A stretch of DNA of 64,000 bases, taken from the NCBI GenBank assembly GCA_963825525.1, contig CAWGTN010000002.1, forward strand, positions 64,001 through 128,000. The letters are read 5' to 3'. Position 1 is the stretch's first letter. The number at the start of each line of letters is the position of its first letter. Source of the DNA: an uncultured Chloroflexia bacterium (GTDB lineage: Bacteria; Chloroflexota; Limnocylindria; QHBO01). Shown here one piece after another: positions 1 through 64,000 of this stretch. The notes below the pieces were generated by a model. That model ran no database searches and was not told the DNA's origin. It was given only the letters and a program-made list of their open reading frames with translations. The translations under genes and the position numbers were made by a program.

Positions 1-573
1 GGCGTCGATGCCGCGCCCGGGATGTTGGCGATCGCGCGCAGTGATGTCGACGGGGTTGAGTTCGTCGAGTCCGACTTCGCGTCGCTGCCGTTCGATGACA
101 GGACCTTCGACATCGCGCTCGCCGTGCACGCGTTGCTCTTCGCTGCCGACCAGCGCGCCACCATGGTCGAGTGGCTGCGCGTCACGCGGCCGGGAGGTCG
201 GCTCAGCCTATCGGTTCCAGGGCCGGCCGAGGTCACACCGAGCCACCTCTATCGCCGGATCTACGAGGACCACGGGATCGACACCGCGGGCCGGTACCCC
301 ACCGCCGACTCTCTCGCTCGCCTTGCGGCGTCCGCAGGCTGGACCGGCGTGGAGGTCATGGCTGATCCGGGCACCGAGATCGTGCTCGGGTCGGAGGACG
401 ACTACCGTGAGTGGCGCACGATCGGCTTCCGCGGGGCGGCGACTGCCGAGTACACGCCCGAGCAGAACACGGCGCTCACCGACGAGATGCTGGCCGTCAC
501 GCCACGGGGTCCCGATGGTTCGTACCGAATTCCTTTCGGCGCGCTGTACCTCACTGCCAGGCGGGGCTCCTGA
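1..573 (+). CDS. Class I SAM-dependent methyltransferase (5' end outside window)
   Basis: Frame open from base 1: GVDAAPGML...DFASLPFDDRTFD...RVTRPGGRL, typical Methyltransf_11 motifs. Confidence 0.85.
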   Translation, partial: GVDAAPGMLAIARSDVDGVEFVESDFASLPFDDRTFDIALAVHALLFAADQRATMVEWLRVTRPGGRLSLSVPGPAEVTPSHLYRRIYEDHGIDTAGRYPTADSLARLAASAGWTGVEVMADPGTEIVLGSEDDYREWRTIGFRGAATAEYTPEQNTALTDEMLAVTPRGPDGSYRIPFGALYLTARRGS

Positions 574-588
574 CCGGAGACGCGTCGC

Positions 589-1005
589 TCAGCCGCCGTA
601 CTTGAGACAGGCGCGCGCGAACGAGAGGAGGCCCTCGAGGGAGCGATCGTCCGCATCGCTGGTGGCTGTGAGCTCGATCTTGGGTTCCTGCGCGACCAAC
701 CGCCACACCGCCTTGTCATGGCCGGTGACCTCGTCGATCTGGGAGTCACTCTGGAGCCGCAGGCCGCTGAGCGACGCCCATCGGACCGCCTGGCCACGGA
801 GGATCCATGATCCGCTCGGATCGGCCCCGGCGGGCGTGTACGTGAAGTCGAGCAGCCCGATGTCCGTCGCCACCAGAACGCGCATGCGGCCGCTGTCCGG
901 ATGCACCCCGACATGCGCGGCGTACTCGTCCGCCCGCAGCTCGCCCATCTGACGCTGGATCAGGCCCCGGGCCTTGCCCAGGTTGTCCCACTCACCGATC
1001 TTCAT
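589..1005 (-). CDS. Hypothetical protein, 138 aa
   Basis: Clean ORF with globular composition; TAGGCT lies 8 nt upstream of the ATG. Confidence 0.7.
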   Translation of the reverse strand: MKIGEWDNLGKARGLIQRQMGELRADEYAAHVGVHPDSGRMRVLVATDIGLLDFTYTPAGADPSGSWILRGQAVRWASLSGLRLQSDSQIDEVTGHDKAVWRLVAQEPKIELTATSDADDRSLEGLLSFARACLKYGG

Positions 1006-1038
1006 GGCGGCGCAGCCTAGCAGTTGCGGGCGCGGTCA

Positions 1039-4000
1039 TCAGGCCCCGGGTGCCGAGAGCGCCTGCAATCTGCGGCGAGGCAGCGGGAGCCGGCCGACCG
1101 CGACGATGGCCTCCACCGCTTCGTATGGCACGGGCCGCGAGAAGTGGAAGCCCTGGCCGAGCTGGCACCCGCGAGCCTTCAGGGCGAGCAGCTGGGCCTG
1201 GGTCTCGATCCCCTCCGCCACCACCTCGAGCCCCATCGTGGACGCCATCTCGAGAATCGTCTGCACAACCGCTCCCTCTGGCTCTTGCGTGATGCGGGAG
1301 ATGAAGCTGCGGTCGATCTTCACGATGTGGAACGGCAGGTGACGGAGGCGCCCGAGCGAGGAGTAGCCGGTTCCGAAGTCATCGAGGGCCAGGCGGACGC
1401 CCAGCTTGCGGAGTTGGCGGAGCTCGCGAAGCGCGGCGAGGTTGTCGCCGATGATCGCGGTCTCGGTGATCTCGATCACAAGCAACCCGGGCTCGAGGCC
1501 GCTCTTGCGAAGTGCGGCACGCACGTCGGGAACCACGGTTCCCTGCGCGAGCTGCGACGCGGACACATTCACCGCGACGTGGAGCGGTCCCTCGGATGCG
1601 GCGTTCCACTCGACCGCGCGCCGGCAGGCCTCCCCCAGCACGAACTTGCCGATGGGGCCGATGAGGCCCGTCTCTTCGGCAAGCGAGATGACCTCGGTGA
1701 CCGGCACGAACTGGCCGTCGGGATCACGCCAGCGAAGCAGCGCCTCGAAGCCGGTCACGGTGCCGTCGCGCAGGTCCACCATCGGCTGGTAGAACACCTC
1801 CAGCCGCTCATCGGCGATGGCACGCGCCAGGTTTGCCTTGAGCTCGAGCCGGCGAAGTGCCTGCTCATGCATGCGTGCCTCGTAGAGCTCGAACCGTGCC
1901 TTGCCGCGCTGCTTCGCGACATACATCGCGAGGTCCGCGTTGCGGAGCAGCTCCTCCGGGCGAGCGGTTGCCTCGAGGTCCACCGCGATGCCGATGCTGA
2001 CGTGGACCTGGACCTGCTTGCGCATCACGCTGAACGGCCGCTCGAACGCTTCCATCAGGCGCGCCGCCACCGTCTGGGGGGTCTCGGACACGACGTCCTC
2101 GAGGAGGATCGCAAACTCGTCGCCGCCGAGTCGGGCCGCGGTGTCGACCGGCCGCAGGAGCCGTTCGAGCCGACGCCCGACCGCCACCAGCAGCGCGTCG
2201 CCGGCACTGTGCCCCAGGCTGTCGTTGATCGTCTTGAAGTCATCGAGGTCCAGGAACAGGACGGCGAGTCCGGCGTGCTCGCGGCTGGATCGGTCGAGCG
2301 CGTGCTGCACGCGATCGGAGAACAGGGCGCGGTTTGCAAGGCCGGTGAGCGAGTCGTGCAGCGCCTGGTGGCGGAGCTGGCCCTCGAGCTCCTTGCGGGC
2401 GGTGATGTCGTCGATGAGCGCGTTGAACCGCACGGTCTCGCCGTCCTCGACCGGCCAGATGGTCAGCTCGACCGGGAACCGATGGCCGTCGCGGTGCATC
2501 GCCTCGAGCTCCATCCGACGCGAGAGGATGCGGCCCTGCCCGGTGGCGGCGTAGCGGCGCATCCCGTCGTGATGGGCGACGCGCTGCTCCGGGGGGATGA
2601 CGAGCTCGGCAAGGTCGGCGCCCATGGCCTGATCACGCGTCCATCCGAACGTGTCCTCGGCCTGCTGGTTCCACTCGACGACGTGACCCTCGGACTCGAT
2701 GGCCACGAATGCCAGGCTGGCGGTGTCGATGATCATCCGCTGCTGCTCCTCGCTGGCGCGCAGCGCCTCCTCGGCCACCTTCGCGGCGGTGATGTCGATC
2801 ATCAGGCCCTGGAGGAGCGGCTGACCGTCGTCGCCCTCGGTGACCGCAACGTCATCGAGGATCCAGACCGTGCGCCCGTCGCGGCGGATCATGCGGTACT
2901 CGAAACGAGTCGTGGCGCCGGGATCGACGGCGGCGGCATCGGCATTGACCACCGACTCGCGGTCGTCCGGATGGATGCTCTGCGCCCATAGGAGGGGATC
3001 CGCGATCCACTCTGCCGGGGCGTAGCCGAGCATGCCCTCGATCTGCGGGCTGACAAAGTGCCACCGACCGGTGGGGCCGGGCTCGGCTCGGTACACGACG
3101 CCCGGCTGGCGCTCGACGAGTGATCGGTATTTGACCTCGGCGCTGGAGAGCTCCGCGGCCAGCTGCTGCTCGCGACGGACGGCTCGCTCGCGGTCGCGGA
3201 GGAGCACGCTCTGGCGAACGGCAACGGTCAGCAGCACGAGACCCATGGCCGCGACGTTGACGACGTTCATGGGGCTGGGCAGTGGCCTGAGGAAGTGGAT
3301 GGCCATGAGCCCCGGGGTGAGCGCCACGGCCGCGATCGGCATCGCCGAGCGCATGCGCGCTGCGCGTCGGGCGTATGTGGGGTTGTCGTCCACGGCGTCG
3401 GTCCAGGTCGCAACGCCCAGGGCGATAAGGACGATCCCAACGGACAGAAGCACCGGCGCCACGAGCGGATCGGACATCCGATCCGCCGTGGGCAGCGCCA
3501 GGCGGGACAGGAAGCCGATCCCGAGCGCAAAGAGGCCGGCCAGAACGACGAACGCACCGTGCGGTTTGCGCTCCGCGCGAACCGCGAGATGCAGGAGAAG
3601 GGTCGCGAGCATCGTCGCCAGGAAGAAGACGGCGTAGGCGAGGTTGATTCCTCCGGCCGGCGTGCGGGCAGCATCATGGCCGAAGAGGGTGATCATGAGA
3701 GACGCGGTCGCAAAGAAGACCATCGCGCCGTCGAGGTAGACGGCGGCCTCGTCTGTCCATGCGACACGACGCCGGATCGTCACCCAGTACGACGCGGCGG
3801 CGCACGCCAGCACGCCGACGAATGGAGCGTCGGATACGGCAGGGGTGGACACCACTCCGGCCACCGCCTCGACGTTGCGAATGAGCTCGCCGAGCAGCCA
3901 GAGGCCCATGGCCACCGTCATCAGGTAACGCACCCGGCGCACGCGGCCGGTTGTCTTTCGGAGGGCGAGCATGCCGAGCACGAACGCGAAGCCGGCAGCC

Positions 4001-4164
4001 ACGGTCAGCTCGGCGCGTGCCAGTGCGCTGCCGATGGGCGCCGGCGAGATTGCGGCGAGCACGGCAAGCACGCTGATGACCACGATCCCGGCCAGGATGG
4101 TGGCTCGAGCGTCAGCAGGCAGTCGCAGGAAGGCAGCCGGCATCGCCGGCCCACGTCGTGTCAT
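1039..4164 (-). CDS. Membrane-anchored PAS-PAS-GGDEF-EAL diguanylate cyclase/phosphodiesterase
   Basis: Multiple N-terminal TM helices, two [44 protein letters not shown]; start codon uncertain (4185/4164/4143). Confidence 0.93.
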
Positions 4165-4253
4165 GCCCCCATCGGCTTCGCGCACCTCGCGTTATTCGTC
4201 ATCAGGCTAGGAACCAGCCTCACGTCCGGCCATGGCCCATATGGCCTACTGCG

Positions 4254-4259
4254 TACAAT
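4254..4259 (+). promoter_or_regulatory. -10 box (TACAAT) of probable leaderless gatB transcript
   Basis: TACAAT 6 nt upstream of ATG 4266, no Shine-Dalgarno. Confidence 0.6.
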
Positions 4260-4265
4260 CGGCGC

Positions 4266-5744
4266 ATGCCCGCCAGCACACGCACCGAGTACGAGACCGT
4301 CATCGGCATCGAGGTCCACGCTCAGCTGCGCACCCAATCGAAGATGTTCTGCCCGTGTCCGACCGCACCACCGGACGGTGGTGCCGATGAGCCCAACTCC
4401 CGGGTCTGCCCCGTCTGCATGGGAATGCCCGGTACGCTGCCGGTGATCAACCGGCGTGCGGTGGAGCTGGTGATGCTGACCGGACTCGCCCTGAACTGCC
4501 GGGTGGAGACGGAGGCCGTTCGGTTCGAGCGGAAGAACTACTTCTATCCCGATCTCCCGAAGGGATACCAGATCAGCCAGTACGCGCTGCCGCTGACCAG
4601 TGGCGGTCAGCTGGCGGTCCCGGTGCCTGCCGAGAACGGGGAGGTGACCGTCGGAATCACGCGCGCCCACCTCGAAGAGGACACGGCGCGGATGCAGCAC
4701 GCGGGTCGGGGCTACAGCGTCGTCGACTTCAACCGTGCGGGCGTGCCGTTGATGGAGGTGGTGACCGAGCCCGACATCCGCACTCCGGCCCAGGCCCGCG
4801 CCTACGGTGAGACGCTGCGGGAGCTCCTCCGGGCCATCGGCGCCAGCAATGCCGATATGGATGCCGGCTCCATGCGGATCGAGGGCAACGTCAGCCTCCG
4901 ACCGCGTGGCACGACCACGCTGGGCACGAAGGTCGAGGTCAAGAACCTGAACAGCTTCCGATCCCTGGAGCGGGCGCTCGAGTACGAGGTGGCGCGTCAT
5001 GCCGAAGCGCTCGATCGTGGTGAGACCCTCGTCCAGGAGACTCGTGGCTGGGACGAGGAGAACGGACGCACCATCATCCAGCGCTCGAAGGAGGAGGCGA
5101 ACGACTACCGCTACTTCCCCGAGCCGGACCTGCCGCCGCTGCGTCCATCCGAGGCGTGGGTTGCCGAGCTCCGCGCCGGCCTGCCCGAGGTACCCGCCCT
5201 TCGCCGGGCTCGCTACGTGGATGAGCTTGGATTGTCGGCCTACGACGCCGGAGTCCTGACGTCTGACAACGCGCTGGCCACGTACTTCGACGCGGTGGTG
5301 GATGCCGGAGTCGCGCCCAAGAGCGCAGCCAACTGGATCACCGGCGAGTTCAGCCGGCTGCTCAACCAGCATGCCGCGCGCGGCCTCCGTGCCGACGACG
5401 TCGCTCTGCGTCCCGAAGGCATGGCCATCCTCATCGGCGAGGTCGAGGAGGGAAGGGTGTCCGGCACGAATGCGAAGGCCGTGCTGGCCGCCGTGTTCGA
5501 GTCGGGCGAGGATCCGCGCGCCGTGATCGAGCGTGATGGACTTGGACAGGTCAGCGACTCGGACGCCATCGGTCGCGAGATCGAGGCCGTCATCACCGAG
5601 TTCGCCGGCCAGGTTGCCGAGTACCGCTCCGGGAAGCCGCAGCTCTTCGGGTTCCTGGTCGGGCAGGTCATGAAGCGCACCGCCGGGCGGGCGGACGCCA
5701 AGCTCGTCAACGCCGAGCTCCGCCGTCGGCTCGAGTCCGAATGA
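4266..5744 (+). CDS. gatB: Asp-tRNA(Asn)/Glu-tRNA(Gln) amidotransferase subunit B
   Basis: [61 protein letters not shown]. Confidence 0.98.
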
Positions 5745-6529
5745 GCGGCGCCGATGCGGCCGAGCTGCTCCGCTTCGCGCACGAGATCCTCGACGAGACC
5801 GATGCGATCGCCCTGCGGCACGTGGGCTCCGGCCTGACGGTCAGCACCAAGCCCGATCGGACGCTGGTCACCCCGGCTGACACCGAGATCGAGACGTGGC
5901 TGCGCGAACGCATCGGGAGCCGATATCCGGGCCACACGGTGCTGGGCGAGGAGTTCGGGACCGAGGCGGATGCCGGCGACGGGCGCTGGATCATCGACCC
6001 GATCGACGCGACGCACAACGTGGTGCGTGGCATCGAGATCTTTGCCACCCTGCTCGCGTTCGAGCGCGATGGCGAGCTGCTGGTGAGTGTCGTCTCGGCG
6101 CCGGCGATGCATCGCCGATGGTGGGCCACCCGTGGCGGGGGAGCGATGGCCAGGACGGACGGGGTCGATCGACCGATTCGCGTCTCCGCGGTCAACGAGC
6201 TGGCCAACGCCCAGATCGTCTTCTCCACGCTGCGCGGTCTCGACGAGGCTGGACTGGGGGAGGGCCTCCGGGAGCTCACCGGGTCCGCATGGCGCGACCG
6301 CGGATTCGGTGACTTCTGGGGCCACATGCTGGTGGCGCAGGGATCAGCCGAGGCGATGGTCGAATACGGCGTGAAGCCGTGGGACATGGCTGCGCCGTAC
6401 CTCATCCTGACCGAGGCGGGCGGCCGCATGACCGACCTCGACGGCCGCAGCTCGTGGTCCGGACCGCAGGCCCTCACGACCAACGGCCTGCTCCACGATC
6501 AGATCCTGGACAAGCTGCACCGCCGATGA
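5741..6529 (+). CDS. hisN: Histidinol-phosphatase (inositol monophosphatase family)
   Basis: [45 protein letters not shown]; ATGA overlap with gatB. Confidence 0.85.
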
Positions 6530-8064
6530 CCGCCGACGCGGCGCGCAGGACATGGCTCCTGGCTGACTTCAGCCTCGTGGTGCTGATCGTCGTGCTGGCG
6601 TTGCTCACCACCCTCGTCGTCGCGCTGCCGGCAATCGGACCGGGCATCGTGAATGACCGGCTGGACATTGCCATCATCACGGCATCGCTCCTCGTCTCGG
6701 TGGCGGTCGCCGCACTCAATGCGGCGCGTGGTCGCGTCGCCGGGGACGACGCCGCTCTCATGCGCGGGTCCGCATTCGCGGTGCTGGCGGTGCTCAATGC
6801 CCTGACCCTCATCGTGCAGGTGGGCGGCGCGGATCGGGCATTCGGCGCCGCGCTCGACGAGCCGGGCCAGCTGCCCGTGGTCGCGGCGATCCTGGCTCGT
6901 GGGGTCGCTGTCCTGCTGCTGGTGGGAGCCGGGATCTTCGCCCTGCGCGCTGACCGACTGTCGTTGAGCCCGAGCCTCGTCCTGGCGGGGCCGCCGGCTC
7001 TCGTGGCCGCGGTGCTGGTGCTCGGTGCCGCGTTCCAGGATCGGCTGCCCATGGTCATCGATTCGACGACCCTCGGCGAGCTTGTCCGTGACCCGACGGC
7101 CGCGCTGAGCGCCGGGTCCGCACCCTGGATGGTTGCGACCCAGGCGACCTTGGGGCTGGGCTTTTTGGCCGCGGCCATCCTCGCGCACCGCGCCTGGCGT
7201 CGCACCCGTGGGAGCGCGGACATCCTGCTGGCCGCGGGCCTGTTCATCGCGGCGTTCAGCCAGGTCCACAGCGCGATCCATCCCGGCAGCTATGCGACGC
7301 TCGTGACGAGCGGCGACCTCCTGCGGCTCGCGTTCTTCGGCGTGCTCCTCGTCGGCATCGTGGTCAACAGCCGCGACGACCTCCGCGCGCTTCGGCGCGC
7401 GAACGTGGAGCTGCGCCGGCTCACAGAAGCCGAGCTGGCGAGCGCGACGCTCGAGGAGCGCGCGAGGCTGGCGCGCGAGATCCACGACGGCCTGGCACAG
7501 GACCTGTGGTACGCGAAGCTCAAGCAGAGCCGCCTGGCACAGACGGCGGCGCTCAGCGGCCCGGCCCTCGAGCTCAGCGACGAGGTTGCCGATGCCATCG
7601 ACTCGGCGTTGGCCGAAGCCCGGAGCGCGGTTGCCGCCATGCGCGAGGGATCGGAGGCCGGCTCGCTCCTCGAAATGCTGTCACGCCACGTCGACGATTT
7701 CAGTGATCGGTTCGCGCTCCGGGTGGAGATGAACCACACCGGTGCCAACCCCGACATTGGACCGCGGGCCCAGGCGGAGGTGCTGCGCATCATCCAGGAG
7801 GCGCTGACCAACGTCCGCAAGCATGCGGATGCGACCGTGATTCGGGTGGATGTGGCGGTCGACGGCGACCTCCGACTCCGCGTGTCGGACAATGGCCGCG
7901 GGTTCCGGCCGGACACGGTTCCTGCCGGTTTCGGCCTGGAAAGCATGCGGCAGCGTGCCGAGCTGATCGGCGCGTCGCTGACGGTCAGCTCCGAGCCGCA
8001 GAACGGAACCCGGGTCGAGGTGCGCGCGCCACTCGTCGAGAAGGAGGGGAATCGTGGAACGTGA
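6526..8064 (+). CDS. Membrane sensor histidine kinase (HisKA_3/NarX type)
   Basis: Many TM helices, EERARLAREIHDGLAQ, QEALTNVRKHA, DNGRGF, GFGLESMRQRA; ATGA overlap with hisN. Confidence 0.93.
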   Translation: MTADAARRTWLLADFSLVVLIVVLALLTTLVVALPAIGPGIVNDRLDIAIITASLLVSVAVAALNAARGRVAGDDAALMRGSAFAVLAVLNALTLIVQVGGADRAFGAALDEPGQLPVVAAILARGVAVLLLVGAGIFALRADRLSLSPSLVLAGPPALVAAVLVLGAAFQDRLPMVIDSTTLGELVRDPTAALSAGSAPWMVATQATLGLGFLAAAILAHRAWRRTRGSADILLAAGLFIAAFSQVHSAIHPGSYATLVTSGDLLRLAFFGVLLVGIVVNSRDDLRALRRANVELRRLTEAELASATLEERARLAREIHDGLAQDLWYAKLKQSRLAQTAALSGPALELSDEVADAIDSALAEARSAVAAMREGSEAGSLLEMLSRHVDDFSDRFALRVEMNHTGANPDIGPRAQAEVLRIIQEALTNVRKHADATVIRVDVAVDGDLRLRVSDNGRGFRPDTVPAGFGLESMRQRAELIGASLTVSSEPQNGTRVEVRAPLVEKEGNRGT

Positions 8065-8723
8065 GGTTCCGCTGACGATTGCTGCTGGTGGACGATCACG
8101 CGCTCGTGAGATCTGCCGTCCGACAGGCGCTCGACGCGCCCGACATCGAGGTCGTCGGCGAGGCCTCCAGCGCGGAGCAGGCCATCGAGCTCGCCATGCG
8201 GCTGCGGCCGGACGTCGTGCTGCTGGACATCGATCTTCCGGGCATGAGCGGCGTGGAGGCAGTGCGAGAGATGGCGCCGCGCCTGCCTGATACCAAGATC
8301 GTGATGCTCACCGTCTCGACGGATCGGCGCGATCTGCTGGGTGCCATCCGACATGGTGCGGTCGGATACCTGACCAAGGATCTGACCGGTGAGTCGCTCC
8401 TGCGGTCAGTCCGCGGCATCCGTCGCGGCGACCTTCCGATGTCGCGCGCCCACGCCGCCACGGTCATGTCGCACCTGGCTCGGGGCACGAGGGCCGGAGC
8501 GAGCGACGCCGACCAGATTGCCGACCTGCTCAGCGTCCGTGAGACCGAGGTCCTCCGGCTGCTTGCCGATGGGCTGACCGACCGGGAGATTGCCTCGGGC
8601 CTGTCCATTTCGCCGCGTACCGTGGAGAGTCACGTGAGCAGCCTGCTGCGCAAGCTGGGCGTCAGGAACCGTGCCGAGGCGGCGCAGCGGTATCGGGCGG
8701 ACGGAGGCTCGGCTAGCGCCTGA
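8054..8723 (+). CDS. NarL/LuxR-family response regulator (one apparent +1 indel near 8080)
   Basis: GTG 8054 after GGAGGG gives VEREVPLTI, then a frame switch to LLVDDHALVR; LLDIDLP, GYLTKD, C-terminal LSVRETEVL...SPRTVESHV HTH. Confidence 0.92.
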
Positions 8724-9162
8724 GCGCGCGGCGCAGGAATCGGGCGACGGGACCGGAGTTGGCGTCGGGCTCCTCGCTTCGCTCGTGGACTCGCTTCCAG
8801 GCCATCTCCTGGCCGATCGCGACCTCGATTCCCGTCCGTTTCGGCTCCGGGTCGATCGGGATGGCGACGTGCGGGGCGCTGCGCCAGCGCTCGACCTCGG
8901 CAGCGGCGATTTCGTAGGCTTCCTGCCGGATTGCGAGCGATGCGAGGTCTGCCGGGCGCCCGGTGGCCGCGCGCCGCATGGCAGCGATCCATTCGTCGCG
9001 GACGGTGACGTATCGCTCCTCCGCCTCTGCCAGAGACCGTGGACGATCGGTGAGCGGGCCGGTGTGGGGTCGGGCCGCCTCGGTGTCTTCGAGCATGCCG
9101 TCCGCGGTCGACTCGTCGGACTGTCGGGCGCGGCGGGCATCGGCGGCGCGACGGATGCTCAT
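8713..9162 (-). CDS. Hypothetical protein, 149 aa (helical)
   Basis: ORF with ATGA coupling to the upstream gene; no recognised motif. Confidence 0.6.
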   Translation of the reverse strand: MSIRRAADARRARQSDESTADGMLEDTEAARPHTGPLTDRPRSLAEAEERYVTVRDEWIAAMRRAATGRPADLASLAIRQEAYEIAAAEVERWRSAPHVAIPIDPEPKRTGIEVAIGQEMAWKRVHERSEEPDANSGPVARFLRRALRR

Positions 9163-9647
9163 GATCGCAGCTCCCGCATGAGTGCGGCCATCTGGGCCCG
9201 GAGGAGGCGCGGCTGATCGACGTCCAGGCTGAATCCCTCGCCTTCACGCAGCGTGAGGAGCAGCCGTTCTCCGGCGAGCGAGGTTTCCACGACGTCTGTG
9301 AGCTGCACCGACATGACCACCTGTCCCAGGTGAACCATCCGGCGCGACGTGAGGTACAGAGTTCCCCCGTAGCCAAGCGCGCGTTCGTCACCCGGTCCCC
9401 TGAGGATCGCATGCGGGCGCAAGGCATGCAGATGCTCGTCCGCGGCGAGATGCGCAGCGATTGGCTCGTCGGCAGGGATCGTTGCCATCGGCTCCGTCAG
9501 CAAGCGAGCGCGGGCCTCGGCGGCAGCGACCTCATCGGATTCGGCGCGCGCGGCGGCCGTGAGGGCGTCACGCAGCGCGGGGCCTTCCTCCGTGGACGTC
9601 TCGTTCGAACTCGCTGAGGCGTCCCGGCCCCGCTCTGGCAACTGCAT
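9159..9647 (-). CDS. Hypothetical protein with PH-like C-terminal domain
   Basis: GGTLYLTSRRMVH is typical of bacterial PH/GRAM-like folds; TACCTT lies 6 nt before ATG 9647. Confidence 0.65.
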   Translation of the reverse strand: MQLPERGRDASASSNETSTEEGPALRDALTAAARAESDEVAAAEARARLLTEPMATIPADEPIAAHLAADEHLHALRPHAILRGPGDERALGYGGTLYLTSRRMVHLGQVVMSVQLTDVVETSLAGERLLLTLREGEGFSLDVDQPRLLRAQMAALMRELRS

Positions 9648-9680
9648 GCACGGAAGGTACCCCTCCGGACCTCGATCGGC

Positions 9681-9810
9681 ATCCGGACATCTACGGATCA
9701 CGGTACGGAGTGCCCCATCCGTATCCGGACGCACCGGTGCGTACACGCACCGGTGATGGGGTGGGGGTACGGACTCGCGAATCAGTACCCCGCTCCGTAG
9801 GTTCACGGAT
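9681..9810. promoter_or_regulatory. Cluster of TCCGTA/TACGGA half-sites (putative response-regulator boxes) upstream of the giant adhesin
   Basis: TACGGA at 9692, 9704 and 9768; TCCGTA at 9718 and 9794; inverted pairs ATCCGGA-N4-TACGGAT and TCCGTA-N4-CACGGA. Confidence 0.45.
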
Positions 9811-9915
9811 GGCTCCACGGCACTTCGTTTGACACAGTGCCCGGGCATTCATTGATCTCGTGGTGTTCTGTGCCCGGATCATCATCTCGAGGGGAACTAG
9901 GGGATAGGGGAAATC

Positions 9916-12900
9916 ATGTCGTCGGCTGCCCACCGTCGTACGAGCCGTCCTGCGCTCGTCGTACTGCAGATCCTGGTCTTCGTCACGTACATCTTTGGTC
10001 CGACGTCGACGCTCGCCGAGGAGCCGATCATCGAGCCGACGCCGACCGAATCGGCCGCGCCCGAAGTGACGCCGGACCCGACGCCCGACCCGACGGTCGC
10101 GCCGACCGAGGAGCCTGCAGCGACGCCTGACCCGACCGCGACCCCAGCCCCGGTCGATCCGGATCCCACCCCTGATCCGACGCCCGACCCGACCCCCGAA
10201 CCCGTCGCGCCGACCACCCCCGGCACGCGCCCCTACATCGTCACCTTCTCCCCCGGGACTGATGCATCCCGCCAGGTCGAGATCCTCTCCAACGTTGGCG
10301 TCACCGACGAGAGCGCCATCCCGCAGCTCGCCATTCGCAGCGTCCTCCTCCACGAGACCGAGTACGCCGATGAGCTGACCGCCCTGCGCGCCTACCCCGA
10401 GGTGGAGCGGGTCGAGCTCGACCGCACCCGCGCCGTGGAAGCCGCCCCGTCCGACACCTCGTTCGCCGATCAGTGGTCGCTTGGCCAGATCGGCTGGAAC
10501 GACCTGTACGGCACCGTCTCCATCGGCGGCTCATCCGTGGTCGCCATCCTTGACACCGGCGTCGATGCCGGCCACCCGGACCTCGACGGCGTCGTCCTGC
10601 CCGGGTACTCCGTCCTGGGCGGCAGCGCCCTGACTGATCCGAACGGCCACGGCACCTGGATGGCCGGCATCGTGGCGGCCGAGACCGATAACGGCACCGG
10701 CATCGCCGGAACCGCCTACGCGGGCGTCTCCGTGCTGCCCGTCACCGTCCTGGGCGCCGATGGCACCGGACAGGACAGCGACATCATCGCGGGCGTCGTG
10801 TACGCCGCCGATGCGGGCGCCGACGTCATCCTCATGAGCTTCAGCAACCCCGGCTACTCGGCTGCCCTCCAGGCGGCCATCGACTACGCCTGGTCGTCGG
10901 GCGCCGTCCTGGTTGCCGCCACCGGCAACGACGGCTCGTCCGCCGCCACCTTCCCGGCCGGCGACCGCGGCGTCATCGGCGTCGCGTCGACCGACGCCGC
11001 CGATGCACTCGCCGCGGGCTCGAACTACGGGCCGCCGCCTTCATGGCCGCCCCGGGCGAGGGGATCGTCACGACGTCGGTTGGTGGTGGCGTTGCCACCA
11101 TCTCCGGCACCTCGGCTGCCGCGGCCTCGGTCGCCGGCGCAGCTGCGCTGCTGTCGGCCAACGAGCCGTTCCTGTCGAATGGCGTCATCGTCTCGCGCCT
11201 GGCGCGCACCGCCGATCCGGCGGGGGATCCGGCTGCAGACCGGCAACGGGCGACTCAACCTGGCCCGCGCCATGGCCGATGCCTCGACCGATTCGGTTCA
11301 GCCGGCAGGCGCCGCCCCGGTTGGGGACGGGGGACCGCTGGTGGGGCCGTATGTGGCAGCGGCGCCCGCAACTGGACTACTGACCTTCGGCGGCACCGGA
11401 TCCGGCTCGGTGACCATCACCCCGAGTGCACGGGACGATCGATGCCCCCACTTCATGCGGCGGAAGTCGGATCCGGCGCTGTATCCCGACGGTGACTTCC
11501 ACATGGTTCTGCCGAATCGATCTCCACCTCCTGGCCAACGGCGCTACGATCACGTTCAGCGCCACGGCGGACGGTGGCTCGACATTTGCTGGCTGGAGCG
11601 CAGCTAGCGGAGCGAGCACTAACACCGTGCACGAATACCAGCCCGGACATCGACAAATCCATGCAGTTCGGTGTTCGGATCCGGACGGCGACACTCGCCG
11701 TCGACAGTTCAATGCTGCGGCAGTGAACGCCGTCCGGTCAACAGCGTGCCCGCGCGCACAACGTCACGAACGAGGACACCGATCCGAGTCTTCATCGTCG
11801 GGCAACTCGAATCAGATCAGCGTCAGTGATCCGGATGTGGGCGGCGGCACGATGCAGGTCACGCTGACCTGCGACAAACGGCACGCTTACCCTCGGCTCG
11901 ATGCCACCGGCCTTAGCTTGAGCTTCAGCGATCGCCAACGGTACCGGAGCCGGTGACGGCACGGCCGATCGTCACGATGACCTTCCGCGGCACTCTCGCC
12001 CAGGTCAACGCCGCACTGGCCAGCCGTCACCTACATCCCGAACGCGAACTACTACGGCTCAGCGATCACTTCACGCATCACGAGTCAACGACCGGCAAAC
12101 GGTCGGATGTGCCAAGACCGATACGGATGTCGTGGCGATCACCGTCAACTCGGTCAACGACGCGCCGTCGTTCATGAAGGGCGCCAACCAGACGGTCAAC
12201 GAGGATGCCGGGCGCGCAGAGCGTCGTCAGGCTGGGCCACGGCGATCAGCGCCGGACCGGCCAACGAGTCGAGCCAGGTCGTCGACTTCATCGTCAGCAA
12301 TGACAACAACGCGCTGTTCAGCACCCAGCCGGCGGTCGCCGCCAACGGGACGCTGACCTACACCCCGGCCGCCAATGCCTTCGGCTCGGCGACGGTCATC
12401 TGTCCAGATCCATGACAACGGCGGCACCACCAACGGCGGCGTCAACACCAGCGCCGCGCAGACCTTCACCATCACCGTCAACTCGGTCAACGACGCGCCG
12501 ACCTTCACCAAGGGCGCCAACCAGACGGTCAACGAGGATGCGGGCGCGCAGAGCGTCTCAGGCTGGGCCACGGCGATCAGCGCCGGACCGGCCAACGAGT
12601 CGGGCCAGGTCGTCGACTTCATCGTCAGCAATGACAACAACGCCCTGTTCAGCACCCAGCCGGCGGTCGCCGCCAACGGGACGCTGACCTACACCCCGGC
12701 CGCCAATGCCTACGGCTCGGCGACCGTGACCGTCCAGATCCATGACAACGGCGGCATCGCCAACGGCGGCGTCAACACCAGCGCCACGCAGACCTTCACC
12801 ATCACCGTCAACGCGGTCAACGACGCTCCGTCGTTTGTGAAGGGCGCCGATCAGACCGTCGCCGAAGATGCCGGCATCCAGGTTGTCCCGAACTGGGCGA

Positions 12901-15900
12901 CCTTCATCAGCGCCGGACCGGGCAACGAGTCGTCCCAGGTGGTGACCTTCCAGATCACCGGCAACACCAATGCTTCGCTCTTCTCGGTGCTCCCAGCCGT
13001 CTCAACAGACGGAACGTTGAGCTACACCCCGGCTGCGGACGCATCGGGCAGCGCGACGATCACCCTGAACGCCAAGGATGACGGCGGCGTCGCCAATGGC
13101 GGCGTCGACGTGAGCCCATCGCAGACATTCACGATCACGGTGGACGCCGTCAACGACGCCCCCGTCGCGGTCGATGACGACTACGCCACCGACGAGGACA
13201 CCCTGCTGAGCGTTGACGCGCCAGGCGTGCTCGGGAACGACACCGACATCGATGGCGGACCGCTGACCGCGGTGCTGGTCGCCGGCCCGTCGAATGGCTT
13301 CCTGACGCTCAACGCCGACGGCAGCTTCGACTACACCCCGAACCTCAACTTCAACGGCACGGACAGCTTCACGTATCGCGCATTCGACGGATCGGCGAAC
13401 TCCAACGTCGCCACCGTCGATATCACGGTCAATGCCGTCAACGACGCCCCGGTCTGTGTCGCCGATTCGGGCTCGACCAACGAGGACGTGGCCCTGGTTG
13501 ACAGCGTCACCTGCACCGATGTCGACAGCGGCAGCCTCAGCTACGTGGTCATCGACGACGTCGCCAACGGCATGCTGTCCTTCGCCGCGAACGGCTCGTT
13601 CACCTACACGCCTGACGCGGACTTCAACGGCACCGATGGCTTCACCTTTAGCGCATCGGACGGCCTTCTGAGCTCCAACACCGTCGCTGTACACCATCAC
13701 CGTCAACCCGGTCAACGACGCCCCCGTGGCCGATGACGACGCCTATTCGACCGATGAGGACACGAGTCTCATCGTGGCCGCGCCTGGCGTACTCGGCAAC
13801 GACACCGACATCGAAAACGACGCGCTGACGCCCGTCCTGGTGACCGGCCCGGCGGATGGCAGCCTCACGCTCAACGCGACGGCAGCTTCACCTACACGCC
13901 CGACGCCGACTTCAACGGCACGGACAGCTTCACCTACATGGCCAACGACGGCGCGCTCGACTCGAACGTCGCGACCGTCACCATCACCGTCAACCCGGTC
14001 AACGACGCCCCCGTGGCCGATGACGACGCCTATTCGACCGATGAGGACACGAGTCTCATCGTGGCCGCGCCCGGCGTCCTCGGCAACGACACCGACACCG
14101 ACGGCGACGCGCTGACCGCCGTCCTGGTGACCGGCCCGGCCAATGGCAGCCTCACGCTCAACGCGAATGGCAGCTTCACCTACACGCCCGATGCCGACTT
14201 CAACGGCACGGACAGCTTCACCTACGTTGCGAATGACGGTGACCTCGACTCCAACGTGGCAACCGTCACGCTGACGATCGACCCGGTCAACGACGCGCCG
14301 ACATGCGACGATCCGCAGAGCGACAGTACCGATGAGGACACCACCCTCAACGGCGCCGTGCTCTGCGACGACATCGACGCCAACACGCTGACCTACAGCC
14401 TGGTCGCCGACGTCAGCAACGGGAGCCTGACCTTCAATCCCGACGGCACCTTCAGCTACAGCCCGGATGCCGACTTCAACGGCGCCGACAGTTTCACCTT
14501 CCACGCCAACGACGAGGGGCTCGACTCCAACACCGCCACCTTTAACATCACCGTCAACGCGGTCAACGACGCGCCGGAGTGCGTGAGCGACAGCGGAACG
14601 ACCGATGAGGACACGCAATTGTCCGGCTCGGTGGTGTGCTCGGACGTCGACGGCGACGCGCTTACCGTCTTGCTCGACGACGGCGTTGCCAACGGCAGCC
14701 TTAGCTTCTTCGCATCGGGCAGCTTCACCTACACGCCTGACCCGAACTTCAATGGCACAGACGACTTCACCTTCCATGCCTACGACGGCTTGCTCAACTC
14801 GGGCTTGGCCAGTTACAACATCACCGTCATCGCAGTCAACGACATCCCCGACGCGGTCGATGATGTCGACGATGCCGACGAGGATGGCCCGGCCATCACC
14901 ATCGACGTGCTGGCCAACGACAGCGACGCCGACCTGAGTGACGTGCTCAGCGTCGACAGCCTCAACACCACCGGCACGCTCGGCAGCGTCACCAACAACG
15001 GCACCGACGTGACCTACGATCCGAACGGCGCGTTCGAGTCGCTGGCCGTCGGCGAGACCGCCACCGACACCTTCAGCTACACCATCACCGACGGCCAGGG
15101 TGGCTTCGACACCGCCACCGTGACGGTCACCATCCACGGCCAGAACGACATCCCCGACGCGGTCGACGATGTCGACGATGCCGACGAGGATGGCCCGGCC
15201 ATCACCATCGACGTGCTGGCCAACGACAGCGACGCCGACCTGAGTGACGTGCTCAGCGTCGACAGCCTCAACACCGGCGGCACGCTCGGCAGCGTCACCA
15301 ACAACGGCACCGACGTGACCTACGACCCGAACGGCGCGTTCGAGTCCCTGGCCGTCGGCGAGACCGCCACCGACACCTTCAGCTACACCATCACCGACGG
15401 CCAGGGTGGCTTCGACACCGCCACCGTGACGGTCACCATCCACGGCCAGAACGACATCCCCGACGCGGTCGATGATGTCGACGATGCCGACGAGGATGGC
15501 CCGGCCATCACCATCGACGTGCTGGCCAACGACAGCGACGCCGACCTGAGTGACGTGCTCAGCGTCGACAGCCTCAACACCGGCGCCACGCTCGGCAGCG
15601 TCACCAACAACGGCACCGACGTGACCTACGACCCGAACGGCGCGTTCGAGTCGCTGGCCGTCGGCGAGACCGCCACCGACACCTTCAGCTACACCATCAC
15701 CGACGGCCAGGGTGGCTTCGACACCGCCACCGTGACGGTCACCATCCACGGCCAGAACGACATCCCCGACGCGGTCGATGATGTCGACGATGCCGACGAG
15801 GATGGCCCGGCCATCACCATCGACGTGCTGGCCAACGACAGCGACGCCGACCTGAGTGACGTGCTCAGCGTCGACAGCCTCAACACCCCGGCACGCTCGG

Positions 15901-18900
15901 CAGCGTCACCAACAACGGCACCGACGTGACCTACGACCCGAACGGCGCGTTCGAGTCCCTGGCCGTCGGCGAGACCGCCACCGACACCTTCAGCTACACC
16001 ATCACCGACGGCCAGGGTGGCTTCGACACCGCCACCGTGACGGTCACCATCCACGGCCAGAACGACATCCCCGACGCGGTCGATGATGTCGACGATGCCG
16101 ACGAGGATGGCCCGGCCATCACCATCGACGTGCTGGCCAACGACAGCGACGCCGACCTGAGTGACGTGCTCAGCGTCGACAGCCTCAACACCGCGCACGC
16201 TCGGCAGCGTCACCAACAACGGCACCGACGTGACCTACGACCCGAACGGCGCGTTCGAGTCGCTGGCCGTCGGCGAGACCGCCACCGACACCTTCAGCTA
16301 CACCATCACCGACGGCCAGGGTGGCTATCGACACCGCCACCGTGACGGTCACCATCCACGGCCAGAACGACATCCCCGACGCGGTCGATGATGTCGACGA
16401 CGCCGACGAGGATGGCCCGGCCATCACCATCGACGTGCTGGCCAACGACAGCGACGCCGACCTGAGTGACGTGCTCAGCGTCGACAGCCTCAACACCACC
16501 GCCACGCTCGGCAGCGTCACCAACAACGGCACCGACGTGACCTACGACCCGAACGGCGCGTTCGAGTCGCTGGCCGTCGGCGAGACCGCCACCGACACTT
16601 CAGCTACACCATCACCGACGGCCAGGGTGGCTTCGACACCGCCACCGTGACGGTCACCATCCACGGCCAGAACGACATCCCCGACGCGGTCGATGATGTC
16701 GACGATGCCGACGAGGATGGCCCGGCCATCACCATCGACGTGCTGGCCAACGACAGCGACGCCGACCTGAGTGACGTGCTCAGCGTCGACAGCCTCAACA
16801 CCAGCGCCACGCTCGGCAGCGTCACCAACAACGGCACCGACGTGACCTACGACCCGAACGGCGCGTTCGAGTCGCTGGCCGTCGGCGAGACCGCCACCGA
16901 CACGCTTCAGCTACACCATCACCGACGGCCAGGGTGCCTTCGACACCGCCACCGTGACGGTCACCATCCACGGCCAGAACGACATCCCCGACGCGGTCGA
17001 TGATGTCGACGATGCCGACGAGGATGGCCCGGCCATCACCATCGACGTGCTGGCCAACGACAGCGACGCCGACCTGAGTGACGTGCTCAGCGTCGACAGC
17101 CTCAACACCACCGCCACGCTCGGCAGCGTCACCAACAACGGCACCGACGTGACCTACGACCCGAACGGCGCGTTCGAGTCGCTGGCCGTCGGCGAGACCG
17201 CCACCGACACCTTCAGCTACACCATCACCGACGGCCAGGGTGGCTTCGACACCGCCACCGTGACGGTCACCATCCACGGCCAGAACGACATCCCCGACGC
17301 GGTCGATGATGTCGACGATGCCGACGAGGATGGCCCGGCCATCAACATCGACGTGCTGGCCAACGACAGCGACGCCGACCTGAGTGACGTGCTCAGCGTC
17401 GACAGCCTCAACACCACCGCCACGCTCGGCAGCGTCACCAACAACGGCACCGACGTGACCTACGACCCGAACGGCGCGTTCGAGTCCCTGGCCGTCGGCG
17501 AGACCGCCACCGACACCTTCAGCTACACCATCACCGACGGCCAGGGTGGCTTCGACACCGCCACCGTGACGGTCACCATCCACGGCCAGAACGACATCCC
17601 CGACGCGGTCGATGATGTCGACGATGCCGACGAGGATGGCCCGGCCATCACATCGACGTGCTGGCCAACGACAGCGACGCCGACCTGAGTGACGTGCTCA
17701 GCGTCGACAGCCTCAACACCACCGCCACGCTCGGCAGCGTCACCAACAACGGCACCGACGTGACCTACGACCCGAACGGCGCGTTCGAGTCCCTGGCCGT
17801 CGGCGAGACCGCCACCGACACGCTTCAGCTACACCATCACCGACGGCCAGGGTGGCTTCGACACCGCCACCGTGACGGTCACCATCCACGGCCAGAACGA
17901 CATCCCCGACGCGGTCGATGATGTCGACGATGCCGACGAGGATGGCCCGGCCATCACCATCGACGTGCTGGCCAACGACAGCGACGCCGACCTGAGTGAC
18001 GTGCTCAGCGTCGACAGCCTCAACACCACCGGCACGCTCGGCAGCGTCACCAACAACGGCACCGACGTGACCTACGACCCGAACGGCGCGTTCGAGTCGC
18101 TGGCCGTCGGCGAGACCGCCACCGACACCTTCAGCTACACCATCACCGACGGCCAGGGCGGCTATGACACCGCCACCGTGACGGTCACCATCCACGGTCA
18201 GAACGATGCGCCGACTGTTCAGGCTGGAGAAGATCTTGCCGGTGGCAGGGCTCCGCTGTCAGCCTGGCCTCCGCCACCTTTGCGGACGTCGACGTCAGTG
18301 ACACGCACACCGCCACAATCGACTGGGGCGACGTGACGCCGGTCGAGGTCGGAATCGTCAACCAATCGGCTGACACCGTTGCCGGCTCGCACGTCTATGC
18401 CGACAACGGTGTCTACACTGTGACCGTCTGCGTGACTGATGACAGTGGTGCAGAGACCTGCGACTCGCTCATCGCGACCATCAACAACGTGGCGCCGGTG
18501 GCGCCAAGCACGCCAAGCCTGGTCTCGCCGGCAAACGGCGCGATCACGAACGACAACACGCCGACCTTCGATTGGACCGATTCCACCGATCCGGCCGGCG
18601 CCAACGACACGATCACGTACTCGCTCCAGGTCGACAACAACGGATGCACCTTCCCGAGCCCGGAGATCAACGAGAGCGGGCTGAGCGCATCCACATACAC
18701 GCCGGGCATCGGCATTCCGGACAGCAATGCCTACTGCTGGCGCGTGTGGGCCTCCGACGAGGACGGCGGCATCGGCGCCTACAGTGCCACCCGCACCCTC
18801 ACCGTCGACGCAACGGCACCGACCGTCACGATCACGTTCCCCGTGAACGGCGGCACGTACAGCGAGACGACCTGGATCAACGGCTGCATGCCGCTGACCG

Positions 18901-19568
18901 GTGAGTTCTGCGGCTCGGCAAGCGATCCGACTTCTGGCATCAACGTGACCGAGGTCAGCATCAAGCAGGTCTCGACCGGCATGTACTGGAACGGCACGGC
19001 CTTCGCCAGCACGACCGAGGTCCTGTTCCCGGTCGGGAACGGCGGCACGTGGCTCAAGATGTTCGCCTACAGCAGCTTCCCGAGCACCGGCCAGTACACG
19101 ATCCGCGCGAAGACGACCGACAACGCCACGAACACGTCGACGACGTCGGTGACCTTCCAGCTGAATCGGTACACGCTGGACTACCAGTCGCCGATCGACG
19201 ATTCGACGCCGACCGCGATCGTGCTCAACACGGGTAAGAACGGCAGGGTCATCCCGGTCAAGATCCGGGTGTACCTGGAGGGCGTGAACCAGAGCAGCAC
19301 GCAGATCGCACAGGGCCGTCTCGAGATCAACGTCAACCCGACCAACTGCTCGACGGCGGCGGTCATGGACGGAGTTGAGCTCTACTCCGATGCCGGCGCA
19401 TCGAATGGCAACACCAACGATTTCCGCCCGACCGGTGACCACTGGATCTACAACCTCGATACGAAGGCGCTGGGCCTCGTGACGAACCAGTGCTATCGGC
19501 TGGATGTCTATCTCGATGGCGTCCGCATCTCGACCCAGCAGTTCGCGATCTTCAAGCCGACGAAGTAG
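9916..19568 (+). CDS. Giant secreted S8 subtilisin + cadherin/Ig-like (tandem-95/VCBS-type) repeat adhesin with C-terminal PKD-, FN3- and PxKF-like domains; ~3200 aa once many indels are corrected
   Basis: Signal peptide, PT-rich linker, triad [18 protein letters not shown], many VNDAP..EDT Ig repeats, IDWGD..HVYADNG PKD motif, [14 protein letters not shown]-terminus; consecutive ORFs continue across frames. Confidence 0.85.
14838..18201 (+). repeat. Eleven tandem near-identical ~306-bp (102-aa) Ig-like/VCBS-type repeats
   Basis: Unit AACGACATCCCCGACGCGGTC starts at 14838, 15144, 15450, 15756, 16061, 16366, 16671, 16978, 17284, 17590 and 17896. Confidence 0.97.
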
Positions 19569-19585
19569 GACACCTCCTTCGAATG

Positions 19586-19620
19586 CGAGCGGGCCGGTCC
19601 CCAGGGGGCCGGCTCGTTCG
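19586..19620 (+). terminator. GC-rich hairpin after the adhesin stop codon
   Basis: CGAGCGGGCCGGTCCC-CA-GGGGGCCGGCTCGTTCG; no strong U tract. Confidence 0.6.
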
Positions 19621-19646
19621 ACGTCCGGGCGCGTAGCATCGGCGGC

Positions 19647-20753
19647 ATGAAGATGCGCGGTGCCGTGTTCCTGGGACCCGACCAACCGATCCGGATCGAG
19701 GAGCTTGAGCTCGATCCCCCCGGACCGGGGGAGGTGCTCGTTCGCATGGCCGCGGCCGGCGTCTGTCACTCGGACCTGCACGTCGTGGATGGGGAGTGGG
19801 ACCGTCCGACCGGCGTCGTGCTCGGTCACGAGGGCGCCGCTGTGGTCGAGCAGCTGGGACCAGGCGTGGGAAGCCTTGAGCTCGGCGACCTTGTCGTCCT
19901 GGCCTGGACCGCGCCCTGCGGCACCTGCCCAGCCTGCGCGCGCTCCGAACCGTGGCTGTGCAGCCGGCCCGATGGCAGCGGCCACCGCCTCGGCAAGGAC
20001 CTGGCGCGACTCCATCGCGCTGATGGAACGGCAGTCGGCGCATATTCGGGGATCGGCACCTTCGGGACGCACCAGGTCGTGGCTGCGTCGGCGGCAATCA
20101 AGATCGACCCCGCAACGCCGCCGGAGGTTGCTGCGCTCATCGGCTGCGCGGTGACCACCGGGATCGGCGCGGTGCAGGAGACTGCGGGCGTGATGGCGGG
20201 GGAGTCGGTGGTTGTCATCGGCCTCGGAGGCGTGGGGCTCTCGGCGGTCATCGGCGCGGCCGATGCCGGCGCGCGCGAGATCACCGCCATCGATACCAAC
20301 CCGGAGAAGCTCGAGCTCGCTCGCCGCGTGGGCGCCACGCGAACGTTGAGATCCGATGAGGCCGGCCAGGCGACCGGCGCCGATCACGTCCTCGAGTGCA
20401 TCGGCCTCGTGGAGACCGTCGAGTTGGCGGTCGAGCTTGTTCGTCCTGGCGGGATCGTCACGCTGGTTGGGATGCCGCCGCAGGGCGCCCGGGCGAGCTT
20501 CGACGTGTATCGGCTGGTCGAGGACAGCAAGCAGATTCGCGGCTCGAACTACGGGTCGGCAGTGCCTGCCCGCGATTTTCCGAGCATCGCCGAGCGCTAC
20601 CGAGCCGGCCGGCTGCCGCTCGACGCGTTGATCACGGCGCGCATCGGTCTCGAGGACCTCGATGCGGCCTTCGAGGCCATGCGCCGCGGCGACGGTGCCC
20701 GCAGGGTGGTCGTCTACCCGACGGGCACGCCACATGCGGTACGTGAGCCATGA
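19647..20753 (+). CDS. Zinc-binding alcohol dehydrogenase (class III-like)
   Basis: GVCHSD, LGHEG, CGTCPAC....PWLC, IGCAVTTG, GLGGVG. Confidence 0.93.
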   Translation: MKMRGAVFLGPDQPIRIEELELDPPGPGEVLVRMAAAGVCHSDLHVVDGEWDRPTGVVLGHEGAAVVEQLGPGVGSLELGDLVVLAWTAPCGTCPACARSEPWLCSRPDGSGHRLGKDLARLHRADGTAVGAYSGIGTFGTHQVVAASAAIKIDPATPPEVAALIGCAVTTGIGAVQETAGVMAGESVVVIGLGGVGLSAVIGAADAGAREITAIDTNPEKLELARRVGATRTLRSDEAGQATGADHVLECIGLVETVELAVELVRPGGIVTLVGMPPQGARASFDVYRLVEDSKQIRGSNYGSAVPARDFPSIAERYRAGRLPLDALITARIGLEDLDAAFEAMRRGDGARRVVVYPTGTPHAVREP

Positions 20754-20959
20754 GTGACGCGCGACAGAGCCCCATCCCACAGGATCGGGTCAACGAGAAC
20801 ATCGACCAGGCGCAGCGCGCCAAGGACGGCAAGCAGGAGCTCGCCGAGCAGGAGCGCTACCTGAAGGATCAAGGCGTCGACGAGCGCCCGGGCACGAACC
20901 CGAAGGAGCAGCCCGGCCTGCCGGACGAGCCGAATAGTCCGGCCGAGGGTGGCGACTGA
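20750..20959 (+). CDS. Small acidic hydrophilic hypothetical protein, 69 aa
   Basis: ATGA overlap with the dehydrogenase gene; typical codon usage. Confidence 0.6.
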   Translation: MSDARQSPIPQDRVNENIDQAQRAKDGKQELAEQERYLKDQGVDERPGTNPKEQPGLPDEPNSPAEGGD

Positions 20960-21042
20960 GCCTTCCCGGACGCCAAACGAGCCCGGAGACGTCGCTCCGA
21001 GCTCGTGGCACGCGCCAATAGGCTGCCGGTGACGGTCAGCGA

Positions 21043-21837
21043 TCAGTCGTCGTCGGAGCCTTCGTCCTCGTCCTCGTCTTCGTCGTCTCCACCGCTGTGG
21101 CCCTTGCTCTCGCGCGCCTCGGCACGCTCCGCCTTGCGAGCCTCCTTTTCGGCCTTGCGGGCTTCTTTCTCTGCCGCCCTGGCCTCGGCGGCAGCAGCCT
21201 TGTCATCCCGCTTGGCGTCGGTGGCTTCGCCGTCATCGGCGTCCTCCTCCGAGTCATCAGCGCCCTCGTGGCAGGTGATCCGCGCCGCTTCGCTCACGGC
21301 ACCGCCGTGGTTGTCGTTCTTTCCGCCGACCGCATCCTTGTCATGGGCAACTTCCCGGACGCACGCGCCGTGTGAGCCGTCGCCGCTGGCCCCGGCATCC
21401 TCGTCATCGGGAGCATCCTCGGCCTCTTCGGCGTCCTCGTCCTCATCCTGGTCGTCGGCGTCGCACTGCTCGGAGTCGAGGACGGCGCCGAACGACTCCG
21501 TTGACGTCTCGGGATCAACCTCATCGACGTCACAGTCCTCGAGGTCACACTCCTCGGCAGCGTCGAGGTCATCGGCTTCCGCTTCGGCGGACTCGGTCGC
21601 ATCGGCCCCCGAATCCGAATCCTCGTCGTCTGCGTCACAGGCATCGGACTCGACTGCTTCCTCGTCGGCGTCCTGACCGGCGTCGAAGATCAGGCCGTGG
21701 ACAAACCCGGCGATTGTCTGGCCCCGCGTGCCATCGGAGGCGCCTGATGGCGCCGCACCAAAGGCAGCCGACACCGACAGCGTGACAAGAATGGCGCCAC
21801 CGACGATCGCCAGCCAGGTGTTGCGGAAGCGTTCCAT
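21043..21837 (-). CDS. Secreted highly acidic protein with HGxxV(S/R)ExA motifs
   Basis: Signal peptide MERFRNTWLAIVGG...SAAFG, D/E-rich body, GGAG RBS. Confidence 0.75.
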   Translation of the reverse strand: MERFRNTWLAIVGGAILVTLSVSAAFGAAPSGASDGTRGQTIAGFVHGLIFDAGQDADEEAVESDACDADDEDSDSGADATESAEAEADDLDAAEECDLEDCDVDEVDPETSTESFGAVLDSEQCDADDQDEDEDAEEAEDAPDDEDAGASGDGSHGACVREVAHDKDAVGGKNDNHGGAVSEAARITCHEGADDSEEDADDGEATDAKRDDKAAAAEARAAEKEARKAEKEARKAERAEARESKGHSGGDDEDEDEDEGSDDD

Positions 21838-22002
21838 GATCAATGACTCTCCTGTGCGGCGACGCGCGGGGCAGAGCGAGCGCCGCTGAGTGCCGGGTGC
21901 GTGGGCGCGCCCGAGCGATGTCCGAGAGAGTGTGCCACCCCTGCCCTGGCACGGGGCCCGTACATGCGTCCCTGGCCGTCCGGAAATGGTCCGTCCGTAC
22001 GC

Positions 22003-22464
22003 TCAGGCGGGCGGTCGACGCTGTGGGCGGTGCTTGCGAAGCAGGATGTCGATGGCGTCCCGATAGCGAGCGCCCGATGCGTGCCGACGCAGCCAGTCGA
22101 GGTAGTCAGGATCCCGACGGGCGATCTCGCCCAATGTCCAGCCCTGGTAGCGCCCGAAGTCCAGCCGGACGGCGTCACCATCCGCCCCCAGCGGCCCTCG
22201 CGGTGCGCCATGGGTGGCGTCCTCGGCCGGCGTGGGTGGGGGAGTGCGTCGTCGATCGGATTCCCAGGCCTGTCGCCTGACGGGATCCCGGACCACGGCA
22301 TACGCCCAGTTGAGGTCGACCATGCGGCGTTCGGCGTGCTCGTCCAGGGGTGCCCCGGCGTCGGGATGCGCCTTGCGCGCAAGCACTCGGTAGGCGGCCT
22401 GCATGACGTCCGGATCGGCGTCAGGCTGCACCTGGAGGATGCGGTATGGGTCGCGCCGCTCCAT
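22003..22464 (-). CDS. J-domain (DnaJ) protein with small C-terminal FGRYQG..L.EI...DPDYL.WL domain
   Basis: DPYRILQV...AAYRVLARKAHPD...LNWAYAVVRDP. Confidence 0.88.
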   Translation of the reverse strand: MERRDPYRILQVQPDADPDVMQAAYRVLARKAHPDAGAPLDEHAERRMVDLNWAYAVVRDPVRRQAWESDRRRTPPPTPAEDATHGAPRGPLGADGDAVRLDFGRYQGWTLGEIARRDPDYLDWLRRHASGARYRDAIDILLRKHRPQRRPPA

Positions 22465-22476
22465 GGCCCTGCCCGC

Positions 22477-24138
22477 TCAGCGCAGGGCGCGTTCCACCAC
22501 CTGGCGCAGGACCGGGAGCGCGAGGGCCCCTTCCCCCAGCACCACGTCGTGGAAGCGACGGATGTCGAATCGCTCGCCCTGGCGTTCCTGAGCTTCAGCG
22601 CGAAGGCGCAGGATCTCGAGCTGCCCGAGCTTGTAGGCGAGCGCCTGCCCCGGATAGGCGATGTAGCGGTCGACCTCGTTCGTGACGTTGTTGAGCCCCA
22701 GCGCCGTGTGTGCGGCCATGAAGTCGATCGCCTGCTGACGCGTCCAGCCCAATGCATGGATACCCGTGTCGACCACCAGGCGCGATGCCCGCCACGCGTC
22801 GAACGACAGCACCCCGAACTGGTCCATCTCGCCTGACAGCAGCCCCATCTCCGCCGATAGCCGCTCGGTGTACAGCCCCCAGCCCTCGATGTACGCGGTG
22901 CTGCCGACGAACCGTCGGAACGCCGGCAGGTGGTCGAGCTCCTGCGCGATGGCGATCTGCAGGTGATGGCCGGGCACCGATTCATGGAATGCCAGGGTTT
23001 CCGCCTCGTAGCGCGGCCGCGTCTCGGGTGCGTAGGTGTTGACGTAGTACTGGCCCGGCCGTGAGCCATCCGCCGCCGGATCCCGGTAGTAGGCGATGGT
23101 CGAGTGCTTCTCCTCGTGGGATGGCATGACCACGACCTCGCACGAAGCCTTCGGAAGCCTCCCGAACCACCTGCCGATGGCCTCGTTGGCGCGTGCCAGC
23201 GACGCCCCGGCGGTCTCGGCAATCTCATCGCGCGATGCGAAGTGGAGCGCCGGGTCCTCCCGCAACGCGCCGAGGGTCTCGGCGAGGCCGTGGGTACCGA
23301 GGAGCCGAGCCCCGAGCGCCACGAACTCATCGTCGATCCGCTGGATTTCCTCCAGCCCGATGGCATGCACCTGCGCCGGATCCACGTCGAGCGACGTGTG
23401 CGCACGCGTCAGGAGCCGATACGCCTCATCGCCGCCCGGAACGTGCGAGAGCCCGGGTCGATCGTCGGGCCGTGCCCGCGGCGCGATCTCGTCGGCGACC
23501 ATGTGTCGGTACCGGTCGAAGGCGGGCCGGATCTGCTCGTCGATGACGGCGTGCAGTTCCTCGCGGATCGACGGCCACTCCGTGGCCGGGCTGGCGAGGG
23601 GCCAGTCCTCGGTGGCGCGATCCTGCACCTCGTCGAGTTGCTCGAGCACCCGGGCGCACAGGATCGCCACGCCGATGCGCCCTTCGGCCAGGCCGCGACG
23701 AAGGTCGTCGATGGCCCGGTCGATGTACTCGGGCATCGCGCGCCAACGTTGGAGCAGCGCCGCAGCCTCCGCATCCGATCGCACGGGGTGGAACGAGGGG
23801 ATGTTGAGAAGGTCGACCTGCGGCCCGTCCATCGGGTCGATGTTGAACGAGCGCAGGTCGGCGTCCAGGAAGGCGCGGTCGGTGAGGATGGCCTCGCGCA
23901 ATGCCGAGTTGGTGACGTCGTCGCCATCACGCTCGCTCGACACCCCTTCGAGCCTCTGCTCGAACGCATCGAGCTGTCGGCTCCACGCTTCGTTCGCGGT
24001 CGGCGAGAAGTCATCCAATTGGGCGTCATGCGAACGGTCGCCGAGCGCCGTCGCCTGCACCGGATGGCGTGCAAGCCAGGCAGCCCAGTAGTCGTCAGCG
24101 AGCTGGTCGAGGGTCGAGCCCGGAGCAGTGGCCGTCAT
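22477..24138 (-). CDS. DUF885 family protein
   Basis: AFHESVPGHHLQ, EGWGLYTE, RLVVDTGIH, EVDRY..PGQALAYKLG. Confidence 0.93.
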   Translation of the reverse strand: MTATAPGSTLDQLADDYWAAWLARHPVQATALGDRSHDAQLDDFSPTANEAWSRQLDAFEQRLEGVSSERDGDDVTNSALREAILTDRAFLDADLRSFNIDPMDGPQVDLLNIPSFHPVRSDAEAAALLQRWRAMPEYIDRAIDDLRRGLAEGRIGVAILCARVLEQLDEVQDRATEDWPLASPATEWPSIREELHAVIDEQIRPAFDRYRHMVADEIAPRARPDDRPGLSHVPGGDEAYRLLTRAHTSLDVDPAQVHAIGLEEIQRIDDEFVALGARLLGTHGLAETLGALREDPALHFASRDEIAETAGASLARANEAIGRWFGRLPKASCEVVVMPSHEEKHSTIAYYRDPAADGSRPGQYYVNTYAPETRPRYEAETLAFHESVPGHHLQIAIAQELDHLPAFRRFVGSTAYIEGWGLYTERLSAEMGLLSGEMDQFGVLSFDAWRASRLVVDTGIHALGWTRQQAIDFMAAHTALGLNNVTNEVDRYIAYPGQALAYKLGQLEILRLRAEAQERQGERFDIRRFHDVVLGEGALALPVLRQVVERALR

Positions 24139-24157
24139 CCACGCATCGTAGCGCCCG

Positions 24158-24347
24158 TCAGCGCGGCATCTGGGTCGAGTGCGGCACGGGCCCCTCCCCG
24201 TCGTCCTTGTCGGTCTCAGGGAGCCTCGCCATCCGGGTTCAACGCGTCGCCCGCCTCGCCCAACGTGGCGTCGTCATCGGCGATCGGGTTCTTGAGCTCG
24301 ATGTCGTCCATCTGCTCGATGCTGTCCTTCGTGCGGTCCTCGTCCAT
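24158..24347 (-). CDS. Small acidic protein (43 aa as sequenced, ~62 aa if one extra C is an error); absent from ORF track
   Basis: GGAGG RBS then MDEDRTKDSIEQMDDIELKNPIADDDATLGEAGDALNPDGEAP; the shifted frame continues ETDKDDGEGPVPHSTQMPR*. Confidence 0.55.
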
Positions 24348-24410
24348 GGGATGTACCTCCTCGCGAATTCCCCATGCAAGTGGCGCGCCGAGGGCGCTAC
24401 CCTCGCACCG

Positions 24411-24584
24411 ATGCAGACTCCCGAACCGTCCCGCGTCGCGCTCGTCTCCCGGATCCCACCGCAGCCGGACCCGAATCGGCTGATGCGCACGTGCGCGAAC
24501 TGTGGGTCGGAGATGGAGGAGCGGAAGTGCAAGCTCATCTGCCGCGGCTGTGGATACTTCCTGAGCTGCTCTGATTACTACTGA
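24411..24584 (+). CDS. Small CxxC zinc-finger microprotein, 57 aa
   Basis: RTCANCGSEMEERKCKLICRGCGYFLSCSDYY; TACCCT lies 7 nt before the ATG. Confidence 0.8.
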   Translation: MQTPEPSRVALVSRIPPQPDPNRLMRTCANCGSEMEERKCKLICRGCGYFLSCSDYY

Positions 24585-24596
24585 GTTCCCGCTCGC

Positions 24597-25325
24597 TTAC
24601 TGCACGGACCCGAAGAAGCGCATGGTGGCCATCATGCGGTCGAGCACGCCTCGATTGATGTCGAAGGTGCCACCCATCTTCGTGTCGGTGCGGGCCACGA
24701 GATTTGGGCCCTGCTCCAGCGTCGGTCCCAGCTGCACGACGTACTCGTAGGAGCCGCCGTCGCTGCCGTCGGCCGTGCCGTCGATCTCGAGCCGGACCGC
24801 TGGCTGCGTCCCACCCACGACGATGTTCTCGCTGCTGAGCACTCGGCGCGGGTATTCACGAACGCCGCTGACCACGAAGATCTCGATTGCGATCTCATCG
24901 GGCACGACATTCGGATCCGGCACCTCGTAGAAGGTGGGGCTGAACCAACTGCACGACGGCACCTTGCCGATATCGGTGTTGGTCCACCAGTCCTCAGGAA
25001 AGTCGAGCCGATAGCCGTCGCGTGAGCTCTGGCACTCGTCACGATCCAGGAACAGGGCATCCGCACCGGGGTTCGATGGGATGCCGAATCCGCCGGGTCC
25101 GATCGTGGCACTTGCCGAGGCGCTCGGAACGGTCGACTCAGGAACGCTTGGGGTGACGCTCGGTGAAGGTTGCGACGTGGCCGTCTCTGACGGACTGCTC
25201 GACGGCGTCGGCTCGGGCGTCAGGGCGGGGGACGAACTCGCCGACGGGCTGGGCGTGGACGTGCATGCGCCAAGCAGAAGAATGCACGCAAGCGGCAGCA
25301 GGGCTCGCCGGGCCGATCGATTCAT
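24597..25325 (-). CDS. Lipoprotein with Ser/Pro-rich linker
   Basis: Lipobox LLLGAC, S/P/T linker, GYRLDFPEDW globular domain. Confidence 0.8.
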   Translation of the reverse strand: MNRSARRALLPLACILLLGACTSTPSPSASSSPALTPEPTPSSSPSETATSQPSPSVTPSVPESTVPSASASATIGPGGFGIPSNPGADALFLDRDECQSSRDGYRLDFPEDWWTNTDIGKVPSCSWFSPTFYEVPDPNVVPDEIAIEIFVVSGVREYPRRVLSSENIVVGGTQPAVRLEIDGTADGSDGGSYEYVVQLGPTLEQGPNLVARTDTKMGGTFDINRGVLDRMMATMRFFGSVQ

Positions 25326-25373
25326 ATCCCAAGCCTACAGTGATCCAGGCACCGGAATGGGCCCGGAGCCTGG

Positions 25374-26291
25374 TCAGGGGGTGAACTCCACGGGGTCGGT
25401 CCTGACCGGCCCGTGCCTGGCAAGCTGCGCCAGGAGGACCCCGGCGACCACGAGCGCTCCGCCGACCAGCTGCGATGGCCCCAGCGCCTGACCAAGAAGC
25501 CACCATGCCAGGCCGGCGGCGAGCACGGGCTCCGCGGTCGTGGCGATGCCGGCCACCGCCGACGAGATCCAGCGCAGGGCCGCCACCGTCAGAGCGAAGG
25601 GGATCAGCGTCCCCAGCAGCCCGACGGCGACCACCCGCCAGGCAATGTCCGGATTGGCCAGGAGGTGGAGTGGCCACGTCCAGAGCGGAACGATGACGGT
25701 CCAGATCGCCGCCGCCACCAGGAAGCCGATGAACAGCGTGGTGGCCGGGTGCGTGCCTCGCCGCCCGGCAACCTCCGCCGCCACCAGGTAGCCCGCGAAG
25801 GTCAGCGCCGATGCAACACCGGCCAGGAGACCGCTCTGGTCGAGCGAGCCTGCTGATCCGGCAAGCGCCCCGCTGACGAGGATTGCCCCGAACAGCGTCA
25901 GTCCGCCGGCCGCCCAGACCGAGGCGGCGGGTGTCCTGCGTCCGACGAGCGCCGTCCCGGCCAGGACCAGGACAGGCGCCGTGTATTGCAGTGAGATCGC
26001 CACGCCGACCGGGACGCGGTCGATGGCCACGTAGTACGCGTAGTTGACGGCAACGATGCAGGCGCCGAAGACGATGAGGGGCACCGCCGCGTGGCGTGGG
26101 GGACGCACCAGATCTCGACGCGCGATGGCCAGGTAGAGCGCCAGCGGGACGAGGGCGACAACCACGCGCGCCTCGGCAAGCTGTTCCGGGGTGATGCCCA
26201 GGCGGAAGGCTCCCGCGGCGATGATCGCATTTGCCGCCCAGCATGCTGCGGCCACGACGCACGCCAAGGTCGCCAGCAGCGCGGGGCTCAT
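25374..26291 (-). CDS. EamA/DMT family transporter
   Basis: About 10 TM helices, VAISLQYTAP, TTAEPVLAAGLAW.LLGQ. Confidence 0.9.
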   Translation of the reverse strand: MSPALLATLACVVAAACWAANAIIAAGAFRLGITPEQLAEARVVVALVPLALYLAIARRDLVRPPRHAAVPLIVFGACIVAVNYAYYVAIDRVPVGVAISLQYTAPVLVLAGTALVGRRTPAASVWAAGGLTLFGAILVSGALAGSAGSLDQSGLLAGVASALTFAGYLVAAEVAGRRGTHPATTLFIGFLVAAAIWTVIVPLWTWPLHLLANPDIAWRVVAVGLLGTLIPFALTVAALRWISSAVAGIATTAEPVLAAGLAWWLLGQALGPSQLVGGALVVAGVLLAQLARHGPVRTDPVEFTP

Positions 26292-26324
26292 GGGCCCGAG
26301 CCTACAGGACCTGCGAGGTGCGGA

Positions 26325-27680
26325 TCAGCGCGCGCTCTTGCCCTGGATGAGCGCATCGTCCGCGCGCAGGAACGTGTCGCGCAGTGACTCGCCGAGGACG
26401 GCGCCGGCGGTGCCGATCGAGATGCTGAGGCGAAGGTCGGGATGGCTGCCGCGCCAGGAGTCCGTGGCCGCCGCGATGCGTTCGCTCACGACCGCGAGGC
26501 CATCGCGCTCGGTTTCCGGCAGGATTGCCGCGAACTCGTCGCCGCCGAGGCGGACCACCACGTCGCTCTCGCGCAGCGCATCGCGAAGCACATCGGCGGC
26601 TGCGACGAGGATCTCGTCCCCTCCACCGTGGCCAAATCGATCATTCGTGAGCTTCAGGTGGTCGACGTCGAGCGAGAGAAGCGCAACTGGTCGACCGTGT
26701 CGGGTGAACAGGGCCTCCTCACGGCGCAGTGCCTCCTCCCAGGCGATTCGGTTGCCGAGCCCGGTCAGTGGATCCGTTCGAGCCTCGCGGGCAAACTGGT
26801 CCCGCTCACGAGAGAGCTCCTCTCGTGCCGCTGCCTGCGCCAGGAGGACCTCGGCCGCGTCGGCGATCGATCGCCCGACGCGCTGGCAGAGGAGCGTGAA
26901 TCCGCGGGCCCGATCCGTGGTGTGCCCCACCATGAGCGTGGCCATCGGCGAATCGGTCCCGATCCGCAAGGCGAATCGCGACACCAGGCTGATGCCCAGG
27001 GGATCGGCATCGATCTCCTGTTCGACCAGGGAATCGGTCGCCACTCGCTCGGCCAGTGACTCGAGATCGGGCCGCAGCTGCGGGTTCTGCGAGATGCGCG
27101 CCCACGCCGTGCCGCCGCCGGCGATCACCGAGCGCTCCCCATCACGGAACAGCACGACGCCGACCTCGCATCCGAGTGCGGTGGCTGCGGCCGCACCGAC
27201 ATGCGCGGCCGTGGCCGCGATCGTCTCGGGCCGGTACTCCATGAGCTGGCGCACCGCGTGGACCACCTCGAGCTCATCGGCAAGCAGCTTCGACGATGGG
27301 ATGTCGCCGCACGCAGCCGCGGACTCGGCTGCCGCGCGCAGGAGCTCACCGTCTGATGGGCCGATCGGTTGGCCGGAGCCGAACACCACCAGGTGACCGT
27401 CCCCGAGGGGAATGAGCGCCGCGTTTGACGACCAGTACGGGCCGACGATGCGGCGCGGCTCGCCGCTCTCCACGTGGCGTGCTCGGCCTCGCCGAATCGT
27501 CTCGGCGGCCAGCGGTTCCTCGGCGAGCGGCACGTCCACCACGCCTGCCCAGCCGATGCCGCGTCCCGCTCCACCCAGGAGGGAGAGCTCGAGGTCGCGC
27601 CGGACGAAGACGAGGATGTCGTCGACCCCGAGCGCGGCAGCCATGTCCGCGCAGCCGTGGTTCTCCTCCACGCCGTTCAC
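26325..27680 (-). CDS. Sensor (GAF-like) diguanylate cyclase
   Basis: TDPLTGLGNR, NDRFGH, RESD..VRLGGDEF; GTGA coupling to the upstream EAL gene. Confidence 0.9.
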   Translation of the reverse strand: MNGVEENHGCADMAAALGVDDILVFVRRDLELSLLGGAGRGIGWAGVVDVPLAEEPLAAETIRRGRARHVESGEPRRIVGPYWSSNAALIPLGDGHLVVFGSGQPIGPSDGELLRAAAESAAACGDIPSSKLLADELEVVHAVRQLMEYRPETIAATAAHVGAAAATALGCEVGVVLFRDGERSVIAGGGTAWARISQNPQLRPDLESLAERVATDSLVEQEIDADPLGISLVSRFALRIGTDSPMATLMVGHTTDRARGFTLLCQRVGRSIADAAEVLLAQAAAREELSRERDQFAREARTDPLTGLGNRIAWEEALRREEALFTRHGRPVALLSLDVDHLKLTNDRFGHGGGDEILVAAADVLRDALRESDVVVRLGGDEFAAILPETERDGLAVVSERIAAATDSWRGSHPDLRLSISIGTAGAVLGESLRDTFLRADDALIQGKSAR

Positions 27681-30421
27681 GAGGCAAGAACCTGGGTGAT
27701 CGACGAGTCGGTGGCGACAAGGCGGGTGGCCGCGATCGGGTCCATCGGCCGCGCCAGGAGATAGCCCTGCCCGTAGTTCACGCCCAGCTCGCGCAGCCGA
27801 TGAAGCTGTCCCTCGTCCTCGATTCCCTCGGCCACGGTGAAGAGGCCCATCGCCGCGCCGAGCTGGATGACCGAACGGACGAGTGCCGTCTCGGTCTGAC
27901 CGGGCCGCAGCTGAGCCACGAAGCTCTGGTCGATCTTCAGGATGTCGATCGGGAACCGGGACAGGTAGCTCAGCGAGCTGTAGCCGGTGCCGAAGTCATC
28001 CAGCGCAATGTGGACGCCGAGCGCCTTCAGCTCGCGGAGGCGACCCTCGTCATCCTGCATCAGGCCGGACTCGGTGAGCTCGACGATCAGCCGGTCCGGA
28101 TCGAGCCCCGCGGCGTCGAGTGCGGCGCGGACCGTGGAGGTGATCGAGGCATCCTGGACCTGGCGCGGCGAGATGTTGACGCTGATGTGCAGCGGCCGGA
28201 CGCCCGTCGCGTTCCATGCCTGGGCCTGGCGGCAGGCCTGGTCGAGGACCCATTCGCCGATCGGCACGATGAGGCCCGTCTCCTCGGCCAACGGAATGAA
28301 GTCGTTCGGCATGACCTCGCCGCGGTCCGGGTGGCGCCATCTGAGCAATGCCTCGAAGCCACTGAGCTGCCCGTCCTGCAGGTCGAAGACCGGCTGGTAT
28401 CGCAGTCGAAGCTCGGAGCGCTCGACGGCTCGCTCGAGATCGGCCTTGAGCTCGAGGCGGTTGAGTGCCGCGGTATGCATGCTCGCCTCGAACACCTCGG
28501 TCCGACCCTTGCCGCGCCCCTTGGCCGTGTACATCGCCACATCGGCGTTGCGCAGCAGCTCGTCGGCGGTCTTCGTTTCGGGTCCCGATAGCGCAATCCC
28601 GATGGAGCCCGCAATGTGGACCTGCTTGCCGGCAACCTCGAACGGGCTGCACAGGGCATCCGTCAGCCGCTCGGCCACGATCCCGAACAACGCCGCATCA
28701 TTCGTCTCGAGCAGGATCGCGAACTCGTCGCCGCCCAGGCGACACACGGTGTCCTCGGGACGAAGCGCACCACGGAAGCGCTCGGCGACGGCCTGCAGGA
28801 CGTGGTCTCCGGCCGCGTGCCCCAGCGAGTCGTTGATCGTCTTGAAGTCGTCGAGGTCCAGGAACAGCACGGCCAGCGCCACGGAGCCTCGGCGGGCGAG
28901 GGCGTGCTGCACGCGGTCGATGAACAGCGCGCGGTTGGCGAGACCCGTCAACGGATCGTGGAACGCCTCGTGGACGAGCTGCCGCTCGAGGTCACGACGC
29001 TCGCTGACGTCCCGATAATTGACCACGATTCCGCCCACGGCGGGGTCCTCAGAGAGATTTCGCGCGGTGACCTCGATGTCACGCCACGATCCGTCGGCGT
29101 GCCGCGCCCGGCCCTCGAGGACGCGGACGAGCTCCGGGGATCGCAGGAGCTCGCCGAACGTCGCCTTCGCGGCCGCAATGTCGTCCGGGTGGATGATGTC
29201 GAACATGGACTGTCCGACCCGTTCGCCTGGCCGGTAGCCCAGCACCCGTTGCACGGCCTCGCTCTGGTAGGTGACGGTGCCGTCATCGGCAAGGATGAGC
29301 ATGACATCGGACGAGTTCCGGACGAGAGAACGAAAGCGCTGCTCGCTGAGCGTCAGGTGCGCTACGGCGGTTCGCTCGCGGTCAATGCTGGCCTCCGCCT
29401 CGTCGACCAGCCGGCCGCGCTCCCCGAGCAGGATCGTCTGCCGCGCGATGATCAGCGTGAGCACGATGCCGATCGACGCGTCCACCAGGAGCCCCGCGAG
29501 GTCGCCTCGGTGGGGAGTCAGGATGTGGTTGAGGACCAGGAGGATCGGCGCCAGGGTGGCCGTCGCCACCGGAAGTGCGGACCGAATCCGCGCGTAGCGG
29601 GCGGCTCTCGCTGGGTCGGCATGGATCGCGGGCGTCCACGTCGCGCTTCCATAGGCTGTGATCGTCACGCCGATGGCCGTGACCAGCTCGGCGCCGATGG
29701 CTACCTGCCCGACGCTGTCGGCAAGCAGCACCCAGATCATGCCGGCGGCGACGATGGGCAGCCCCACGGCGACGACCAACCATCCATGGAGTCCGCCGGG
29801 AGGGTTCGCGGCGAGGTAGATGACCACCAGTGAGCCGATGACGCCGGCAAAGACCACGACGTTTGCGGCCAGTGGCACGACGTCCGGCCGGGTGCCGATC
29901 AGTCGGCTGAGCGCCAGGATCGCGATGCCGGCCACGGTGAAGAAGACCGTCGCGGCGTCGATGTAGATGGACCGAGCCTCGCTGCGCGCGAAGCGCCCGT
30001 GGAACGCGGTGCCCCACATGGCGACCGTGACACCCGCAATCGCCGCCAGGCAGGCGAGCTCGATGGCGAACCATGGGACCGGTTCACCCTCCCCGATCCT
30101 TCCCAGGCTGCGCGCGACCTGGAGTGTCAGCCAGAGCACCGTCGCCGAGACCAGGAGACCTCGGTAGCGCCGCACCCGGCCCTCGGCAAGGCCAGCCGAT
30201 CGCACGGCGATCGAGGTCGCGACGAGCGCGGCTCCGATCGCCAGGGCGTATCGACTGAATGGGCCGAGGTCGCCGGAGGAGGCTCCGACGAGGGCCACGA
30301 CGGACAACGCGATGAGGCCGGCAACGAGCACCGGCAGCAGCGCACCGCGGTCACGCTCGCGCTCGCGCTCCTCGGTACGCGCGACAGCCGGCAGCGGCAG
30401 GACGCCTGAAGAGTGGCTCAC
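27677..30421 (-). CDS. Membrane-anchored PAS-GGDEF-EAL protein
   Basis: TM helices, [41 protein letters not shown]. Confidence 0.93.
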   Translation of the reverse strand: MSHSSGVLPLPAVARTEERERERDRGALLPVLVAGLIALSVVALVGASSGDLGPFSRYALAIGAALVATSIAVRSAGLAEGRVRRYRGLLVSATVLWLTLQVARSLGRIGEGEPVPWFAIELACLAAIAGVTVAMWGTAFHGRFARSEARSIYIDAATVFFTVAGIAILALSRLIGTRPDVVPLAANVVVFAGVIGSLVVIYLAANPPGGLHGWLVVAVGLPIVAAGMIWVLLADSVGQVAIGAELVTAIGVTITAYGSATWTPAIHADPARAARYARIRSALPVATATLAPILLVLNHILTPHRGDLAGLLVDASIGIVLTLIIARQTILLGERGRLVDEAEASIDRERTAVAHLTLSEQRFRSLVRNSSDVMLILADDGTVTYQSEAVQRVLGYRPGERVGQSMFDIIHPDDIAAAKATFGELLRSPELVRVLEGRARHADGSWRDIEVTARNLSEDPAVGGIVVNYRDVSERRDLERQLVHEAFHDPLTGLANRALFIDRVQHALARRGSVALAVLFLDLDDFKTINDSLGHAAGDHVLQAVAERFRGALRPEDTVCRLGGDEFAILLETNDAALFGIVAERLTDALCSPFEVAGKQVHIAGSIGIALSGPETKTADELLRNADVAMYTAKGRGKGRTEVFEASMHTAALNRLELKADLERAVERSELRLRYQPVFDLQDGQLSGFEALLRWRHPDRGEVMPNDFIPLAEETGLIVPIGEWVLDQACRQAQAWNATGVRPLHISVNISPRQVQDASITSTVRAALDAAGLDPDRLIVELTESGLMQDDEGRLRELKALGVHIALDDFGTGYSSLSYLSRFPIDILKIDQSFVAQLRPGQTETALVRSVIQLGAAMGLFTVAEGIEDEGQLHRLRELGVNYGQGYLLARPMDPIAATRLVATDSSITQVLAS

Positions 30422-30488
30422 CGGCTGAGCGTAGGTCCCCCTCCCGGGGGAGGGCCATGGCCCTATCGGGCTATGCGCTCAGGCGCGG

Positions 30489-31091
30489 TCACTCCTCGAC
30501 CAGGTCCATCTCGACCAGATGCTCGGCAAGGAACCACACCTGGAGCTCGTGCCGGCGCAGGACGTCGCCCATCAGCAGGTCATTCGAGCCCCAATCCTTG
30601 GATTCCTCGGTCGTCTCGATGTCCTCGCGCACCTTGCCGATGATCGTCTCGTGCGCCTGCAGCAGGCGGGTGATCTGCGCGGGCACGTCCTCCGCCCCGT
30701 CCGGCGCGCGCTCGATCGTGGTCAGTTCGGCCGCGTGTCGGGGATCGCCGACCGCGATGCCGCCGAGCGCCTGGACGCGCTCGGCAAGGAGGTCGATCAG
30801 CTCGAGCTGCTCCTCGGCGTGCTTGTCGAACAGGAGGTGGAGCTGGTAGAAGGTTGGCCCGGCCACGTTCCAGTGCGCCTTCTTGTAGAGGGCATACAGG
30901 ATGGTGGTGTCCGCCAGGACCTCGTTCAGGAGGTCGCTGCTCTCTCGGCGGACCCTCTCGTCGAGGCCGATCGGCAACGCGCGCATCGCCGTGAACTTCT
31001 GAACTTCCTCGCCCAGCGTTGCATACGTCGGGCTGGCGCGATGGCCGTTGCCGTTGCTCGTCGCGCGCTTGGTTCGTGTGGTGGTGCTCAT
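30489..31091 (-). CDS. dps: Dps family DNA starvation/stationary-phase protection protein
   Basis: YKKAHWNVAGPTFYQLHLLFD, DLLAERVQALGG, WFLAEHL. Confidence 0.93.
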   Translation of the reverse strand: MSTTTRTKRATSNGNGHRASPTYATLGEEVQKFTAMRALPIGLDERVRRESSDLLNEVLADTTILYALYKKAHWNVAGPTFYQLHLLFDKHAEEQLELIDLLAERVQALGGIAVGDPRHAAELTTIERAPDGAEDVPAQITRLLQAHETIIGKVREDIETTEESKDWGSNDLLMGDVLRRHELQVWFLAEHLVEMDLVEE

Positions 31092-31189
31092 ATCGGGGTC
31101 TCCAGTGCATCGAAGGAATCGATGGTGGCGCCAGTGCATTCTCCGGGCCACACCAGACCCCCGTCAGTGCAATGGCTAGGATTGGATGC

Positions 31190-31933
31190 ATGGCGAATCC
31201 CAGGGTCGTCGCAATCACCGGCGCCGGCGGTCTCATCGGCGGGTTGCTGACCGAGCACCTGTCCGGCCGATACGAGGTTCGACCCCTCCACCGGGAGGAT
31301 GCTGACATCACCGATCTCGGGGCCGTCGAGCGAGCCTTCCGCGGCGTCGACGCCGTGGTGCATCTCGCCGCGGCGGCCGACGTCGACTCGCGGTGGGACG
31401 AGGTGCTCGCGGCGAATCTCATCGGCGCCTACAACGTGTACGAGGCCGCGCGGCGTGCCGGCGTGGATCGCGTGGTCTTCGCGAGCTCGAACCACGCCGT
31501 CGGCATGTACCAGTGGGACGACGTTGGATTCACTGATCCCGGCAACCCGGCGATCGTGCCCGCCGACGCTCCCGTCCGGCCCGACTCCCTCTACGGGGCG
31601 AGCAAGGTGTGGGGAGAGGCGGTCGGCCGCTTCTACGTCGAGCGCCTCGAGGCATTGAGCGTGGTCTGCCTCCGCATCGGCTGGGTCACCGAGAATGACG
31701 AGCCGCCCACGCCTCTCCATGCGGCCCGCAAGGAAATCCAGCACGTCCGCGAGCGTGGGCCGGCCATGTGGCTCAGCCAGCGCGACTGCATGACGCTCAT
31801 CGAGGCGGCGCTGCTGACCGACGAGCGATTCGCCGTCGTCTACGGCGTGAGCGACAACACCGGCCGCTGGCTCAGCCTGGGGGAAGGGGAGCGGCTCCTC
31901 GGGTGGCAGCCACAGGACGGCTTCCGGCCGTAA
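31190..31933 (+). CDS. NAD-dependent epimerase/dehydratase (uronate dehydrogenase-like)
   Basis: ITGAGGLIG, FASSNHAVG, PDSLYGASK, CLRIG. Confidence 0.88.
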   Translation: MANPRVVAITGAGGLIGGLLTEHLSGRYEVRPLHREDADITDLGAVERAFRGVDAVVHLAAAADVDSRWDEVLAANLIGAYNVYEAARRAGVDRVVFASSNHAVGMYQWDDVGFTDPGNPAIVPADAPVRPDSLYGASKVWGEAVGRFYVERLEALSVVCLRIGWVTENDEPPTPLHAARKEIQHVRERGPAMWLSQRDCMTLIEAALLTDERFAVVYGVSDNTGRWLSLGEGERLLGWQPQDGFRP

Positions 31934-31945
31934 TGGCCCGCGGGA

Positions 31946-32347
31946 TCAGGCCCGGTACTCGCTGATCTCGAACAGGTTGGCGTCCGGATCCCGGAAGAAG
32001 CAGCGCGTCTCGGCCCCGTGGGTCACCGGTGGGGTGAGGAACGTCGCTCCGCGCTGTCGCAGGATTTCGTAGGCGGCCGCGCAGTCGGGCACGCGGATCG
32101 TGAACAGGTGGCTCACCGTGCTCGGGTCGGGGGACGGGGCGAGCGTCACGCCCGGCTTGTCGTCGGTGGGCTCGCCGCCCGACACGAGAAGGAGCCACGA
32201 GCCGCTGAACGACAGCACTGTCGAATCCTCGCCGTACTCTCGATAGAGCGTTGCGCCGAGCACGTCCGTGTACCAGGTCCGGGAACGCTCGACGTCAGAG
32301 ACGACCAGGATGTGGGTGATCGGCATGTCATCGGTGGGGAACGTCAT
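31946..32347 (-). CDS. VOC/glyoxalase family protein
   Basis: THILVVSDVERSRTWY...FFRDPDANLFEI. Confidence 0.9.
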   Translation of the reverse strand: MTFPTDDMPITHILVVSDVERSRTWYTDVLGATLYREYGEDSTVLSFSGSWLLLVSGGEPTDDKPGVTLAPSPDPSTVSHLFTIRVPDCAAAYEILRQRGATFLTPPVTHGAETRCFFRDPDANLFEISEYRA

Positions 32348-32383
32348 CGCCTCTCCCTCGTGGCTTGCGTCGGATCGCGCACC

Positions 32384-32767
32384 TTACGCCGGATCGAGGC
32401 GCAGTGTCGTGTCGAGCGTCTCCGGCTCGAGCATGGATGCGGTGCTCCGCCGGCTCGTTTGACCATACTTGGCGCGAAAAAGGTCGCTCACCAGCTCGAC
32501 CGTGGCGTCGTCGGTCGCGGGATATGCCTCGGCCGGGATGCGCTCGGCGCCGACGGTGATGAACGCCTCCGGTCGCTCTTGAAGGTCCTGGAACCAGCGA
32601 CCGCGGCGACCATTGACCGATCGGACGTAGGCCTCGGCCCCGTCCGTCACGATCCAGATCACCGTCCGGCGCGGCTCGCCCGATGAGCGAATCGTCTCGA
32701 TGACGATCTCGACGGTGGTGTCCATGAGCCTCATGAGCTCGGGATCGAACGTTCGAGAGCTCGACAT
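32384..32767 (-). CDS. DUF2255 / split-barrel family protein
   Basis: RRTVIWIV..YVRSVNG..GRWF, AKYG; TACACT lies 6 nt before the ATG. Confidence 0.75.
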   Translation of the reverse strand: MSSSRTFDPELMRLMDTTVEIVIETIRSSGEPRRTVIWIVTDGAEAYVRSVNGRRGRWFQDLQERPEAFITVGAERIPAEAYPATDDATVELVSDLFRAKYGQTSRRSTASMLEPETLDTTLRLDPA

Positions 32768-32813
32768 CCAGGGAGTGTAGACCGCGCCCGCAGTGCGTCC
32801 ACACGGAACCCTA

Positions 32814-32850
32814 TTGACGAATGGGTATGATTCGGCGAACAATGTGTTCG
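32814..32850 (+). promoter_or_regulatory. Sigma70-type promoter with overlapping palindromic TetR operator
   Basis: TTGACG-N18-AACAAT-N7-ATG; palindrome CGAACA-ATG-TGTTCG at 32836-32850. Confidence 0.65.
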
Positions 32851-33441
32851 ATGAATAGGCCAAAGCGTGGGTACCGGCTCGGCAAGCGTGCCGAGCGGGT
32901 CCAGCACACTCGGCGAACCATCCTGGAAGCCACGATTGCCGCCCACGACGAGCTCGGGATCACCGGAGCGTCTCTCCGGCACATCGCGGAGCGCGCCGGC
33001 GTCGCGCCGTCGACGATCCTGCAGCACTTCCCGGATCGCGATGAGCTGATCCGCGCCTGCGGCGAGCTGAGCGACGCGCTCCTGCCTATGCCGACCAGCG
33101 CCGCCTTTGCCGAACTCGAGGAGGAAGTGGAGCGCATCGCCCGAATGGCGTCGGCGCTCTTCGCGTGGTGGGACGCCCTCGGCCACGGATTCGATCGCCT
33201 CCGAACCGATCGCCGCGCGCTTCCCGCAGTCGACGCCTGGTTCGAGGAGGTCGATCGCCGGCATCGGGAGCTTGCCCAATCGGCGATGCCGGGAGCCGTC
33301 GCCAACCGGGTCGTGATGCTCGTTGCGCTCACCACCCCCGACGCATGGAATGCACTGCGCACATCCGGGTTGGACGCCGTCGCTGCCGGGCGCTCGGTTG
33401 CGCAGCTCATCGGGCATCAGGCCCGCACACGCCTTCAGTGA
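32851..33441 (+). CDS. TetR/AcrR family transcriptional regulator
   Basis: TRRTILEA...SLRHIAERAGVAPSTILQHFPDR. Confidence 0.92.
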   Translation: MNRPKRGYRLGKRAERVQHTRRTILEATIAAHDELGITGASLRHIAERAGVAPSTILQHFPDRDELIRACGELSDALLPMPTSAAFAELEEEVERIARMASALFAWWDALGHGFDRLRTDRRALPAVDAWFEEVDRRHRELAQSAMPGAVANRVVMLVALTTPDAWNALRTSGLDAVAAGRSVAQLIGHQARTRLQ

Positions 33442-33456
33442 GAGAGGAACACCAAG

Positions 33457-33927
33457 ATGGACCTTTTCGTAGCGTTCAAGTACCTGCACATCGCGTCGAT
33501 GTTCTTTGCCGTGGCACTCGCTGTCAGCGGTGAGCTGGTGTTGCGCGCCGTGGCCAACTCCGGCGAGGTCGTCGCAATCCGGACGGTCACCGCTCGGGTG
33601 CGGCCCCTCGCCAACATCTCGACAGGTCTCTTCCTGGCGGGCGTGGCGTTCGGGATCGTGGCGGCCCTGACCGGTCAGATCGACCTGCTGGCCACCTGGC
33701 TGATCCTCGCCTACGTCGCGTTCGTCGGGGCCATGGCCCTCGGCATCACCATCAGCGACCCGTGGGTCGGCCGGCTCGAGCGAGCGGCAGCTGACAGCCC
33801 GGACGACGCGCCGTCGGATGCCCTGCGCGAGGTCATCGCCGATCCGCTGGCACGCGCGGCCACATGGACGCTCATGGTCCTTGTCGCTGTTCTCGTGTTT
33901 GTGATGGTCGTGAAGCCCTTCGCCTAA
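33457..33927 (+). CDS. DUF2269-like membrane protein
   Basis: FKYLHIAS N-terminus and VMVVKPF C-terminus, 4 TM helices. Confidence 0.8.
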   Translation: MDLFVAFKYLHIASMFFAVALAVSGELVLRAVANSGEVVAIRTVTARVRPLANISTGLFLAGVAFGIVAALTGQIDLLATWLILAYVAFVGAMALGITISDPWVGRLERAAADSPDDAPSDALREVIADPLARAATWTLMVLVAVLVFVMVVKPFA

Positions 33928-34349
33928 TCCCCGGATCGGCCGTGTCCCTTTTCCTGGACCAGCCATCCGTTGCCGTCAGGGTCGGAGAAGGACACGTAGG
34001 TGCCGAAGTCGATGCGCTCCGGATGGATCCCGGGCGCCTGCCCCTGGTCGCCGAAGTGGTATGGATCGCTGACGTCGACCCCGGCGGCTACGAGCTGCGC
34101 GTGGGCGGCTTCGACATCGGTGACACACAGGTGCAGGCCACCGTACTGGCCGGGCTGTGCCGGAATCTGCATCCCGATGCCGAACGTGATGGAGCACGCG
34201 GACCCCGGCGGGGTCGTCTGAACGACACGAAATGACTCGCTCGGATGATGGTCCACGTCCTCGTGAAATCCGAGCTTGTCGACGTAGAACTCCTTGGCGC
34301 GGTCGACATCCGACACCGGAATGACGATCGTCTCGAGTTTCCAGTCCAT
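33924..34349 (-). CDS. VOC/glyoxalase family protein
   Basis: IPVSDVDRAKEFY, VVQTTPPGSACSI, FSDPDGNGWLVQE. Confidence 0.92.
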   Translation of the reverse strand: MDWKLETIVIPVSDVDRAKEFYVDKLGFHEDVDHHPSESFRVVQTTPPGSACSITFGIGMQIPAQPGQYGGLHLCVTDVEAAHAQLVAAGVDVSDPYHFGDQGQAPGIHPERIDFGTYVSFSDPDGNGWLVQEKGHGRSGD

Positions 34350-34487
34350 CGGTTGCTCCTTCGGTTCAGATCGAGTCGGCTGGATGACTGCGTTGAGGCA
34401 GAAGGCGCATCATGATGTGTAACGCGCCGGCGCGGGGGAGCGGAAGCACCGCAGCTCGCTGCGCACGAGCAGACAGCGGAGGACGCC

Positions 34488-35912
34488 ATGGCGACACTGC
34501 AGATCGCGCGCCTGTCAGGGGGTGCGAGGGAGATCGAACAAGCATCGCTCGATGAGCTGGCCACCTCGCTCGACGGAAGCGTGCTGCTAGCCGACGACGA
34601 CGGCTATGCGGAGGCCATCGCCCTTTGGAACGGCATGATCAAGAAGCGACCGGCGCTCGTCATCCGTGCGGGGTCTACCCACGATGCCGTCACGGTGGTC
34701 AACTTCGCCCGGGACAACGACCTCGAACTCTCGATCAAGGGCGGCGGACACAACATCGCCGGGCTTGCGCTGTCGGACGGTGGCGTCACGCTCGACATGT
34801 CGGCGCTGAAGGATGTTGTCGTTGACGTCGAGGGTCGTACGGCGCGGGTTGCTCCCGGCTGCACACTCGGCGACGTCGATCGGGCAACGCAGGAGCACGG
34901 CCTGGTCACGACCCTCGGGTTCGTCTCCGCGACCGGCGCCGCCGGACTGACGCTCGGCGGCGGGTTCGGCTACCTGAGCCGGCAGTTCGGCTGGTCCGTG
35001 GACGACCTCATCGAGGTCGAGATCGTGACGGCCGATGGAACCACTCGGCGAGCCTCGCGAACGGAGAACGCCGAACTGTTCTGGGCACTGCGCGGCGGTG
35101 GCGGCAACTTCGGCGTGGTGACCGAGTTCATCTTCCAGCTGCACGAGATCGGTCCACAGGTGACCGGCGGAATCATCGCCTGGCCGGCAGCACGGGCCTC
35201 CGAGGTCCTCGAGGCCTACAGAACCGCGACGGCGACGGCACCGCGCGAGCTGACGCTCGTCGTCCTGCGGCGCAACGCGCCGCCCGCGCCGTGGCTGCCC
35301 GAATCGGCTCACGGCAAGCCGATGGTCGCCATCGTCGCCTGCCACGCGGGCACGCCGGAGCAGGCCGAATCCGATCTGGCACCGCTGCGCGCACTTGGCG
35401 ACCCCCTGGCGGACATCATCCAGGCCCGTGAATACGTCCAGCTGCAGTCGATGCTCGACGCCACCCAACCGAAGGGCATGCACTTCTACTGGAAGTCGGA
35501 GTTCGTCTCGGAGCTGACCGACGAGCTTCTCGCGACGTATCACGCCCAGTTCGAGGGGCTCGACGCGCCCGCGAACCAGATCGTGCTGTTCCATGTCGCC
35601 GGTGCGCTCAACGAGCGCCCCGAGAACGACGGAGCGATCGGAAACCGGGATGCCGCCTACGCCTGCGTGATCCAGGCCATGTGGGCCCCCGACTCGCCGG
35701 CGGGAGAGGCGAATCGCAACTGGGTGCGCTCCGCATGGCAGGCGCTCAAGTCCTACTCCACCGGTGGCAACTACGTGAACTTCCAGACCGATGACGAGCC
35801 GACCGAGCGGACGGCCGAGTCCTACCGCGGCAACCTCGATCGTCTGCGGGCCGTGAAGGCACGCTACGACCCGGACAACCTGTTCCGCGTGAACCGCAAC
35901 ATCCAGGCCTAG
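34488..35912 (+). CDS. FAD-binding oxidoreductase (berberine-bridge-enzyme-like)
   Basis: IKGGGHN, GLTLGGG.G, LFWALRGGGGNFGVVT, YVNF, KARYDPDNLFR.N.NI. Confidence 0.94.
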   Translation: MATLQIARLSGGAREIEQASLDELATSLDGSVLLADDDGYAEAIALWNGMIKKRPALVIRAGSTHDAVTVVNFARDNDLELSIKGGGHNIAGLALSDGGVTLDMSALKDVVVDVEGRTARVAPGCTLGDVDRATQEHGLVTTLGFVSATGAAGLTLGGGFGYLSRQFGWSVDDLIEVEIVTADGTTRRASRTENAELFWALRGGGGNFGVVTEFIFQLHEIGPQVTGGIIAWPAARASEVLEAYRTATATAPRELTLVVLRRNAPPAPWLPESAHGKPMVAIVACHAGTPEQAESDLAPLRALGDPLADIIQAREYVQLQSMLDATQPKGMHFYWKSEFVSELTDELLATYHAQFEGLDAPANQIVLFHVAGALNERPENDGAIGNRDAAYACVIQAMWAPDSPAGEANRNWVRSAWQALKSYSTGGNYVNFQTDDEPTERTAESYRGNLDRLRAVKARYDPDNLFRVNRNIQA

Positions 35913-35928
35913 CGCACGCACGATGCGC

Positions 35929-35960
35929 CGATGAGAATCGGACCGCCGTGTCGTCAGATA
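35929..35960 (+). promoter_or_regulatory. Putative ECF sigma promoter CGATGA-N18-GTC
   Basis: Same motif recurs at 39744-39770(-), 40875-40901(-) and 61883-61908(+). Confidence 0.55.
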
Positions 35961-36022
35961 CGCGTGCCTGCCACGAGGATGAATTCCATCATCAATGGCA
36001 TCGGCCGCACTTGGGAGACAGC

Positions 36023-36376
36023 ATGAACCTCAACAGCATTCTCATCGGGTCGGAGGACCCGCAGCGCCTGGTCGAGTACTACACCCGGCTGTTCGGCGAT
36101 CCAGCCTGGGCCGATGGGGGCTACACCGGGTGGCAGATCGGCACTGGCTCAGTGACGGTTGGCGCGCACTCCGAGGTGAGCGGAAAGAACGCTACTCCCG
36201 GACGCGTGATCTGGAACATCGAGAGCGCCGATGTTCAGGGCGATTTCGATCGGCTGAAGGCCGCCGGTGCGATCATCGTTCGTGAGCCGTACGGGATGGG
36301 CGAGCAGCCCGAGGCGTCCATCGCGACACTCGCCGACCCGGACGACAACTACTTCCAGCTCCTCAGCCCGATGTAG
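36023..36376 (+). CDS. VOC/glyoxalase family protein
   Basis: GGGAG RBS; ILIGSEDPQRLVEYY...LADPDDNYFQL. Confidence 0.88.
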   Translation: MNLNSILIGSEDPQRLVEYYTRLFGDPAWADGGYTGWQIGTGSVTVGAHSEVSGKNATPGRVIWNIESADVQGDFDRLKAAGAIIVREPYGMGEQPEASIATLADPDDNYFQLLSPM

Positions 36377-36402
36377 CCTGAACCAACTCAGCAGGAGGTG
36401 TG

Positions 36403-36750
36403 ATGGCCGGCCCCGATGACATCGATCCCAGCGTGCCGCCAAGCGGTACCGGGTGCGTGGAATGCCTGGCCAGCGGCGGATGGTGGTTCCACCTCCGGCG
36501 ATGCGCCCGCTGCGGGCATATCGGATGCTGTGATTCCTCCCCGTCGCAGCACGCGCGGCACCACGCGGCGGAGGAAGGCCACCCGATCGTCCAGAGCTTC
36601 GAGCCCGGTGAAGACTGGTTCTACGACTTCGTCGACGATGTCGACGCGCAGGGCCCGAAGCTGGCGCCCCCGCGCGAATATCCGCCCGATCAGCCCTCGC
36701 CCGGGCCAGCCGGGCTGGTTCCCGACGACTGGGAGAGCCTCCTGAACTGA
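36403..36750 (+). CDS. UBP-type zinc finger protein
   Basis: CVECL...HLRRCARCGHIGCCDSSPSQHARHH...QSFEPGEDWFY. Confidence 0.92.
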   Translation: MAGPDDIDPSVPPSGTGCVECLASGGWWFHLRRCARCGHIGCCDSSPSQHARHHAAEEGHPIVQSFEPGEDWFYDFVDDVDAQGPKLAPPREYPPDQPSPGPAGLVPDDWESLLN

Positions 36751-36756
36751 CCCTCG

Positions 36757-37347
36757 TCAGCTGCGGAGGTCGAGCCGCATCAGGAGACGTGGAAGTCGGG
36801 CGCTGTGGGCGTCCGTGGTTGCAACGTGCCTGAATCCTGCGGCCTCGAACATCGAGGCGAATCCCACAAACCCCAGCGTCGCGTCCACGCGCTTCCCGGC
36901 CGGATCGATCGGATACGCCTCGACTCCGGGAGCTCCCGCCTTGCGAGCCGCGCCGACGACGCCCGCCAGGAGTGCTCTCGCGACACCCTGGCGCCGAAAT
37001 CCCGGCCGAATTCGGAAGCAGCCGATCGACCAGACAGGCAGGTCGTCGATCTTCGGAATGGTTCGCGAGTTCGCCAATCGCGGCATCTCACTACGGACGC
37101 CGATGCCGATCCAGCCGACCGGCTCGTCACCGAGATAGGCGAGGTAGCCGGGTGGTGGGGGACCACCTCGCATCTGATCGCGGAGCAGCTCGGGTCGCGA
37201 CTTCCCGCCGGAGAGCCGCTTCGCATCCAGACCGCGCCACGGCTGACACCAGCACCCGACTTCACCGCTTCCGTCGAGGACCGTGCGGACGTCCTCCCAT
37301 CGCGCCAGCGTTGCCGGCACCACCTTGGGCGCGTCTGTGGGGCTCAT
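36757..37347 (-). CDS. GNAT family N-acetyltransferase
   Basis: CWC, EPVGW, WSIGCF..FRRQGVA, VEAYP. Confidence 0.9.
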   Translation of the reverse strand: MSPTDAPKVVPATLARWEDVRTVLDGSGEVGCWCQPWRGLDAKRLSGGKSRPELLRDQMRGGPPPPGYLAYLGDEPVGWIGIGVRSEMPRLANSRTIPKIDDLPVWSIGCFRIRPGFRRQGVARALLAGVVGAARKAGAPGVEAYPIDPAGKRVDATLGFVGFASMFEAAGFRHVATTDAHSARLPRLLMRLDLRS

Positions 37348-37439
37348 GGTGTGACGATACGGCAGACGACATGCCGCGTACGCCACTTCTCTGGGGCTCG
37401 TCCCGCGACTCGCGCCGCGTGACCGTGCACAATCGGTGC

Positions 37440-37847
37440 ATGGAGCTCCTGGGCCTCGTCCTCGTCTTCGTCCCGTCAGTGGCACTCGGGACCGTCCTCA
37501 TCCGAGCCGGAATGAGCGCCACGGCGGTGGCCGCCGGCATCTGGCTGATCTCCGCGGCTCTCCTGGCCATCATCGGGGCCGCGGCCGCGTCGCTGGGCAT
37601 CCCGGCCTACGTGCTCCTCTGGCCCGCGGCCCTTGGATCGGCCGGGGTGGCGGGCTGGCTGATCGTGAGTCCCGATGACACCGCTGCCTGGGTCTCGCTC
37701 CTCGGCTCGATCGTGGTCCTGGCGCTGGCCGTCATCGGCGTGCTGACCTCGTCGCCCGAATTCCACCCGGGACTCTGGATCCTTGCCGGATTCGCCGGCG
37801 CGAGCCTCTACTTCTCCGATGCCCACCTGAGGGCGGTCGGTCGGTAG
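37440..37847 (+). CDS. Small hydrophobic membrane protein
   Basis: About 5 hydrophobic segments; CACAAT lies 6 nt before the ATG. Confidence 0.65.
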   Translation: MELLGLVLVFVPSVALGTVLIRAGMSATAVAAGIWLISAALLAIIGAAAASLGIPAYVLLWPAALGSAGVAGWLIVSPDDTAAWVSLLGSIVVLALAVIGVLTSSPEFHPGLWILAGFAGASLYFSDAHLRAVGR

Positions 37848-37854
37848 GCGCAGC

Positions 37855-38697
37855 CTATCGGCGTACTGCCTCGCGAAGCCAGCCGAGTGCGTCAGGCGCG
37901 GACTCCAGCACGGAGATGTGGCCCGCGTCCGGCACGACGCGCAGCTCGGCGCCACTGATCCGATGCGAGAGCCACTCCGCGTGAGCCACCGGCGCGATCC
38001 GATCCGCCGATCCGTGGAGGAAGAGGCAGGGCGCGCTGATCGTCGCCGGATCGAATCCCCACGGCGTGACATACGCGAGGTCATCGTCGATGAGCCCGCC
38101 CGGCCCGTTCTCGAGCGCCGGCCGCACCACCTTCATGAACCACGACCATTCACCTTCCAGCGCCGTGATGTCGGCGGCGACGAATCCGGGATCTGACTCG
38201 GTGGCATTGGCCTCGTGGAGCTCCTTCGCCTCGCGCCCCTGGGCCGCGGCGCGCAGCGTGGCGACGCCGGCCGGACTCATGCCGTCGAACCAGTCGAGGT
38301 CCGCGGCATCGAATGGGGCGAGCGTTGCGACGGCGACCGCGGCCTGGACCCGCTCCGGAAGGAGGCCCGCGCAGGCAAGCGCGTGGACCGAACCGCCCGA
38401 GTGGCCCATCACGGCGAAGCGATCGATGCCCAGTGCGTCGGCAATGGCGGCAACGTCAGTGGCCGCGGAGCCGACGGTGCGTCCGGGATGCGGATCGGAG
38501 CCGCCATACCCCGGGCGGTCGTAGCCGATCCAGCGGATCCCGAGCCGCTCGGAGGTGGGGAACAGCGGTTCCGGTGGTAGGCCGATATTCGGGGTTCCGT
38601 GGTGCCAGATGACGACCGCCTCGTCCGTTCCGCGGGCTCCTGTGTCGTGGGCGCGGAGCGTCCTGCCGTCTGGCAGCTGAATGTCGAGGCTGTTCAT
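37855..38697 (-). CDS. Alpha/beta hydrolase
   Basis: HHGTP, YDRPGYGGS, GHSGG, HGSADRIAP, AGHIS. Confidence 0.92.
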   Translation of the reverse strand: MNSLDIQLPDGRTLRAHDTGARGTDEAVVIWHHGTPNIGLPPEPLFPTSERLGIRWIGYDRPGYGGSDPHPGRTVGSAATDVAAIADALGIDRFAVMGHSGGSVHALACAGLLPERVQAAVAVATLAPFDAADLDWFDGMSPAGVATLRAAAQGREAKELHEANATESDPGFVAADITALEGEWSWFMKVVRPALENGPGGLIDDDLAYVTPWGFDPATISAPCLFLHGSADRIAPVAHAEWLSHRISGAELRVVPDAGHISVLESAPDALGWLREAVRR

Positions 38698-38741
38698 TGG
38701 ATTGCCTTTCAATGCGGGGAGTCATGGGTCGATTTCGGCCG

Positions 38742-39095
38742 TCAGCCCTTGTCGATCACGCAGAAGCGGTTGCCCTCGGGATCGGCGAGGATCACGAAGT
38801 CGGCGTCGTCCGGTCGTCGCGGCCAGTCGACCTCGGTCGCGCCGAGGCCCAGGAGCCGCTGCACCTCCGCTGCCTGGTCATCGGCGTAGAGGTCAAGGTG
38901 GATCTTCGGCGGTATCTGGACCGGCGTGGGCCAGTGATCCAGTGAGACGTTGGGACCGCTGCCCGTGCGGGGACGGAGGAGGGCAAACGTGTCGTCGTCG
39001 CCTTCACGAGGGATGTAGTCCAGCGCCGCCGTCCAGAAGGCTTTCTGCTTCTCCAGGTCCTCGACCCGGATCACGATAGAGCCGATGCTGATCAT
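38742..39095 (-). CDS. VOC/glyoxalase family protein
   Basis: IHLDL, LADPEGNRFCVI; TAGGGT lies 7 nt before the ATG. Confidence 0.9.
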   Translation of the reverse strand: MISIGSIVIRVEDLEKQKAFWTAALDYIPREGDDDTFALLRPRTGSGPNVSLDHWPTPVQIPPKIHLDLYADDQAAEVQRLLGLGATEVDWPRRPDDADFVILADPEGNRFCVIDKG

Positions 39096-39348
39096 GGATA
39101 TGACCCTAGCGTGATCGGTGCCACGGTGCACCCCGGCCAGGATCGGGAATCGGTGGTCGGGTGGACAACTGCTCTCCTGGTTCGCATTAGCGGGCCGCAA
39201 GGGCCGATTCAGCTGGATGTCACGCTCAGAACACGGCCGGAGGCGCCCGCTGGGCCGGCTAACGCGAACCAGGCGAGCGGTTGGCAGGACGGGAGTCGCC
39301 GCGTCTCGCAAGCCGGGAGTGCCGCTCGTCACCGGCGGCGGGAGGCCG

Positions 39349-39720
39349 CTACTCGGTCTGAATCAGCGAGAGGATGTTGCCGGCCGGGTCCTTGAACCAG
39401 GCGATGGGCGGGCCGTACTCGCGCGCAATGCCTCGCTCGTCCTGGCCGGCGCCGTCGTATTGCTCGAAGGTGACGCCGCGGCCGGCCAGGTCATCGACGG
39501 CCTCATCGATGTCCGGGACTTCGAAATTCAGGACGGTGAATGTTGCCGGCGCGTGGTCATCCTTCGGGTAGACGATGACTCGCTGGCCACCGGCGAGGTC
39601 GAGGTTGAGCATGCCCATCTCCTCGCTGACGGTGAGCCCGAGCGTCTCGGCATAGAAGGCCTTCGCCTTGGCGATGTCGTCCGCCGAGAATCCCGAAAAC
39701 GCCGTTCGCTGCTTCAACAT
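39349..39720 (-). CDS. VOC/glyoxalase family protein
   Basis: [37 protein letters not shown]. Confidence 0.92.
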
Positions 39721-39983
39721 GGATGGTCTCCTCTCGATGGTATGACCGATCGCGACCCCGATTCTGATCGGTCGAAGCTCACCGCGGGTTGCGGTTGAGA
39801 TCTCTGTGCGATGGAGGCCGACCCACGTGGCAGGCGAGTTCCTGCCAGATTCAGATGGGGTGCGCGCGGATCGGGCCAATCGGGCTGCTTTTCGCCAGGG
39901 TGCGGCTCCCAGCCTGCAGGTGACCGACATTGACTATCGGCAGCCGCATCCGTGCGTCTGTCGCATGAATGTGGCGAAGAATG

Positions 39984-40829
39984 TCAGTAGCCAACCTCGA
40001 CCGCCGCACGGGCCTCCAGGAAGTCCAGGACCACGGCCGCGAACAGTGGCGAGACGAACGCGTTGTAGTGGGTCAACCCGGGCAGGACCGCCAGCGCGTG
40101 GCCCCCGGCCGGGCGTCCTTCTCCCATCCAGCCGCCGTCGCGGAGCCCGCCGTCGAGCAGCTTGAAGATCTCGACGTAGTGCGAGGGCGGCGCCATGTCG
40201 GCATCCGCGCACACGATCAGGGTCGGCATCGTGAGGGCGCGGACCTCGTCGGAATAGTCAAAGTCGCCCTTCATCATCGCGCCGACCTTGTCGAGCAGGC
40301 GACCGAAGTCCTCGGGACGCGGCGCGACCTGCTGGTAGAGCTGGTACATCGGCGTGTCCTTCATGAACTCAGCGGCGGCCGCGCTGACCTGGGCCTGCTG
40401 CTCGAGCATCTCGGCCGGGATGGCGTCCCGCGTGATGTTCGCCGATGCGGCGACCAGCCTGCGGACCTTGTCCGGGTGCCGGAAGGCGACCTGCATCGCC
40501 ACACCGCCGCCCATCGAGTAGCCCACGACATCGGGGGTGTCGAGGTCCAGGTGGTCAATGAGCGCGGCGACATCATCGGCCATGAGCCCGAGGTCCAACG
40601 GCCGATCGATATCCGCCGTGCGGCCGTGTCCCTGGAGGTCGACCGCGATCACCTGGTGGTGCTCGGTCAGCGCGGGGAGGATCGGGCCGAACATCTCGCC
40701 GGAACCGAGCCCGCCGTGCAGGAGGATCATGGGCCGGCCGCTGCCGTGGGTCTCGTAGTACAGGTTGATGCCGTTGACGTCGGCGTACGCGCCGATGCCC
40801 TTCGTCGCGGTCGTCCATTCGGTGGTCAT
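39984..40829 (-). CDS. Alpha/beta hydrolase
   Basis: LLHGG, DLQGHGRT, GYSMGG, PGLTHY. Confidence 0.92.
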   Translation of the reverse strand: MTTEWTTATKGIGAYADVNGINLYYETHGSGRPMILLHGGLGSGEMFGPILPALTEHHQVIAVDLQGHGRTADIDRPLDLGLMADDVAALIDHLDLDTPDVVGYSMGGGVAMQVAFRHPDKVRRLVAASANITRDAIPAEMLEQQAQVSAAAAEFMKDTPMYQLYQQVAPRPEDFGRLLDKVGAMMKGDFDYSDEVRALTMPTLIVCADADMAPPSHYVEIFKLLDGGLRDGGWMGEGRPAGGHALAVLPGLTHYNAFVSPLFAAVVLDFLEARAAVEVGY

Positions 40830-41112
40830 GGCGGGGTTCCTCGCTTCGTGTGTTCAGGTCACGTCTCCCGTTCAGACGAGTCCGTTCCGTGAAACTCATC
40901 GGCAACGACGTCGTCACCCGTGCGTCCTGGCGACCCTAGGTGAGTCGATCGCCACATACGCGGCGCTGCGGCATAGGTTTACTAAGAATCGGACGACCGC
41001 ATCGGCGCCTAATGTCGTCAGGATGAGCAGGTGGTGATTTCGCTAATGGACCGTCGCGACCGCAGCCGCCGATACTGGCGCCTGAGTTCTCGTAGCCTGT
41101 ACTGGTGGGACG

Positions 41113-41946
41113 ATGCCCAAGAACGAAGCGACTGACGCCGTGACCCGCGTCTGCGTGGCCGGCGCCACCGGATGGGTGGGCAGCGTTCTCGTCCCCGCCA
41201 TCGCCGCGGCCGACGATCTCGCCCTGGGCTCCGCCGTGGCGCGGTCGGTCGCGGGGCAGGACATCGGGACGGTGTTGGGCGGCGAGCCGTTGGGAGTCAT
41301 CGTGACCGCCTCCGTCGCCGATGCGATCGAGGGAGTCGACGTCCTCGTCGACTACACCGCGCACGATGCCGTCAAGGCCAATGCTCTCGCGGCTCTCGAG
41401 CAGGGCGTTGCCGTCGTGATTGGCTCATCGGGCTTAAGCGCCGACGACTTCGCCGAGATCGAAGCGGCGGCCCGCGATGCCGGAGTGGGCGTGATCGCTG
41501 CGGGTAACTTCTCGATCACGGCTGCCATGGCGCAGGCCGCCGCGCTGCTGGTCGCCCCTCACCTGCCCCACGCCGAGATCATCGACTACGCGAGCGCCGG
41601 AAAGGCCGATGCGCCGAGCGGCACGGCCCGAGAGCTTGCCGAGCGGCTGGCTGCCGTGCGCCCCACCCGGTATGACCTGCCTGTCGGCGAGACGAAGGGA
41701 GCGCTCGATGCCAGGGGCGCCGACGTGGCTGGGACGCAGGTCCACTCGCTCCGCCTGCCGAGCTTTTCGGTCTCGACGGAGATCGTCTTCGGTCTGCGCG
41801 ATGAGCGCCTGAGCATCCGCCACGATGCCGGCTCATCGGCTGAGCCGTACGTTGCCGGCACGTTGCTGGCGATTCGGCGTGTCGGGGATGTCGTGGGTCT
41901 CGTTCGGGGCCTTGACACGCTCCTCCTGCGGCCGGCCGGCGGCTAG
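41113..41946 (+). CDS. dapB: 4-hydroxy-tetrahydrodipicolinate reductase
   Basis: AGATGWVG, LVDYT, VIGSSG, GNFS, KADAPSGTA, HSLRLP, IRHDA. Confidence 0.88.
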   Translation: MPKNEATDAVTRVCVAGATGWVGSVLVPAIAAADDLALGSAVARSVAGQDIGTVLGGEPLGVIVTASVADAIEGVDVLVDYTAHDAVKANALAALEQGVAVVIGSSGLSADDFAEIEAAARDAGVGVIAAGNFSITAAMAQAAALLVAPHLPHAEIIDYASAGKADAPSGTARELAERLAAVRPTRYDLPVGETKGALDARGADVAGTQVHSLRLPSFSVSTEIVFGLRDERLSIRHDAGSSAEPYVAGTLLAIRRVGDVVGLVRGLDTLLLRPAGG

Positions 41947-42452
41947 GAGCCCGCGGCCCTCTCAGCCCGCTCTCTGCCGGCGGCCCGCGCGTAGGCCCAG
42001 ACGTCGATATCGGGAGGCGTGACGCCGAGCGTCGTGAGGATCGTGCATACCTGGCTTCGGTGGTCGGTGCCGTGATGCGGCACCTGGGCCAGGCGAACGC
42101 CCACCGGCGAGCGCACGGTCCAGTCACCGTCCTGTTCGACGATCTCCTCGTCCGCATCGAGGTCACGTTCCAGCAACGCAAACCACGCCGATCCCATCGC
42201 CATGAATGCGGAACGCAGCTCCGTCACGCCCGTCTCCGCCTCTTCATCGATCGACGTGTGATCGACCGGGAAGAAGGACTGGTACCAGCCCTCGGAGGCC
42301 ACCAGGTGTCGAAGCGTCCCGATGATGGACCCGTGGGTCCCGGGGGCCGACGCTGCGAGCTGCTCGTCCGTGAGCGTGGCGCAGGTCTCGAGAAGCCGAT
42401 CGGTTGCCCAGATGTGATGGGCGAATGCGTCGTGAAGCAGGGAGTGGCTCAC
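41943..42452 (-). CDS. DinB family protein
   Basis: HHIWAT, GTLRHL, HHGTDHRSQ; GTGA coupling. Confidence 0.9.
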   Translation of the reverse strand: MSHSLLHDAFAHHIWATDRLLETCATLTDEQLAASAPGTHGSIIGTLRHLVASEGWYQSFFPVDHTSIDEEAETGVTELRSAFMAMGSAWFALLERDLDADEEIVEQDGDWTVRSPVGVRLAQVPHHGTDHRSQVCTILTTLGVTPPDIDVWAYARAAGRERAERAAGS

Positions 42453-43165
42453 GACGAAGCGGCGTCCCTCGCAACGTTGCCGATGATCTCGGCCAGCTCG
42501 CGCGGCTTCGACCACATCGGCCAATGGCTGGTCGGCAGGTCGATCCAGGTCACGTTGCGCAGCTCGGGGATGCCGGCCAGGAAGGCCCAGTCGGGGTTCT
42601 CGCTGGCGTACGTCTGGTACTGCTCGGCGGTGAATCCGGTGCAGATCATCGTGCTGGGGATGTCCCGCCGCGCGTCGTTGGTGAGCTCGGCACCCTCGCG
42701 CATCATCGCGCCCGGCTCGGGGACTGCTCGCTCGCGGAACGTCGCTTTCTGCTCATCGCTGAGCCCATCGAGGTTCTCGCCCTCTTCGATCTCGGACCAG
42801 ACCATCGGCTTCTCCGCGTTGGCGAATTCGGGATCCAGCGCGCCCTTGCCTGGAGCGGTGTCCACGTAGACCATGGCCGCGATCCGCTCGGGGATGCGGT
42901 CGCTGGCCGCGTAGCCGCTGAACCCTGCCGCGCTGTGCAGAACGAGGACCGAGGGGGAGTCCTTGCTCTCGAGGGCGTCACAGATGGCGTCGACGTGGTC
43001 GGCAAACGTGACGCTCGAGCGATCCGCGTCGGCGGATTCGAGGCCGGGAAGCGTCAGCGCGGTGACGTCGTGGCCATCGCCGCGGAGCGCATCGGCGACT
43101 TCGTCCCATGCCCAGGCGCCGAGCCAGAATCCGGGAACCAGAATGATCGGTGCGGTCGTAGCCAT
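42449..43165 (-). CDS. Alpha/beta hydrolase (Abhydrolase_6)
   Basis: LVPGFWLGAWAW, VLHSAAG, LPTSHWPMWS. Confidence 0.9.
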   Translation of the reverse strand: MATTAPIILVPGFWLGAWAWDEVADALRGDGHDVTALTLPGLESADADRSSVTFADHVDAICDALESKDSPSVLVLHSAAGFSGYAASDRIPERIAAMVYVDTAPGKGALDPEFANAEKPMVWSEIEEGENLDGLSDEQKATFRERAVPEPGAMMREGAELTNDARRDIPSTMICTGFTAEQYQTYASENPDWAFLAGIPELRNVTWIDLPTSHWPMWSKPRELAEIIGNVARDAASS

Positions 43166-43215
43166 GGAGTCTCCCGTTGGTGCTGTTGGGCAGTTTCAGC
43201 GAGTAGGGTAGCGGG

Positions 43216-43722
43216 ATGCATGCCACCCCCGTTCGGGCCGCGTTCGATATGTGGCCGCAGTACAACCGCCGGTTACGCGAGGTCATCGGCGGCATGTCGC
43301 CGGAGAGTCTCGCCATCCGACCGTCGCTCGATGGCTGGCCGATCTGGGCCATCGTGGGACACACCGCCGGCACCCGCGTCTACTGGCTGTGCGAGGTTGC
43401 CGGCGAGCCGGGTGCCCAGACGACGCCGTTCACGGACTTCGAGACCGGCTGGGAGGACGACCTCGAGCACCCCCGCAGCGCCGATGAGCTCGTCGCTGCC
43501 CTCGACTCGACGTTCGCCATCATCGAGGGCGTCCTCGACCGATGGACGATGGAGCAGCTCGCCGAGACGGTGGAGCGCACGTACGAGGCGAGCACGCAGG
43601 TCCATTCCCGAGGATCGATTCTTCAGCGACTGTTCAGCCACGAGGCGTACCACTGCGGAGAGCTGTCACAGACGCTGGGAATCCACGGGCTGGAACAGAT
43701 CGACCTTTGGCGGCCCGACTGA
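43216..43722 (+). CDS. DinB family protein
   Basis: WAIVGH, SHEAYHCGE; TAGGGT lies 6 nt before the ATG. Confidence 0.88.
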   Translation: MHATPVRAAFDMWPQYNRRLREVIGGMSPESLAIRPSLDGWPIWAIVGHTAGTRVYWLCEVAGEPGAQTTPFTDFETGWEDDLEHPRSADELVAALDSTFAIIEGVLDRWTMEQLAETVERTYEASTQVHSRGSILQRLFSHEAYHCGELSQTLGIHGLEQIDLWRPD

Positions 43723-43733
43723 GGGATTGCGCC

Positions 43734-44354
43734 TCAGAAGTCGATGCGCATCACGGCGCGGCGCTTGCCCGGGCGGCTGACCTCGGTCATGCCCGCCGCC
43801 TCGAAGATGCTCTCGGCGCCGACGTGGATCTCGTCCCAGGTGATCTCGCCGGCGGACTTCAGCATCGGGTAGGCCTCCAGCGCGTGGGCACCGTGTGACC
43901 GGGCGTGCTCGACCGCCGCGCGTGCCAGTCCGTAGGCGATTCCCTGGCGTCGGTGGCCGGCGCGGACGAAGACGCAGGTCACGGCCCAGACGCTGTCATC
44001 GGCCTTATCCTCGTTCCGGCCCTCCCACGGGGTGCGGTAGACCCGGAGCAGGCCCTCGTACGCCGGGCGTGGCTCCACGGCGCACCACCCGACCGGGTCG
44101 TCCCCGATGTAGGCCACGAGACCCGTCGTTGTGGAGGCATTCGGATTGCCGGCGTTCGTCTGCTCCCGCAACCGGAGTGCGCGCTCCTCGGCGGGGAAGG
44201 AGCGGAACGACTCGCGGGGTGCGAGCTTGTATCGCTGGCACCAGCACATCGCGGCCGACCCGCGCGAGCCGAAGATAGCCTGGATGTCCTGCCAGGAGGC
44301 CTGGTTCGCCGGCCGGACGACGAGCTCGGCGCCCGGATCAGTCTCATTCGTCAC
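43734..44354 (-). CDS. GNAT family N-acetyltransferase
   Basis: CWCQ, PVGWCAVEPR, WAVTCVFV..HRRQG, LEAYP; paralog of 36757-37347. Confidence 0.9.
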   Translation of the reverse strand: MTNETDPGAELVVRPANQASWQDIQAIFGSRGSAAMCWCQRYKLAPRESFRSFPAEERALRLREQTNAGNPNASTTTGLVAYIGDDPVGWCAVEPRPAYEGLLRVYRTPWEGRNEDKADDSVWAVTCVFVRAGHRRQGIAYGLARAAVEHARSHGAHALEAYPMLKSAGEITWDEIHVGAESIFEAAGMTEVSRPGKRRAVMRIDF

Positions 44355-44664
44355 GCGGCGAGGGTACCGAACCTGGGGGCGAAACTCACGGGTCACCGCG
44401 CGGGTCCATCGCATTCCGTGGGATTGTCAATTGCCCGTTCTGGCGACGCTAGCCGAGGTCACGTCCGCGCTCGCACGTGTGAGGCGCAGGTTTACGCAGG
44501 TTCGCCGGTGAAATCGGCGCCTTGCGTCGCCAGGATGGACACATGACAACTGCCCCGGACGATCCGAGCTGAATCCGCACCTAATGTCGTCAGGGCAGGC
44601 ATCTGACGACCGCCGCTCGCAACCGGGCGACGCGTATGCTCGTGCCTCGCACTGGAGCCTGTAG

Positions 44665-45477
44665 GTGGCCAACGAGTCGCTCCTTCCCCTGCGCGACGTG
44701 AAGCGGCATCTCCGAGTACTCGGCGAGCGTTTCGTGGGGATGCGCGAGATCCCGACCGACGCGATCGTGGGTTCGGTCGACCGCTCCGTGGACTTCGACC
44801 GGTTCTTCCGAACCCGCCGCCGCGACCTGAAGAAGCGCATCGATGGACTGCGCGAGGCGTTCGGCGACCGGCCGATGCCGCCGATCACCGTCTACGAGGC
44901 CGGAGGGCTGTACTTCGTGGTCGACGGCCACCACCGCGTGGCGCTCGCGCGGCAACAGGGCGCCACACTCATGGATGCCGAGGTCACGCAGATCGAGACA
45001 TCGCATCGGCTGCACCCCGACGTGGACATCCTGGAGCTGATTCACACCGAGCAGCATCGGCGCTTCAAGGATCGGACGGGCCTGCACGACGTGGCGCCCG
45101 ATGCGGTCGTGGAGTTCTCGCGGCCGCTCGGCTACGGCGAGCTGCTGCAGGTCATCGAGGCGCACGCGTACGAGCTCAGCCAGGGGCGGGGGAGCCTGGT
45201 GCCGATCGGAGAGGCGACGCGTGACTGGTACGACACCAGCTGGCTGCCAGCTCTCGAGGCCATCGAATCGAGCGGACTCCGCACCGCGTACGACTTCAAG
45301 ACCGATGGGGACCGATACCTGTGGACATACCGCAAGCTCCAGGAGCTGCGTGCTGCCGACCCGGTCGCCACCTGGGAGACTGCTGCCGCTGCCCTCGCGC
45401 GCCTACCGGTGGCGCGCGGCCACCGTCGCGAGACCCTCGCGATGCGGCGCGAGCCGCTTCCGACGCGCCGCTCCTAG
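44665..45477 (+). CDS. ParB/Srx-like N-terminal domain protein (DUF4032-like C-terminus)
   Basis: IVGSVDR..DFDR.F, PPITVY....YFVVDGHHRV. Confidence 0.8.
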   Translation: MANESLLPLRDVKRHLRVLGERFVGMREIPTDAIVGSVDRSVDFDRFFRTRRRDLKKRIDGLREAFGDRPMPPITVYEAGGLYFVVDGHHRVALARQQGATLMDAEVTQIETSHRLHPDVDILELIHTEQHRRFKDRTGLHDVAPDAVVEFSRPLGYGELLQVIEAHAYELSQGRGSLVPIGEATRDWYDTSWLPALEAIESSGLRTAYDFKTDGDRYLWTYRKLQELRAADPVATWETAAAALARLPVARGHRRETLAMRREPLPTRRS

Positions 45478-45492
45478 GGCGAAGGCCATCGA

Positions 45493-46299
45493 TCAGCTCG
45501 GAAGCAGCTCCTTCATCTGGTTCGCGATGAACCCAGCCGCGCGGCGAGGGCTCAAGCGGTAGATGCGGTCCATGAACGTGGCGTCGCTGCCGACCATCAC
45601 GCGGTAGGCGTCCTTCTCCATTCCGTCCAGGATGATCCGGGCGGCTTTGTCGGCGGGCAGCGCCCGGCTGGCCATCTTCTCCGCATCGGCTCCGGTGATG
45701 GGAACGTCGACCCCGGAGTTGGCGGTGATGTTCGTGGCGACCGCGCCCGGGAAGACGACAGTGACGTGGACACCCGTCCCGCGGCACTCCGAGTGCAGGC
45801 CCTCGGTCAGCAGCTTCACCGCGGCCTTCGACGCGCCGTAGACCGTCTGCCCTGGGACCGGCAGAAAGCCACCCATGCTCGACACGTTCACGATGTGGCC
45901 CTCTGGTCGCGCAAGCAGGACCGGCAGGAACGTCTTCGTGAAGTAGAGCGTGCCAAGCCAATTGATCGTGAAGACACGGTCGATGGCGTCGTAGTCGAGA
46001 TCCTTGAGCCGGACGAAGGGCTGGATGATCCCGGCGCAATGGATAAGTCCGTCGACGGCACCGTGGTGAGCGATCACCGCGTCGGGGAGTGCCTCGACTG
46101 CCGGCCGGTCGGCAACGTTGATCTCATGCGTCGACAAGCGCTCGCCGGCCGCCGCGAGCTGTGCCGTTTCGACCAGCGTGACGGGGTTGATGTCGCAGGC
46201 AGCGACGCGCGCGCCTCGGCGCAGCGCTTCCAGCGCAACTTCGCGCCCGATGCCGCTCCCGGCGCCCGTCACGACAAGGACCCTGTTTGCGATCTTCAT
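45493..46299 (-). CDS. SDR family oxidoreductase
   Basis: TGAGSGIG, NVSS, YGASK. Confidence 0.93.
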   Translation of the reverse strand: MKIANRVLVVTGAGSGIGREVALEALRRGARVAACDINPVTLVETAQLAAAGERLSTHEINVADRPAVEALPDAVIAHHGAVDGLIHCAGIIQPFVRLKDLDYDAIDRVFTINWLGTLYFTKTFLPVLLARPEGHIVNVSSMGGFLPVPGQTVYGASKAAVKLLTEGLHSECRGTGVHVTVVFPGAVATNITANSGVDVPITGADAEKMASRALPADKAARIILDGMEKDAYRVMVGSDATFMDRIYRLSPRRAAGFIANQMKELLPS

Positions 46300-46439
46300 C
46301 GGAACCTCCTGCACCCAACCTACGACCATGGGCTGTCCGGGGGATGGGCCGTTCGGCCCGTTCGCTCGGGCTGCCACGACGGCGGAGCCAACGGCGATCT
46401 ACAGGGCCTGCGCCGTTGTCAGTTGAGGCACGGGGAAGG

Positions 46440-47318
46440 CTAGCCGAGCACCTCGCGCAGCGTCGCGGCGAATTCGTCCGGCTTCCCGACCTGGCCGTAC
46501 TCGCCGCCCATGAACGCACCGTGATCGCCAGGGAACGTCACCGGCTCGGTGCCCAGACGCTCGGCGACCGCCCGGCCGCCGCGAGCCGCCAGCTGCTCGC
46601 CTGACTCCGCGCCGACGCCGATGACGATCCGCGTCGAAGCCGACAGGATTGCCTCGAAGTCGGGCTCGTAGCGCGGCAGCGTCATCATGTTCTGGCCCAG
46701 CAGCGGATCTGAGCGATCCCCGTTGTCATCGGCCGGCATCCCGAACATGGCCGGGTCAGGGCCGGGCTGCGCTGCCGATTCAGCGGTGAATTCGCCGGGA
46801 TGGCTGGTCACGGCGATGAAGTGCGCCATGCCTGCGCCCCAGCCGCTGCGCTGGTAGGTCTCGTGGACCGCGCGCATCACGCTCATCACGTGCTCGCGGT
46901 CGGGCAGCACAGAGGCAAGAGGCGGTTCGTGAGCGACGAGCGTCCGCACATCCCCAGGATGCTTCGCCACCAGGGCCAGCGCATTCACGGCACCGCCGCT
47001 GCTCGCGAACAGGTCGACCGGCCCGCCGCCGATCTCCTGGATGATGCGATGCACGTCGTCGGCGTGGATCTCAGGCGGTGACGAATCCATCGGGTCCGCC
47101 TTTACGCTCCGCTCGGACCCCCGCGGGTCATACGTGATCACGGTGCGGTCGGTGAAGTGGCCGGCCAGCGTCGGGAATCCCGACGCGCCCATGGGCGAGC
47201 CGATGATGAAGAGCGGCGGTTCGGTCGAATCCTCGACGCGCCGCACGTCGTAGGCGAGCGTTGCGCCGGCGACCTCGAGCGTCGTCGCCTCCGGTTCGAT
47301 GACGGTTGGGGCGGACAT
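46440..47318 (-). CDS. Alpha/beta hydrolase
   Basis: TYDPRG, FASSGGA, VAHEPP, FPGDHG; GGAG RBS. Confidence 0.9.
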   Translation of the reverse strand: MSAPTVIEPEATTLEVAGATLAYDVRRVEDSTEPPLFIIGSPMGASGFPTLAGHFTDRTVITYDPRGSERSVKADPMDSSPPEIHADDVHRIIQEIGGGPVDLFASSGGAVNALALVAKHPGDVRTLVAHEPPLASVLPDREHVMSVMRAVHETYQRSGWGAGMAHFIAVTSHPGEFTAESAAQPGPDPAMFGMPADDNGDRSDPLLGQNMMTLPRYEPDFEAILSASTRIVIGVGAESGEQLAARGGRAVAERLGTEPVTFPGDHGAFMGGEYGQVGKPDEFAATLREVLG

Positions 47319-47395
47319 GGTCGTCTCCATTCGTGGACTGGGAGTGCTTGAATTGGACGAGATCGGGCCACCAGGCCCACCATTCGCGGCGCAGA

Positions 47396-47902
47396 TCAGT
47401 GCGGGGCGACGACGTCCTCCGCCAGGATGGCGTCGATCTGGCCAACGGCCTGGGTGAGCCCATCCTCCATGCCCATGGCCAGGATCTGCTCCATGGCCTC
47501 GGCGCTCGGGAAGATGCTCTCGATCGACATCCGGGTGCGACCGTCGCCGATATCCTCGATCGTGACCCGGCCTTCGTTCCGGGGGAGGGAATCGTTCGGC
47601 GTGCCGTCGTCGTTGGCAAAGCCATCGCGGAAGGTCAGCAGGCGCGGGGGATTCGTGTCGAGGACCTCCCAGTAGCCGTGCACTTCGTCGCCCTCGGGTC
47701 CGGTCATGTGGTACGCCACGTGACTTCCCGGCGCGAGATCGTGCTCGGTGAAGGTGGCGGGGTAAGTGGGTGGTCCCCACCAGCGCTCGAGCTGGCGCGG
47801 ATCGGCCCAAAGCTGCCAGACGCGGTCGGCGGTGGCGTCGAACTCGGCCTCCAGGGTCATGGTCAGCGTCTGCGGGTCCTTGCGGACGGCGGTCACGGTC
47901 AT
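47396..47902 (-). CDS. SRPBCC/AHSA1 domain protein
   Basis: RVWQLWADP..LERWWGP, MTGPEG, GMEDG. Confidence 0.92.
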   Translation of the reverse strand: MTVTAVRKDPQTLTMTLEAEFDATADRVWQLWADPRQLERWWGPPTYPATFTEHDLAPGSHVAYHMTGPEGDEVHGYWEVLDTNPPRLLTFRDGFANDDGTPNDSLPRNEGRVTIEDIGDGRTRMSIESIFPSAEAMEQILAMGMEDGLTQAVGQIDAILAEDVVAPH

Positions 47903-48237
47903 GGGTGGGTCTCCTTCCCCTCTGCGACGAGCTCAGTCATACGGTCGACCCGACCGCGCCATAGCTCCTCGTACCGGTCGAGCAGGCGGCGCGCGACGCG
48001 CAGCCCGTCGAGATTGGTGCGGACGACCTTCCGTCGCCCGATGCGGACCTTGGTGACGAGCCCCGCCCGCTCCAGGATCGCGACGTGCTTCTGCACAGCC
48101 GCGAAGCTCATGGGGTAGTGGCCGGCCAGCTCGGCGATGCCTTCCTCGGCGTCGATCGCGCGGCGCACGATGTCCCGGCGGGTATGGTCCGCCAGGGCAC
48201 CGAACATGCGGTCGAAGTCGGGAGGTGCGATCTGCAT
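47899..48237 (-). CDS. ArsR/SmtB family transcriptional regulator
   Basis: FGALADHTRR, MSFAAVQKHVAILERAGLV; ATGA coupling with the SRPBCC gene. Confidence 0.92.
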   Translation of the reverse strand: MQIAPPDFDRMFGALADHTRRDIVRRAIDAEEGIAELAGHYPMSFAAVQKHVAILERAGLVTKVRIGRRKVVRTNLDGLRVARRLLDRYEELWRGRVDRMTELVAEGKETHP

Positions 48238-48240
48238 GAA

Positions 48241-48272
48241 ACAACCATACGGTTGTATCACGGGGGTGTCAA
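48241..48272 (-). promoter_or_regulatory. Consensus sigma70 promoter with ArsR operator; leaderless start
   Basis: TTGACA-N17-TATGGT-N6-ATG; palindrome ACAACC-ATAC-GGTTGT at 48241-48256. Confidence 0.85.
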
Positions 48273-48485
48273 GTGGCGGGGCATTGCACGGGGCGGCGGA
48301 TATGACCCCCAAGTCTTAGCGTTGACGCGATCACGATTCCCCTAGTTGCGCGAAGCCATCGTTGCGCGCCCGGAGTGGCTGATATGGTCGTGCTGAGAAA
48401 TGGATATTCGGTCGAACCCCTATCAGCTGTCGCTCACCGTGCCGCATCTCGCCGCGCTTTCGGCGCAAGCGACGGACGGTGGCGC

Positions 48486-49481
48486 ATGAAGGCAGCCCTC
48501 AAATTCCGATACGGCCCGCCCGACGTGGTCGAGATCAATGAGATCGACGTCCCGGTGCCGTCCGAGGGCCAGGTCCTCATCCGCGTTCGCGCCGCATCGG
48601 TCAACCGCGCCGACCTGGACGTCATGAAGCCCAAGCCCAGCTTCACCCGGCTGTTCATGGGTCTTCGCGCGCCTCGCGACCACGGAGTCGGGCTGGATGC
48701 CGCGGGCGTGGTCGAATCCGTCGGCGCGGGCGTCACCCGCATCAGGCCCGGCGACAACGTCTTCACGGACATGTTCGCGTCAGGTCGCAGCGGCGGGGCA
48801 CTCGCGGAGTACGTCTGCGCTCGCGAGAAGGCCGTGCAGGTGATCCCGCCCGGCATGTCGTTCGAGGAGGCCGCGACGCTGCCGCATTCGGCGATTCTCG
48901 CCATTCAGGGCCTCCGACTCAGCAATGGTCGGACAATCCAGCCGGGCGACAAGGTGTTGATCGACGGCGCGTCGGGCAACGTTGGACCGTTCGCCGTCCA
49001 GATCGCGAAGGCGATGGGCGCTGAGGTCACCGGCGTCGCCAGCGGCGACAAGCTGGACTTCGTCCGTTCCATCGGCGCCGATCACGTGCTCGACTACACC
49101 AAGGTCGACTACACGAAGGCCGATGCGCGCTACGACTGGATCGCGGCCGTCGACTCGCATCACTCGATCCGCGCCGTACGGCGCGCGCTGCGGCCGAATG
49201 GCGTGTACGTCACGATGGGCGGCGAGACGGGAAGCATCCTGGCTGCGATGGTAGGCGGGCTGCTCGTCTCGAGGTTCAGCGACCGCTGGAGCGGCTTGCT
49301 GCTGTGGTGGAAGCCGATGCACGGGCCGGACGTCGAAACCTTGAAGGAGCTCATCGCGGCCGGAACGCTCAAGCCCTTCATCGACCGCCGCATGCCGCTG
49401 TCCGAGATCGTCGCCGCGCTGCGCTACGTCGAAGAGGGCCGAGCCACGGGCAAGGTCGTGATCACCTTCGATCGGCCCTAG
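48486..49481 (+). CDS. NAD(P)-dependent MDR/quinone oxidoreductase-like dehydrogenase
   Basis: YGPPDV, AASVNRAD, GASGNVG..AVQIAK, GKVVI. Confidence 0.9.
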   Translation: MKAALKFRYGPPDVVEINEIDVPVPSEGQVLIRVRAASVNRADLDVMKPKPSFTRLFMGLRAPRDHGVGLDAAGVVESVGAGVTRIRPGDNVFTDMFASGRSGGALAEYVCAREKAVQVIPPGMSFEEAATLPHSAILAIQGLRLSNGRTIQPGDKVLIDGASGNVGPFAVQIAKAMGAEVTGVASGDKLDFVRSIGADHVLDYTKVDYTKADARYDWIAAVDSHHSIRAVRRALRPNGVYVTMGGETGSILAAMVGGLLVSRFSDRWSGLLLWWKPMHGPDVETLKELIAAGTLKPFIDRRMPLSEIVAALRYVEEGRATGKVVITFDRP

Positions 49482-49488
49482 CGCCGCC

Positions 49489-50498
49489 ATGCGCCTCACG
49501 CGAGAGCAGATCCTTGCGTTCCGGCGGCGCGCCCAGGCGCTCGATCGGCGACTGCCGGCCGGCGGTGATCCATCCGACGTGCGGCCCGCGCCGGACTGCA
49601 GGACAGCATGCCGAGGGCTGCGCTGCTGTCGCTGCATGCCCGAGTTGCGCGTGTTGAGGCAACCAGCTGGGAGGATCCCGCGCTCGTTCAGGTCTGGGGT
49701 CCGCGGTACAGCGCCTACGCCGTCGCGCGAGAGGACATCGGCGTCTTCACGCTCGGAAGGCTCCCCGCCGATGCGCGCGGGCAGCAGCGCGCCACGGAGT
49801 TAGCGGATCGCGTCGACGCATTCCTGGACGGCAGGAGGCTCCCCGCTACGGAAATCGGGCGGGGGCTCAAGATCCATCCGAGCGCGCAGCGCTACGCGGC
49901 GCCCACGGGCCGCATCCTCATCCGATGGGACGGCGCCCGCCAGCCGACGGTATGGACCGTGCCGGCACCCGAGATGGAGCCAGAAATGGCCCGTCTCGAG
50001 CTCGCGCGTCGCCACCTCAGCTTCTTCGGCCCTTCGACGCCGTCGAGCTTCGCGACGTGGGCCGGTATCAAGCCACCCGTCGGTCGGGCTGCCTTCGAAG
50101 GGTTGGCTGGAGAACTCGCGGCCGTTCGCACGCCGCTCGGGGACGCATGGATGCTTGCCGCTGACGAGCCATCCATGCACGCCCGTTCGGGGCCCGAGGC
50201 TCCGGCGCGCCTGCTGCCGAGCGGCGATGTGTACTACCTGCTTCAGGGGACGGATCGTGAGCTGCTCATCCCCGAGGCGGATCGGCGCGCGCGGCTCTGG
50301 ACGTCTCGGGTCTGGCCAGGGGCGGTGCTCGTCGGTGGCGAGATCATCGGGACGTGGCGGCGAGCGGAGGCGACCGTCACGGTCGATGCCTGGCGCCGTC
50401 TCTCAAACGCCGAGCGAGAGGCTGTGGAGTCCGAGGCAGCGGGGCTGCCGCTGCCCGGCCTGAAGAGCGCGATCCAGGTGCGCTGGGTCGGCGGCTGA
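49489..50498 (+). CDS. AlkZ/YcaQ-like DNA glycosylase (HTH_42), with apparent frameshift near 49570-49590
   Basis: MRLTREQILAFRRRAQAL joins GLQDS(MPRAALLSLHAR), QxD-like motif; FGPST, RLLP..D.Y, GEIIGTW. Confidence 0.78.
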
Positions 50499-50590
50499 GT
50501 CGCTGGGCCGCGTCGGCCGCCCGACGATTCGGACCGACCGCTGTCTGGTTCGGTAGCATTCCCGGATCACAAACCCGCAGGGGGATCCAC

Positions 50591-51082
50591 ATGCACGCCG
50601 ACAACGTCCGCTGGCTGTTCGACTACGACCGTTGGGCCACCCGCGGGATACTGACCGCACTCGACGGGGTCGACGCCGCCCTGTGGGAGCAGCCGAACGC
50701 CGTTGGCGAACGCGGACTGGGAGGTATCCTCGTGCACCACCTGGGTGCATCGCAGCGCTGGCGTGTCGGCCTACAGAGCCGCGGCGCGGACGAGGGGCCC
50801 GCGCCGGAAAACGAACCGTTGCCGGCGGTGCGCGAGCTGATCGATCGCTGGGAGGCGGAGTGGAGCGAGGTCGATGCCTGGCTGCCGACCCTCACCGACG
50901 AGTTCGTCGCGTTCGTGTTCGACGGGGTTCCCGTGTGGCAGATGCTCGTACATGTCGTCAATCACGGCACGCAGCATCGGGCCGAAGCCGCCGCCCTGCT
51001 CACCGCAGACGGTCGATCGCCGGGTGAGCTGGACATGATCAACTACGCGGAGGATCTGGCCGGTCGAGAGGTCCCCGGATGA
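50591..51082 (+). CDS. DinB family protein
   Basis: LFDYDRWAT, ILVHHL, HVVNHGTQHRAE. Confidence 0.92.
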   Translation: MHADNVRWLFDYDRWATRGILTALDGVDAALWEQPNAVGERGLGGILVHHLGASQRWRVGLQSRGADEGPAPENEPLPAVRELIDRWEAEWSEVDAWLPTLTDEFVAFVFDGVPVWQMLVHVVNHGTQHRAEAAALLTADGRSPGELDMINYAEDLAGREVPG

Positions 51083-52020
51083 ACGTCATGGAGTGGCTGC
51101 TGGACTCCGATCCATCAATTCGCTGGCAGGTGATGCAGGCCCTGGAGGACGCCCCCTCAGACGTGGTTGATACCGAGCGGGCAAAGGTCGCGACGACCGG
51201 CTGGGGACAGGAGCTGCTGGCCCGCCAGGCGCCCGACGGTCATTGGGGAGGCCAGGCCGATGCCACCTCCTGGACCACGAGCCGCGAGTGGCATTGCCTC
51301 GAGTCTCTCGCGTGGCTGCGATCGATGGGTCTCGACCCGCACAGTCCCCAGGCGCGCAGGGCAACCGACCTGGTCCGCGACAACGTGACGTGGAAATGGT
51401 GGGACGACCATCCGTTCTTCGTCGGGGAAGTCGAGCCGTGCATCAACGGGCGCGTGGTCGCGACCGGCGCCTACTTCGGCCAGGACGTTGGGGGCCTCGT
51501 CGATCGGCTGCTGGGCGAGCAGATGGCTGATGGCGGCTGGAACTGCGAACAGGAGAACGGAGCGACGGTTGGCTCGTTCGGCACCACGATCAACGTGCTG
51601 GAGGGCCTGCTCGAGCACGATCGGGCGACCGGTGGCACCCCCGAGCTGGCGGTCGCCCAGGAGCGCGGACGCGAGTACCTGCTCGAGCGAGGCCTGATGC
51701 GTCGCCGCACCACCGGGGAGATCATCGATCCTGCGTTCACCCGATTCTCGTTCCCGAACGGATGGCACTACGACGTCCTTCGGGCCCTCGACTACCTCCG
51801 TGCCGCCGATGTCGAGCCGGACGATCGGCTCCACGAGGCCATCGAGCTTGTCGAGTCGAAACGGGACGCCGACGGACGTTGGCCGCTCGAGAATCCCCAC
51901 CCAGAGCAGCTCGAGATCGAGATGGGGGAACGCGAAGGTCAGCCAAGCCGATGGAACACGCTGCGCGCGATGCGTGTCCTGCGCTGGTATCGGCAGCTGT
52001 CGAGCGGCGCCGAGCACTGA
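51079..52020 (+). CDS. Conserved protein with prenyltransferase/squalene-cyclase-like repeats
   Basis: WLLDSDPSIRWQV, EPCING, QMADGGWNC, WHYDVLRAL, SRWNTLRA. Confidence 0.8.
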   Translation: MNVMEWLLDSDPSIRWQVMQALEDAPSDVVDTERAKVATTGWGQELLARQAPDGHWGGQADATSWTTSREWHCLESLAWLRSMGLDPHSPQARRATDLVRDNVTWKWWDDHPFFVGEVEPCINGRVVATGAYFGQDVGGLVDRLLGEQMADGGWNCEQENGATVGSFGTTINVLEGLLEHDRATGGTPELAVAQERGREYLLERGLMRRRTTGEIIDPAFTRFSFPNGWHYDVLRALDYLRAADVEPDDRLHEAIELVESKRDADGRWPLENPHPEQLEIEMGEREGQPSRWNTLRAMRVLRWYRQLSSGAEH

Positions 52021-52027
52021 GGCGGGC

Positions 52028-52990
52028 TCAGGGTCCGTTGTGCTGCCCGAACTCCGCGACGGTGGCCTCCACTGTCGACACGAAGCGGTGCACGAGGGGG
52101 TCAGCGTCGGCCGGCCACGCCAGCAGGACCTCGCCAGGCTCGACGTCGACGATGGGAACCATGACGATCTCCGACGGCAGATATTCGGCGGCCAGCGTCG
52201 GCAGGGTGTAGCCGATTGCGCGGCCCGCGCGAACCACGGGCACCCACTCGACCCCGGAGCGGACCTCGGGACCGGTCGACGGCTCACCAAGCGGATGCTG
52301 GAACCAGAATCGGGTCCATGCGCTGTCCGCGATTGGCACGCGCAGCCACGGGATGCCGGCAAGGTCCTGCGCAACCAACTGCCTGCGACGCGCCAGCGGG
52401 TGGTCGGCCGGCAACAGCACGTGACGCGGTTCCCGCAGAATCGTGAGTGATTCGAGCCCCGCGATGGTCAACGGCCCGAGGACGATGCCAACCTGGCTCG
52501 TCGAGCTCGCGACGCCTGCTGTCGGGTCCGCGTGGTCATACCCGACGACATGGACGTCCACGCCCGGCGACGTCTCGGTGAAACGGTTGATCGCTTCGCG
52601 GACGACCGGGGCGTTGTGAACCGCCATCGCCACGCCGATGACCAGGCGACCTTCCATGCCCGCCGCCGCCTGCCGTACCGCGTCGAGGGCATCGGCGACG
52701 TCACCCAGGATCTGCTGCGCCGCTGGAACGAACACTTCGCCGGCCCCGGTGAGCGCCACGTGCCGCGTGCTTCGCGAGAAGAGGCGGACGTCGAGCGCGA
52801 GCTCCAGGTCGCGGATGCCCGCACTGAGCGCCTGTTGCGCCACGTGGAGCCGTGCTGCCGCCCGGGTGAAGTTCAGCTCCTCGGCTGTCGCGAGGAAGTA
52901 CCGGAGATGCCTGAGGTCGAACGCAGGCTCGACCTCGACCGCCACGCGGCGTCCGGGAGGCGTGTTCCGCGCGTCAGAATCGGACTGCAA
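52028..52990 (-). CDS. LysR family transcriptional regulator
   Basis: LRHLRYFLATAEELNFTRAA.RLHVAQQALS..IRDLE; start uncertain. Confidence 0.92.
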   Translation of the reverse strand: MQSDSDARNTPPGRRVAVEVEPAFDLRHLRYFLATAEELNFTRAAARLHVAQQALSAGIRDLELALDVRLFSRSTRHVALTGAGEVFVPAAQQILGDVADALDAVRQAAAGMEGRLVIGVAMAVHNAPVVREAINRFTETSPGVDVHVVGYDHADPTAGVASSTSQVGIVLGPLTIAGLESLTILREPRHVLLPADHPLARRRQLVAQDLAGIPWLRVPIADSAWTRFWFQHPLGEPSTGPEVRSGVEWVPVVRAGRAIGYTLPTLAAEYLPSEIVMVPIVDVEPGEVLLAWPADADPLVHRFVSTVEATVAEFGQHNGP

Positions 52991-53169
52991 GGTTCCCTCG
53001 CCTTCGGTGGCCTCGGCGCGCTGTGATTGTGACGGTCCGTCTCTCCGTCCACAACCGGGGATTGTGACCTCAGCCTGACTCGATGTTTCCGCGCGGCCGC
53101 GGTGCGAGGGACACTTCGCGACAACCCCGGACGCCTCCGGTCACAAATCGCCAAGTGGGACTCACGATC

Positions 53170-53562
53170 ATGAAACGACCCATCCGCGCCGTCGTCTACG
53201 GCTTTGCCATCTGGTGGCTGTGGTTCGGCTTTGTCGGGCTGTCGCAGCTGCTGCCCGATACCACCAGGGCACTGCCAGCCTTCGCGCTCCTGCGCCTCCT
53301 CGTCCTGGTGCTGCTCGTCGTCGCGTTCGCCGTCGACTACCTCCGCCGAGTCGAGCGCAGCGGATTCGCGGAAGGCCTCGTGGTCGGGGTGCTGTGGATG
53401 GCGCTGATGGTCGCCAACGACATCGGCCATTTCCTCGTCATGGGCGCCGTCTTCGACGTCGGCGTCTACTTCTCGCAGGCGGCCCCGTTGTACGCCTTCA
53501 TCCCGCTGATGACGATCACGATGTTCACCCGTCTCATGACATCGGAGCCGAGCGCCGTCTGA
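53170..53562 (+). CDS. Four-TM membrane protein divergent from LysR
   Basis: Hydrophobic helices; typical LysR target arrangement. Confidence 0.7.
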   Translation: MKRPIRAVVYGFAIWWLWFGFVGLSQLLPDTTRALPAFALLRLLVLVLLVVAFAVDYLRRVERSGFAEGLVVGVLWMALMVANDIGHFLVMGAVFDVGVYFSQAAPLYAFIPLMTITMFTRLMTSEPSAV

Positions 53563-53577
53563 GCATCGGCCGACTCG

Positions 53578-53988
53578 TCAACGTGGTGTCTGGATGACAC
53601 GGATCATGTTGCCGGCCGGGTCGCGAAATGCGCAGTCACGGCCGTACGACTGGTCCATCGGCTCCTGGATGACCTCGGCGCCCGTCGCCTGCACGCGGTC
53701 GAAGGTGGCGTCGAGATCGGGCGTCGAGAAGTTCAGACCCCGCAGGAGTCCCTTCGCGAGCAGATCGCCCATCAGCTCGCGATCCGCCGCCGAGATACCC
53801 GGATCGGCCGCTGGCGGCTCGAGAACGATGTTGATGTCGGGCTGTGAGCGTGGTCCGACGGTGACCCAGCGCATGCCGTAGGCGGAAACGTCGTTGCGCA
53901 CCTCGAAGCCCAGGGCATCGCGGTAGAAGGCGATCGCCTTGTCATGGTCGTCAACTGCCAGGAAGCAGTCCTGCACTTTCAAATCCAT
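53578..53988 (-). CDS. VOC/glyoxalase family protein
   Basis: AIAFYRDALG, RWVTV, RDCAFRDPAGN. Confidence 0.92.
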   Translation of the reverse strand: MDLKVQDCFLAVDDHDKAIAFYRDALGFEVRNDVSAYGMRWVTVGPRSQPDINIVLEPPAADPGISAADRELMGDLLAKGLLRGLNFSTPDLDATFDRVQATGAEVIQEPMDQSYGRDCAFRDPAGNMIRVIQTPR

Positions 53989-53997
53989 GGACTGAGC

Positions 53998-54417
<420 letters not shown>

Positions 54418-54485
54418 GGCAGCAACGATACCGGGCTTCGGCAGCGCGGGCCGCGGAGCTCGCGGCGGGCAATCGAGCCGGGATG

Positions 54486-55184
54486 CTATTCGGGGGTGAC
54501 CAGGCTGCGCTCGTCGAGCTTCGCGCCGAAGTAGCGTGCCTCGGGATCGACCACGACGGTCCTCGTCCCGTCGCCGGCGCGTGCCAGGGCATCCCGCGCC
54601 ATCTGCTCGAAGGTGATCTTCCGAGGCCCACCGATGTCCACCGTGCCATTGATCGGGGCGGCGGACGCGGCCCGTGCCACGGCGGCCGCGACCTCGGCCG
54701 CGGGAATGGGTTGGATCAGCGCATCCGGGACGCGCACCTCGTCGCCGACGGTCAGCGAATCGGTGATCCCGCCGGTGAACTCGTCGAACTGCGTTGCTCG
54801 AACGATCGTGTACGGGAGGCCGGACGTGGTGATGACGCGTTCCTGGGCAACCTTTGCCCGCATGTACGGGCTATCCGGCATCCCGTCGACGCCGACGATC
54901 GACAACGCGACGTAGTGGCCGACGCCGGCGGCCTTGGCCGCGGTCGCGATGTTCGTCGCCGATGTCGAGAAGAATGCCATGACCGCATCGGGCTCGAAGG
55001 AGGGCGAGTTCGTGACGTCGACGAGCGCATCGGCACCGGCAAGCGCGGCAGCGAGGCCCTCACCGCTCAGGACATCGACACCGGACGATCGCGAGGACGC
55101 GATGACGTCGTGTCCTTCGCCACGGAGGAGCTCCACGACCGTGGTGCCGATGAGGCCGCTGGCTCCGACGACGGTGATCTTCAT
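54486..55184 (-). CDS. NmrA/atypical SDR oxidoreductase
   Basis: MKITVVGASGLIG, ALSIVG, YMRAK, VRATQF. Confidence 0.9.
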   Translation of the reverse strand: MKITVVGASGLIGTTVVELLRGEGHDVIASSRSSGVDVLSGEGLAAALAGADALVDVTNSPSFEPDAVMAFFSTSATNIATAAKAAGVGHYVALSIVGVDGMPDSPYMRAKVAQERVITTSGLPYTIVRATQFDEFTGGITDSLTVGDEVRVPDALIQPIPAAEVAAAVARAASAAPINGTVDIGGPRKITFEQMARDALARAGDGTRTVVVDPEARYFGAKLDERSLVTPE

Positions 55185-55189
55185 GTGCG

Positions 55190-55873
55190 TCAGATTGCCA
55201 TGAAGCGAGGACGTGAGCCAGGACTTGATCCGGACCGATACGACTCCAGCAGCTCGGCGAGTTCCCGCGGCCGGCTCAGCGCGGGGGTATGTGCGCTCGG
55301 CAGCTCGTCGGGCTCGATCCCCAGCCGATCGCGCACGACGCCCCGCAACCAGTCCGGGCGGAAGAACCGGTCGTCGAGGCCGATGATCACATGGGTCGGG
55401 ACGTCCGGCCACGCGTCCAGCGGCCATGGTTCCCGCGAGGTGGTCTCCGACTGCGTCCGCTCCTTCGAGCTCGCCTCGGCCGCGAGGGCGGGCTCGACGT
55501 CGTGATAGAAGGCGTCGGGCTCGTCCGCCGGAAATGTCCAGCCGGTGGCCGTCCACATCTCGTTGGCGCTCTCGCCGGGGCGAGGGATCATGGGGCAGAC
55601 CAGCACGAGACGGTCGGCCTTCGCCAGATGGGCCACGATCGGCGCGATGTAGCCGCCCCACGACTGACCGACCACGATGAGCTCGCCGTCACCGCGGTCG
55701 CGCGCGATGGCGTCGGTCACCGATCGGGCATTGTCAGTCAGCGTCGCGTCATCGTTCCCGATCGGCAGGTCGGGCGCAACGGTGCGGTGTCCTCGCGCCC
55801 GGAGCTCCCGCTCGACGAGGTGCCAGTACCAGCCCACGTCGAAGGCCCCGTGGATCAGGGCATAGGTCGCCAT
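55190..55873 (-). CDS. Alpha/beta hydrolase
   Basis: LIHGA, GQSWGG, SAHTP.LSRP. Confidence 0.9.
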   Translation of the reverse strand: MATYALIHGAFDVGWYWHLVERELRARGHRTVAPDLPIGNDDATLTDNARSVTDAIARDRGDGELIVVGQSWGGYIAPIVAHLAKADRLVLVCPMIPRPGESANEMWTATGWTFPADEPDAFYHDVEPALAAEASSKERTQSETTSREPWPLDAWPDVPTHVIIGLDDRFFRPDWLRGVVRDRLGIEPDELPSAHTPALSRPRELAELLESYRSGSSPGSRPRFMAI

Positions 55874-56041
55874 CGGTTGCAGTCTCCAGCATGCGGTTCA
55901 AGAGTTGGACGCCGTCAGAGCCTGGTACTCATCGGCGCGTCTACACTGCCCGCCTGCACACCCGAGCCCGGATGAGGCTGGCAGAATCCGGAGGGAACAT
56001 CATCAGCATCGGCGGACTGTAGGCAAAGGAGGGACGCCACG

Positions 56042-56242
56042 ATGACCTGGGAGCAGGCGGAAGAGACCGCACGGCCGGTCCTGAAGTGCCCGCTATGCGG
56101 CGGCACCGAGTTCGACCAGGAGCAGGGTCGGATGGACAGCCGATGGGGCATCACCAGCCACAAGCTCGTCCTTCAGATCTGCCGGACGTGCGGCCTGGTC
56201 CTCCAGTTCTCGGCCGGCCGCGGGATCTTCGACTTCGACTGA
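56042..56242 (+). CDS. Small zinc-ribbon protein, 66 aa
   Basis: CPLCGG...CRTCG; AGGAGG RBS. Confidence 0.8.
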   Translation: MTWEQAEETARPVLKCPLCGGTEFDQEQGRMDSRWGITSHKLVLQICRTCGLVLQFSAGRGIFDFD

Positions 56243-56244
56243 GC

Positions 56245-56841
56245 GTGTTCGATCGGCTTCCGGGACCGATGCGCCGATGGCTGTACGCCGGTGGCACCCG
56301 CCAGGATCGGTTGCGTGATCCCGATGCGGTCGTTGCCGCCCTCCGGCTGCGTCCCGGGATGGTGGTTGCCGACCTCGGCCCGGGCTACGGCCACTTCACG
56401 CTCCGGATGAGCCGCGCCGTGGCGCCCGACGGGGTCGTCTACGCGCTCGACGCGAGCCGGACCACCCTCGACGAGCTTCGGCAGGCGGCCGAAGAACGAG
56501 ATGTCACCACGATGAAGTTCGTCGAGATTCCGCGTGACCGCCTGGTCGTGCCTGAGCCGGTCGACCTGCTCTTCGTCTCAGCCACGTACCACCACCTGCC
56601 CGACCCGGCAAGGTACTTCACCGAAGCGCGAGCGCTCCTGAAGCCCCGCGGGCGCCTCGTCATCCTTGAAGCGCGGCGCGAGGGCGTGCTCGCCCAGTGG
56701 CGTGGGCGGCATGCGACATCGCCCCGCCGCGTCGAGCGTGAGATGCGCGAGGCGGGGTACCGGCTCGTCGACACCCACGCTCTCGTGCCGGGCCACCTGT
56801 TCGCGGAGTTCACCGCCTCGCCGCCCGGGGATCGCAGCTAG
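56245..56841 (+). CDS. Class I SAM-dependent methyltransferase
   Basis: VADLGPGYG, VYALD, YHHL, LKPRGRLVI. Confidence 0.88.
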   Translation: MFDRLPGPMRRWLYAGGTRQDRLRDPDAVVAALRLRPGMVVADLGPGYGHFTLRMSRAVAPDGVVYALDASRTTLDELRQAAEERDVTTMKFVEIPRDRLVVPEPVDLLFVSATYHHLPDPARYFTEARALLKPRGRLVILEARREGVLAQWRGRHATSPRRVEREMREAGYRLVDTHALVPGHLFAEFTASPPGDRS

Positions 56842-59165
56842 GGGGACGGCGTCGGGCTGGGGGAGGGGCTCGGGGTGGGGCTGCTCGTCGGCGTCGAGGT
56901 CGGCCGGCTGGTCGGCGTCGCGGTGGACGCCGCTGAACCCGACGGCGACGGCGACGACGAGGAGGATGGTGTCGGCTGCGTCGTCGGGCTCGACGTTCCG
57001 GCCGGCGTCCCGCTCGGGCTCGGCGTCAGCGTCGGCCCCGGCGTTCCCGACGCACCGACGGACGACGACGCGGAGGGTGACGGCGTGACCTGCGGCGTGA
57101 CCCCCAGGATGGCGATGATCTCCGCCTTGTAGTCCTCGAACTGTGCGATGACATCGGCGAGGGGCAGCGTGGGGATGGTCTCGGCGAAGGCCGCGATCTC
57201 CTCCCACAGATCGGCGAGCGATAGCTGCTGCTCCTGATCGGGCAGGGAGTCGATCGTCACCACCAGCTGGCTCGCGACGGCTGCCGTGATGCACTCGAAG
57301 CACTCGTAGTTCACCGCCGCGCTCAGGTTCTGCGGGACGATGACGTCGGCGTGCCCGACGATGACCACGACCTGGAAGGCCACCGCGACGGTGACGCAGT
57401 CGCTGCAGCTCGCGAACGCGTACGCCTCGTTCGTGTTGAGCACCGGGTCCTCGCCGGTGACCCAGACCATTGCCACGGCCACGTCGTACTGGGCCGTGCC
57501 GTCGCTCGTGTTGACGGAGATCGCCTGGTTGTCTCCCGGGTCGGGCGGCAGCGGCTCGTTGAACGGGAAGACCCATGCGGGCTCGGCGGTACCACCGGGA
57601 TCGGCTCCGTCGCCTGCGCCATCCGACTCGCGCGGAACGAGGACCAGCGCCATCTGTGGCTCGTCCTCGGTCGGCCGCGGGCCGCCGTCCGACATGAGCG
57701 TCAGCACCTCGCCACCTCGGGCGGTGGTCGTTGGCGGCCGATCGAAGCCTGCTGCGCCCAGGGGAACATTGGCGACGCTGAAGATCGTCCCATCCTCGAA
57801 CGGGCTCACCGGGCGATAGCGCTCGGCGCCTGGCCACCACGCGAACGCGAGGGCCACGACGGCGGCGAGTACGAGCGCTCCGGCACCCGTGCGACGCACG
57901 GGCCGGCCCTCGGTCCGGCGCCACAGGCTGCGCACGATGCCGTAGACCACCCGGCCCAGGACGAATCCGATCGCCAGGATCGGGAGCGTCACGACCGCCA
58001 TCGCGAGAACGGCGCCGGCGGCATCGATGAAGGCTCCAGCCGCCAGATGCGCGCCCGCCCGCCCCCATTCGCGGCCGATGCTGTCGAGGGCAGTGCCGAT
58101 GATGCGCGGCGCCGCCAACACCATGGCGAACAGTGAGAACGCGAGCAGGGGCACCACGACCAGCACCCACAGGGTGACGATGATCCGAACCCACCACTTG
58201 AGTTGCGCGACGCGCGGATCGTTCCAGCGGCCCGGCCAGAAGGAGGTCAGGATCGGCCATATCCGCGAGAAGAGGTCGGGCACGCCGGTGACGTCGGCGA
58301 GGACGTGGTACCCGTCGAACCGCACGAGCGGGGCAAGCTGGCGGATCATCTGAAGGATCTGGGCGGCGATGATCAGGAGCAGCGCATCCCAGCCGGTGAC
58401 CCACCAGGCCGCGGCGATGGCGACGGTGACGATCGCGTTGAAGTACAGGCCACCGAGGTCGGTGCGCAGGCGGGCTGCCCGACCCAGGCGATAGGTATCG
58501 GTCACATCGGTGTAGAAGGCTGGCCAGAGCAGGAACCAGCCGGCTCCCATCGCGCCCGGTTGGGCTCCGCCACGTCGGGCCGCGGCCGCATGGCCGAACT
58601 CGTGGAAGCCCGCCGAGAGGATCGTGATGACGAGGACGAGTGCCAGAAGGTCCGGCTTGGCGAACGCCTGGTACGTCGCTGACGCCAGGCCCTGCTCGGC
58701 AAGGAGCCACCAGGCGATCCATCCAAACAGGGCGATCAGCGGGATCCAGGCCAGGGGATGGAACAGGACCGTGAACGGGGCGGTGATCCGACGCGTGAGG
58801 GCTGGATCGGTCACCGCGAACCGCAGCTTGAGCCCGGTCAGCGGATTGGACCGCTTCAGCTCCGGGATCGATCCATCTGCGCCGAGCAGCAAGCCGCGCG
58901 GCCGCAGCTGCTTCTCGGCGAGCGTCGCGACATCGGAGGCCGAGATCCGGCGGCCAGTGCGCTCGGACACGAGCTCCGCGATCTCCTCGTGGCCCCGCTG
59001 GCCGTCAACCGCATCGAGGACGGCGTACAGCAGGGGCGTCAGCTGGAGGGTCTGGCCGTCCTGCCGGCGGACCAGGGCGGGCGGTACGCGGTACCCCGAC
59101 CCCTCCATCTCGCCGATGAGCTCGAGGCCGTCCGGGCGCACCGGGACGTCAGCGACCATCGCCAT
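56838..59165 (-). CDS. PqqD/RRE-like + M50-type membrane zinc metallopeptidase + CxxC beta-repeat domain (YydH-like peptide zinc metalloprotease)
   Basis: N-terminal LTPLLYAVLDAVDG....EIA wHTH; FHEFGHAAA; PAFYTDVT; GGLYFN; PLVRFDGY; C-terminal NEAYAFASCSDC and NLSAAVNYECFEC repeats; S/T/P tail. Confidence 0.85.
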   Translation of the reverse strand: MAMVADVPVRPDGLELIGEMEGSGYRVPPALVRRQDGQTLQLTPLLYAVLDAVDGQRGHEEIAELVSERTGRRISASDVATLAEKQLRPRGLLLGADGSIPELKRSNPLTGLKLRFAVTDPALTRRITAPFTVLFHPLAWIPLIALFGWIAWWLLAEQGLASATYQAFAKPDLLALVLVITILSAGFHEFGHAAAARRGGAQPGAMGAGWFLLWPAFYTDVTDTYRLGRAARLRTDLGGLYFNAIVTVAIAAAWWVTGWDALLLIIAAQILQMIRQLAPLVRFDGYHVLADVTGVPDLFSRIWPILTSFWPGRWNDPRVAQLKWWVRIIVTLWVLVVVPLLAFSLFAMVLAAPRIIGTALDSIGREWGRAGAHLAAGAFIDAAGAVLAMAVVTLPILAIGFVLGRVVYGIVRSLWRRTEGRPVRRTGAGALVLAAVVALAFAWWPGAERYRPVSPFEDGTIFSVANVPLGAAGFDRPPTTTARGGEVLTLMSDGGPRPTEDEPQMALVLVPRESDGAGDGADPGGTAEPAWVFPFNEPLPPDPGDNQAISVNTSDGTAQYDVAVAMVWVTGEDPVLNTNEAYAFASCSDCVTVAVAFQVVVIVGHADVIVPQNLSAAVNYECFECITAAVASQLVVTIDSLPDQEQQLSLADLWEEIAAFAETIPTLPLADVIAQFEDYKAEIIAILGVTPQVTPSPSASSSVGASGTPGPTLTPSPSGTPAGTSSPTTQPTPSSSSSPSPSGSAASTATPTSRPTSTPTSSPTPSPSPSPTPSP

Positions 59166-59193
59166 GCGGCTCCTTCACGAGGCACGAATGCGT

Positions 59194-59224
59194 GCCGCGC
59201 AGGGTCACCCGAACCCCACGCGGC
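59194..59224 (-). terminator. Intergenic hairpin between the repeat protein and the peptidase
   Basis: GCCGCGUGGGGUU-CGGGU-GACCCUGCGCGGC, a 13-bp stem including G-U pairs. Confidence 0.6.
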
Positions 59225-59237
59225 GCCGTTGTCCGAG

Positions 59238-59963
59238 CTACTGGCTGATCTCGGAGTCCTGGTCCACGACTGCCGAGCTGTCGCCGTCGATCGACTGGTC
59301 GATGATCGCGTCCTGCACCGAGACGGCGGTCGCGCTCGACCCGATCGACCCGACGTTGGCGGCCACGGCTGCATCGATCGGGGCGGCCACGTTGGCGTTG
59401 GCCGCCACCGCACCCGCGATCGGCGCGGTCAGGTCCGCATCGGCCGCCAGGTTGACGTCGATGTTGAGCAGGTCGCCGCTCAGCATGTCGCCGGCGTCGA
59501 CACCGGTGACCGAGTCTCCGGCAACTGCGCCCGCAGCACCGGCCGCGTCGTCGACCGCGCCGCTGCCATCGGCGAGATCGGCGGTTCCGGCATCCGCATC
59601 GGCGCCGGCGTCGACACTGTCGGACGCCTGGTCAATGTCGCTGGCCTGTGTCGCGGCCGCCGAGGCATCGCCCACGATGCCCTGCGTGATCATCACGCCC
59701 TGGTCGCTCAGCGCCTGGGCGGTGGAGCCGGCGGAGAGGACATTCGCGCCCACTGCGGCATCGATCGGGGCGGCGACATTGGCGTTCGCGGCGACCGCCA
59801 GGTCGACCGGTGCCGCGAGATCGAGCGCAATGTCTGCGTCGACCTGCAGGTCGAGGATCGAGACGACTTCCTTGTCCGGAAGCGCGGTGACCTCTTCGGC
59901 GGCCAGCTCGTCCGCGGTCAGGCCCTTGGTCGGGTCGGTATCGTGAGAAGCGTTCGTGCTCAT
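59238..59963 (-). CDS. 241-aa acidic repeat protein with RiPP-like leader and two 77-aa amyloid-like repeats
   Basis: AAGGGGA RBS; leader LTADELAAEEVTALPDKEVVS; repeats share AVAANANVAAPIDAAV.ANV.S.GS.A.A.S.Q...I.Q. Confidence 0.85.
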   Translation of the reverse strand: MSTNASHDTDPTKGLTADELAAEEVTALPDKEVVSILDLQVDADIALDLAAPVDLAVAANANVAAPIDAAVGANVLSAGSTAQALSDQGVMITQGIVGDASAAATQASDIDQASDSVDAGADADAGTADLADGSGAVDDAAGAAGAVAGDSVTGVDAGDMLSGDLLNIDVNLAADADLTAPIAGAVAANANVAAPIDAAVAANVGSIGSSATAVSVQDAIIDQSIDGDSSAVVDQDSEISQ

Positions 59964-60206
59964 TGTTTCCCCTTGTCTGCTCACCCCGAGTGCGGGGTCG
60001 GCATCGCTGGAAGCACGATGCGTGCCGAAATGCCGGGCCGGTGCACGGCGCGTGCCCGAGTGGGCGCTTCGTGGTGCGCCCGGTCGACAGAGACGGACCG
60101 GCACCGGAGTTGCGGGCGCTTCGGACATTGCCGCGGTAGGAGTCGCAGATATCCCACCCCTCTCGGTGCGCCGAAACAGTTGGTTTCGCTGGCGCATCTG
60201 TGACAC

Positions 60207-60752
60207 ATGAACCCATCGACCGATGTCGTTCGACGGGACCGCCCAGCGTCGGGTGCTGACCTGATCCGACGAGCGGGGTCCGGTGACCGCGATGCATTGG
60301 CAGCGCTGGTGGATGCGCACCACGCCGACATGCTGCGCGTCAGCTTCGTCGTCTGCGGGGACCGCGACATCGCCCGTGACGCTGTGCAATCCGCCTGGCT
60401 GCGAGCTGCGACGCGGTTGGGCTCTGTCCGAGATCACACCCGCGTGCGCGCTTGGCTGTGCTCGGTGGCCGCCAATGAGGCCCGGATGGCCGTCCGTCGG
60501 CGGCGACCGACTGTCCCGGTTTCGGCTCTGGACGACCACGTCGCGGAGCGCGGTATGCCCACGGCAGCCGCGTTGGACCTCGTCGCGACGCTGGAGAGCC
60601 TCGACATTCAGGATCGTCAGCTTCTCGCGCTCCGATACATCGCCGGCTTCAGCTCGACGGAGCTGGCGGACCACTTCGCCATCACCCCGGCTGGCGTTCG
60701 CAGCCGCCTGAAGCGCCTGCTCGATCGGCTACGGAAGGAGCTCGACCGATGA
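60207..60752 (+). CDS. ECF sigma-70 factor
   Basis: GDRDALAALV, ARDAVQSAW, RAWLCSVAAN, LALRY..GFS..ELA, VRSRL.R. Confidence 0.9.
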   Translation: MNPSTDVVRRDRPASGADLIRRAGSGDRDALAALVDAHHADMLRVSFVVCGDRDIARDAVQSAWLRAATRLGSVRDHTRVRAWLCSVAANEARMAVRRRRPTVPVSALDDHVAERGMPTAAALDLVATLESLDIQDRQLLALRYIAGFSSTELADHFAITPAGVRSRLKRLLDRLRKELDR

Positions 60753-61888
60753 CCGACCGATCACAACACCCCGACCCGTTTGAGGAGGCACTGGCCGCCT
60801 CGCTGGAGCGATACACCGCCGATGTCGACGTCACCGGTGACGCGTATGCAATGGCAGATGCGATGCTCGGGGTGCGCCGACAGCACCGCTTCCGCATCGG
60901 CCTGGGTGCGGTCGCGGGCGGGCTCGCCACGGCGGTACTGGCCGTGATCGCAATCGGTGCGCTTGCGGAGCCGCAACCCCAGGTGGGACCCGCTTCGACG
61001 GAGTCGCCCCGAGCGACCGAGTCGCTGCAGCCGACGGAGGGTTTGATTCCGTCGCCGGAGCCGAGCGCCGAGACGCTCCCTGGTGTCGAGGCACCCGAAG
61101 CCTGCGGGTTCCCGGAGGGCACTGGGCTCTCGTACGCGGGCCGCTCGACGACGGCCAGACGCGGCGTCCAGGAGGTCGTGGGGGACAAGTGGAGCTTCGA
61201 GCCCGCCGACATCTACATCACCAGCGAGAAACAGGAACAGGCCAATGGGATCCGCGGGCGGCTGGTCTGCGCAATCTTCGTCAATGCGGACTTCGTCGAG
61301 GTCACCATGCATCCCGAAGATGGCGGGCGGTTCTCCCCCGCCCCCGAGTCGTCTGTCTTCGAGGCGACATGCTCACCGTCCCCGACTCCCGCACCACGGT
61401 CCGGCGACGAGCCGTACGTCGTCACTGCGACGGAACTCTGGGAGGCGGGCCAGTGCGGAGACGCGCTCGCCAGGTACGGCGGAGCCGATCTGACCCTCGT
61501 GGCTTACCCGTCGGGCCTGAACGGGGTCGTGGATCCGTGCCCGTCCCTGGAGCCGCCCTGGTTCCAAGACTGTTCGGTTGATGCGGTGGTCTTCCTTCGT
61601 GCGCCGGACGCACCTCGAGACGAACTTGGTCTGGGACCCACGGCCGCGGCTGTCATCCATCCGGACCTTGGCGCCCTGCCGGACATCCGGGACGACCTTG
61701 GCCTGGAGCCCGGAGCGACGACGCTCATGCGGTTCACCGCCCACTTCGACGACCCGGCCGCGTCCGAGTGCCGGTACGAGGAATGGAACGGGGGTCTAGG
61801 ACCGTCACCGACTCCCGGTGAGGTCGTTGAGGAGTGTCGCAGTACGCTCGTCATCACGGCGTTCGAACCTGTCGAGCCGTGCCGATGA
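60749..61888 (+). CDS. Putative anti-sigma factor (single TM, Cys-containing extracellular domains)
   Basis: ATGA overlap with the ECF gene; short cytoplasmic N-terminus, RRQHRFR followed by a TM helix, P/S/T linker, HFDDPAASEC...ECR. Confidence 0.72.
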   Translation: MTDRSQHPDPFEEALAASLERYTADVDVTGDAYAMADAMLGVRRQHRFRIGLGAVAGGLATAVLAVIAIGALAEPQPQVGPASTESPRATESLQPTEGLIPSPEPSAETLPGVEAPEACGFPEGTGLSYAGRSTTARRGVQEVVGDKWSFEPADIYITSEKQEQANGIRGRLVCAIFVNADFVEVTMHPEDGGRFSPAPESSVFEATCSPSPTPAPRSGDEPYVVTATELWEAGQCGDALARYGGADLTLVAYPSGLNGVVDPCPSLEPPWFQDCSVDAVVFLRAPDAPRDELGLGPTAAAVIHPDLGALPDIRDDLGLEPGATTLMRFTAHFDDPAASECRYEEWNGGLGPSPTPGEVVEECRSTLVITAFEPVEPCR

Positions 61889-61917
61889 GTTTATCTGTGG
61901 CGGCGGTCCAAACGGAC

Positions 61918-62559
61918 ATGAGCAAGGACACGCGCATACATCTCAGTTTCACTGGACGGCTACGTTGCGGGTCCCAACGAGACCATGGAGAATCCGCTCG
62001 GCGAGAACGGTGAGCGGCTGCACGACTGGGTGACCGAGCTGCGGTCCTGGCGCGAGCTCCAGGGCATGGAGGGCGGCGTAGAGAACGTCAGCAACGCCGT
62101 GGTGACCGAGGACAACGCCGACATCGGCGCCGAGATCATGGGTCGCGGCAAGTTCGGTCCGCCGAGCCGCGGCGCGTGGGGGCCGGACCCGTGGCAGGGA
62201 TGGTGGGGTGACGATCCGCCGTTCCACAAGCCGGTCTTCGTCCTCACGCACCACGAGCGGGAGCCGCTCACACTCTCGGACACGACCTACACCTTCGTGA
62301 CCGATGGCATCGAGGCGGCCCTCGACCGAGCGCGAGCCGCGGCGGGGGAGAAGGACGTCCTGATCGGCGGGGGTGCGAAGACGATCAACCAGTTCCTGGC
62401 CGCCGGTCTCGTGGACCAGCTGGGCCTCCACGTCGTGCCGATCATCCTCGGTGGCGGTGCCCGCCTCTTCGACGGTGTCGGGCCGGAGGTCGGGCTCAGC
62501 TCGTCCGGGTCATCGATGCCCCAGGCGTGACACACCTCACATACCGCCTTAAGAAGTAG
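61918..62559 (+). CDS. Dihydrofolate reductase/RibD C-terminal family protein (two apparent indels)
   Basis: Corrected reading MSKTRAYISVSLDGYVAGPN...MGRGKF, PVFVLTH, IGGGA, LGGGARLF...VTHLTYRLKK*. Confidence 0.85.
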
Positions 62560-62716
62560 GGCGATGCCGCGCACCATTGAGAGCAATCGCACCCCGACCA
62601 CGATCGGACGGCATAAGGGAGTTGCCGAGCGGGCATCCTTTCGTACATCTCGCATCGAGCTCGGGAAATGCAATAGCCTTGGTACTCGATTACGGCCTAA
62701 AGAGAGGGGAATTGCC

Positions 62717-63602
62717 ATGACCCGGATCCGCTCTGTGATGCCCGCGGTAGTTGTGGGGTTGATCCTCGTCGGTTGCGGACGAGTTGCCTCGTCAGCCGCA
62801 CCGTCGACGGTGCCATCGGTGGTCGACGGATCGTCCGGTCCCACCTCCTCGCCGACCCTGGCGCCGATGACCGAGGCGCCCCGCCCGACTGAGACGCCGA
62901 TGCCCAAGGTTCAGCTCGGCTATGGCGCACGCGTCGAGATCGACGACGACGCCGATCTGCACATGAGACCCGCCACGGCGTCAAGCGTCATCGGCTCCGT
63001 GCATGCCGGCCCGGTCGAAATCGAGATCATGGACGACGACACGGTGAGTCCGATGCTCGGACCGGTCGAGGCCGATGGCCTGATCTGGTATCCGGTTCGA
63101 TCGAGCGAGGGCCCCTTCGGCTGGCTGGGGCTCGACGAATCGACGTGGGAACCGATGGCGCCCGACTGCCCGACCTCCACTAGCCCGAGCGTCGAGGAGT
63201 TCCTGAGCATGGCGCCGGCGGAGCGTGTCGCCTGCTTCGGCGACCAACCAATGTCATTCACGGCTGCCGTCGCGCTGTCCGGCCTCGGCGGCTTGAGCCT
63301 GGCCAGCTTCGAGCCGGACTGGTTGGCCTCGCGGCTCACCACGAACATGCGGGTGTCGTCGGCATCGGGAGTCACGCTGAGCGCGCCGCTACACCTGGCA
63401 CCCGGCCTGTCGCTGGCCCGATCTCCCTCCGGGATCGGCGAACCCTTACGCGCTCCTGGACCTCGTGGTCCACGTCGCTGACCCTGCGGCGGAAGATTGC
63501 TTGATCACCGCGCCAGGTGCTTCGGGCCCGGAGGATCACGGAGCAACCGTTGCCTACTGCCGCGCGCAGATCGTCGCGACCGAGTTCGCATTCGCGGAGT
63601 AG
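62717..63602 (+). CDS. Lipoprotein with SH3-like and C-terminal DPAAxxC..CR domain (frameshift near 63440-63460)
   Basis: Lipobox LILVGC, GPVEADGLIWYPV...FGW; the shifted frame continues LDLVVHVADPAAEDC...YCRAQIVATEFAFAE*. Confidence 0.72.
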
Positions 63603-63644
63603 GGCTCCGGGGACCAGCAGCGAGAAATAGGGAGGACCAAGCCG

Positions 63645-64000
63645 ATGCAGCCACCAACCGACAGCAAGAATCTCGACATCTACGGCTCGCCGCCGCTCGA
63701 GTGGGATCGGGTCGTGCACGCGCTCGATGAAGTCGACGAACTCCCCGTGGAGGATTCCGCCAGCCACTACTGGATCGCGACGACGCGACCGGACGGCCGC
63801 CCGCACGTGATGGGAGTCGGCCTCGTCTGGGACGACGGGAGGTTCTACATGTCCACGGGAGCAGGGACGCAGAAGGCGAAGAACCTCGCCCACGATCCAC
63901 GATGCATGGTGAGCATCGCGGCGCTGGGCCTCGACATCGCCATCGAGGGCGAGGCGCGGATCGTGCGCGACGAGGACGAGCTCCAGCGGATCGCCGTTCT
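63645..64000 (+). CDS. Pyridoxamine 5'-phosphate oxidase-like protein (3' end outside window)
   Basis: GGAGG RBS; WIATTRPDGRPHV...TQKAKNLAHDPRC. Confidence 0.88.
   Translation, partial: MQPPTDSKNLDIYGSPPLEWDRVVHALDEVDELPVEDSASHYWIATTRPDGRPHVMGVGLVWDDGRFYMSTGAGTQKAKNLAHDPRCMVSIAALGLDIAIEGEARIVRDEDELQRIAV

Follow-up and report, generated by a model that had tools for sequence, protein, structure and literature searches.

A large acidic protein (gene 1) and a membrane protease (gene 2), encoded side by side in a soil bacterium, probably act as precursor and leader peptidase: gene 1 would be made in the cytoplasm, bound through its N-terminal leader by the RRE domain of gene 2, and cleaved by the metalloprotease to which this RRE is fused. 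In the window (the whole stretch of 64,000 nucleotides that was analysed), both open reading frames were located on the reverse strand at the positions given in the original prediction, and all strings quoted there (the leader, HEFGH, FYTD and FDGY) were found. A Shine-Dalgarno-like GGGGAAAC lies upstream of the gene 1 ATG and GAAGGAG upstream of the gene 2 start, and the gap between the genes is 72 nt. The unit consists of the following elements:

59238..59963, reverse strand: gene 1, an acidic Ala/Asp-rich pro-protein of 241 aa with leader, repeat 1, variable linker and repeat 2 (open reading frame and translation)
59194..59224, reverse strand: GC-rich 13-bp stem-loop in the gap, a putative element recognised by its fold
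56838..59165, reverse strand: gene 2, a 775-aa RRE-site-2 protease with an extracytoplasmic domain (open reading frame and translation)

The stem-loop has no T-run and was therefore not called by the terminator scan. An equivalent hairpin, differing in its stem and loop letters, follows the gene 1 stop codon in four Chloroflexota loci (L003, L004, L005 and L007), and its conservation is compatible with a function in keeping the yield of precursor above that of enzyme.

The synteny of the repeat protein with an RRE-M50 gene was borne out in both directions. Of 19 loci from Chloroflexota and Actinomycetota, 17 have a gene 2 homologue immediately downstream of gene 1 and the remaining two stop at a contig edge; in the other direction, gene 1 lies upstream of all four full-length protease orthologues in a class sample of 151 genomes, these four including one from an unpublished genome (G144). 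The unit is widespread, with thousands of relatives for each gene (3636 for gene 1 and 3380 for gene 2 at E<=0.001, with 8000 candidates scored for each), and its distribution is patchy, as it was identified in 2 of 41 related genomes and, in a second sample, in 4 of 12 genomes of the genus. Apart from the two genes, nothing in the neighbourhood is conserved across the compared loci, and no modifying enzyme, transporter or immunity gene is conserved among the locus neighbours of the two genes; this concerns the neighbourhood, and modifying enzymes may be encoded elsewhere in the genome. The earlier statement that no modifying enzyme or ABC transporter is adjacent thus holds for conserved genes and fails for the locus itself, where a SAM methyltransferase gene (56086-56841, forward strand) abuts gene 2 convergently; this gene recurs only in the locus of the nearest relative. 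The window also contains a divergently transcribed ECF sigma/anti-sigma-like pair, which is not kept even in the locus of the closest relative.

Within gene 1, four segments can be distinguished:

59859..59924, reverse strand: leader-like recognition motif GLTADELAAEEVTALPDKEVVS, residues 14-35 (conservation and predicted RRE contacts)
59628..59858, reverse strand: repeat module 1, residues ~36-112 (internal alignment, hydrophobic moment, likeness to short-precursor cores)
59475..59627, reverse strand: variable low-complexity Asp/Gly/Ala linker, residues 113-163 (not alignable among relatives)
59241..59474, reverse strand: repeat module 2, residues ~164-241, with an invariant ANANVAAPI core (internal alignment, hydrophobic moment, short-precursor likeness)

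As predicted, the N-terminus read from the translation is hydrophilic and acidic, with no Sec-type hydrophobic segment, and the leader is conserved in 48 relatives. The quoted acidic string LTADELAAEEVTALPDKEVVS occupies residues 15-35 and takes the form ELxxExxxALPDKEVVS, of which E19, L20, E23, L28, P29, D30, K31, E32 and S35 are invariant among the aligned relatives. The pattern LPx[KR][EA] recurs: 109 of 150 representatives of the gene 1 family have it, and it also occurs in loci L028-L031 and in small open reading frames that precede distant homologues on two Streptomyces plasmids. Distant relatives of the protease are preceded by two to three tandem precursors of 71-103 aa with the same type of leader; each contains one 40-aa core, which is homologous to the middle of both gene 1 repeats (34-42% identity).

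Gene 1 is rich in Ala (25%) and Asp (15%), is devoid of C, F, R, W and Y over its 241 residues, and has a net charge of about -39. Its halves align locally with a score of 193 vs 62.6 +/- 8.5 for 200 shuffles (maximum 89), so the claimed 77-aa repeats are real; their description as N/Q-patterned was correct only in part, since the protein is not N/Q-rich (19 of 241 residues), yet a few N and Q positions in the repeats are invariant among aligned relatives. The core is conserved across two phyla at 53-89% identity, the linker varies in length between about 20 and over 250 residues, and the C-terminal residue is Gln, as in 116 of 120 relatives among the matches listed. In both repeats the hydrophobic moment peaks at 175-180 degrees, and for residues 34-68 it reaches 0.5-0.7 at 170 degrees vs at most 0.3 at 100 degrees. 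This periodicity is of the beta type and is the sole point favouring beta structure; the AF2 model (mean pLDDT 50.5) was drawn as low-confidence helices rather than strands. No Pfam, NCBIfam or PADLOC family matched gene 1, and a Pfam Gasdermin hit (E 0.17; 11.8 bits vs a cut-off of 25) was dismissed as noise.

For gene 2, the AF2 model (mean pLDDT 76) and the translation delimit five regions:

58866..59153, reverse strand: RRE (PqqD-like winged helix), residues ~5-100, three strands then three helices (AF2 pLDDT >90)
58266..58805, reverse strand: site-2/M50-type catalytic core (TM1-4), residues 121-300, with HEFGH and the Asp ligand of FDGY (fold matches)
57831..58196, reverse strand: three further TM helices (TM5-7), residues 324-445 (AF2 helices 324-375, 379-417 and 422-442)
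57090..57803, reverse strand: extracytoplasmic beta domain, residues 455-692, two CxxC hairpins then a helical hairpin
56841..57089, reverse strand: disordered Pro/Thr/Ser-rich tail, residues 693-775 (pLDDT <50)

The proposed fusion of an RRE to a site-2/M50-type metalloprotease is supported by fold matches and by a sub-threshold match to the NCBIfam daptide model NF041824 (daptide_HExxH; E 9e-31, 107 bits against a cut-off of 300, residues 30-298). In VIA-align, for which Z scores of 7-8.7 lie in a range that, according to the tool, common arrangements can also produce, the RRE matched lasso B1 with its leader (6jx3_B; Z 8.7, 82/85 residues, rmsd 3.0), TbiB1 (5v1u_A; Z 8.0) and PqqD (5sxy; Z 6.9), and the core matched SpoIVFB (8vjl; Z 8.2), RseP (7w6z; Z 7.7) and mjS2P (3b4r; Z 7.2) over 125-133 residues. 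The anticipated PqqD fold was thereby found, and the RRE-bearing TigE, MibB, CteB, MccB and ThcOx were matched as well. Foldseek with the whole model gave no match at E<=0.001, the RRE region had no Pfam PqqD match, and no Pfam M50 (PF02163) match to gene 2 was obtained at E<=1. HEFGH occupies residues 188-192 (58590-58604), FYTD 217-220 and FDGY 283-286; H188, E189, H192 and D284 are invariant among 68 sequences, and so are C587, C590, C622 and C625 of the two CxxC pairs. The K/R counts of the loops, read from the translation, are compatible with an N-in, C-out topology, and the RRE and active site are predicted to face the cytoplasm. The C-terminal domain is extracytoplasmic, as originally proposed, on the basis of the AF2 model and of loci L029 and L030, where it is a separate downstream open reading frame with a hydrophobic signal-like N-terminus. 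In this four-Cys domain the strands were modelled with low to medium confidence and the helical hairpin at about 90, and Pfam and structure comparisons found no known family or fold. One NCBI relative of gene 2 carries the name 'PT domain-containing protein'.

Leader recognition is predicted by complex modelling with controls. The pair scored an ipSAE of 0.68 (0.66-0.70 in three runs) vs 0.01 for the best control, a value that may partly reflect likeness to known structures because RRE-leader complexes have already been solved. Among solved complexes, 58 of 80 attain the mark for this score, and among mismatched pairs 2 of 110 do. The runs share at least 45% of contacts, with a pLDDT of 46-47 for the gene 1 partner. 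Residues 22-28 of gene 1 are predicted to contact RRE residues 38-43 (strand beta3) and 72-92 (including the third RRE helix), and residues 28-39 to contact gene 2 residues 178-192, 211-225 and 272-287 in the active-site cleft; the leader residues in predicted contact are the invariant ones. In the model, the leader thus docks on the RRE and reaches the active site.

The description of the unit as an undescribed system was overstated. In daptides, according to the available part of the source (bioRxiv 10.1101/2023.03.08.531785), an RRE lies N-terminal to an intramembrane site-2 metalloprotease (MpaP/DapP) that removes a leader with an ELExMEAP motif, and the adjacent precursor MpaA has an acidic EL...E...P-type leader like that of gene 1. 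Thus the RRE-site-2 protease fusion is not new in itself, and MpaP/DapP is the closest known enzyme, homologous to gene 2 over both RRE and core. Gene 2 differs from it in its low score against the daptide model and in its additional parts, namely three extra TM helices, a PT tail and the extracytoplasmic four-Cys domain; the conserved neighbourhood includes none of the MpaB/C/D/M-type enzymes, and the two 77-aa modules and terminal Gln of gene 1 contrast with a daptide core described as about 25 aliphatic residues ending in Thr. The YydH/LiaK/EpeP proteases (NF058609) are likewise membrane M50-type HExxH enzymes maturing a ribosomal peptide, and EpeP, to which both cleavage and export of its peptide are attributed (PMC10885120, as partly available), is a precedent for modules that lack a transporter. 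However, gene 2 scores only 30 bits against their model (cut-off 225; residues 175-293), no radical-SAM epimerase is adjacent, and the available portion of that review does not mention an RRE on these enzymes. SpoIVFB, RseP and mjS2P (8vjl, 7w6z, 9j83 and 3b4r) share the core fold and the HExxH...xDG zinc ligands, and SpoIVFB frees a soluble protein of its N-terminal pro-sequence, as proposed for gene 2; unlike them, gene 2 would capture its substrate by the RRE instead of PDZ or CBS domains, and neither a site-1 protease nor an anti-sigma partner is conserved. The lasso B1 and PqqD RREs have the same three strands and three helices, with the gene 1 leader predicted on beta3 and packing on the third helix in the same manner, but the gene 2 RRE is joined to a membrane metalloprotease.

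Under the preferred reading, the N-terminal motif of gene 1 would join the cytoplasmic RRE as one more strand, residues ~28-39 would thereby be passed to the HExxH/Asp zinc site, which would lie at the cytoplasmic end of TM2, and the leader would be removed, although cleavage, its exact site, export and assembly are steps that we infer beyond binding. Further points against this reading are that gene 2 scores much lower than the curated cut-offs that the two related NCBIfam models require, and that the module has no transporter for a strongly acidic cargo of ~21 kDa, unlike a short peptide. The released product would be net negative, lack aromatics and Cys, and consist of two homologous beta-periodic amphipathic modules joined by a hypervariable linker. 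Its fate can be proposed only tentatively: it could end outside the membrane, the likeliest destination, meet the four-Cys domain of its own protease, and serve as a surface or matrix component that self-associates.

Curli (CsgA/CsgB), Fap functional amyloids and the Streptomyces chaplins offer an analogy, having strand-like repeats with conserved N/Q and small residues and a linked extracellular partner. A specific version of the surface role, the originally proposed cross-beta or beta-solenoid fibre subunit polymerising on the protease C-terminal domain as nucleator, is rather unlikely. It would suit the moment near 180 degrees, the aromatic-free Ala/Asp/Val/Asn/Gln pattern with invariant N and Q, a linker as hypervariable as those of surface proteins, an extracytoplasmic beta domain that stays genetically tied to the unit whether fused or separate, and a hairpin compatible with subunit excess. 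However, the repeats and the C-terminal domain are unrelated (hhalign probability 0.2%), unlike CsgA and CsgB, gene 1 had no match at E<=1 to curlin or any other amyloid family, the AF2 model has no beta fold, neither a Sec signal, a dedicated secretion channel nor another export route was identified, and the net charge opposes stacking unless cations are bound.

Somewhat less likely still is a bacteriocin-like or membrane-active product, kept inactive by its leader until the membrane protease releases it, with the modules inserting as beta-hairpins or pores. The nearest characterised protease relatives mature membrane-active antimicrobial peptides (daptides, epipeptides and TMcins, in the available parts of the sources); the patchy, accessory-like distribution and the tandem precursors of short-type loci agree with this, and alternating hydrophobic and polar residues are also typical of pore-forming hairpins. 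On the other hand, no immunity gene or ABC transporter is conserved nearby, the product is large and strongly anionic, core conservation across two phyla is unusual for warfare peptides, and the Gasdermin hit lends nothing. Regulated intramembrane proteolysis, in which the four-Cys domain would sense an envelope or redox signal and gate the release of an acidic protein acting inside the cell, for instance as a nucleic-acid mimic or sequestering factor, appears improbable. Site-2 proteases classically signal, SpoIVFB cuts a non-transmembrane pro-protein (the 8vjl match is SpoIVFB:pro-sigmaK), the cytoplasmic placement of RRE and active site and the invariant CxxC pairs outside the membrane are in keeping, and a sigma pair lies in the window; yet that pair is not conserved even in the closest relative, hypervariable linkers and tandem short precursors suit a secreted product better, and Pfam and NCBIfam detected no DNA- or protein-binding domain. 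The name 'peptidoglycan-binding protein', given to gene 1 relatives in some NCBI MAG records (P0003, P0108) and also borne by the three nearest Atlas clusters, is very improbable as a function, as Pfam and NCBIfam show no such or other domain at E<=1, gene 1 has no signal peptide, and nothing in the results accounts for the name.

Gene 1 and gene 2 would therefore represent a self-contained module of precursor and leader peptidase, of the same mechanistic kind as daptide MpaA/MpaP and operating without modifying enzymes. What is new is the absence of a conserved modifying enzyme, the large two-module substrate, and a Cys domain specific to the gene 2 family. The module probably derives from a short-peptide version or arose in parallel with it.

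The sequence strings quoted in the original prediction were all present in two adjacent ORFs on the reverse strand of the window, each with a ribosome-binding-site-like sequence shortly 5' of it:

59238-59963, reverse strand: gene 1 (protein P0001), ORF of 241 aa with a leader and two repeats
56838-59165, reverse strand: gene 2 (protein P0002), ORF of 775 aa beginning 72 nt downstream of gene 1, with a RiPP recognition element (RRE, PqqD-like), a site-2 protease (S2P, M50-type) and an ectodomain

The two genes appear to travel together. Scanning a single genome for each species yielded 19 loci with gene-1 relatives, located in 5 Chloroflexota MAGs and 14 Actinomycetota, the latter including Nocardioides, Marmoricola, Microthrixaceae and Terrabacter lapilli JCM 15628, which is in culture; other cultured carriers of the pair include Nocardioides mesophilus and Arthrobacter sp. 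Leaf69. A homologue of P0002 (49-77% identity) begins 40-170 nt past gene 1 in 17 of the 19 loci, the other two being at a contig edge, and the proposed synteny of the repeat protein with such peptidases is thus borne out. In the reverse direction, a search with P0002 in a 151-genome sample of the window's class identified four full-length orthologues (G000, G017, G082 and G144), all with gene 1 upstream (three of three without G144, which is unpublished). When ORFs were clustered over the 19 loci and the window, only genes 1 and 2 were shared, with no other widely shared neighbor. Gene 1 was present in 2 of 41 related genomes (one draw), each gene occurs as a single copy in the window's genome, and the module is accessory.

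The surroundings of the pair are variable. An ECF-type sigma factor gene (Sigma70_r2/r4) and, overlapping it by 4 nt, a gene for a 379-aa protein with no Pfam matches lie divergently from gene 1 at 60207-61888 on the forward strand; both were rejected as system members, being absent from every other fetched locus. A convergent methyltransferase gene adjoins gene 2 in the window and otherwise only in G017. In G017, the closest relative (locus L004, positions 5250-5885 and 9124-9699), gene 1 is directly preceded by an alpha/beta-hydrolase gene, which in the window (55190-56841) lies beyond the methyltransferase gene, downstream of gene 2; the block of gene 1, gene 2 and methyltransferase has thus been rearranged relative to its surroundings. 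Apparent upstream paralogues of gene 1 in five loci (L008, L014-L017) proved to be Arg/Gly/Pro-rich shadow ORFs. A GC-rich hairpin between genes 1 and 2 is conserved; the promoter and terminator consensus scan returned no sites at the locus.

The repeat of about 77 aa in gene 1 is real, as the two halves of P0001 aligned locally with a score of 193 compared with 62.6 +/- 8.5 in 200 shuffles. The protein is rich in Ala (25%) and Asp (15%), contains no Cys, Phe, Arg, Trp or Tyr, and has no hydrophobic N-terminal signal. The description of its repeats as N/Q-patterned holds for a few N and Q positions, which are invariant, but not for overall composition, as N and Q make up only 19 of the 241 residues. 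Relatives are numerous: of 8000 candidates scored, 3636 had E<=0.001 (the top 120 being 64-89% identical), and a library-wide HMMER search with the family profile identified 463 representatives (50% identity) at E<=0.001, 337 of these at E<=1e-10. P0001 has no meaningful family match in Pfam, NCBIfam or PADLOC, a Gasdermin hit (E 0.17, 11.8 bits against a cut-off of 25) being noise, and an ESM Atlas search returned its own family alone. Some Nocardioides-type relatives (L020:3594-5102, forward strand; P0247; P0250) carry a 250-300-aa linker built from about a dozen degenerate units of ~16 residues (...TGNVxDxxGxVxGTL...), a second repeat system within the hypervariable region of gene 1.

Gene 2 has 3380 relatives at E<=0.001, again out of 8000 candidates scored. 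P0002 has no Pfam match at E<=1 and hence does not reach the gathering score of PF02163 (which gives E 0.096 at best with the protease relative in locus L028). P0002 residues 30-298 align with positions 19-289 of 379 in the daptide peptidase equivalog NF041824 (daptide_HExxH; 107.3 bits, E 9.1e-31), below its curated cut-off of 300 bits, and the YydH/LiaK NCBIfam model matches weakly (30 bits against a cut-off of 225). The AF2 model from a 68-sequence alignment (mean pLDDT 76) begins with three strands (15-19, 30-33, 39-42) followed by three helices (44-52, 59-70, 76-87), all with pLDDT above 90. In the all-against-all structural search, in which Z below 8 may reflect a common arrangement according to the tool's own warning and the P0002 values lie in a range that can be unspecific, residues ~3-103 matched the lasso peptide B1 protein with leader (6jx3_B; Z 8.7, 82 of 85 residues, rmsd 3.0), TbiB1 (Z 8.0) and PqqD (Z 6.9, 25% identity), and residues 111-296 matched the S2P folds of SpoIVFB (Z 8.2), RseP (Z 7.7) and mjS2P (Z 7.2). 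TigE, MibB, CteB, MccB and ThcOx were further RRE-bearing matches; such entries made up 8 of the 50 matches listed, every one aligned on residues ~3-103. With the full-length model (775 residues), a Foldseek search of the PDB returned no matches at E<=0.001.

As in SpoIVFB, RseP and mjS2P, P0002 combines the S2P core fold with HExxH on a transmembrane helix and an Asp ligand in a downstream xDG; HEFGH (188-192) and FDGY (283-286) are invariant in the 68-sequence alignment, including H188, E189, H192 and D284. Because the same two fold classes recur, these four residues are invariant and homology to the daptide peptidase is evident, the assignment of P0002 as an intramembrane HExxH S2P protease with an N-terminal RRE fusion is solid, which supports both the PqqD-type N-terminus and the M50-type fusion of the original prediction. 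Seven transmembrane helices and the charges of the predicted loops (K/R counts of 6, 7 and 7 inside and 1, 0 and 3 outside, from AF2 helices) suggest an N-in, C-out topology.

The leader of gene 1, ELAAEEVTALPDKE, has the invariant residues E19, L20, E23, L28, P29, D30, K31, E32 and S35-L39 among 48 aligned relatives, and the motif LPx[KR][EA] was identified in 109 of 150 family representatives, the remainder being mostly N-terminally truncated fragments. In two relatives (P0275 and P0305), 200-300 low-complexity residues separate the leader from the first repeat. Further afield, two Streptomyces plasmids encode RRE-S2P homologues (36-43% identical), each behind ORFs of 70-86 aa with leaders ending in ELLPERAVLS or ELLPGREAL and unrelated cores that contain Cys or end in Gln; these ORFs look like uncharacterized RiPP-type precursors:

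L022:3515-3742 and 5413-5673: plasmid precursor ORFs, two near-identical copies
L023:5271-5483: plasmid precursor ORF

The spread of the motif, the spacing in P0275 and P0305 and the unrelated plasmid cores together argue that the leader is a separable module.

Recognition of the leader was addressed by a controlled complex prediction from alignments of gene 2 residues 1-460 and gene 1 residues 1-90, which gave an ipSAE of 0.68 (runs 0.70, 0.66 and 0.68) against 0.01 for the best control, although part of this score may be likeness, because RRE-leader complexes have already been solved. Of 80 solved complexes, 58 reach the ipSAE mark, as do 2 of 110 mismatched pairs; contact agreement between runs was at least 45% and partner pLDDT at least 46. 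In the model, the pairs with the lowest error place leader residues 23-28 against RRE strand 38-43 (beta3), and leader residues 28-39 are predicted to contact gene-2 residues 178-192 (including HEFGH), 211-225 and 272-287. The prediction and the invariant motif support the leader recognition originally proposed, in which the leader would bind the RRE as an added strand on beta3.

The closest known parallel is the daptide system, whose peptidase has the same N-terminal fusion of an RRE to an intramembrane HExxH protease; the preprint describes leader removal by this enzyme, with ELExMEAP directly before the cut, and co-occurrence with genes for DUF-RRE, oxidative decarboxylase, aminotransferase and methyltransferase (bioRxiv 10.1101/2023.03.08.531785). 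By analogy, the gene-1 leader would be cut within residues ~30-39. The daptide modifying enzymes are not part of the set common to the 19 loci and the window, and gene 1 is unlike a daptide precursor in its length, its leader and its C-terminus, which among the 120 relatives listed is Q in 116 and T in 1.

The C-terminal part of gene 2 consists of two regions, the first of which occurs as an ORF of its own in two relatives (L029 and L030), where the protease ORF stops after a PT-rich stretch and the four-Cys domain follows downstream:

P0002 residues 455-692: ectodomain, a conserved beta domain with two invariant CxxC pairs, then a helical hairpin
P0002 residues 693-775: tail, disordered, Pro/Thr/Ser
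L029:~3140-3941, forward strand: separate four-Cys domain ORF with a signal- or lipoprotein-like hydrophobic N-terminus and its own PT-rich tail
L030:~3190-3988, forward strand: the same arrangement

The signal-like N-terminus of the separate form is independent evidence that the four-Cys domain lies outside the membrane, as had been proposed for the C-terminal domain of P0002, and its own ORF marks the domain as a third component that can stand apart from the protease. The ectodomain matched no known family or fold (searched for fold as part of the whole P0002 model), an ESM Atlas search with the C-terminal domain gave nothing above 0.77, and a PDB-sequence profile search with the gene-2 family alignment matched low-complexity PT stretches alone. 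Shorter proteins with this domain number 216 at E<=0.001; many of the 120 listed are on short contigs, and no distinct stand-alone family was found among these, the named ones being 'putative peptide zinc metalloprotease' or hypothetical proteins.

More distant proteases in the window's class are associated with much shorter precursors. Those of G128, G151 and G165 (37-42% identical to P0002) lie behind two to three tandem ORFs of 71-103 aa, in which a leader ending in AAELPDREAMSL precedes a 40-aa core, VNANVAAPINAAVAANVLSDGSxAxAxAxQxAPIxQSN. An RRE-S2P homologue in G033 is likewise preceded by a 153-aa ORF, whose core is rich in Asn/Gln and unlike the others and whose tail is Pro/Asp/Ser. 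None of the short precursors has a Pfam or NCBIfam match:

L028:1339-2040, reverse strand: tandem precursor genes, leader ending in ELPDREAMSL, 40-aa Ala/Asn/Val core
L029:789-1425, forward strand: tandem precursor genes, same leader ending, Ala/Asn/Val core, CxxCG in a longer N-terminal extension
L030:~660-1280, forward strand: tandem precursor genes, features as in L029
L031:925-1386 (reverse-complement coordinates): 153-aa ORF of G033, leader-like sequence ending in AVDLPDRTLMDT

The short core is 34-42% identical to the center of both gene-1 repeats, with N, P, N, S, Q, I and Q invariant. Tandem short precursors with a gene-1-like core beside related proteases thus make gene 1 the duplicated, 'giant' member of a family of short precursors that proteases of the same clade serve. 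Separately, RRE-S2P-like proteins of 28-33% identity are common in one family of the window's class (39 of 49 genomes with some P0002 match), and in three loci (L034:428-955, L036:121-615 and L039:22-564, protease-oriented) such a protein is preceded by a conserved protein of ~165-180 aa that contains YLHEFCHYW and may be another HExxH protein.

The nature of the mature product can be approached from its periodicity. The AF2 model of gene 1 has low-confidence helices (mean pLDDT 50.5, pTM 0.19). The hydrophobic moment peaks at 175-180 degrees in both repeats, and residues 34-68 have a moment of 0.5-0.7 at 170 degrees and at most 0.3 at 100 degrees; this pattern would correspond to amphipathic beta structure with one hydrophobic and one Asp/Asn/Gln face. 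In our judgement, the most likely fate of the product is extracytoplasmic and self-associating, as suggested by the hypervariable linker, the acidity, the lack of aromatic residues and Cys, the linked ectodomain and the conserved intergenic hairpin. A membrane-active, bacteriocin-like product seems unlikely, and a cytoplasmic effector freed by regulated proteolysis quite improbable. The name 'peptidoglycan-binding protein' in some database records is hardly credible, with no such domain in Pfam or NCBIfam at E<=1 and no support in any analysis here.

The fibre and nucleator reading of the original prediction is still a hypothesis. Curli and Fap subunits have a Sec signal and curlin or Fap repeats, whereas gene 1 has neither (no such Pfam family at E<=1), and their nucleators are homologous to the major subunit, whereas no homology was detectable between the ectodomain and the gene-1 repeats (hhalign of the two family alignments, probability 0.2%, E 0.32). 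The sole precedent found for a module lacking a transporter is the M50 protease EpeP, described as thought to cleave and export its own peptide (PMC10885120), which by analogy might apply here. A joint scenario, which we consider a long shot in its entirety, would be a Sec-independent route to a cell-surface polymer in monoderm soil bacteria of the Chloroflexota and Actinomycetota: a RiPP-style leader would bring an amphipathic-beta protein, itself unmodified, to an intramembrane protease equipped with an RRE, and this protease would remove the leader and move the product across the membrane, where it would assemble on the four-Cys ectodomain of the protease or on a separately secreted version, the short tandem precursors being a minimal, chaplin-like form.

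RRE-guided intramembrane leader removal is already known as a mechanism class, to our knowledge hitherto from a single group of small-peptide natural products, the daptides. What is new is the large, repeated and apparently unmodified substrate, the ectodomain, the autonomy of two genes and the link between short and giant precursors; no paper describing the family was found, and it may be listed in the RRE-family tables or supplements that accompany the daptide and RRE-Finder work. Here the daptide mode of recognition is joined to a full-size, unmodified, two-module protein and a family-specific ectodomain, in a pair with thousands of relatives in soil metagenomes and in two phyla, and the family reveals the relationship of a tandem short-peptide system to one with a 'giant precursor'. 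If the cleavage is true, the cargo range of RREs would extend beyond peptides tens of residues long to include proteins, and if export is also true, the pair would represent a secretion or maturation route that uses neither a Sec signal nor an ATPase.

Follow-up and report, generated by a model that had tools for sequence, protein, structure and literature searches.

In the daptide pathway, as outlined in a preprint (bioRxiv 10.1101/2023.03.08.531785), the protease MpaP joins an RRE and a site-2 protease in a single fused protein; it removes an acidic leader that ends in Pro. SpoIVFB is described as using beta-augmentation to cleave the N-terminal pro-sequence from a whole protein, with H43, H47 and D137 as its ligands (PMC11486902), and an M50 protease of the EpeP type, encoded together with its ribosomal substrate, has been proposed both to cleave and to export that substrate (PMC10885120).

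Within the 64,000-nucleotide stretch of DNA analyzed here (the window), two adjoining minus-strand genes, P0001 and P0002, invite comparison with these systems. On balance, we take them to form a two-gene module in which P0001 is a leader-bearing precursor and P0002 its dedicated maturation protease; P0001 looks like a protein-sized relative of the leader-processed peptides of bacteria. The region that had drawn attention to the locus (59241 to 59858) runs from the end of R2 to the start of R1 of a single minus-strand ORF, P0001, with the following features.

59238 to 59963, minus strand: gene P0001, stop codon included, encoding an acidic Ala/Asp-rich protein of 241 amino acids (leader, R1, linker, R2)
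59871 to 59924, minus strand: leader core, amino acids 14 to 31, GLTADELAAEEVTALPDK; family logo G-L-T-P-E-E-L-x-A-E-x-x-T-A-L-P-D-K-E, invariant columns
59628 to 59858, minus strand: repeat R1, amino acids 36 to 112
59472 to 59627, minus strand: A/D/G-rich linker, amino acids 113 to 164, differing in length and sequence among homologues; pLDDT below 50
59241 to 59471, minus strand: repeat R2, amino acids 165 to 241, the last Gln of the repeat being the end of the protein

P0001 is a genuine gene, with a Shine-Dalgarno-like AAGGGGA ahead of the ATG, at least 3,636 relatives at an E value of 1e-3 or lower among 8,000 candidates scored, invariant Asn and Gln columns (see below), and a GC3 bias seen in the neighboring gene. 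The relatives form 385 clusters at 50% identity. The whole protein contains 60 Ala, 36 Asp, 25 Val, 22 Ser, and 20 Gly residues, has a net charge of about -37, and is devoid of Arg, Cys, Phe, Trp, and Tyr. Its only Lys residues (K13 and K31) and its only His (H7) all lie within the first 35 residues, which bears out the claim that Lys, Arg, His, Cys, and aromatic residues are missing after the leader. The N terminus is acidic and lacks a hydrophobic stretch, and no Sec signal peptide was found. Database searches left P0001 without a known family: Pfam-A (hmmscan, E of 1 or lower) returned Gasdermin only (E 0.17) and no Curlin repeat, NCBIfam returned no family match at E of 1 or lower, the family profile had no match among PDB sequences at E of 10 or lower, and PADLOC assigned neither P0001 nor P0002 to a defence family. 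ESM Atlas, queried with stored P0001 homologues, yielded only the family itself and no structure. The locus shows no GC anomaly, and an origin as a genomic island was rejected on that ground.

The two repeats align without gaps and are identical at 43 of 77 positions, whereas 10,000 shuffles of R2 against R1 gave a mean of 9.9 and a maximum of 21 identities, with none reaching 43; the two gap-free 77-residue repeats of the original prediction thus hold. The G/A/D linker described between them consists of 52 residues in which A, D, and G dominate, together with some S, V, and T. Each repeat had also been said to contain two APxxxAVxAN units, and all four can be read in the sequence (APVDLAVAAN and APIDAAVGAN in R1, APIAGAVAAN and APIDAAVAAN in R2). 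As to the two GxxxAxxxQxxxIxQ-like units per repeat, the second fits exactly in both R1 and R2 and the first has Ser for Gly, so that the qualifier "like" was well chosen. The conserved Asn and Gln columns were found as well: 30 close homologues show no variation at N60, N62, N74, Q88, Q94, or Q106. A C-terminal Gln is present in 119 of 129 two-repeat homologues.

Compared with 2,000 shuffles, the autocorrelation of P0001 alternates with period 2 and rises to peaks at lags 6, 12, 14, and 18 (z 2.1 to 3.8), the repeats having sub-periods of 14 and 18 residues. Across 466 distinct repeat copies, the per-column entropy of amino acids 80 to 112 alternates strictly between conserved and variable. 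These patterns support the view that the repeats behave as beta-strand sequence. The AlphaFold monomer, which had been suggested as a check, gave a mixed answer: it contains long beta-hairpins (strands 81 to 97 and 100 to 111, and 210 to 226 and 229 to 240), at about 65 pLDDT only, but its mean pLDDT is 55.4 and its pTM 0.27, the AP/ANAN half of the repeats falls below 50, and a Foldseek search with this low-confidence model found no match in the PDB. With such a model, the proposed beta-rich fold rests on sequence periodicity. The amyloid or beta-solenoid character that had been suggested is supported in part, by the strand-like conservation, the hairpins, and the uncharged N/S/A/Q core of short relatives, and gains nothing from the poor monomer model. 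Mean-field DCA on the 466 repeat copies (Neff 96), in which the mixing of R1 and R2 paralogues is a confounder, gave no interpretable contacts, and hhalign detected no relation of the repeats to the P0002 C-terminal domain, its RRE, or PqqD (P 0.036 to 0.84).

The leader, which had been mentioned without interpretation, is the most informative part of P0001: it is a conserved, putative recognition tag that goes with an intramembrane metalloprotease carrying a fused RRE. The motif LTPEELxAExxTALPDKE is near-invariant at the N terminus of the family, and 174 of 185 homologues keep a spacing of 31 residues from LP to ANANV. Two variants (P0192 and P0209) carry a spacer of about 200 residues between leader and repeats, which marks the leader as a separable module. 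The same leader occurs on much shorter products. In one genome (G411), two ORFs of 64 and 66 amino acids with ..EL..E...LLPARETL lie upstream of an RRE-M50 homologue, with no modifying enzyme nearby. Such short leader peptides fall into 18 clusters, measure 63 to 78 residues in the alignment compiled (A5), and, in the 64-residue relatives, have an uncharged, N/S/A/Q-rich core. Their profile matches that of P0001 in hhalign with a probability of 86.8 (E 4.3e-6), compared with a P of 0.14 for the reversed control and 0.069 for the best of 20 column shuffles; the leader on its own gives a P of 1e-4, and the core on its own is only weakly alike (P 1.9e-3). An ILDLQ-like motif in P0001 presumably resembles the leader of class III lanthipeptides; this likeness was set aside because there is no Cys in P0001 and no LanKC nearby.

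The second gene of the pair has the following predicted features.

56838 to 59165, minus strand: gene P0002, encoding 775 amino acids (RRE, M50 intramembrane metalloprotease, CxxC domain, PT-rich tail)
58875 to 59126, minus strand: PqqD-like RRE, amino acids 14 to 97, three strands and three helices (hhalign, AF2, VIA)
57834 to 58811, minus strand: site-2 protease core with about seven TM segments, amino acids 119 to 444 (NCBIfam, invariant residues, topology, VIA)
58590 to 58604, minus strand: HEFGH, amino acids 188 to 192
58305 to 58319, minus strand: QxxPxxxxDG with D284, in the core
P0002 amino acids 203 to 221: re-entrant hairpin (AF2 strands 203 to 211 and 214 to 221)
57096 to 57833, minus strand: predicted extracytoplasmic domain, amino acids 445 to 690, with two duplicated CxxC units (C587, C590, C622, C625)
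56841 to 57095, minus strand: Pro/Thr/Ser-rich low-complexity tail, amino acids 691 to 775; pLDDT about 30

Profile and structure comparisons identify the predicted N-terminal domain of P0002 as a PqqD-like RRE. Amino acids 14 to 97 match the PqqD profile in hhalign (probability 85.9, E 5.9e-7; controls 0.1 or lower), the AF2 model of the domain has a pLDDT of 87 to 91, and VIA places it closest to lasso B1 with leader (Z 8.8), TbiB1 with leader (8.2), and PqqD (7.0), the matches also including the RREs of MibB, CteB, MccB, ThcOx, TbtB, and LynD. Amino acids 5 to 97 share their fold with the lasso B1/E proteins and PqqD (PDB 6jx3, 5v1u, and 5sxy, two of which contain a bound leader peptide), but P0002 carries the domain as part of a membrane protease, and the Pfam PqqD model misses it. 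A Foldseek search with the whole P0002 model returned PqqD at a probability of 0.98 and TbiB1 with leader at 0.87; these two rows alone are meaningful, the rest of the output being dominated by long-helix transporters at an rmsd above 20 Å. Winged-helix DNA binders (VanR and Nur) match the domain at Z 6.2 to 6.4, so the fold alone is not specific.

The core that follows is predicted to be a site-2/M50 protease whose catalytic residues are intact. Among NCBIfam models, P0002 scores best against daptide_HExxH NF041824 (E 9e-31, 107.3 bits against a cut-off of 300, profile positions 19 to 289 of 379), and YydH/LiaK NF058609 matches at E 3e-7; amino acids 119 to 444 reach E 1.9e-22 and 6e-8 against the two models, respectively. 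Residues H188, E189, H192, Q276, P279, D284, and G285 are invariant in 28 P0002 sequences and correspond to HExxH, located in a TM helix, plus xxPxxxxDG, which we take to be the defining site-2 motifs. In VIA, the core is most similar to the SpoIVFB:pro-sigmaK complex (Z 9.2, rmsd 4.0 over 132 residues), with RseP at Z 8.4 and 7.5 and mjS2P at 7.6. Hydropathy and K/R-rich loops predict that the active site is on the cytoplasmic side. The Cys residues of the C-terminal CxxC domain are invariant in the P0002 family, and the domain is internally duplicated (probability 76, P 2e-5). A search for it in other contexts gave 222 matches, all of them fragments of the P0002 family itself, and G411 encodes it as a stand-alone protein whose N terminus is signal-like (hhalign probability 94.2, E 1e-7). 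The conservation of this domain, its predicted position outside, and its occurrence in G411 as a separate signal-bearing protein suggest that the system acts across the membrane.

The pairing of the two genes is strict. At 79 of 80 loci, the P0001 homologue is immediately followed on the same strand by a P0002 homologue; at the sole exception (L005), the sequence ends 130 nt after the P0001 homologue. Among 60 full-length loci, only the pair is conserved (59/60 and 49/60), the next cluster (13/60) being an antisense artefact. No transporter is conserved near P0001 at these 60 loci; the 6 kb to each side hold no conserved modifying enzyme, and the window has none. The neighbors of P0001 in the window comprise the M50 protease, an ECF sigma factor, and others, and the protease alone is conserved. 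The upstream ECF sigma/anti-sigma pair, considered as regulator or substrate, was rejected and left out of the module, since the sigma factor recurs at 1 of 80 loci and the anti-sigma factor at none; a convergent methyltransferase recurs at 2 of 80. In the family of Nocardioides koreensis (G002, which holds locus L018), 16 of 121 genomes encode P0001, all 16 with an adjoining P0002, and 103 encode neither.

The scan found the module in at least 529 species genomes; it is widespread in soil Actinomycetota and present in some Chloroflexota, with cultured carriers in Nocardioides, Blastococcus, Arthrobacter, Pedococcus, Actinokineospora, and Mycolicibacterium. A quick tree put 4 Chloroflexota rows in one clade (branch 0.7) apart from 50 Actinomycetota rows, with no sign of recent interphylum transfer in this sample. 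The public runs containing the module are soil metagenome DNA, and no RNA run was listed among them. Homologues of P0001 are named "peptidoglycan-binding protein" in databases and those of P0002 "hypothetical" or "M50 family metallopeptidase"; in the literature searched for its motifs (main texts), no earlier description of the module was found.

Two candidate regulatory elements accompany the pair.

60012 to 60027, minus strand: sigma-54-type -24/-12 element (candidate promoter), CGGCACGCATCGTGCT, about 50 nt upstream of the P0001 ATG
59194 to 59224, minus strand: 13-bp G+C-rich stem-loop without a U tract, between P0001 and P0002 (predicted by folding); candidate attenuator or mRNA stabilizer

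The window and 6 Chloroflexota loci share the pattern GGCACG-N4-xTGC without variation, against 51% identity in the rest of their upstream regions, and the genome (G000) contains rpoN and one bEBP; as a single-sequence match, the element is not above chance. At most loci a strong hairpin follows the stop codon of the P0001 homologue, with a median of -31.2 kcal/mol (80 loci), compared with -18.9 in 77 coding control windows. This is compatible with high expression of a structural gene and lower expression of the enzyme gene behind it.

In the mechanism we propose, the cytoplasmic PqqD-like RRE of P0002 would bind the P0001 leader LTPEELxAExxTALPDKE, and the segment KEVVSILDL... would be brought, as one more beta-strand, up to the re-entrant hairpin and to the HExxH/Asp zinc site, which is predicted to lie on the cytoplasmic side of the membrane. 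Cleavage would remove the leader, leaving two very acidic, beta-rich domains of 77 residues on a floppy linker. After its release, this product would most probably be transferred to the exterior, the side on which P0002 is predicted to display its CxxC domain, and it could serve there as a plentiful surface protein with a structural or cation-binding role, possibly in stacked-beta, fibre-like assemblies. We infer the binding, the cleavage and its site, the export, the final assembly, and the function of the product; the beta-rich product is probably exported, and fibre formation is plausible.

Compared with the daptide pair MpaA/MpaP, as far as the preprint describes it (bioRxiv 10.1101/2023.03.08.531785), P0002 has the same order of an N-terminal RRE and an HExxH intramembrane core, and the leaders (ELExMEAP in daptides, EELxAExxTALP in P0001) are both acidic, with a hydrophobic pattern and a Pro. 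P0002 differs by an additional three TM helices, by its CxxC outside domain, and by its PT tail, and its 107.3 bits fall far below the 300-bit equivalog cut-off. P0001, for its part, has 241 residues and a C-terminal Gln, whereas the daptide precursor is described with an invariant C-terminal Thr, and no oxidative decarboxylase, aminotransferase, methyltransferase, or ABC transporter is conserved at P0001 loci, the MpaB/C/D/M enzymes being absent from the neighborhood. The EpeX/EpeP system (YydF/YydH; NF058609), in the account given in PMC10885120, likewise encodes an M50 intramembrane protease with its substrate, and P0002 matches its model; P0001 loci, however, have neither a radical-SAM epimerase nor an ABC transporter, the presumed substrate here is a large repeat protein, and P0002 carries an RRE and an outside domain. 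Like SpoIVFB acting on pro-sigmaK in Bacillus subtilis (PDB 8vjl), P0002 is proposed to be a site-2 protease that removes an N-terminal pro-sequence from a whole nonmembrane protein, and SpoIVFB, the top structural match of the P0002 core, has the same re-entrant beta-hairpin beside HExxH. According to the published description (PMC11486902), SpoIVFB differs in having a CBS domain rather than an RRE, a sigma factor as substrate, control by BofA and SpoIVFA, and a cytoplasmic product.

Several observations weigh against the precursor-protease reading. With its 241 residues, P0001 greatly exceeds the known RRE-guided substrates in size. Taken by itself, the RRE domain scores only E 0.06 to 0.09 against NCBIfam models and nothing in Pfam, PqqD included; P0002 reaches 107 of 300 bits; and Pfam Peptidase_M50 (PF02163) matches at E 0.72 with 9.6 bits, below the gathering score of 27.2. 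To these come the low-confidence P0001 model, the weak core-only likeness to the short peptides, and, as regards export, the lack of a signal peptide in P0001 and of a conserved transporter nearby.

An alternative that we consider improbable is a release into the cytoplasm, as with pro-sigmaK: the leader would tether P0001 to the membrane protease, and the cut would free an acidic soluble protein serving as a cation buffer, nucleic-acid mimic, or regulator, with neither export nor fibre. Since P0001 has no signal peptide and its loci no conserved transporter, the product could indeed stay cytoplasmic; the active site is predicted to face that compartment, the closest solved structure is SpoIVFB with a substrate released there, and the net charge is about -37. 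A purely cytoplasmic pathway, however, would have no need of the predicted-outside CxxC domain that is always part of the system, whether fused or as a separate secreted protein. The total absence of Arg, Cys, aromatics, and postleader Lys would also be unusual for a cytoplasmic protein, and the pentapeptide periodicity of DNA mimics is absent (lag 5, z -0.7 and -1.0).

P0001 might instead be a true multicore RiPP precursor, whose repeats are modified by enzymes encoded elsewhere, or excised as separate peptides, before or after leader removal. The RRE-protease architecture of the daptide pathway, the two repeated "cores" with invariant N, Q, D, and S columns that could be modification sites, and the tandem copies of the short relatives, as in RiPP precursors, all speak for this. 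P0001 has the distinct conserved N-terminal leader and the adjoining RRE protein of a RiPP precursor but neither a co-encoded modifying enzyme nor a size under roughly 100 residues. No such enzyme is conserved at the 60 loci or found in the window or the G411 variant, and the repeats lack Cys and Lys as well as, in most members of the family, the residues on which common cross-linking chemistries act. We hold this reading to be distinctly improbable.

That P0001 binds peptidoglycan, as the RefSeq name on WP_406829741.1, WP_253889647.1, and others would have it, is very improbable, since the name has no visible evidence behind it, no such or other domain appears in Pfam or NCBIfam at E of 1 or lower, and there is no signal peptide.

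The repeats of curli CsgA and Fap proteins are imperfect, and in them Gln/Asn columns are conserved and small residues alternate. P0001 shares these traits, a predicted beta-strand-turn-strand per unit, and sub-periods of 14 and 18 residues. Membership in these families, the homology that the original prediction had hinted at, is nevertheless refuted to the point of being extremely improbable, although P0001 may yet resemble them in its way of working: no homology is detectable in Pfam or NCBIfam (E of 1 or lower) or, with the family profile, in the PDB (E of 10 or lower), there is no Sec signal, no curli- or Fap-type accessory gene (csgB/E/F/G type included) or outer-membrane secretion gene occurs in the window or across the 60 loci, the net charge is extremely negative, and the family is found in Actinomycetota and Chloroflexota, beside a partner gene of quite another kind. 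We know of no curli or Fap family matured by an RRE-M50 protease.

Returning to the precursor-protease module, a bolder extension of it, which is possible though unlikely, is a new surface-fibre route: an unmodified protein-sized leader substrate would be recognized by the RRE, cut by the site-2 protease, and passed outward by the same membrane protein, whose CxxC domain would take up the acidic beta-hairpin repeats or nucleate their assembly into cation-binding fibres with Gln/Asn ladders; the uncharged 64-residue peptides of the sister system would be the minimal subunits. If true, this route would bring leader recognition of the RiPP type and the biogenesis of functional amyloids together in Actinomycetota and Chloroflexota.

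If the module works as proposed, RRE-guided leader recognition would reach from small natural-product peptides to a repeat protein of 200 residues without a modifying enzyme, and P0002 would be a site-2 protease with both a cytoplasmic substrate recognition domain and a conserved outside domain. The pair would offer a two-gene test of the coupling of cleavage to export by M50 proteases, and P0001 would stand as a concrete candidate for an acidic surface fibre or a cation-binding protein of a new class among soil bacteria.

The repeats that the original prediction placed at 59241..59858, two 77-residue units with curli/Fap-like periodicity, are contained within a single minus-strand ORF encoding P0001, a 241-aa acidic repeat protein with the following parts.

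59238-59963, minus strand: P0001 ORF, 241 aa
aa 1-35: N-terminal segment of 35 aa
aa 36-112: repeat R1
between R1 and R2: A/D/G-rich linker of 52 aa
aa 165-241: repeat R2, the C-terminal end of the protein

The duplication was confirmed: the gap-free alignment of R1 and R2 has 43 identities out of 77 (maximum of 21 in 10,000 shuffles), and autocorrelation revealed alternation with period 2, peaking at lags 6, 12, 14, and 18 (z 2.1-3.8). The sub-motifs named previously were also found, and the composition is as extreme as claimed: P0001 contains 60 Ala and 36 Asp, lacks Arg, Cys, Phe, Trp, and Tyr altogether, and has Lys and His only within the first 35 positions. Since some variants carry a low-complexity spacer of ~200 residues between leader and repeats, while the linker varies freely in length and in other variants is expanded by unrelated short repeats, P0001 consists of separable parts, namely leader, R1, linker, and R2. 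Among the long forms (P0130, P0133, P0192, and P0209; genomes G326, G393, and G404), some have GxxxGTLDxxTGxV-like linker repeats and others the leader-R1 spacer; G393 holds two cassettes, one with an expanded linker and one with a ~200-aa leader-R1 spacer. In three Mycobacteriaceae loci (L036, L041, and L068), an additional acidic G/T/D/S-rich tail extends beyond the terminal Gln of R2.

The family is large. A word-indexed search yielded at least 3,636 relatives (E<=1e-3) among 8,000 candidates scored, an exhaustive search at the level of 50%-identity representatives gave 385 clusters (278 with E<=1e-10), and at least 529 encoding loci turned up when one genome per species was scanned. Sequence searches of Pfam, NCBIfam, PADLOC, and PDB assigned P0001 to no family; RefSeq calls its homologs "peptidoglycan-binding protein," and no such domain was detectable in these searches. 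The best 80 of the at least 529 loci comprise 8 from Chloroflexota or Limnocylindria MAGs and 72 from Actinomycetota, including cultured Nocardioides, Blastococcus, Arthrobacter, Pedococcus, Intrasporangium, Actinokineospora, Planosporangium, and Mycolicibacterium.

What sets P0001 in context is its neighbor, P0002, which follows it on the same strand. The surrounding features are listed here.

56838-59165, minus strand: P0002 ORF, 775 aa, 72 bases downstream of P0001
57096-57833, minus strand: P0002 outside domain, whose four invariant Cys form two duplicated CxxC units
60012-60027 and 60042-60057, minus strand: two candidate sigma-54-like -24/-12 elements upstream of P0001
60207-60752, plus strand: ECF sigma factor gene (TIGR02983-like, E 2e-23), upstream of P0001 and divergent
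60749-61888, plus strand: 379-aa gene overlapping the ECF sigma gene, with no Pfam family and a weak NF038083 match (E 0.033)

A P0002 homolog lies directly after the P0001 homolog in 79 of the best 80 of at least 529 loci, the sole exception being a locus that ends 130 nt past the P0001 gene. Independently, 121 genomes from the family of Nocardioides koreensis (G002) were sampled: P0001 was present in 16, all with P0002 at adjacent coordinates; one genome carried two cassettes, 103 had neither gene, and two (G342 and G411) had a P0002-type match without P0001. The G342 match is a fragment from an unpublished genome, and no result rests on it. No further gene family was conserved around the pair in 60 loci with full flanks. 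The 379-aa product, which has a hydrophobic stretch (by eye, unscored), GLGAVAGGLATAVLAVIAIGALA, is probably the anti-sigma factor of the ECF sigma factor, but this couple is not conserved with the module, with the sigma gene near a P0001 homolog in 1 of 80 loci and the putative anti-sigma gene in none. A SAM-dependent methyltransferase gene (56086-56841, plus strand) is convergent with P0002 and abuts its end; found at just 2 of the 80 related loci, it is probably unrelated. In most loci, the first gene is followed by a strong stem-loop, with a median of -31.2 kcal/mol versus -18.9 kcal/mol in controls.

As a single sigma-54-like match in the window is not above chance, support for the candidate promoter comes from conservation: the proximal element, GGCACG-N4-xTGC, is invariant in the window and in 6 of 8 Chloroflexota loci, and is absent from the 72 actinobacterial loci. 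G000, the genome holding the window, encodes rpoN (G000:C1:103305-103748) and one clear bEBP, far off at G000:C2:1397244; rpoN is missing from three actinobacterial carriers. In the phylum of the window, the module is rare: of 301 genomes sampled, 2 have it (G000 and one broken copy), and it was found in none of 15 same-family and 2 same-genus genomes. Its distribution there is patchy, yet GC at the G000 locus showed no anomaly; in a quick tree, the Chloroflexota copies formed one clade apart from Actinomycetota.

P0002 combines an N-terminal PqqD-like RiPP recognition element (RRE) with an M50 site-2 protease. The NCBIfam models nearest to it are that of the daptide intramembrane metalloprotease, at E 9e-31 and 107 bits (cutoff, 300 bits), and that of the YydH/LiaK epipeptide protease, at E 3e-7; the membrane part alone gives 1.9e-22 and 6e-8, respectively. 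HEFGH (188-192) and Q276-x-x-P279-x-x-x-x-D284-G285 are invariant in 28 aligned homologs. Hydropathy and K/R-rich loops predict about seven TM segments with the N terminus inside, both motifs at the cytoplasmic face, and residues 445-775 outside. The family profile of the N-terminal domain matched a 23-sequence PqqD profile over 76 columns (probability 85.9, E 5.9e-7; reversed, C-terminal, and TM controls, <=0.1). In the AlphaFold model (mean pLDDT 68.9, pTM 0.58), residues 15-87 fold into three strands plus three helices (pLDDT 87-91), the TM core is confident (pLDDT 83-93), and a hairpin (203-221) follows the HExxH helix. Exhaustive structural comparison of this model placed residues 119-297 closest to SpoIVFB bound to pro-sigmaK (Z 9.2), with the core also matching RseP (Z 8.4 and 7.5) and M. 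jannaschii S2P (Z 7.6). Residues 5-97 matched lasso B1 with leader (Z 8.8), TbiB1 with leader (8.2), PqqD (7.0), and the recognition domains of MibB, CteB, MccB, ThcOx, TbtB, and LynD (6.2-7.7); Foldseek concurs (PqqD, prob 0.98; TbiB1, 0.87). The outside domain, confined to this family in a search for other contexts, holds an internal duplication at aa 570-645 of a ~35-aa unit, N-x-A-x-A-x3-C-x-x-C-x-T-x-A-x-A-x-Q-V-V (hhalign prob 76, P 2e-5); it was poorly modeled, with no confidently predicted fold.

The likely counterpart of the RRE is the leader G-L-T-P-E-E-L-x-A-E-x-x-T-A-L-P-D-K-E-V-V-S, the most conserved P0001 stretch outside the repeats in 30 close and 44 more diverse homologs. Of 271 fetched proteins, 185 were judged full-length; in 174 of these, LP and the first ANANV are spaced 31 residues apart, and the median net charge of the 185 is -37; 119 of 129 two-repeat homologs end in Gln.

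G411 carries a variant of the system at locus L118 (G411:C1:183500-189500).

635-1381, minus strand, divergent: SARP/BTAD-type regulator
1994-2188: first leader-bearing peptide, 64 aa, N/S/A/Q-rich
2229-2429: second leader-bearing peptide, 66 aa, N/S/A/Q-rich
2365-4908: RRE-M50 protease fused to a MinD/ParA-like ATPase
4905-5633: separate CxxC-domain protein with a signal-like N terminus

The protease (E 1.9e-123 over P0002-family profile positions 15-444) differs from P0002 in having no outside domain and in its fusion to the ATPase. The CxxC region of the separate protein aligns with the outside domain of P0002 (probability 94.2, E 1e-7), and this separately secreted counterpart supports the predicted outside location of the latter. 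No modifying enzyme is present at the locus. Both peptides carry ..EL..E...LLPARETL, and their uncharged core, rich in N, S, A, and Q, terminates in Gln(-Gly); 18 clusters of such short peptides exist. Their profile matches that of the P0001 family from the leader to Q94-G95 (probability 86.8, E 4.3e-6; leader alone, P 1e-4; core alone, P 1.9e-3), compared with P 0.14 for the reversed control and 0.069 for the best of 20 column shuffles. A shared leader on differing substrates beside related RRE-proteases is the pattern that leader-guided processing should produce.

We lean slightly toward P0001 being a precursor cut by its own dedicated protease, P0002. Passages in bioRxiv 10.1101/2023.03.08.531785 describe the daptide protease MpaP as an RRE fused to a site-2 protease that removes the leader, passages in PMC11486902 describe SpoIVFB as cleaving the pro-sequence from a whole protein once this sequence adds a strand to a re-entrant hairpin, and part of a review (PMC10885120) presents the M50 protease EpeP as thought to both cleave and export its own peptide. 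Combining these precedents with the anatomy of P0002, we propose that the RRE would bind the P0001 leader in the cytoplasm, that the segment downstream would dock onto the hairpin at the zinc site, and that the leader would then be cut off. The product may then be exported. An abundant extracellular product fits better than a cytoplasmic one, given the outside domain, the PT-rich tail, the stem-loop, and a composition of cheap small residues with no Lys or Arg past the leader, no Cys, and no aromatics; against export, P0001 has no signal peptide, and no conserved transporter lies nearby.

Whether the product assembles into fibers is a separate matter. Across 466 distinct repeat copies, per-column entropy shows conserved and variable positions in strict alternation over aa 80-112, the pattern expected of strands that bury one face. 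AlphaFold placed long hairpins over this region, with pLDDT <50 in the AP/ANAN half of the repeats and a low-confidence model overall (mean pLDDT 55.4, pTM 0.27) that has no structural neighbor in PDB. So poor a model would match a protein that folds only on stacking and, equally, a badly sampled family. No confident helical or disordered prediction, of the kind that would count against the amyloid-like idea, emerged; fiber formation itself is hypothetical. Taken alone, we regard fiber assembly as doubtful; the full route, in which the RRE and site-2 protease pass P0001 outward into new acidic surface fibers, ranks lower still and is unlikely.

No earlier description of the module was found in the literature searched. 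The finding is real, and its context is more interesting than the repeat alone: P0001 and P0002 constitute an uncharacterized, widespread two-gene module in which RiPP-type leader recognition and a site-2 protease probably act on a 241-aa acidic repeat protein.
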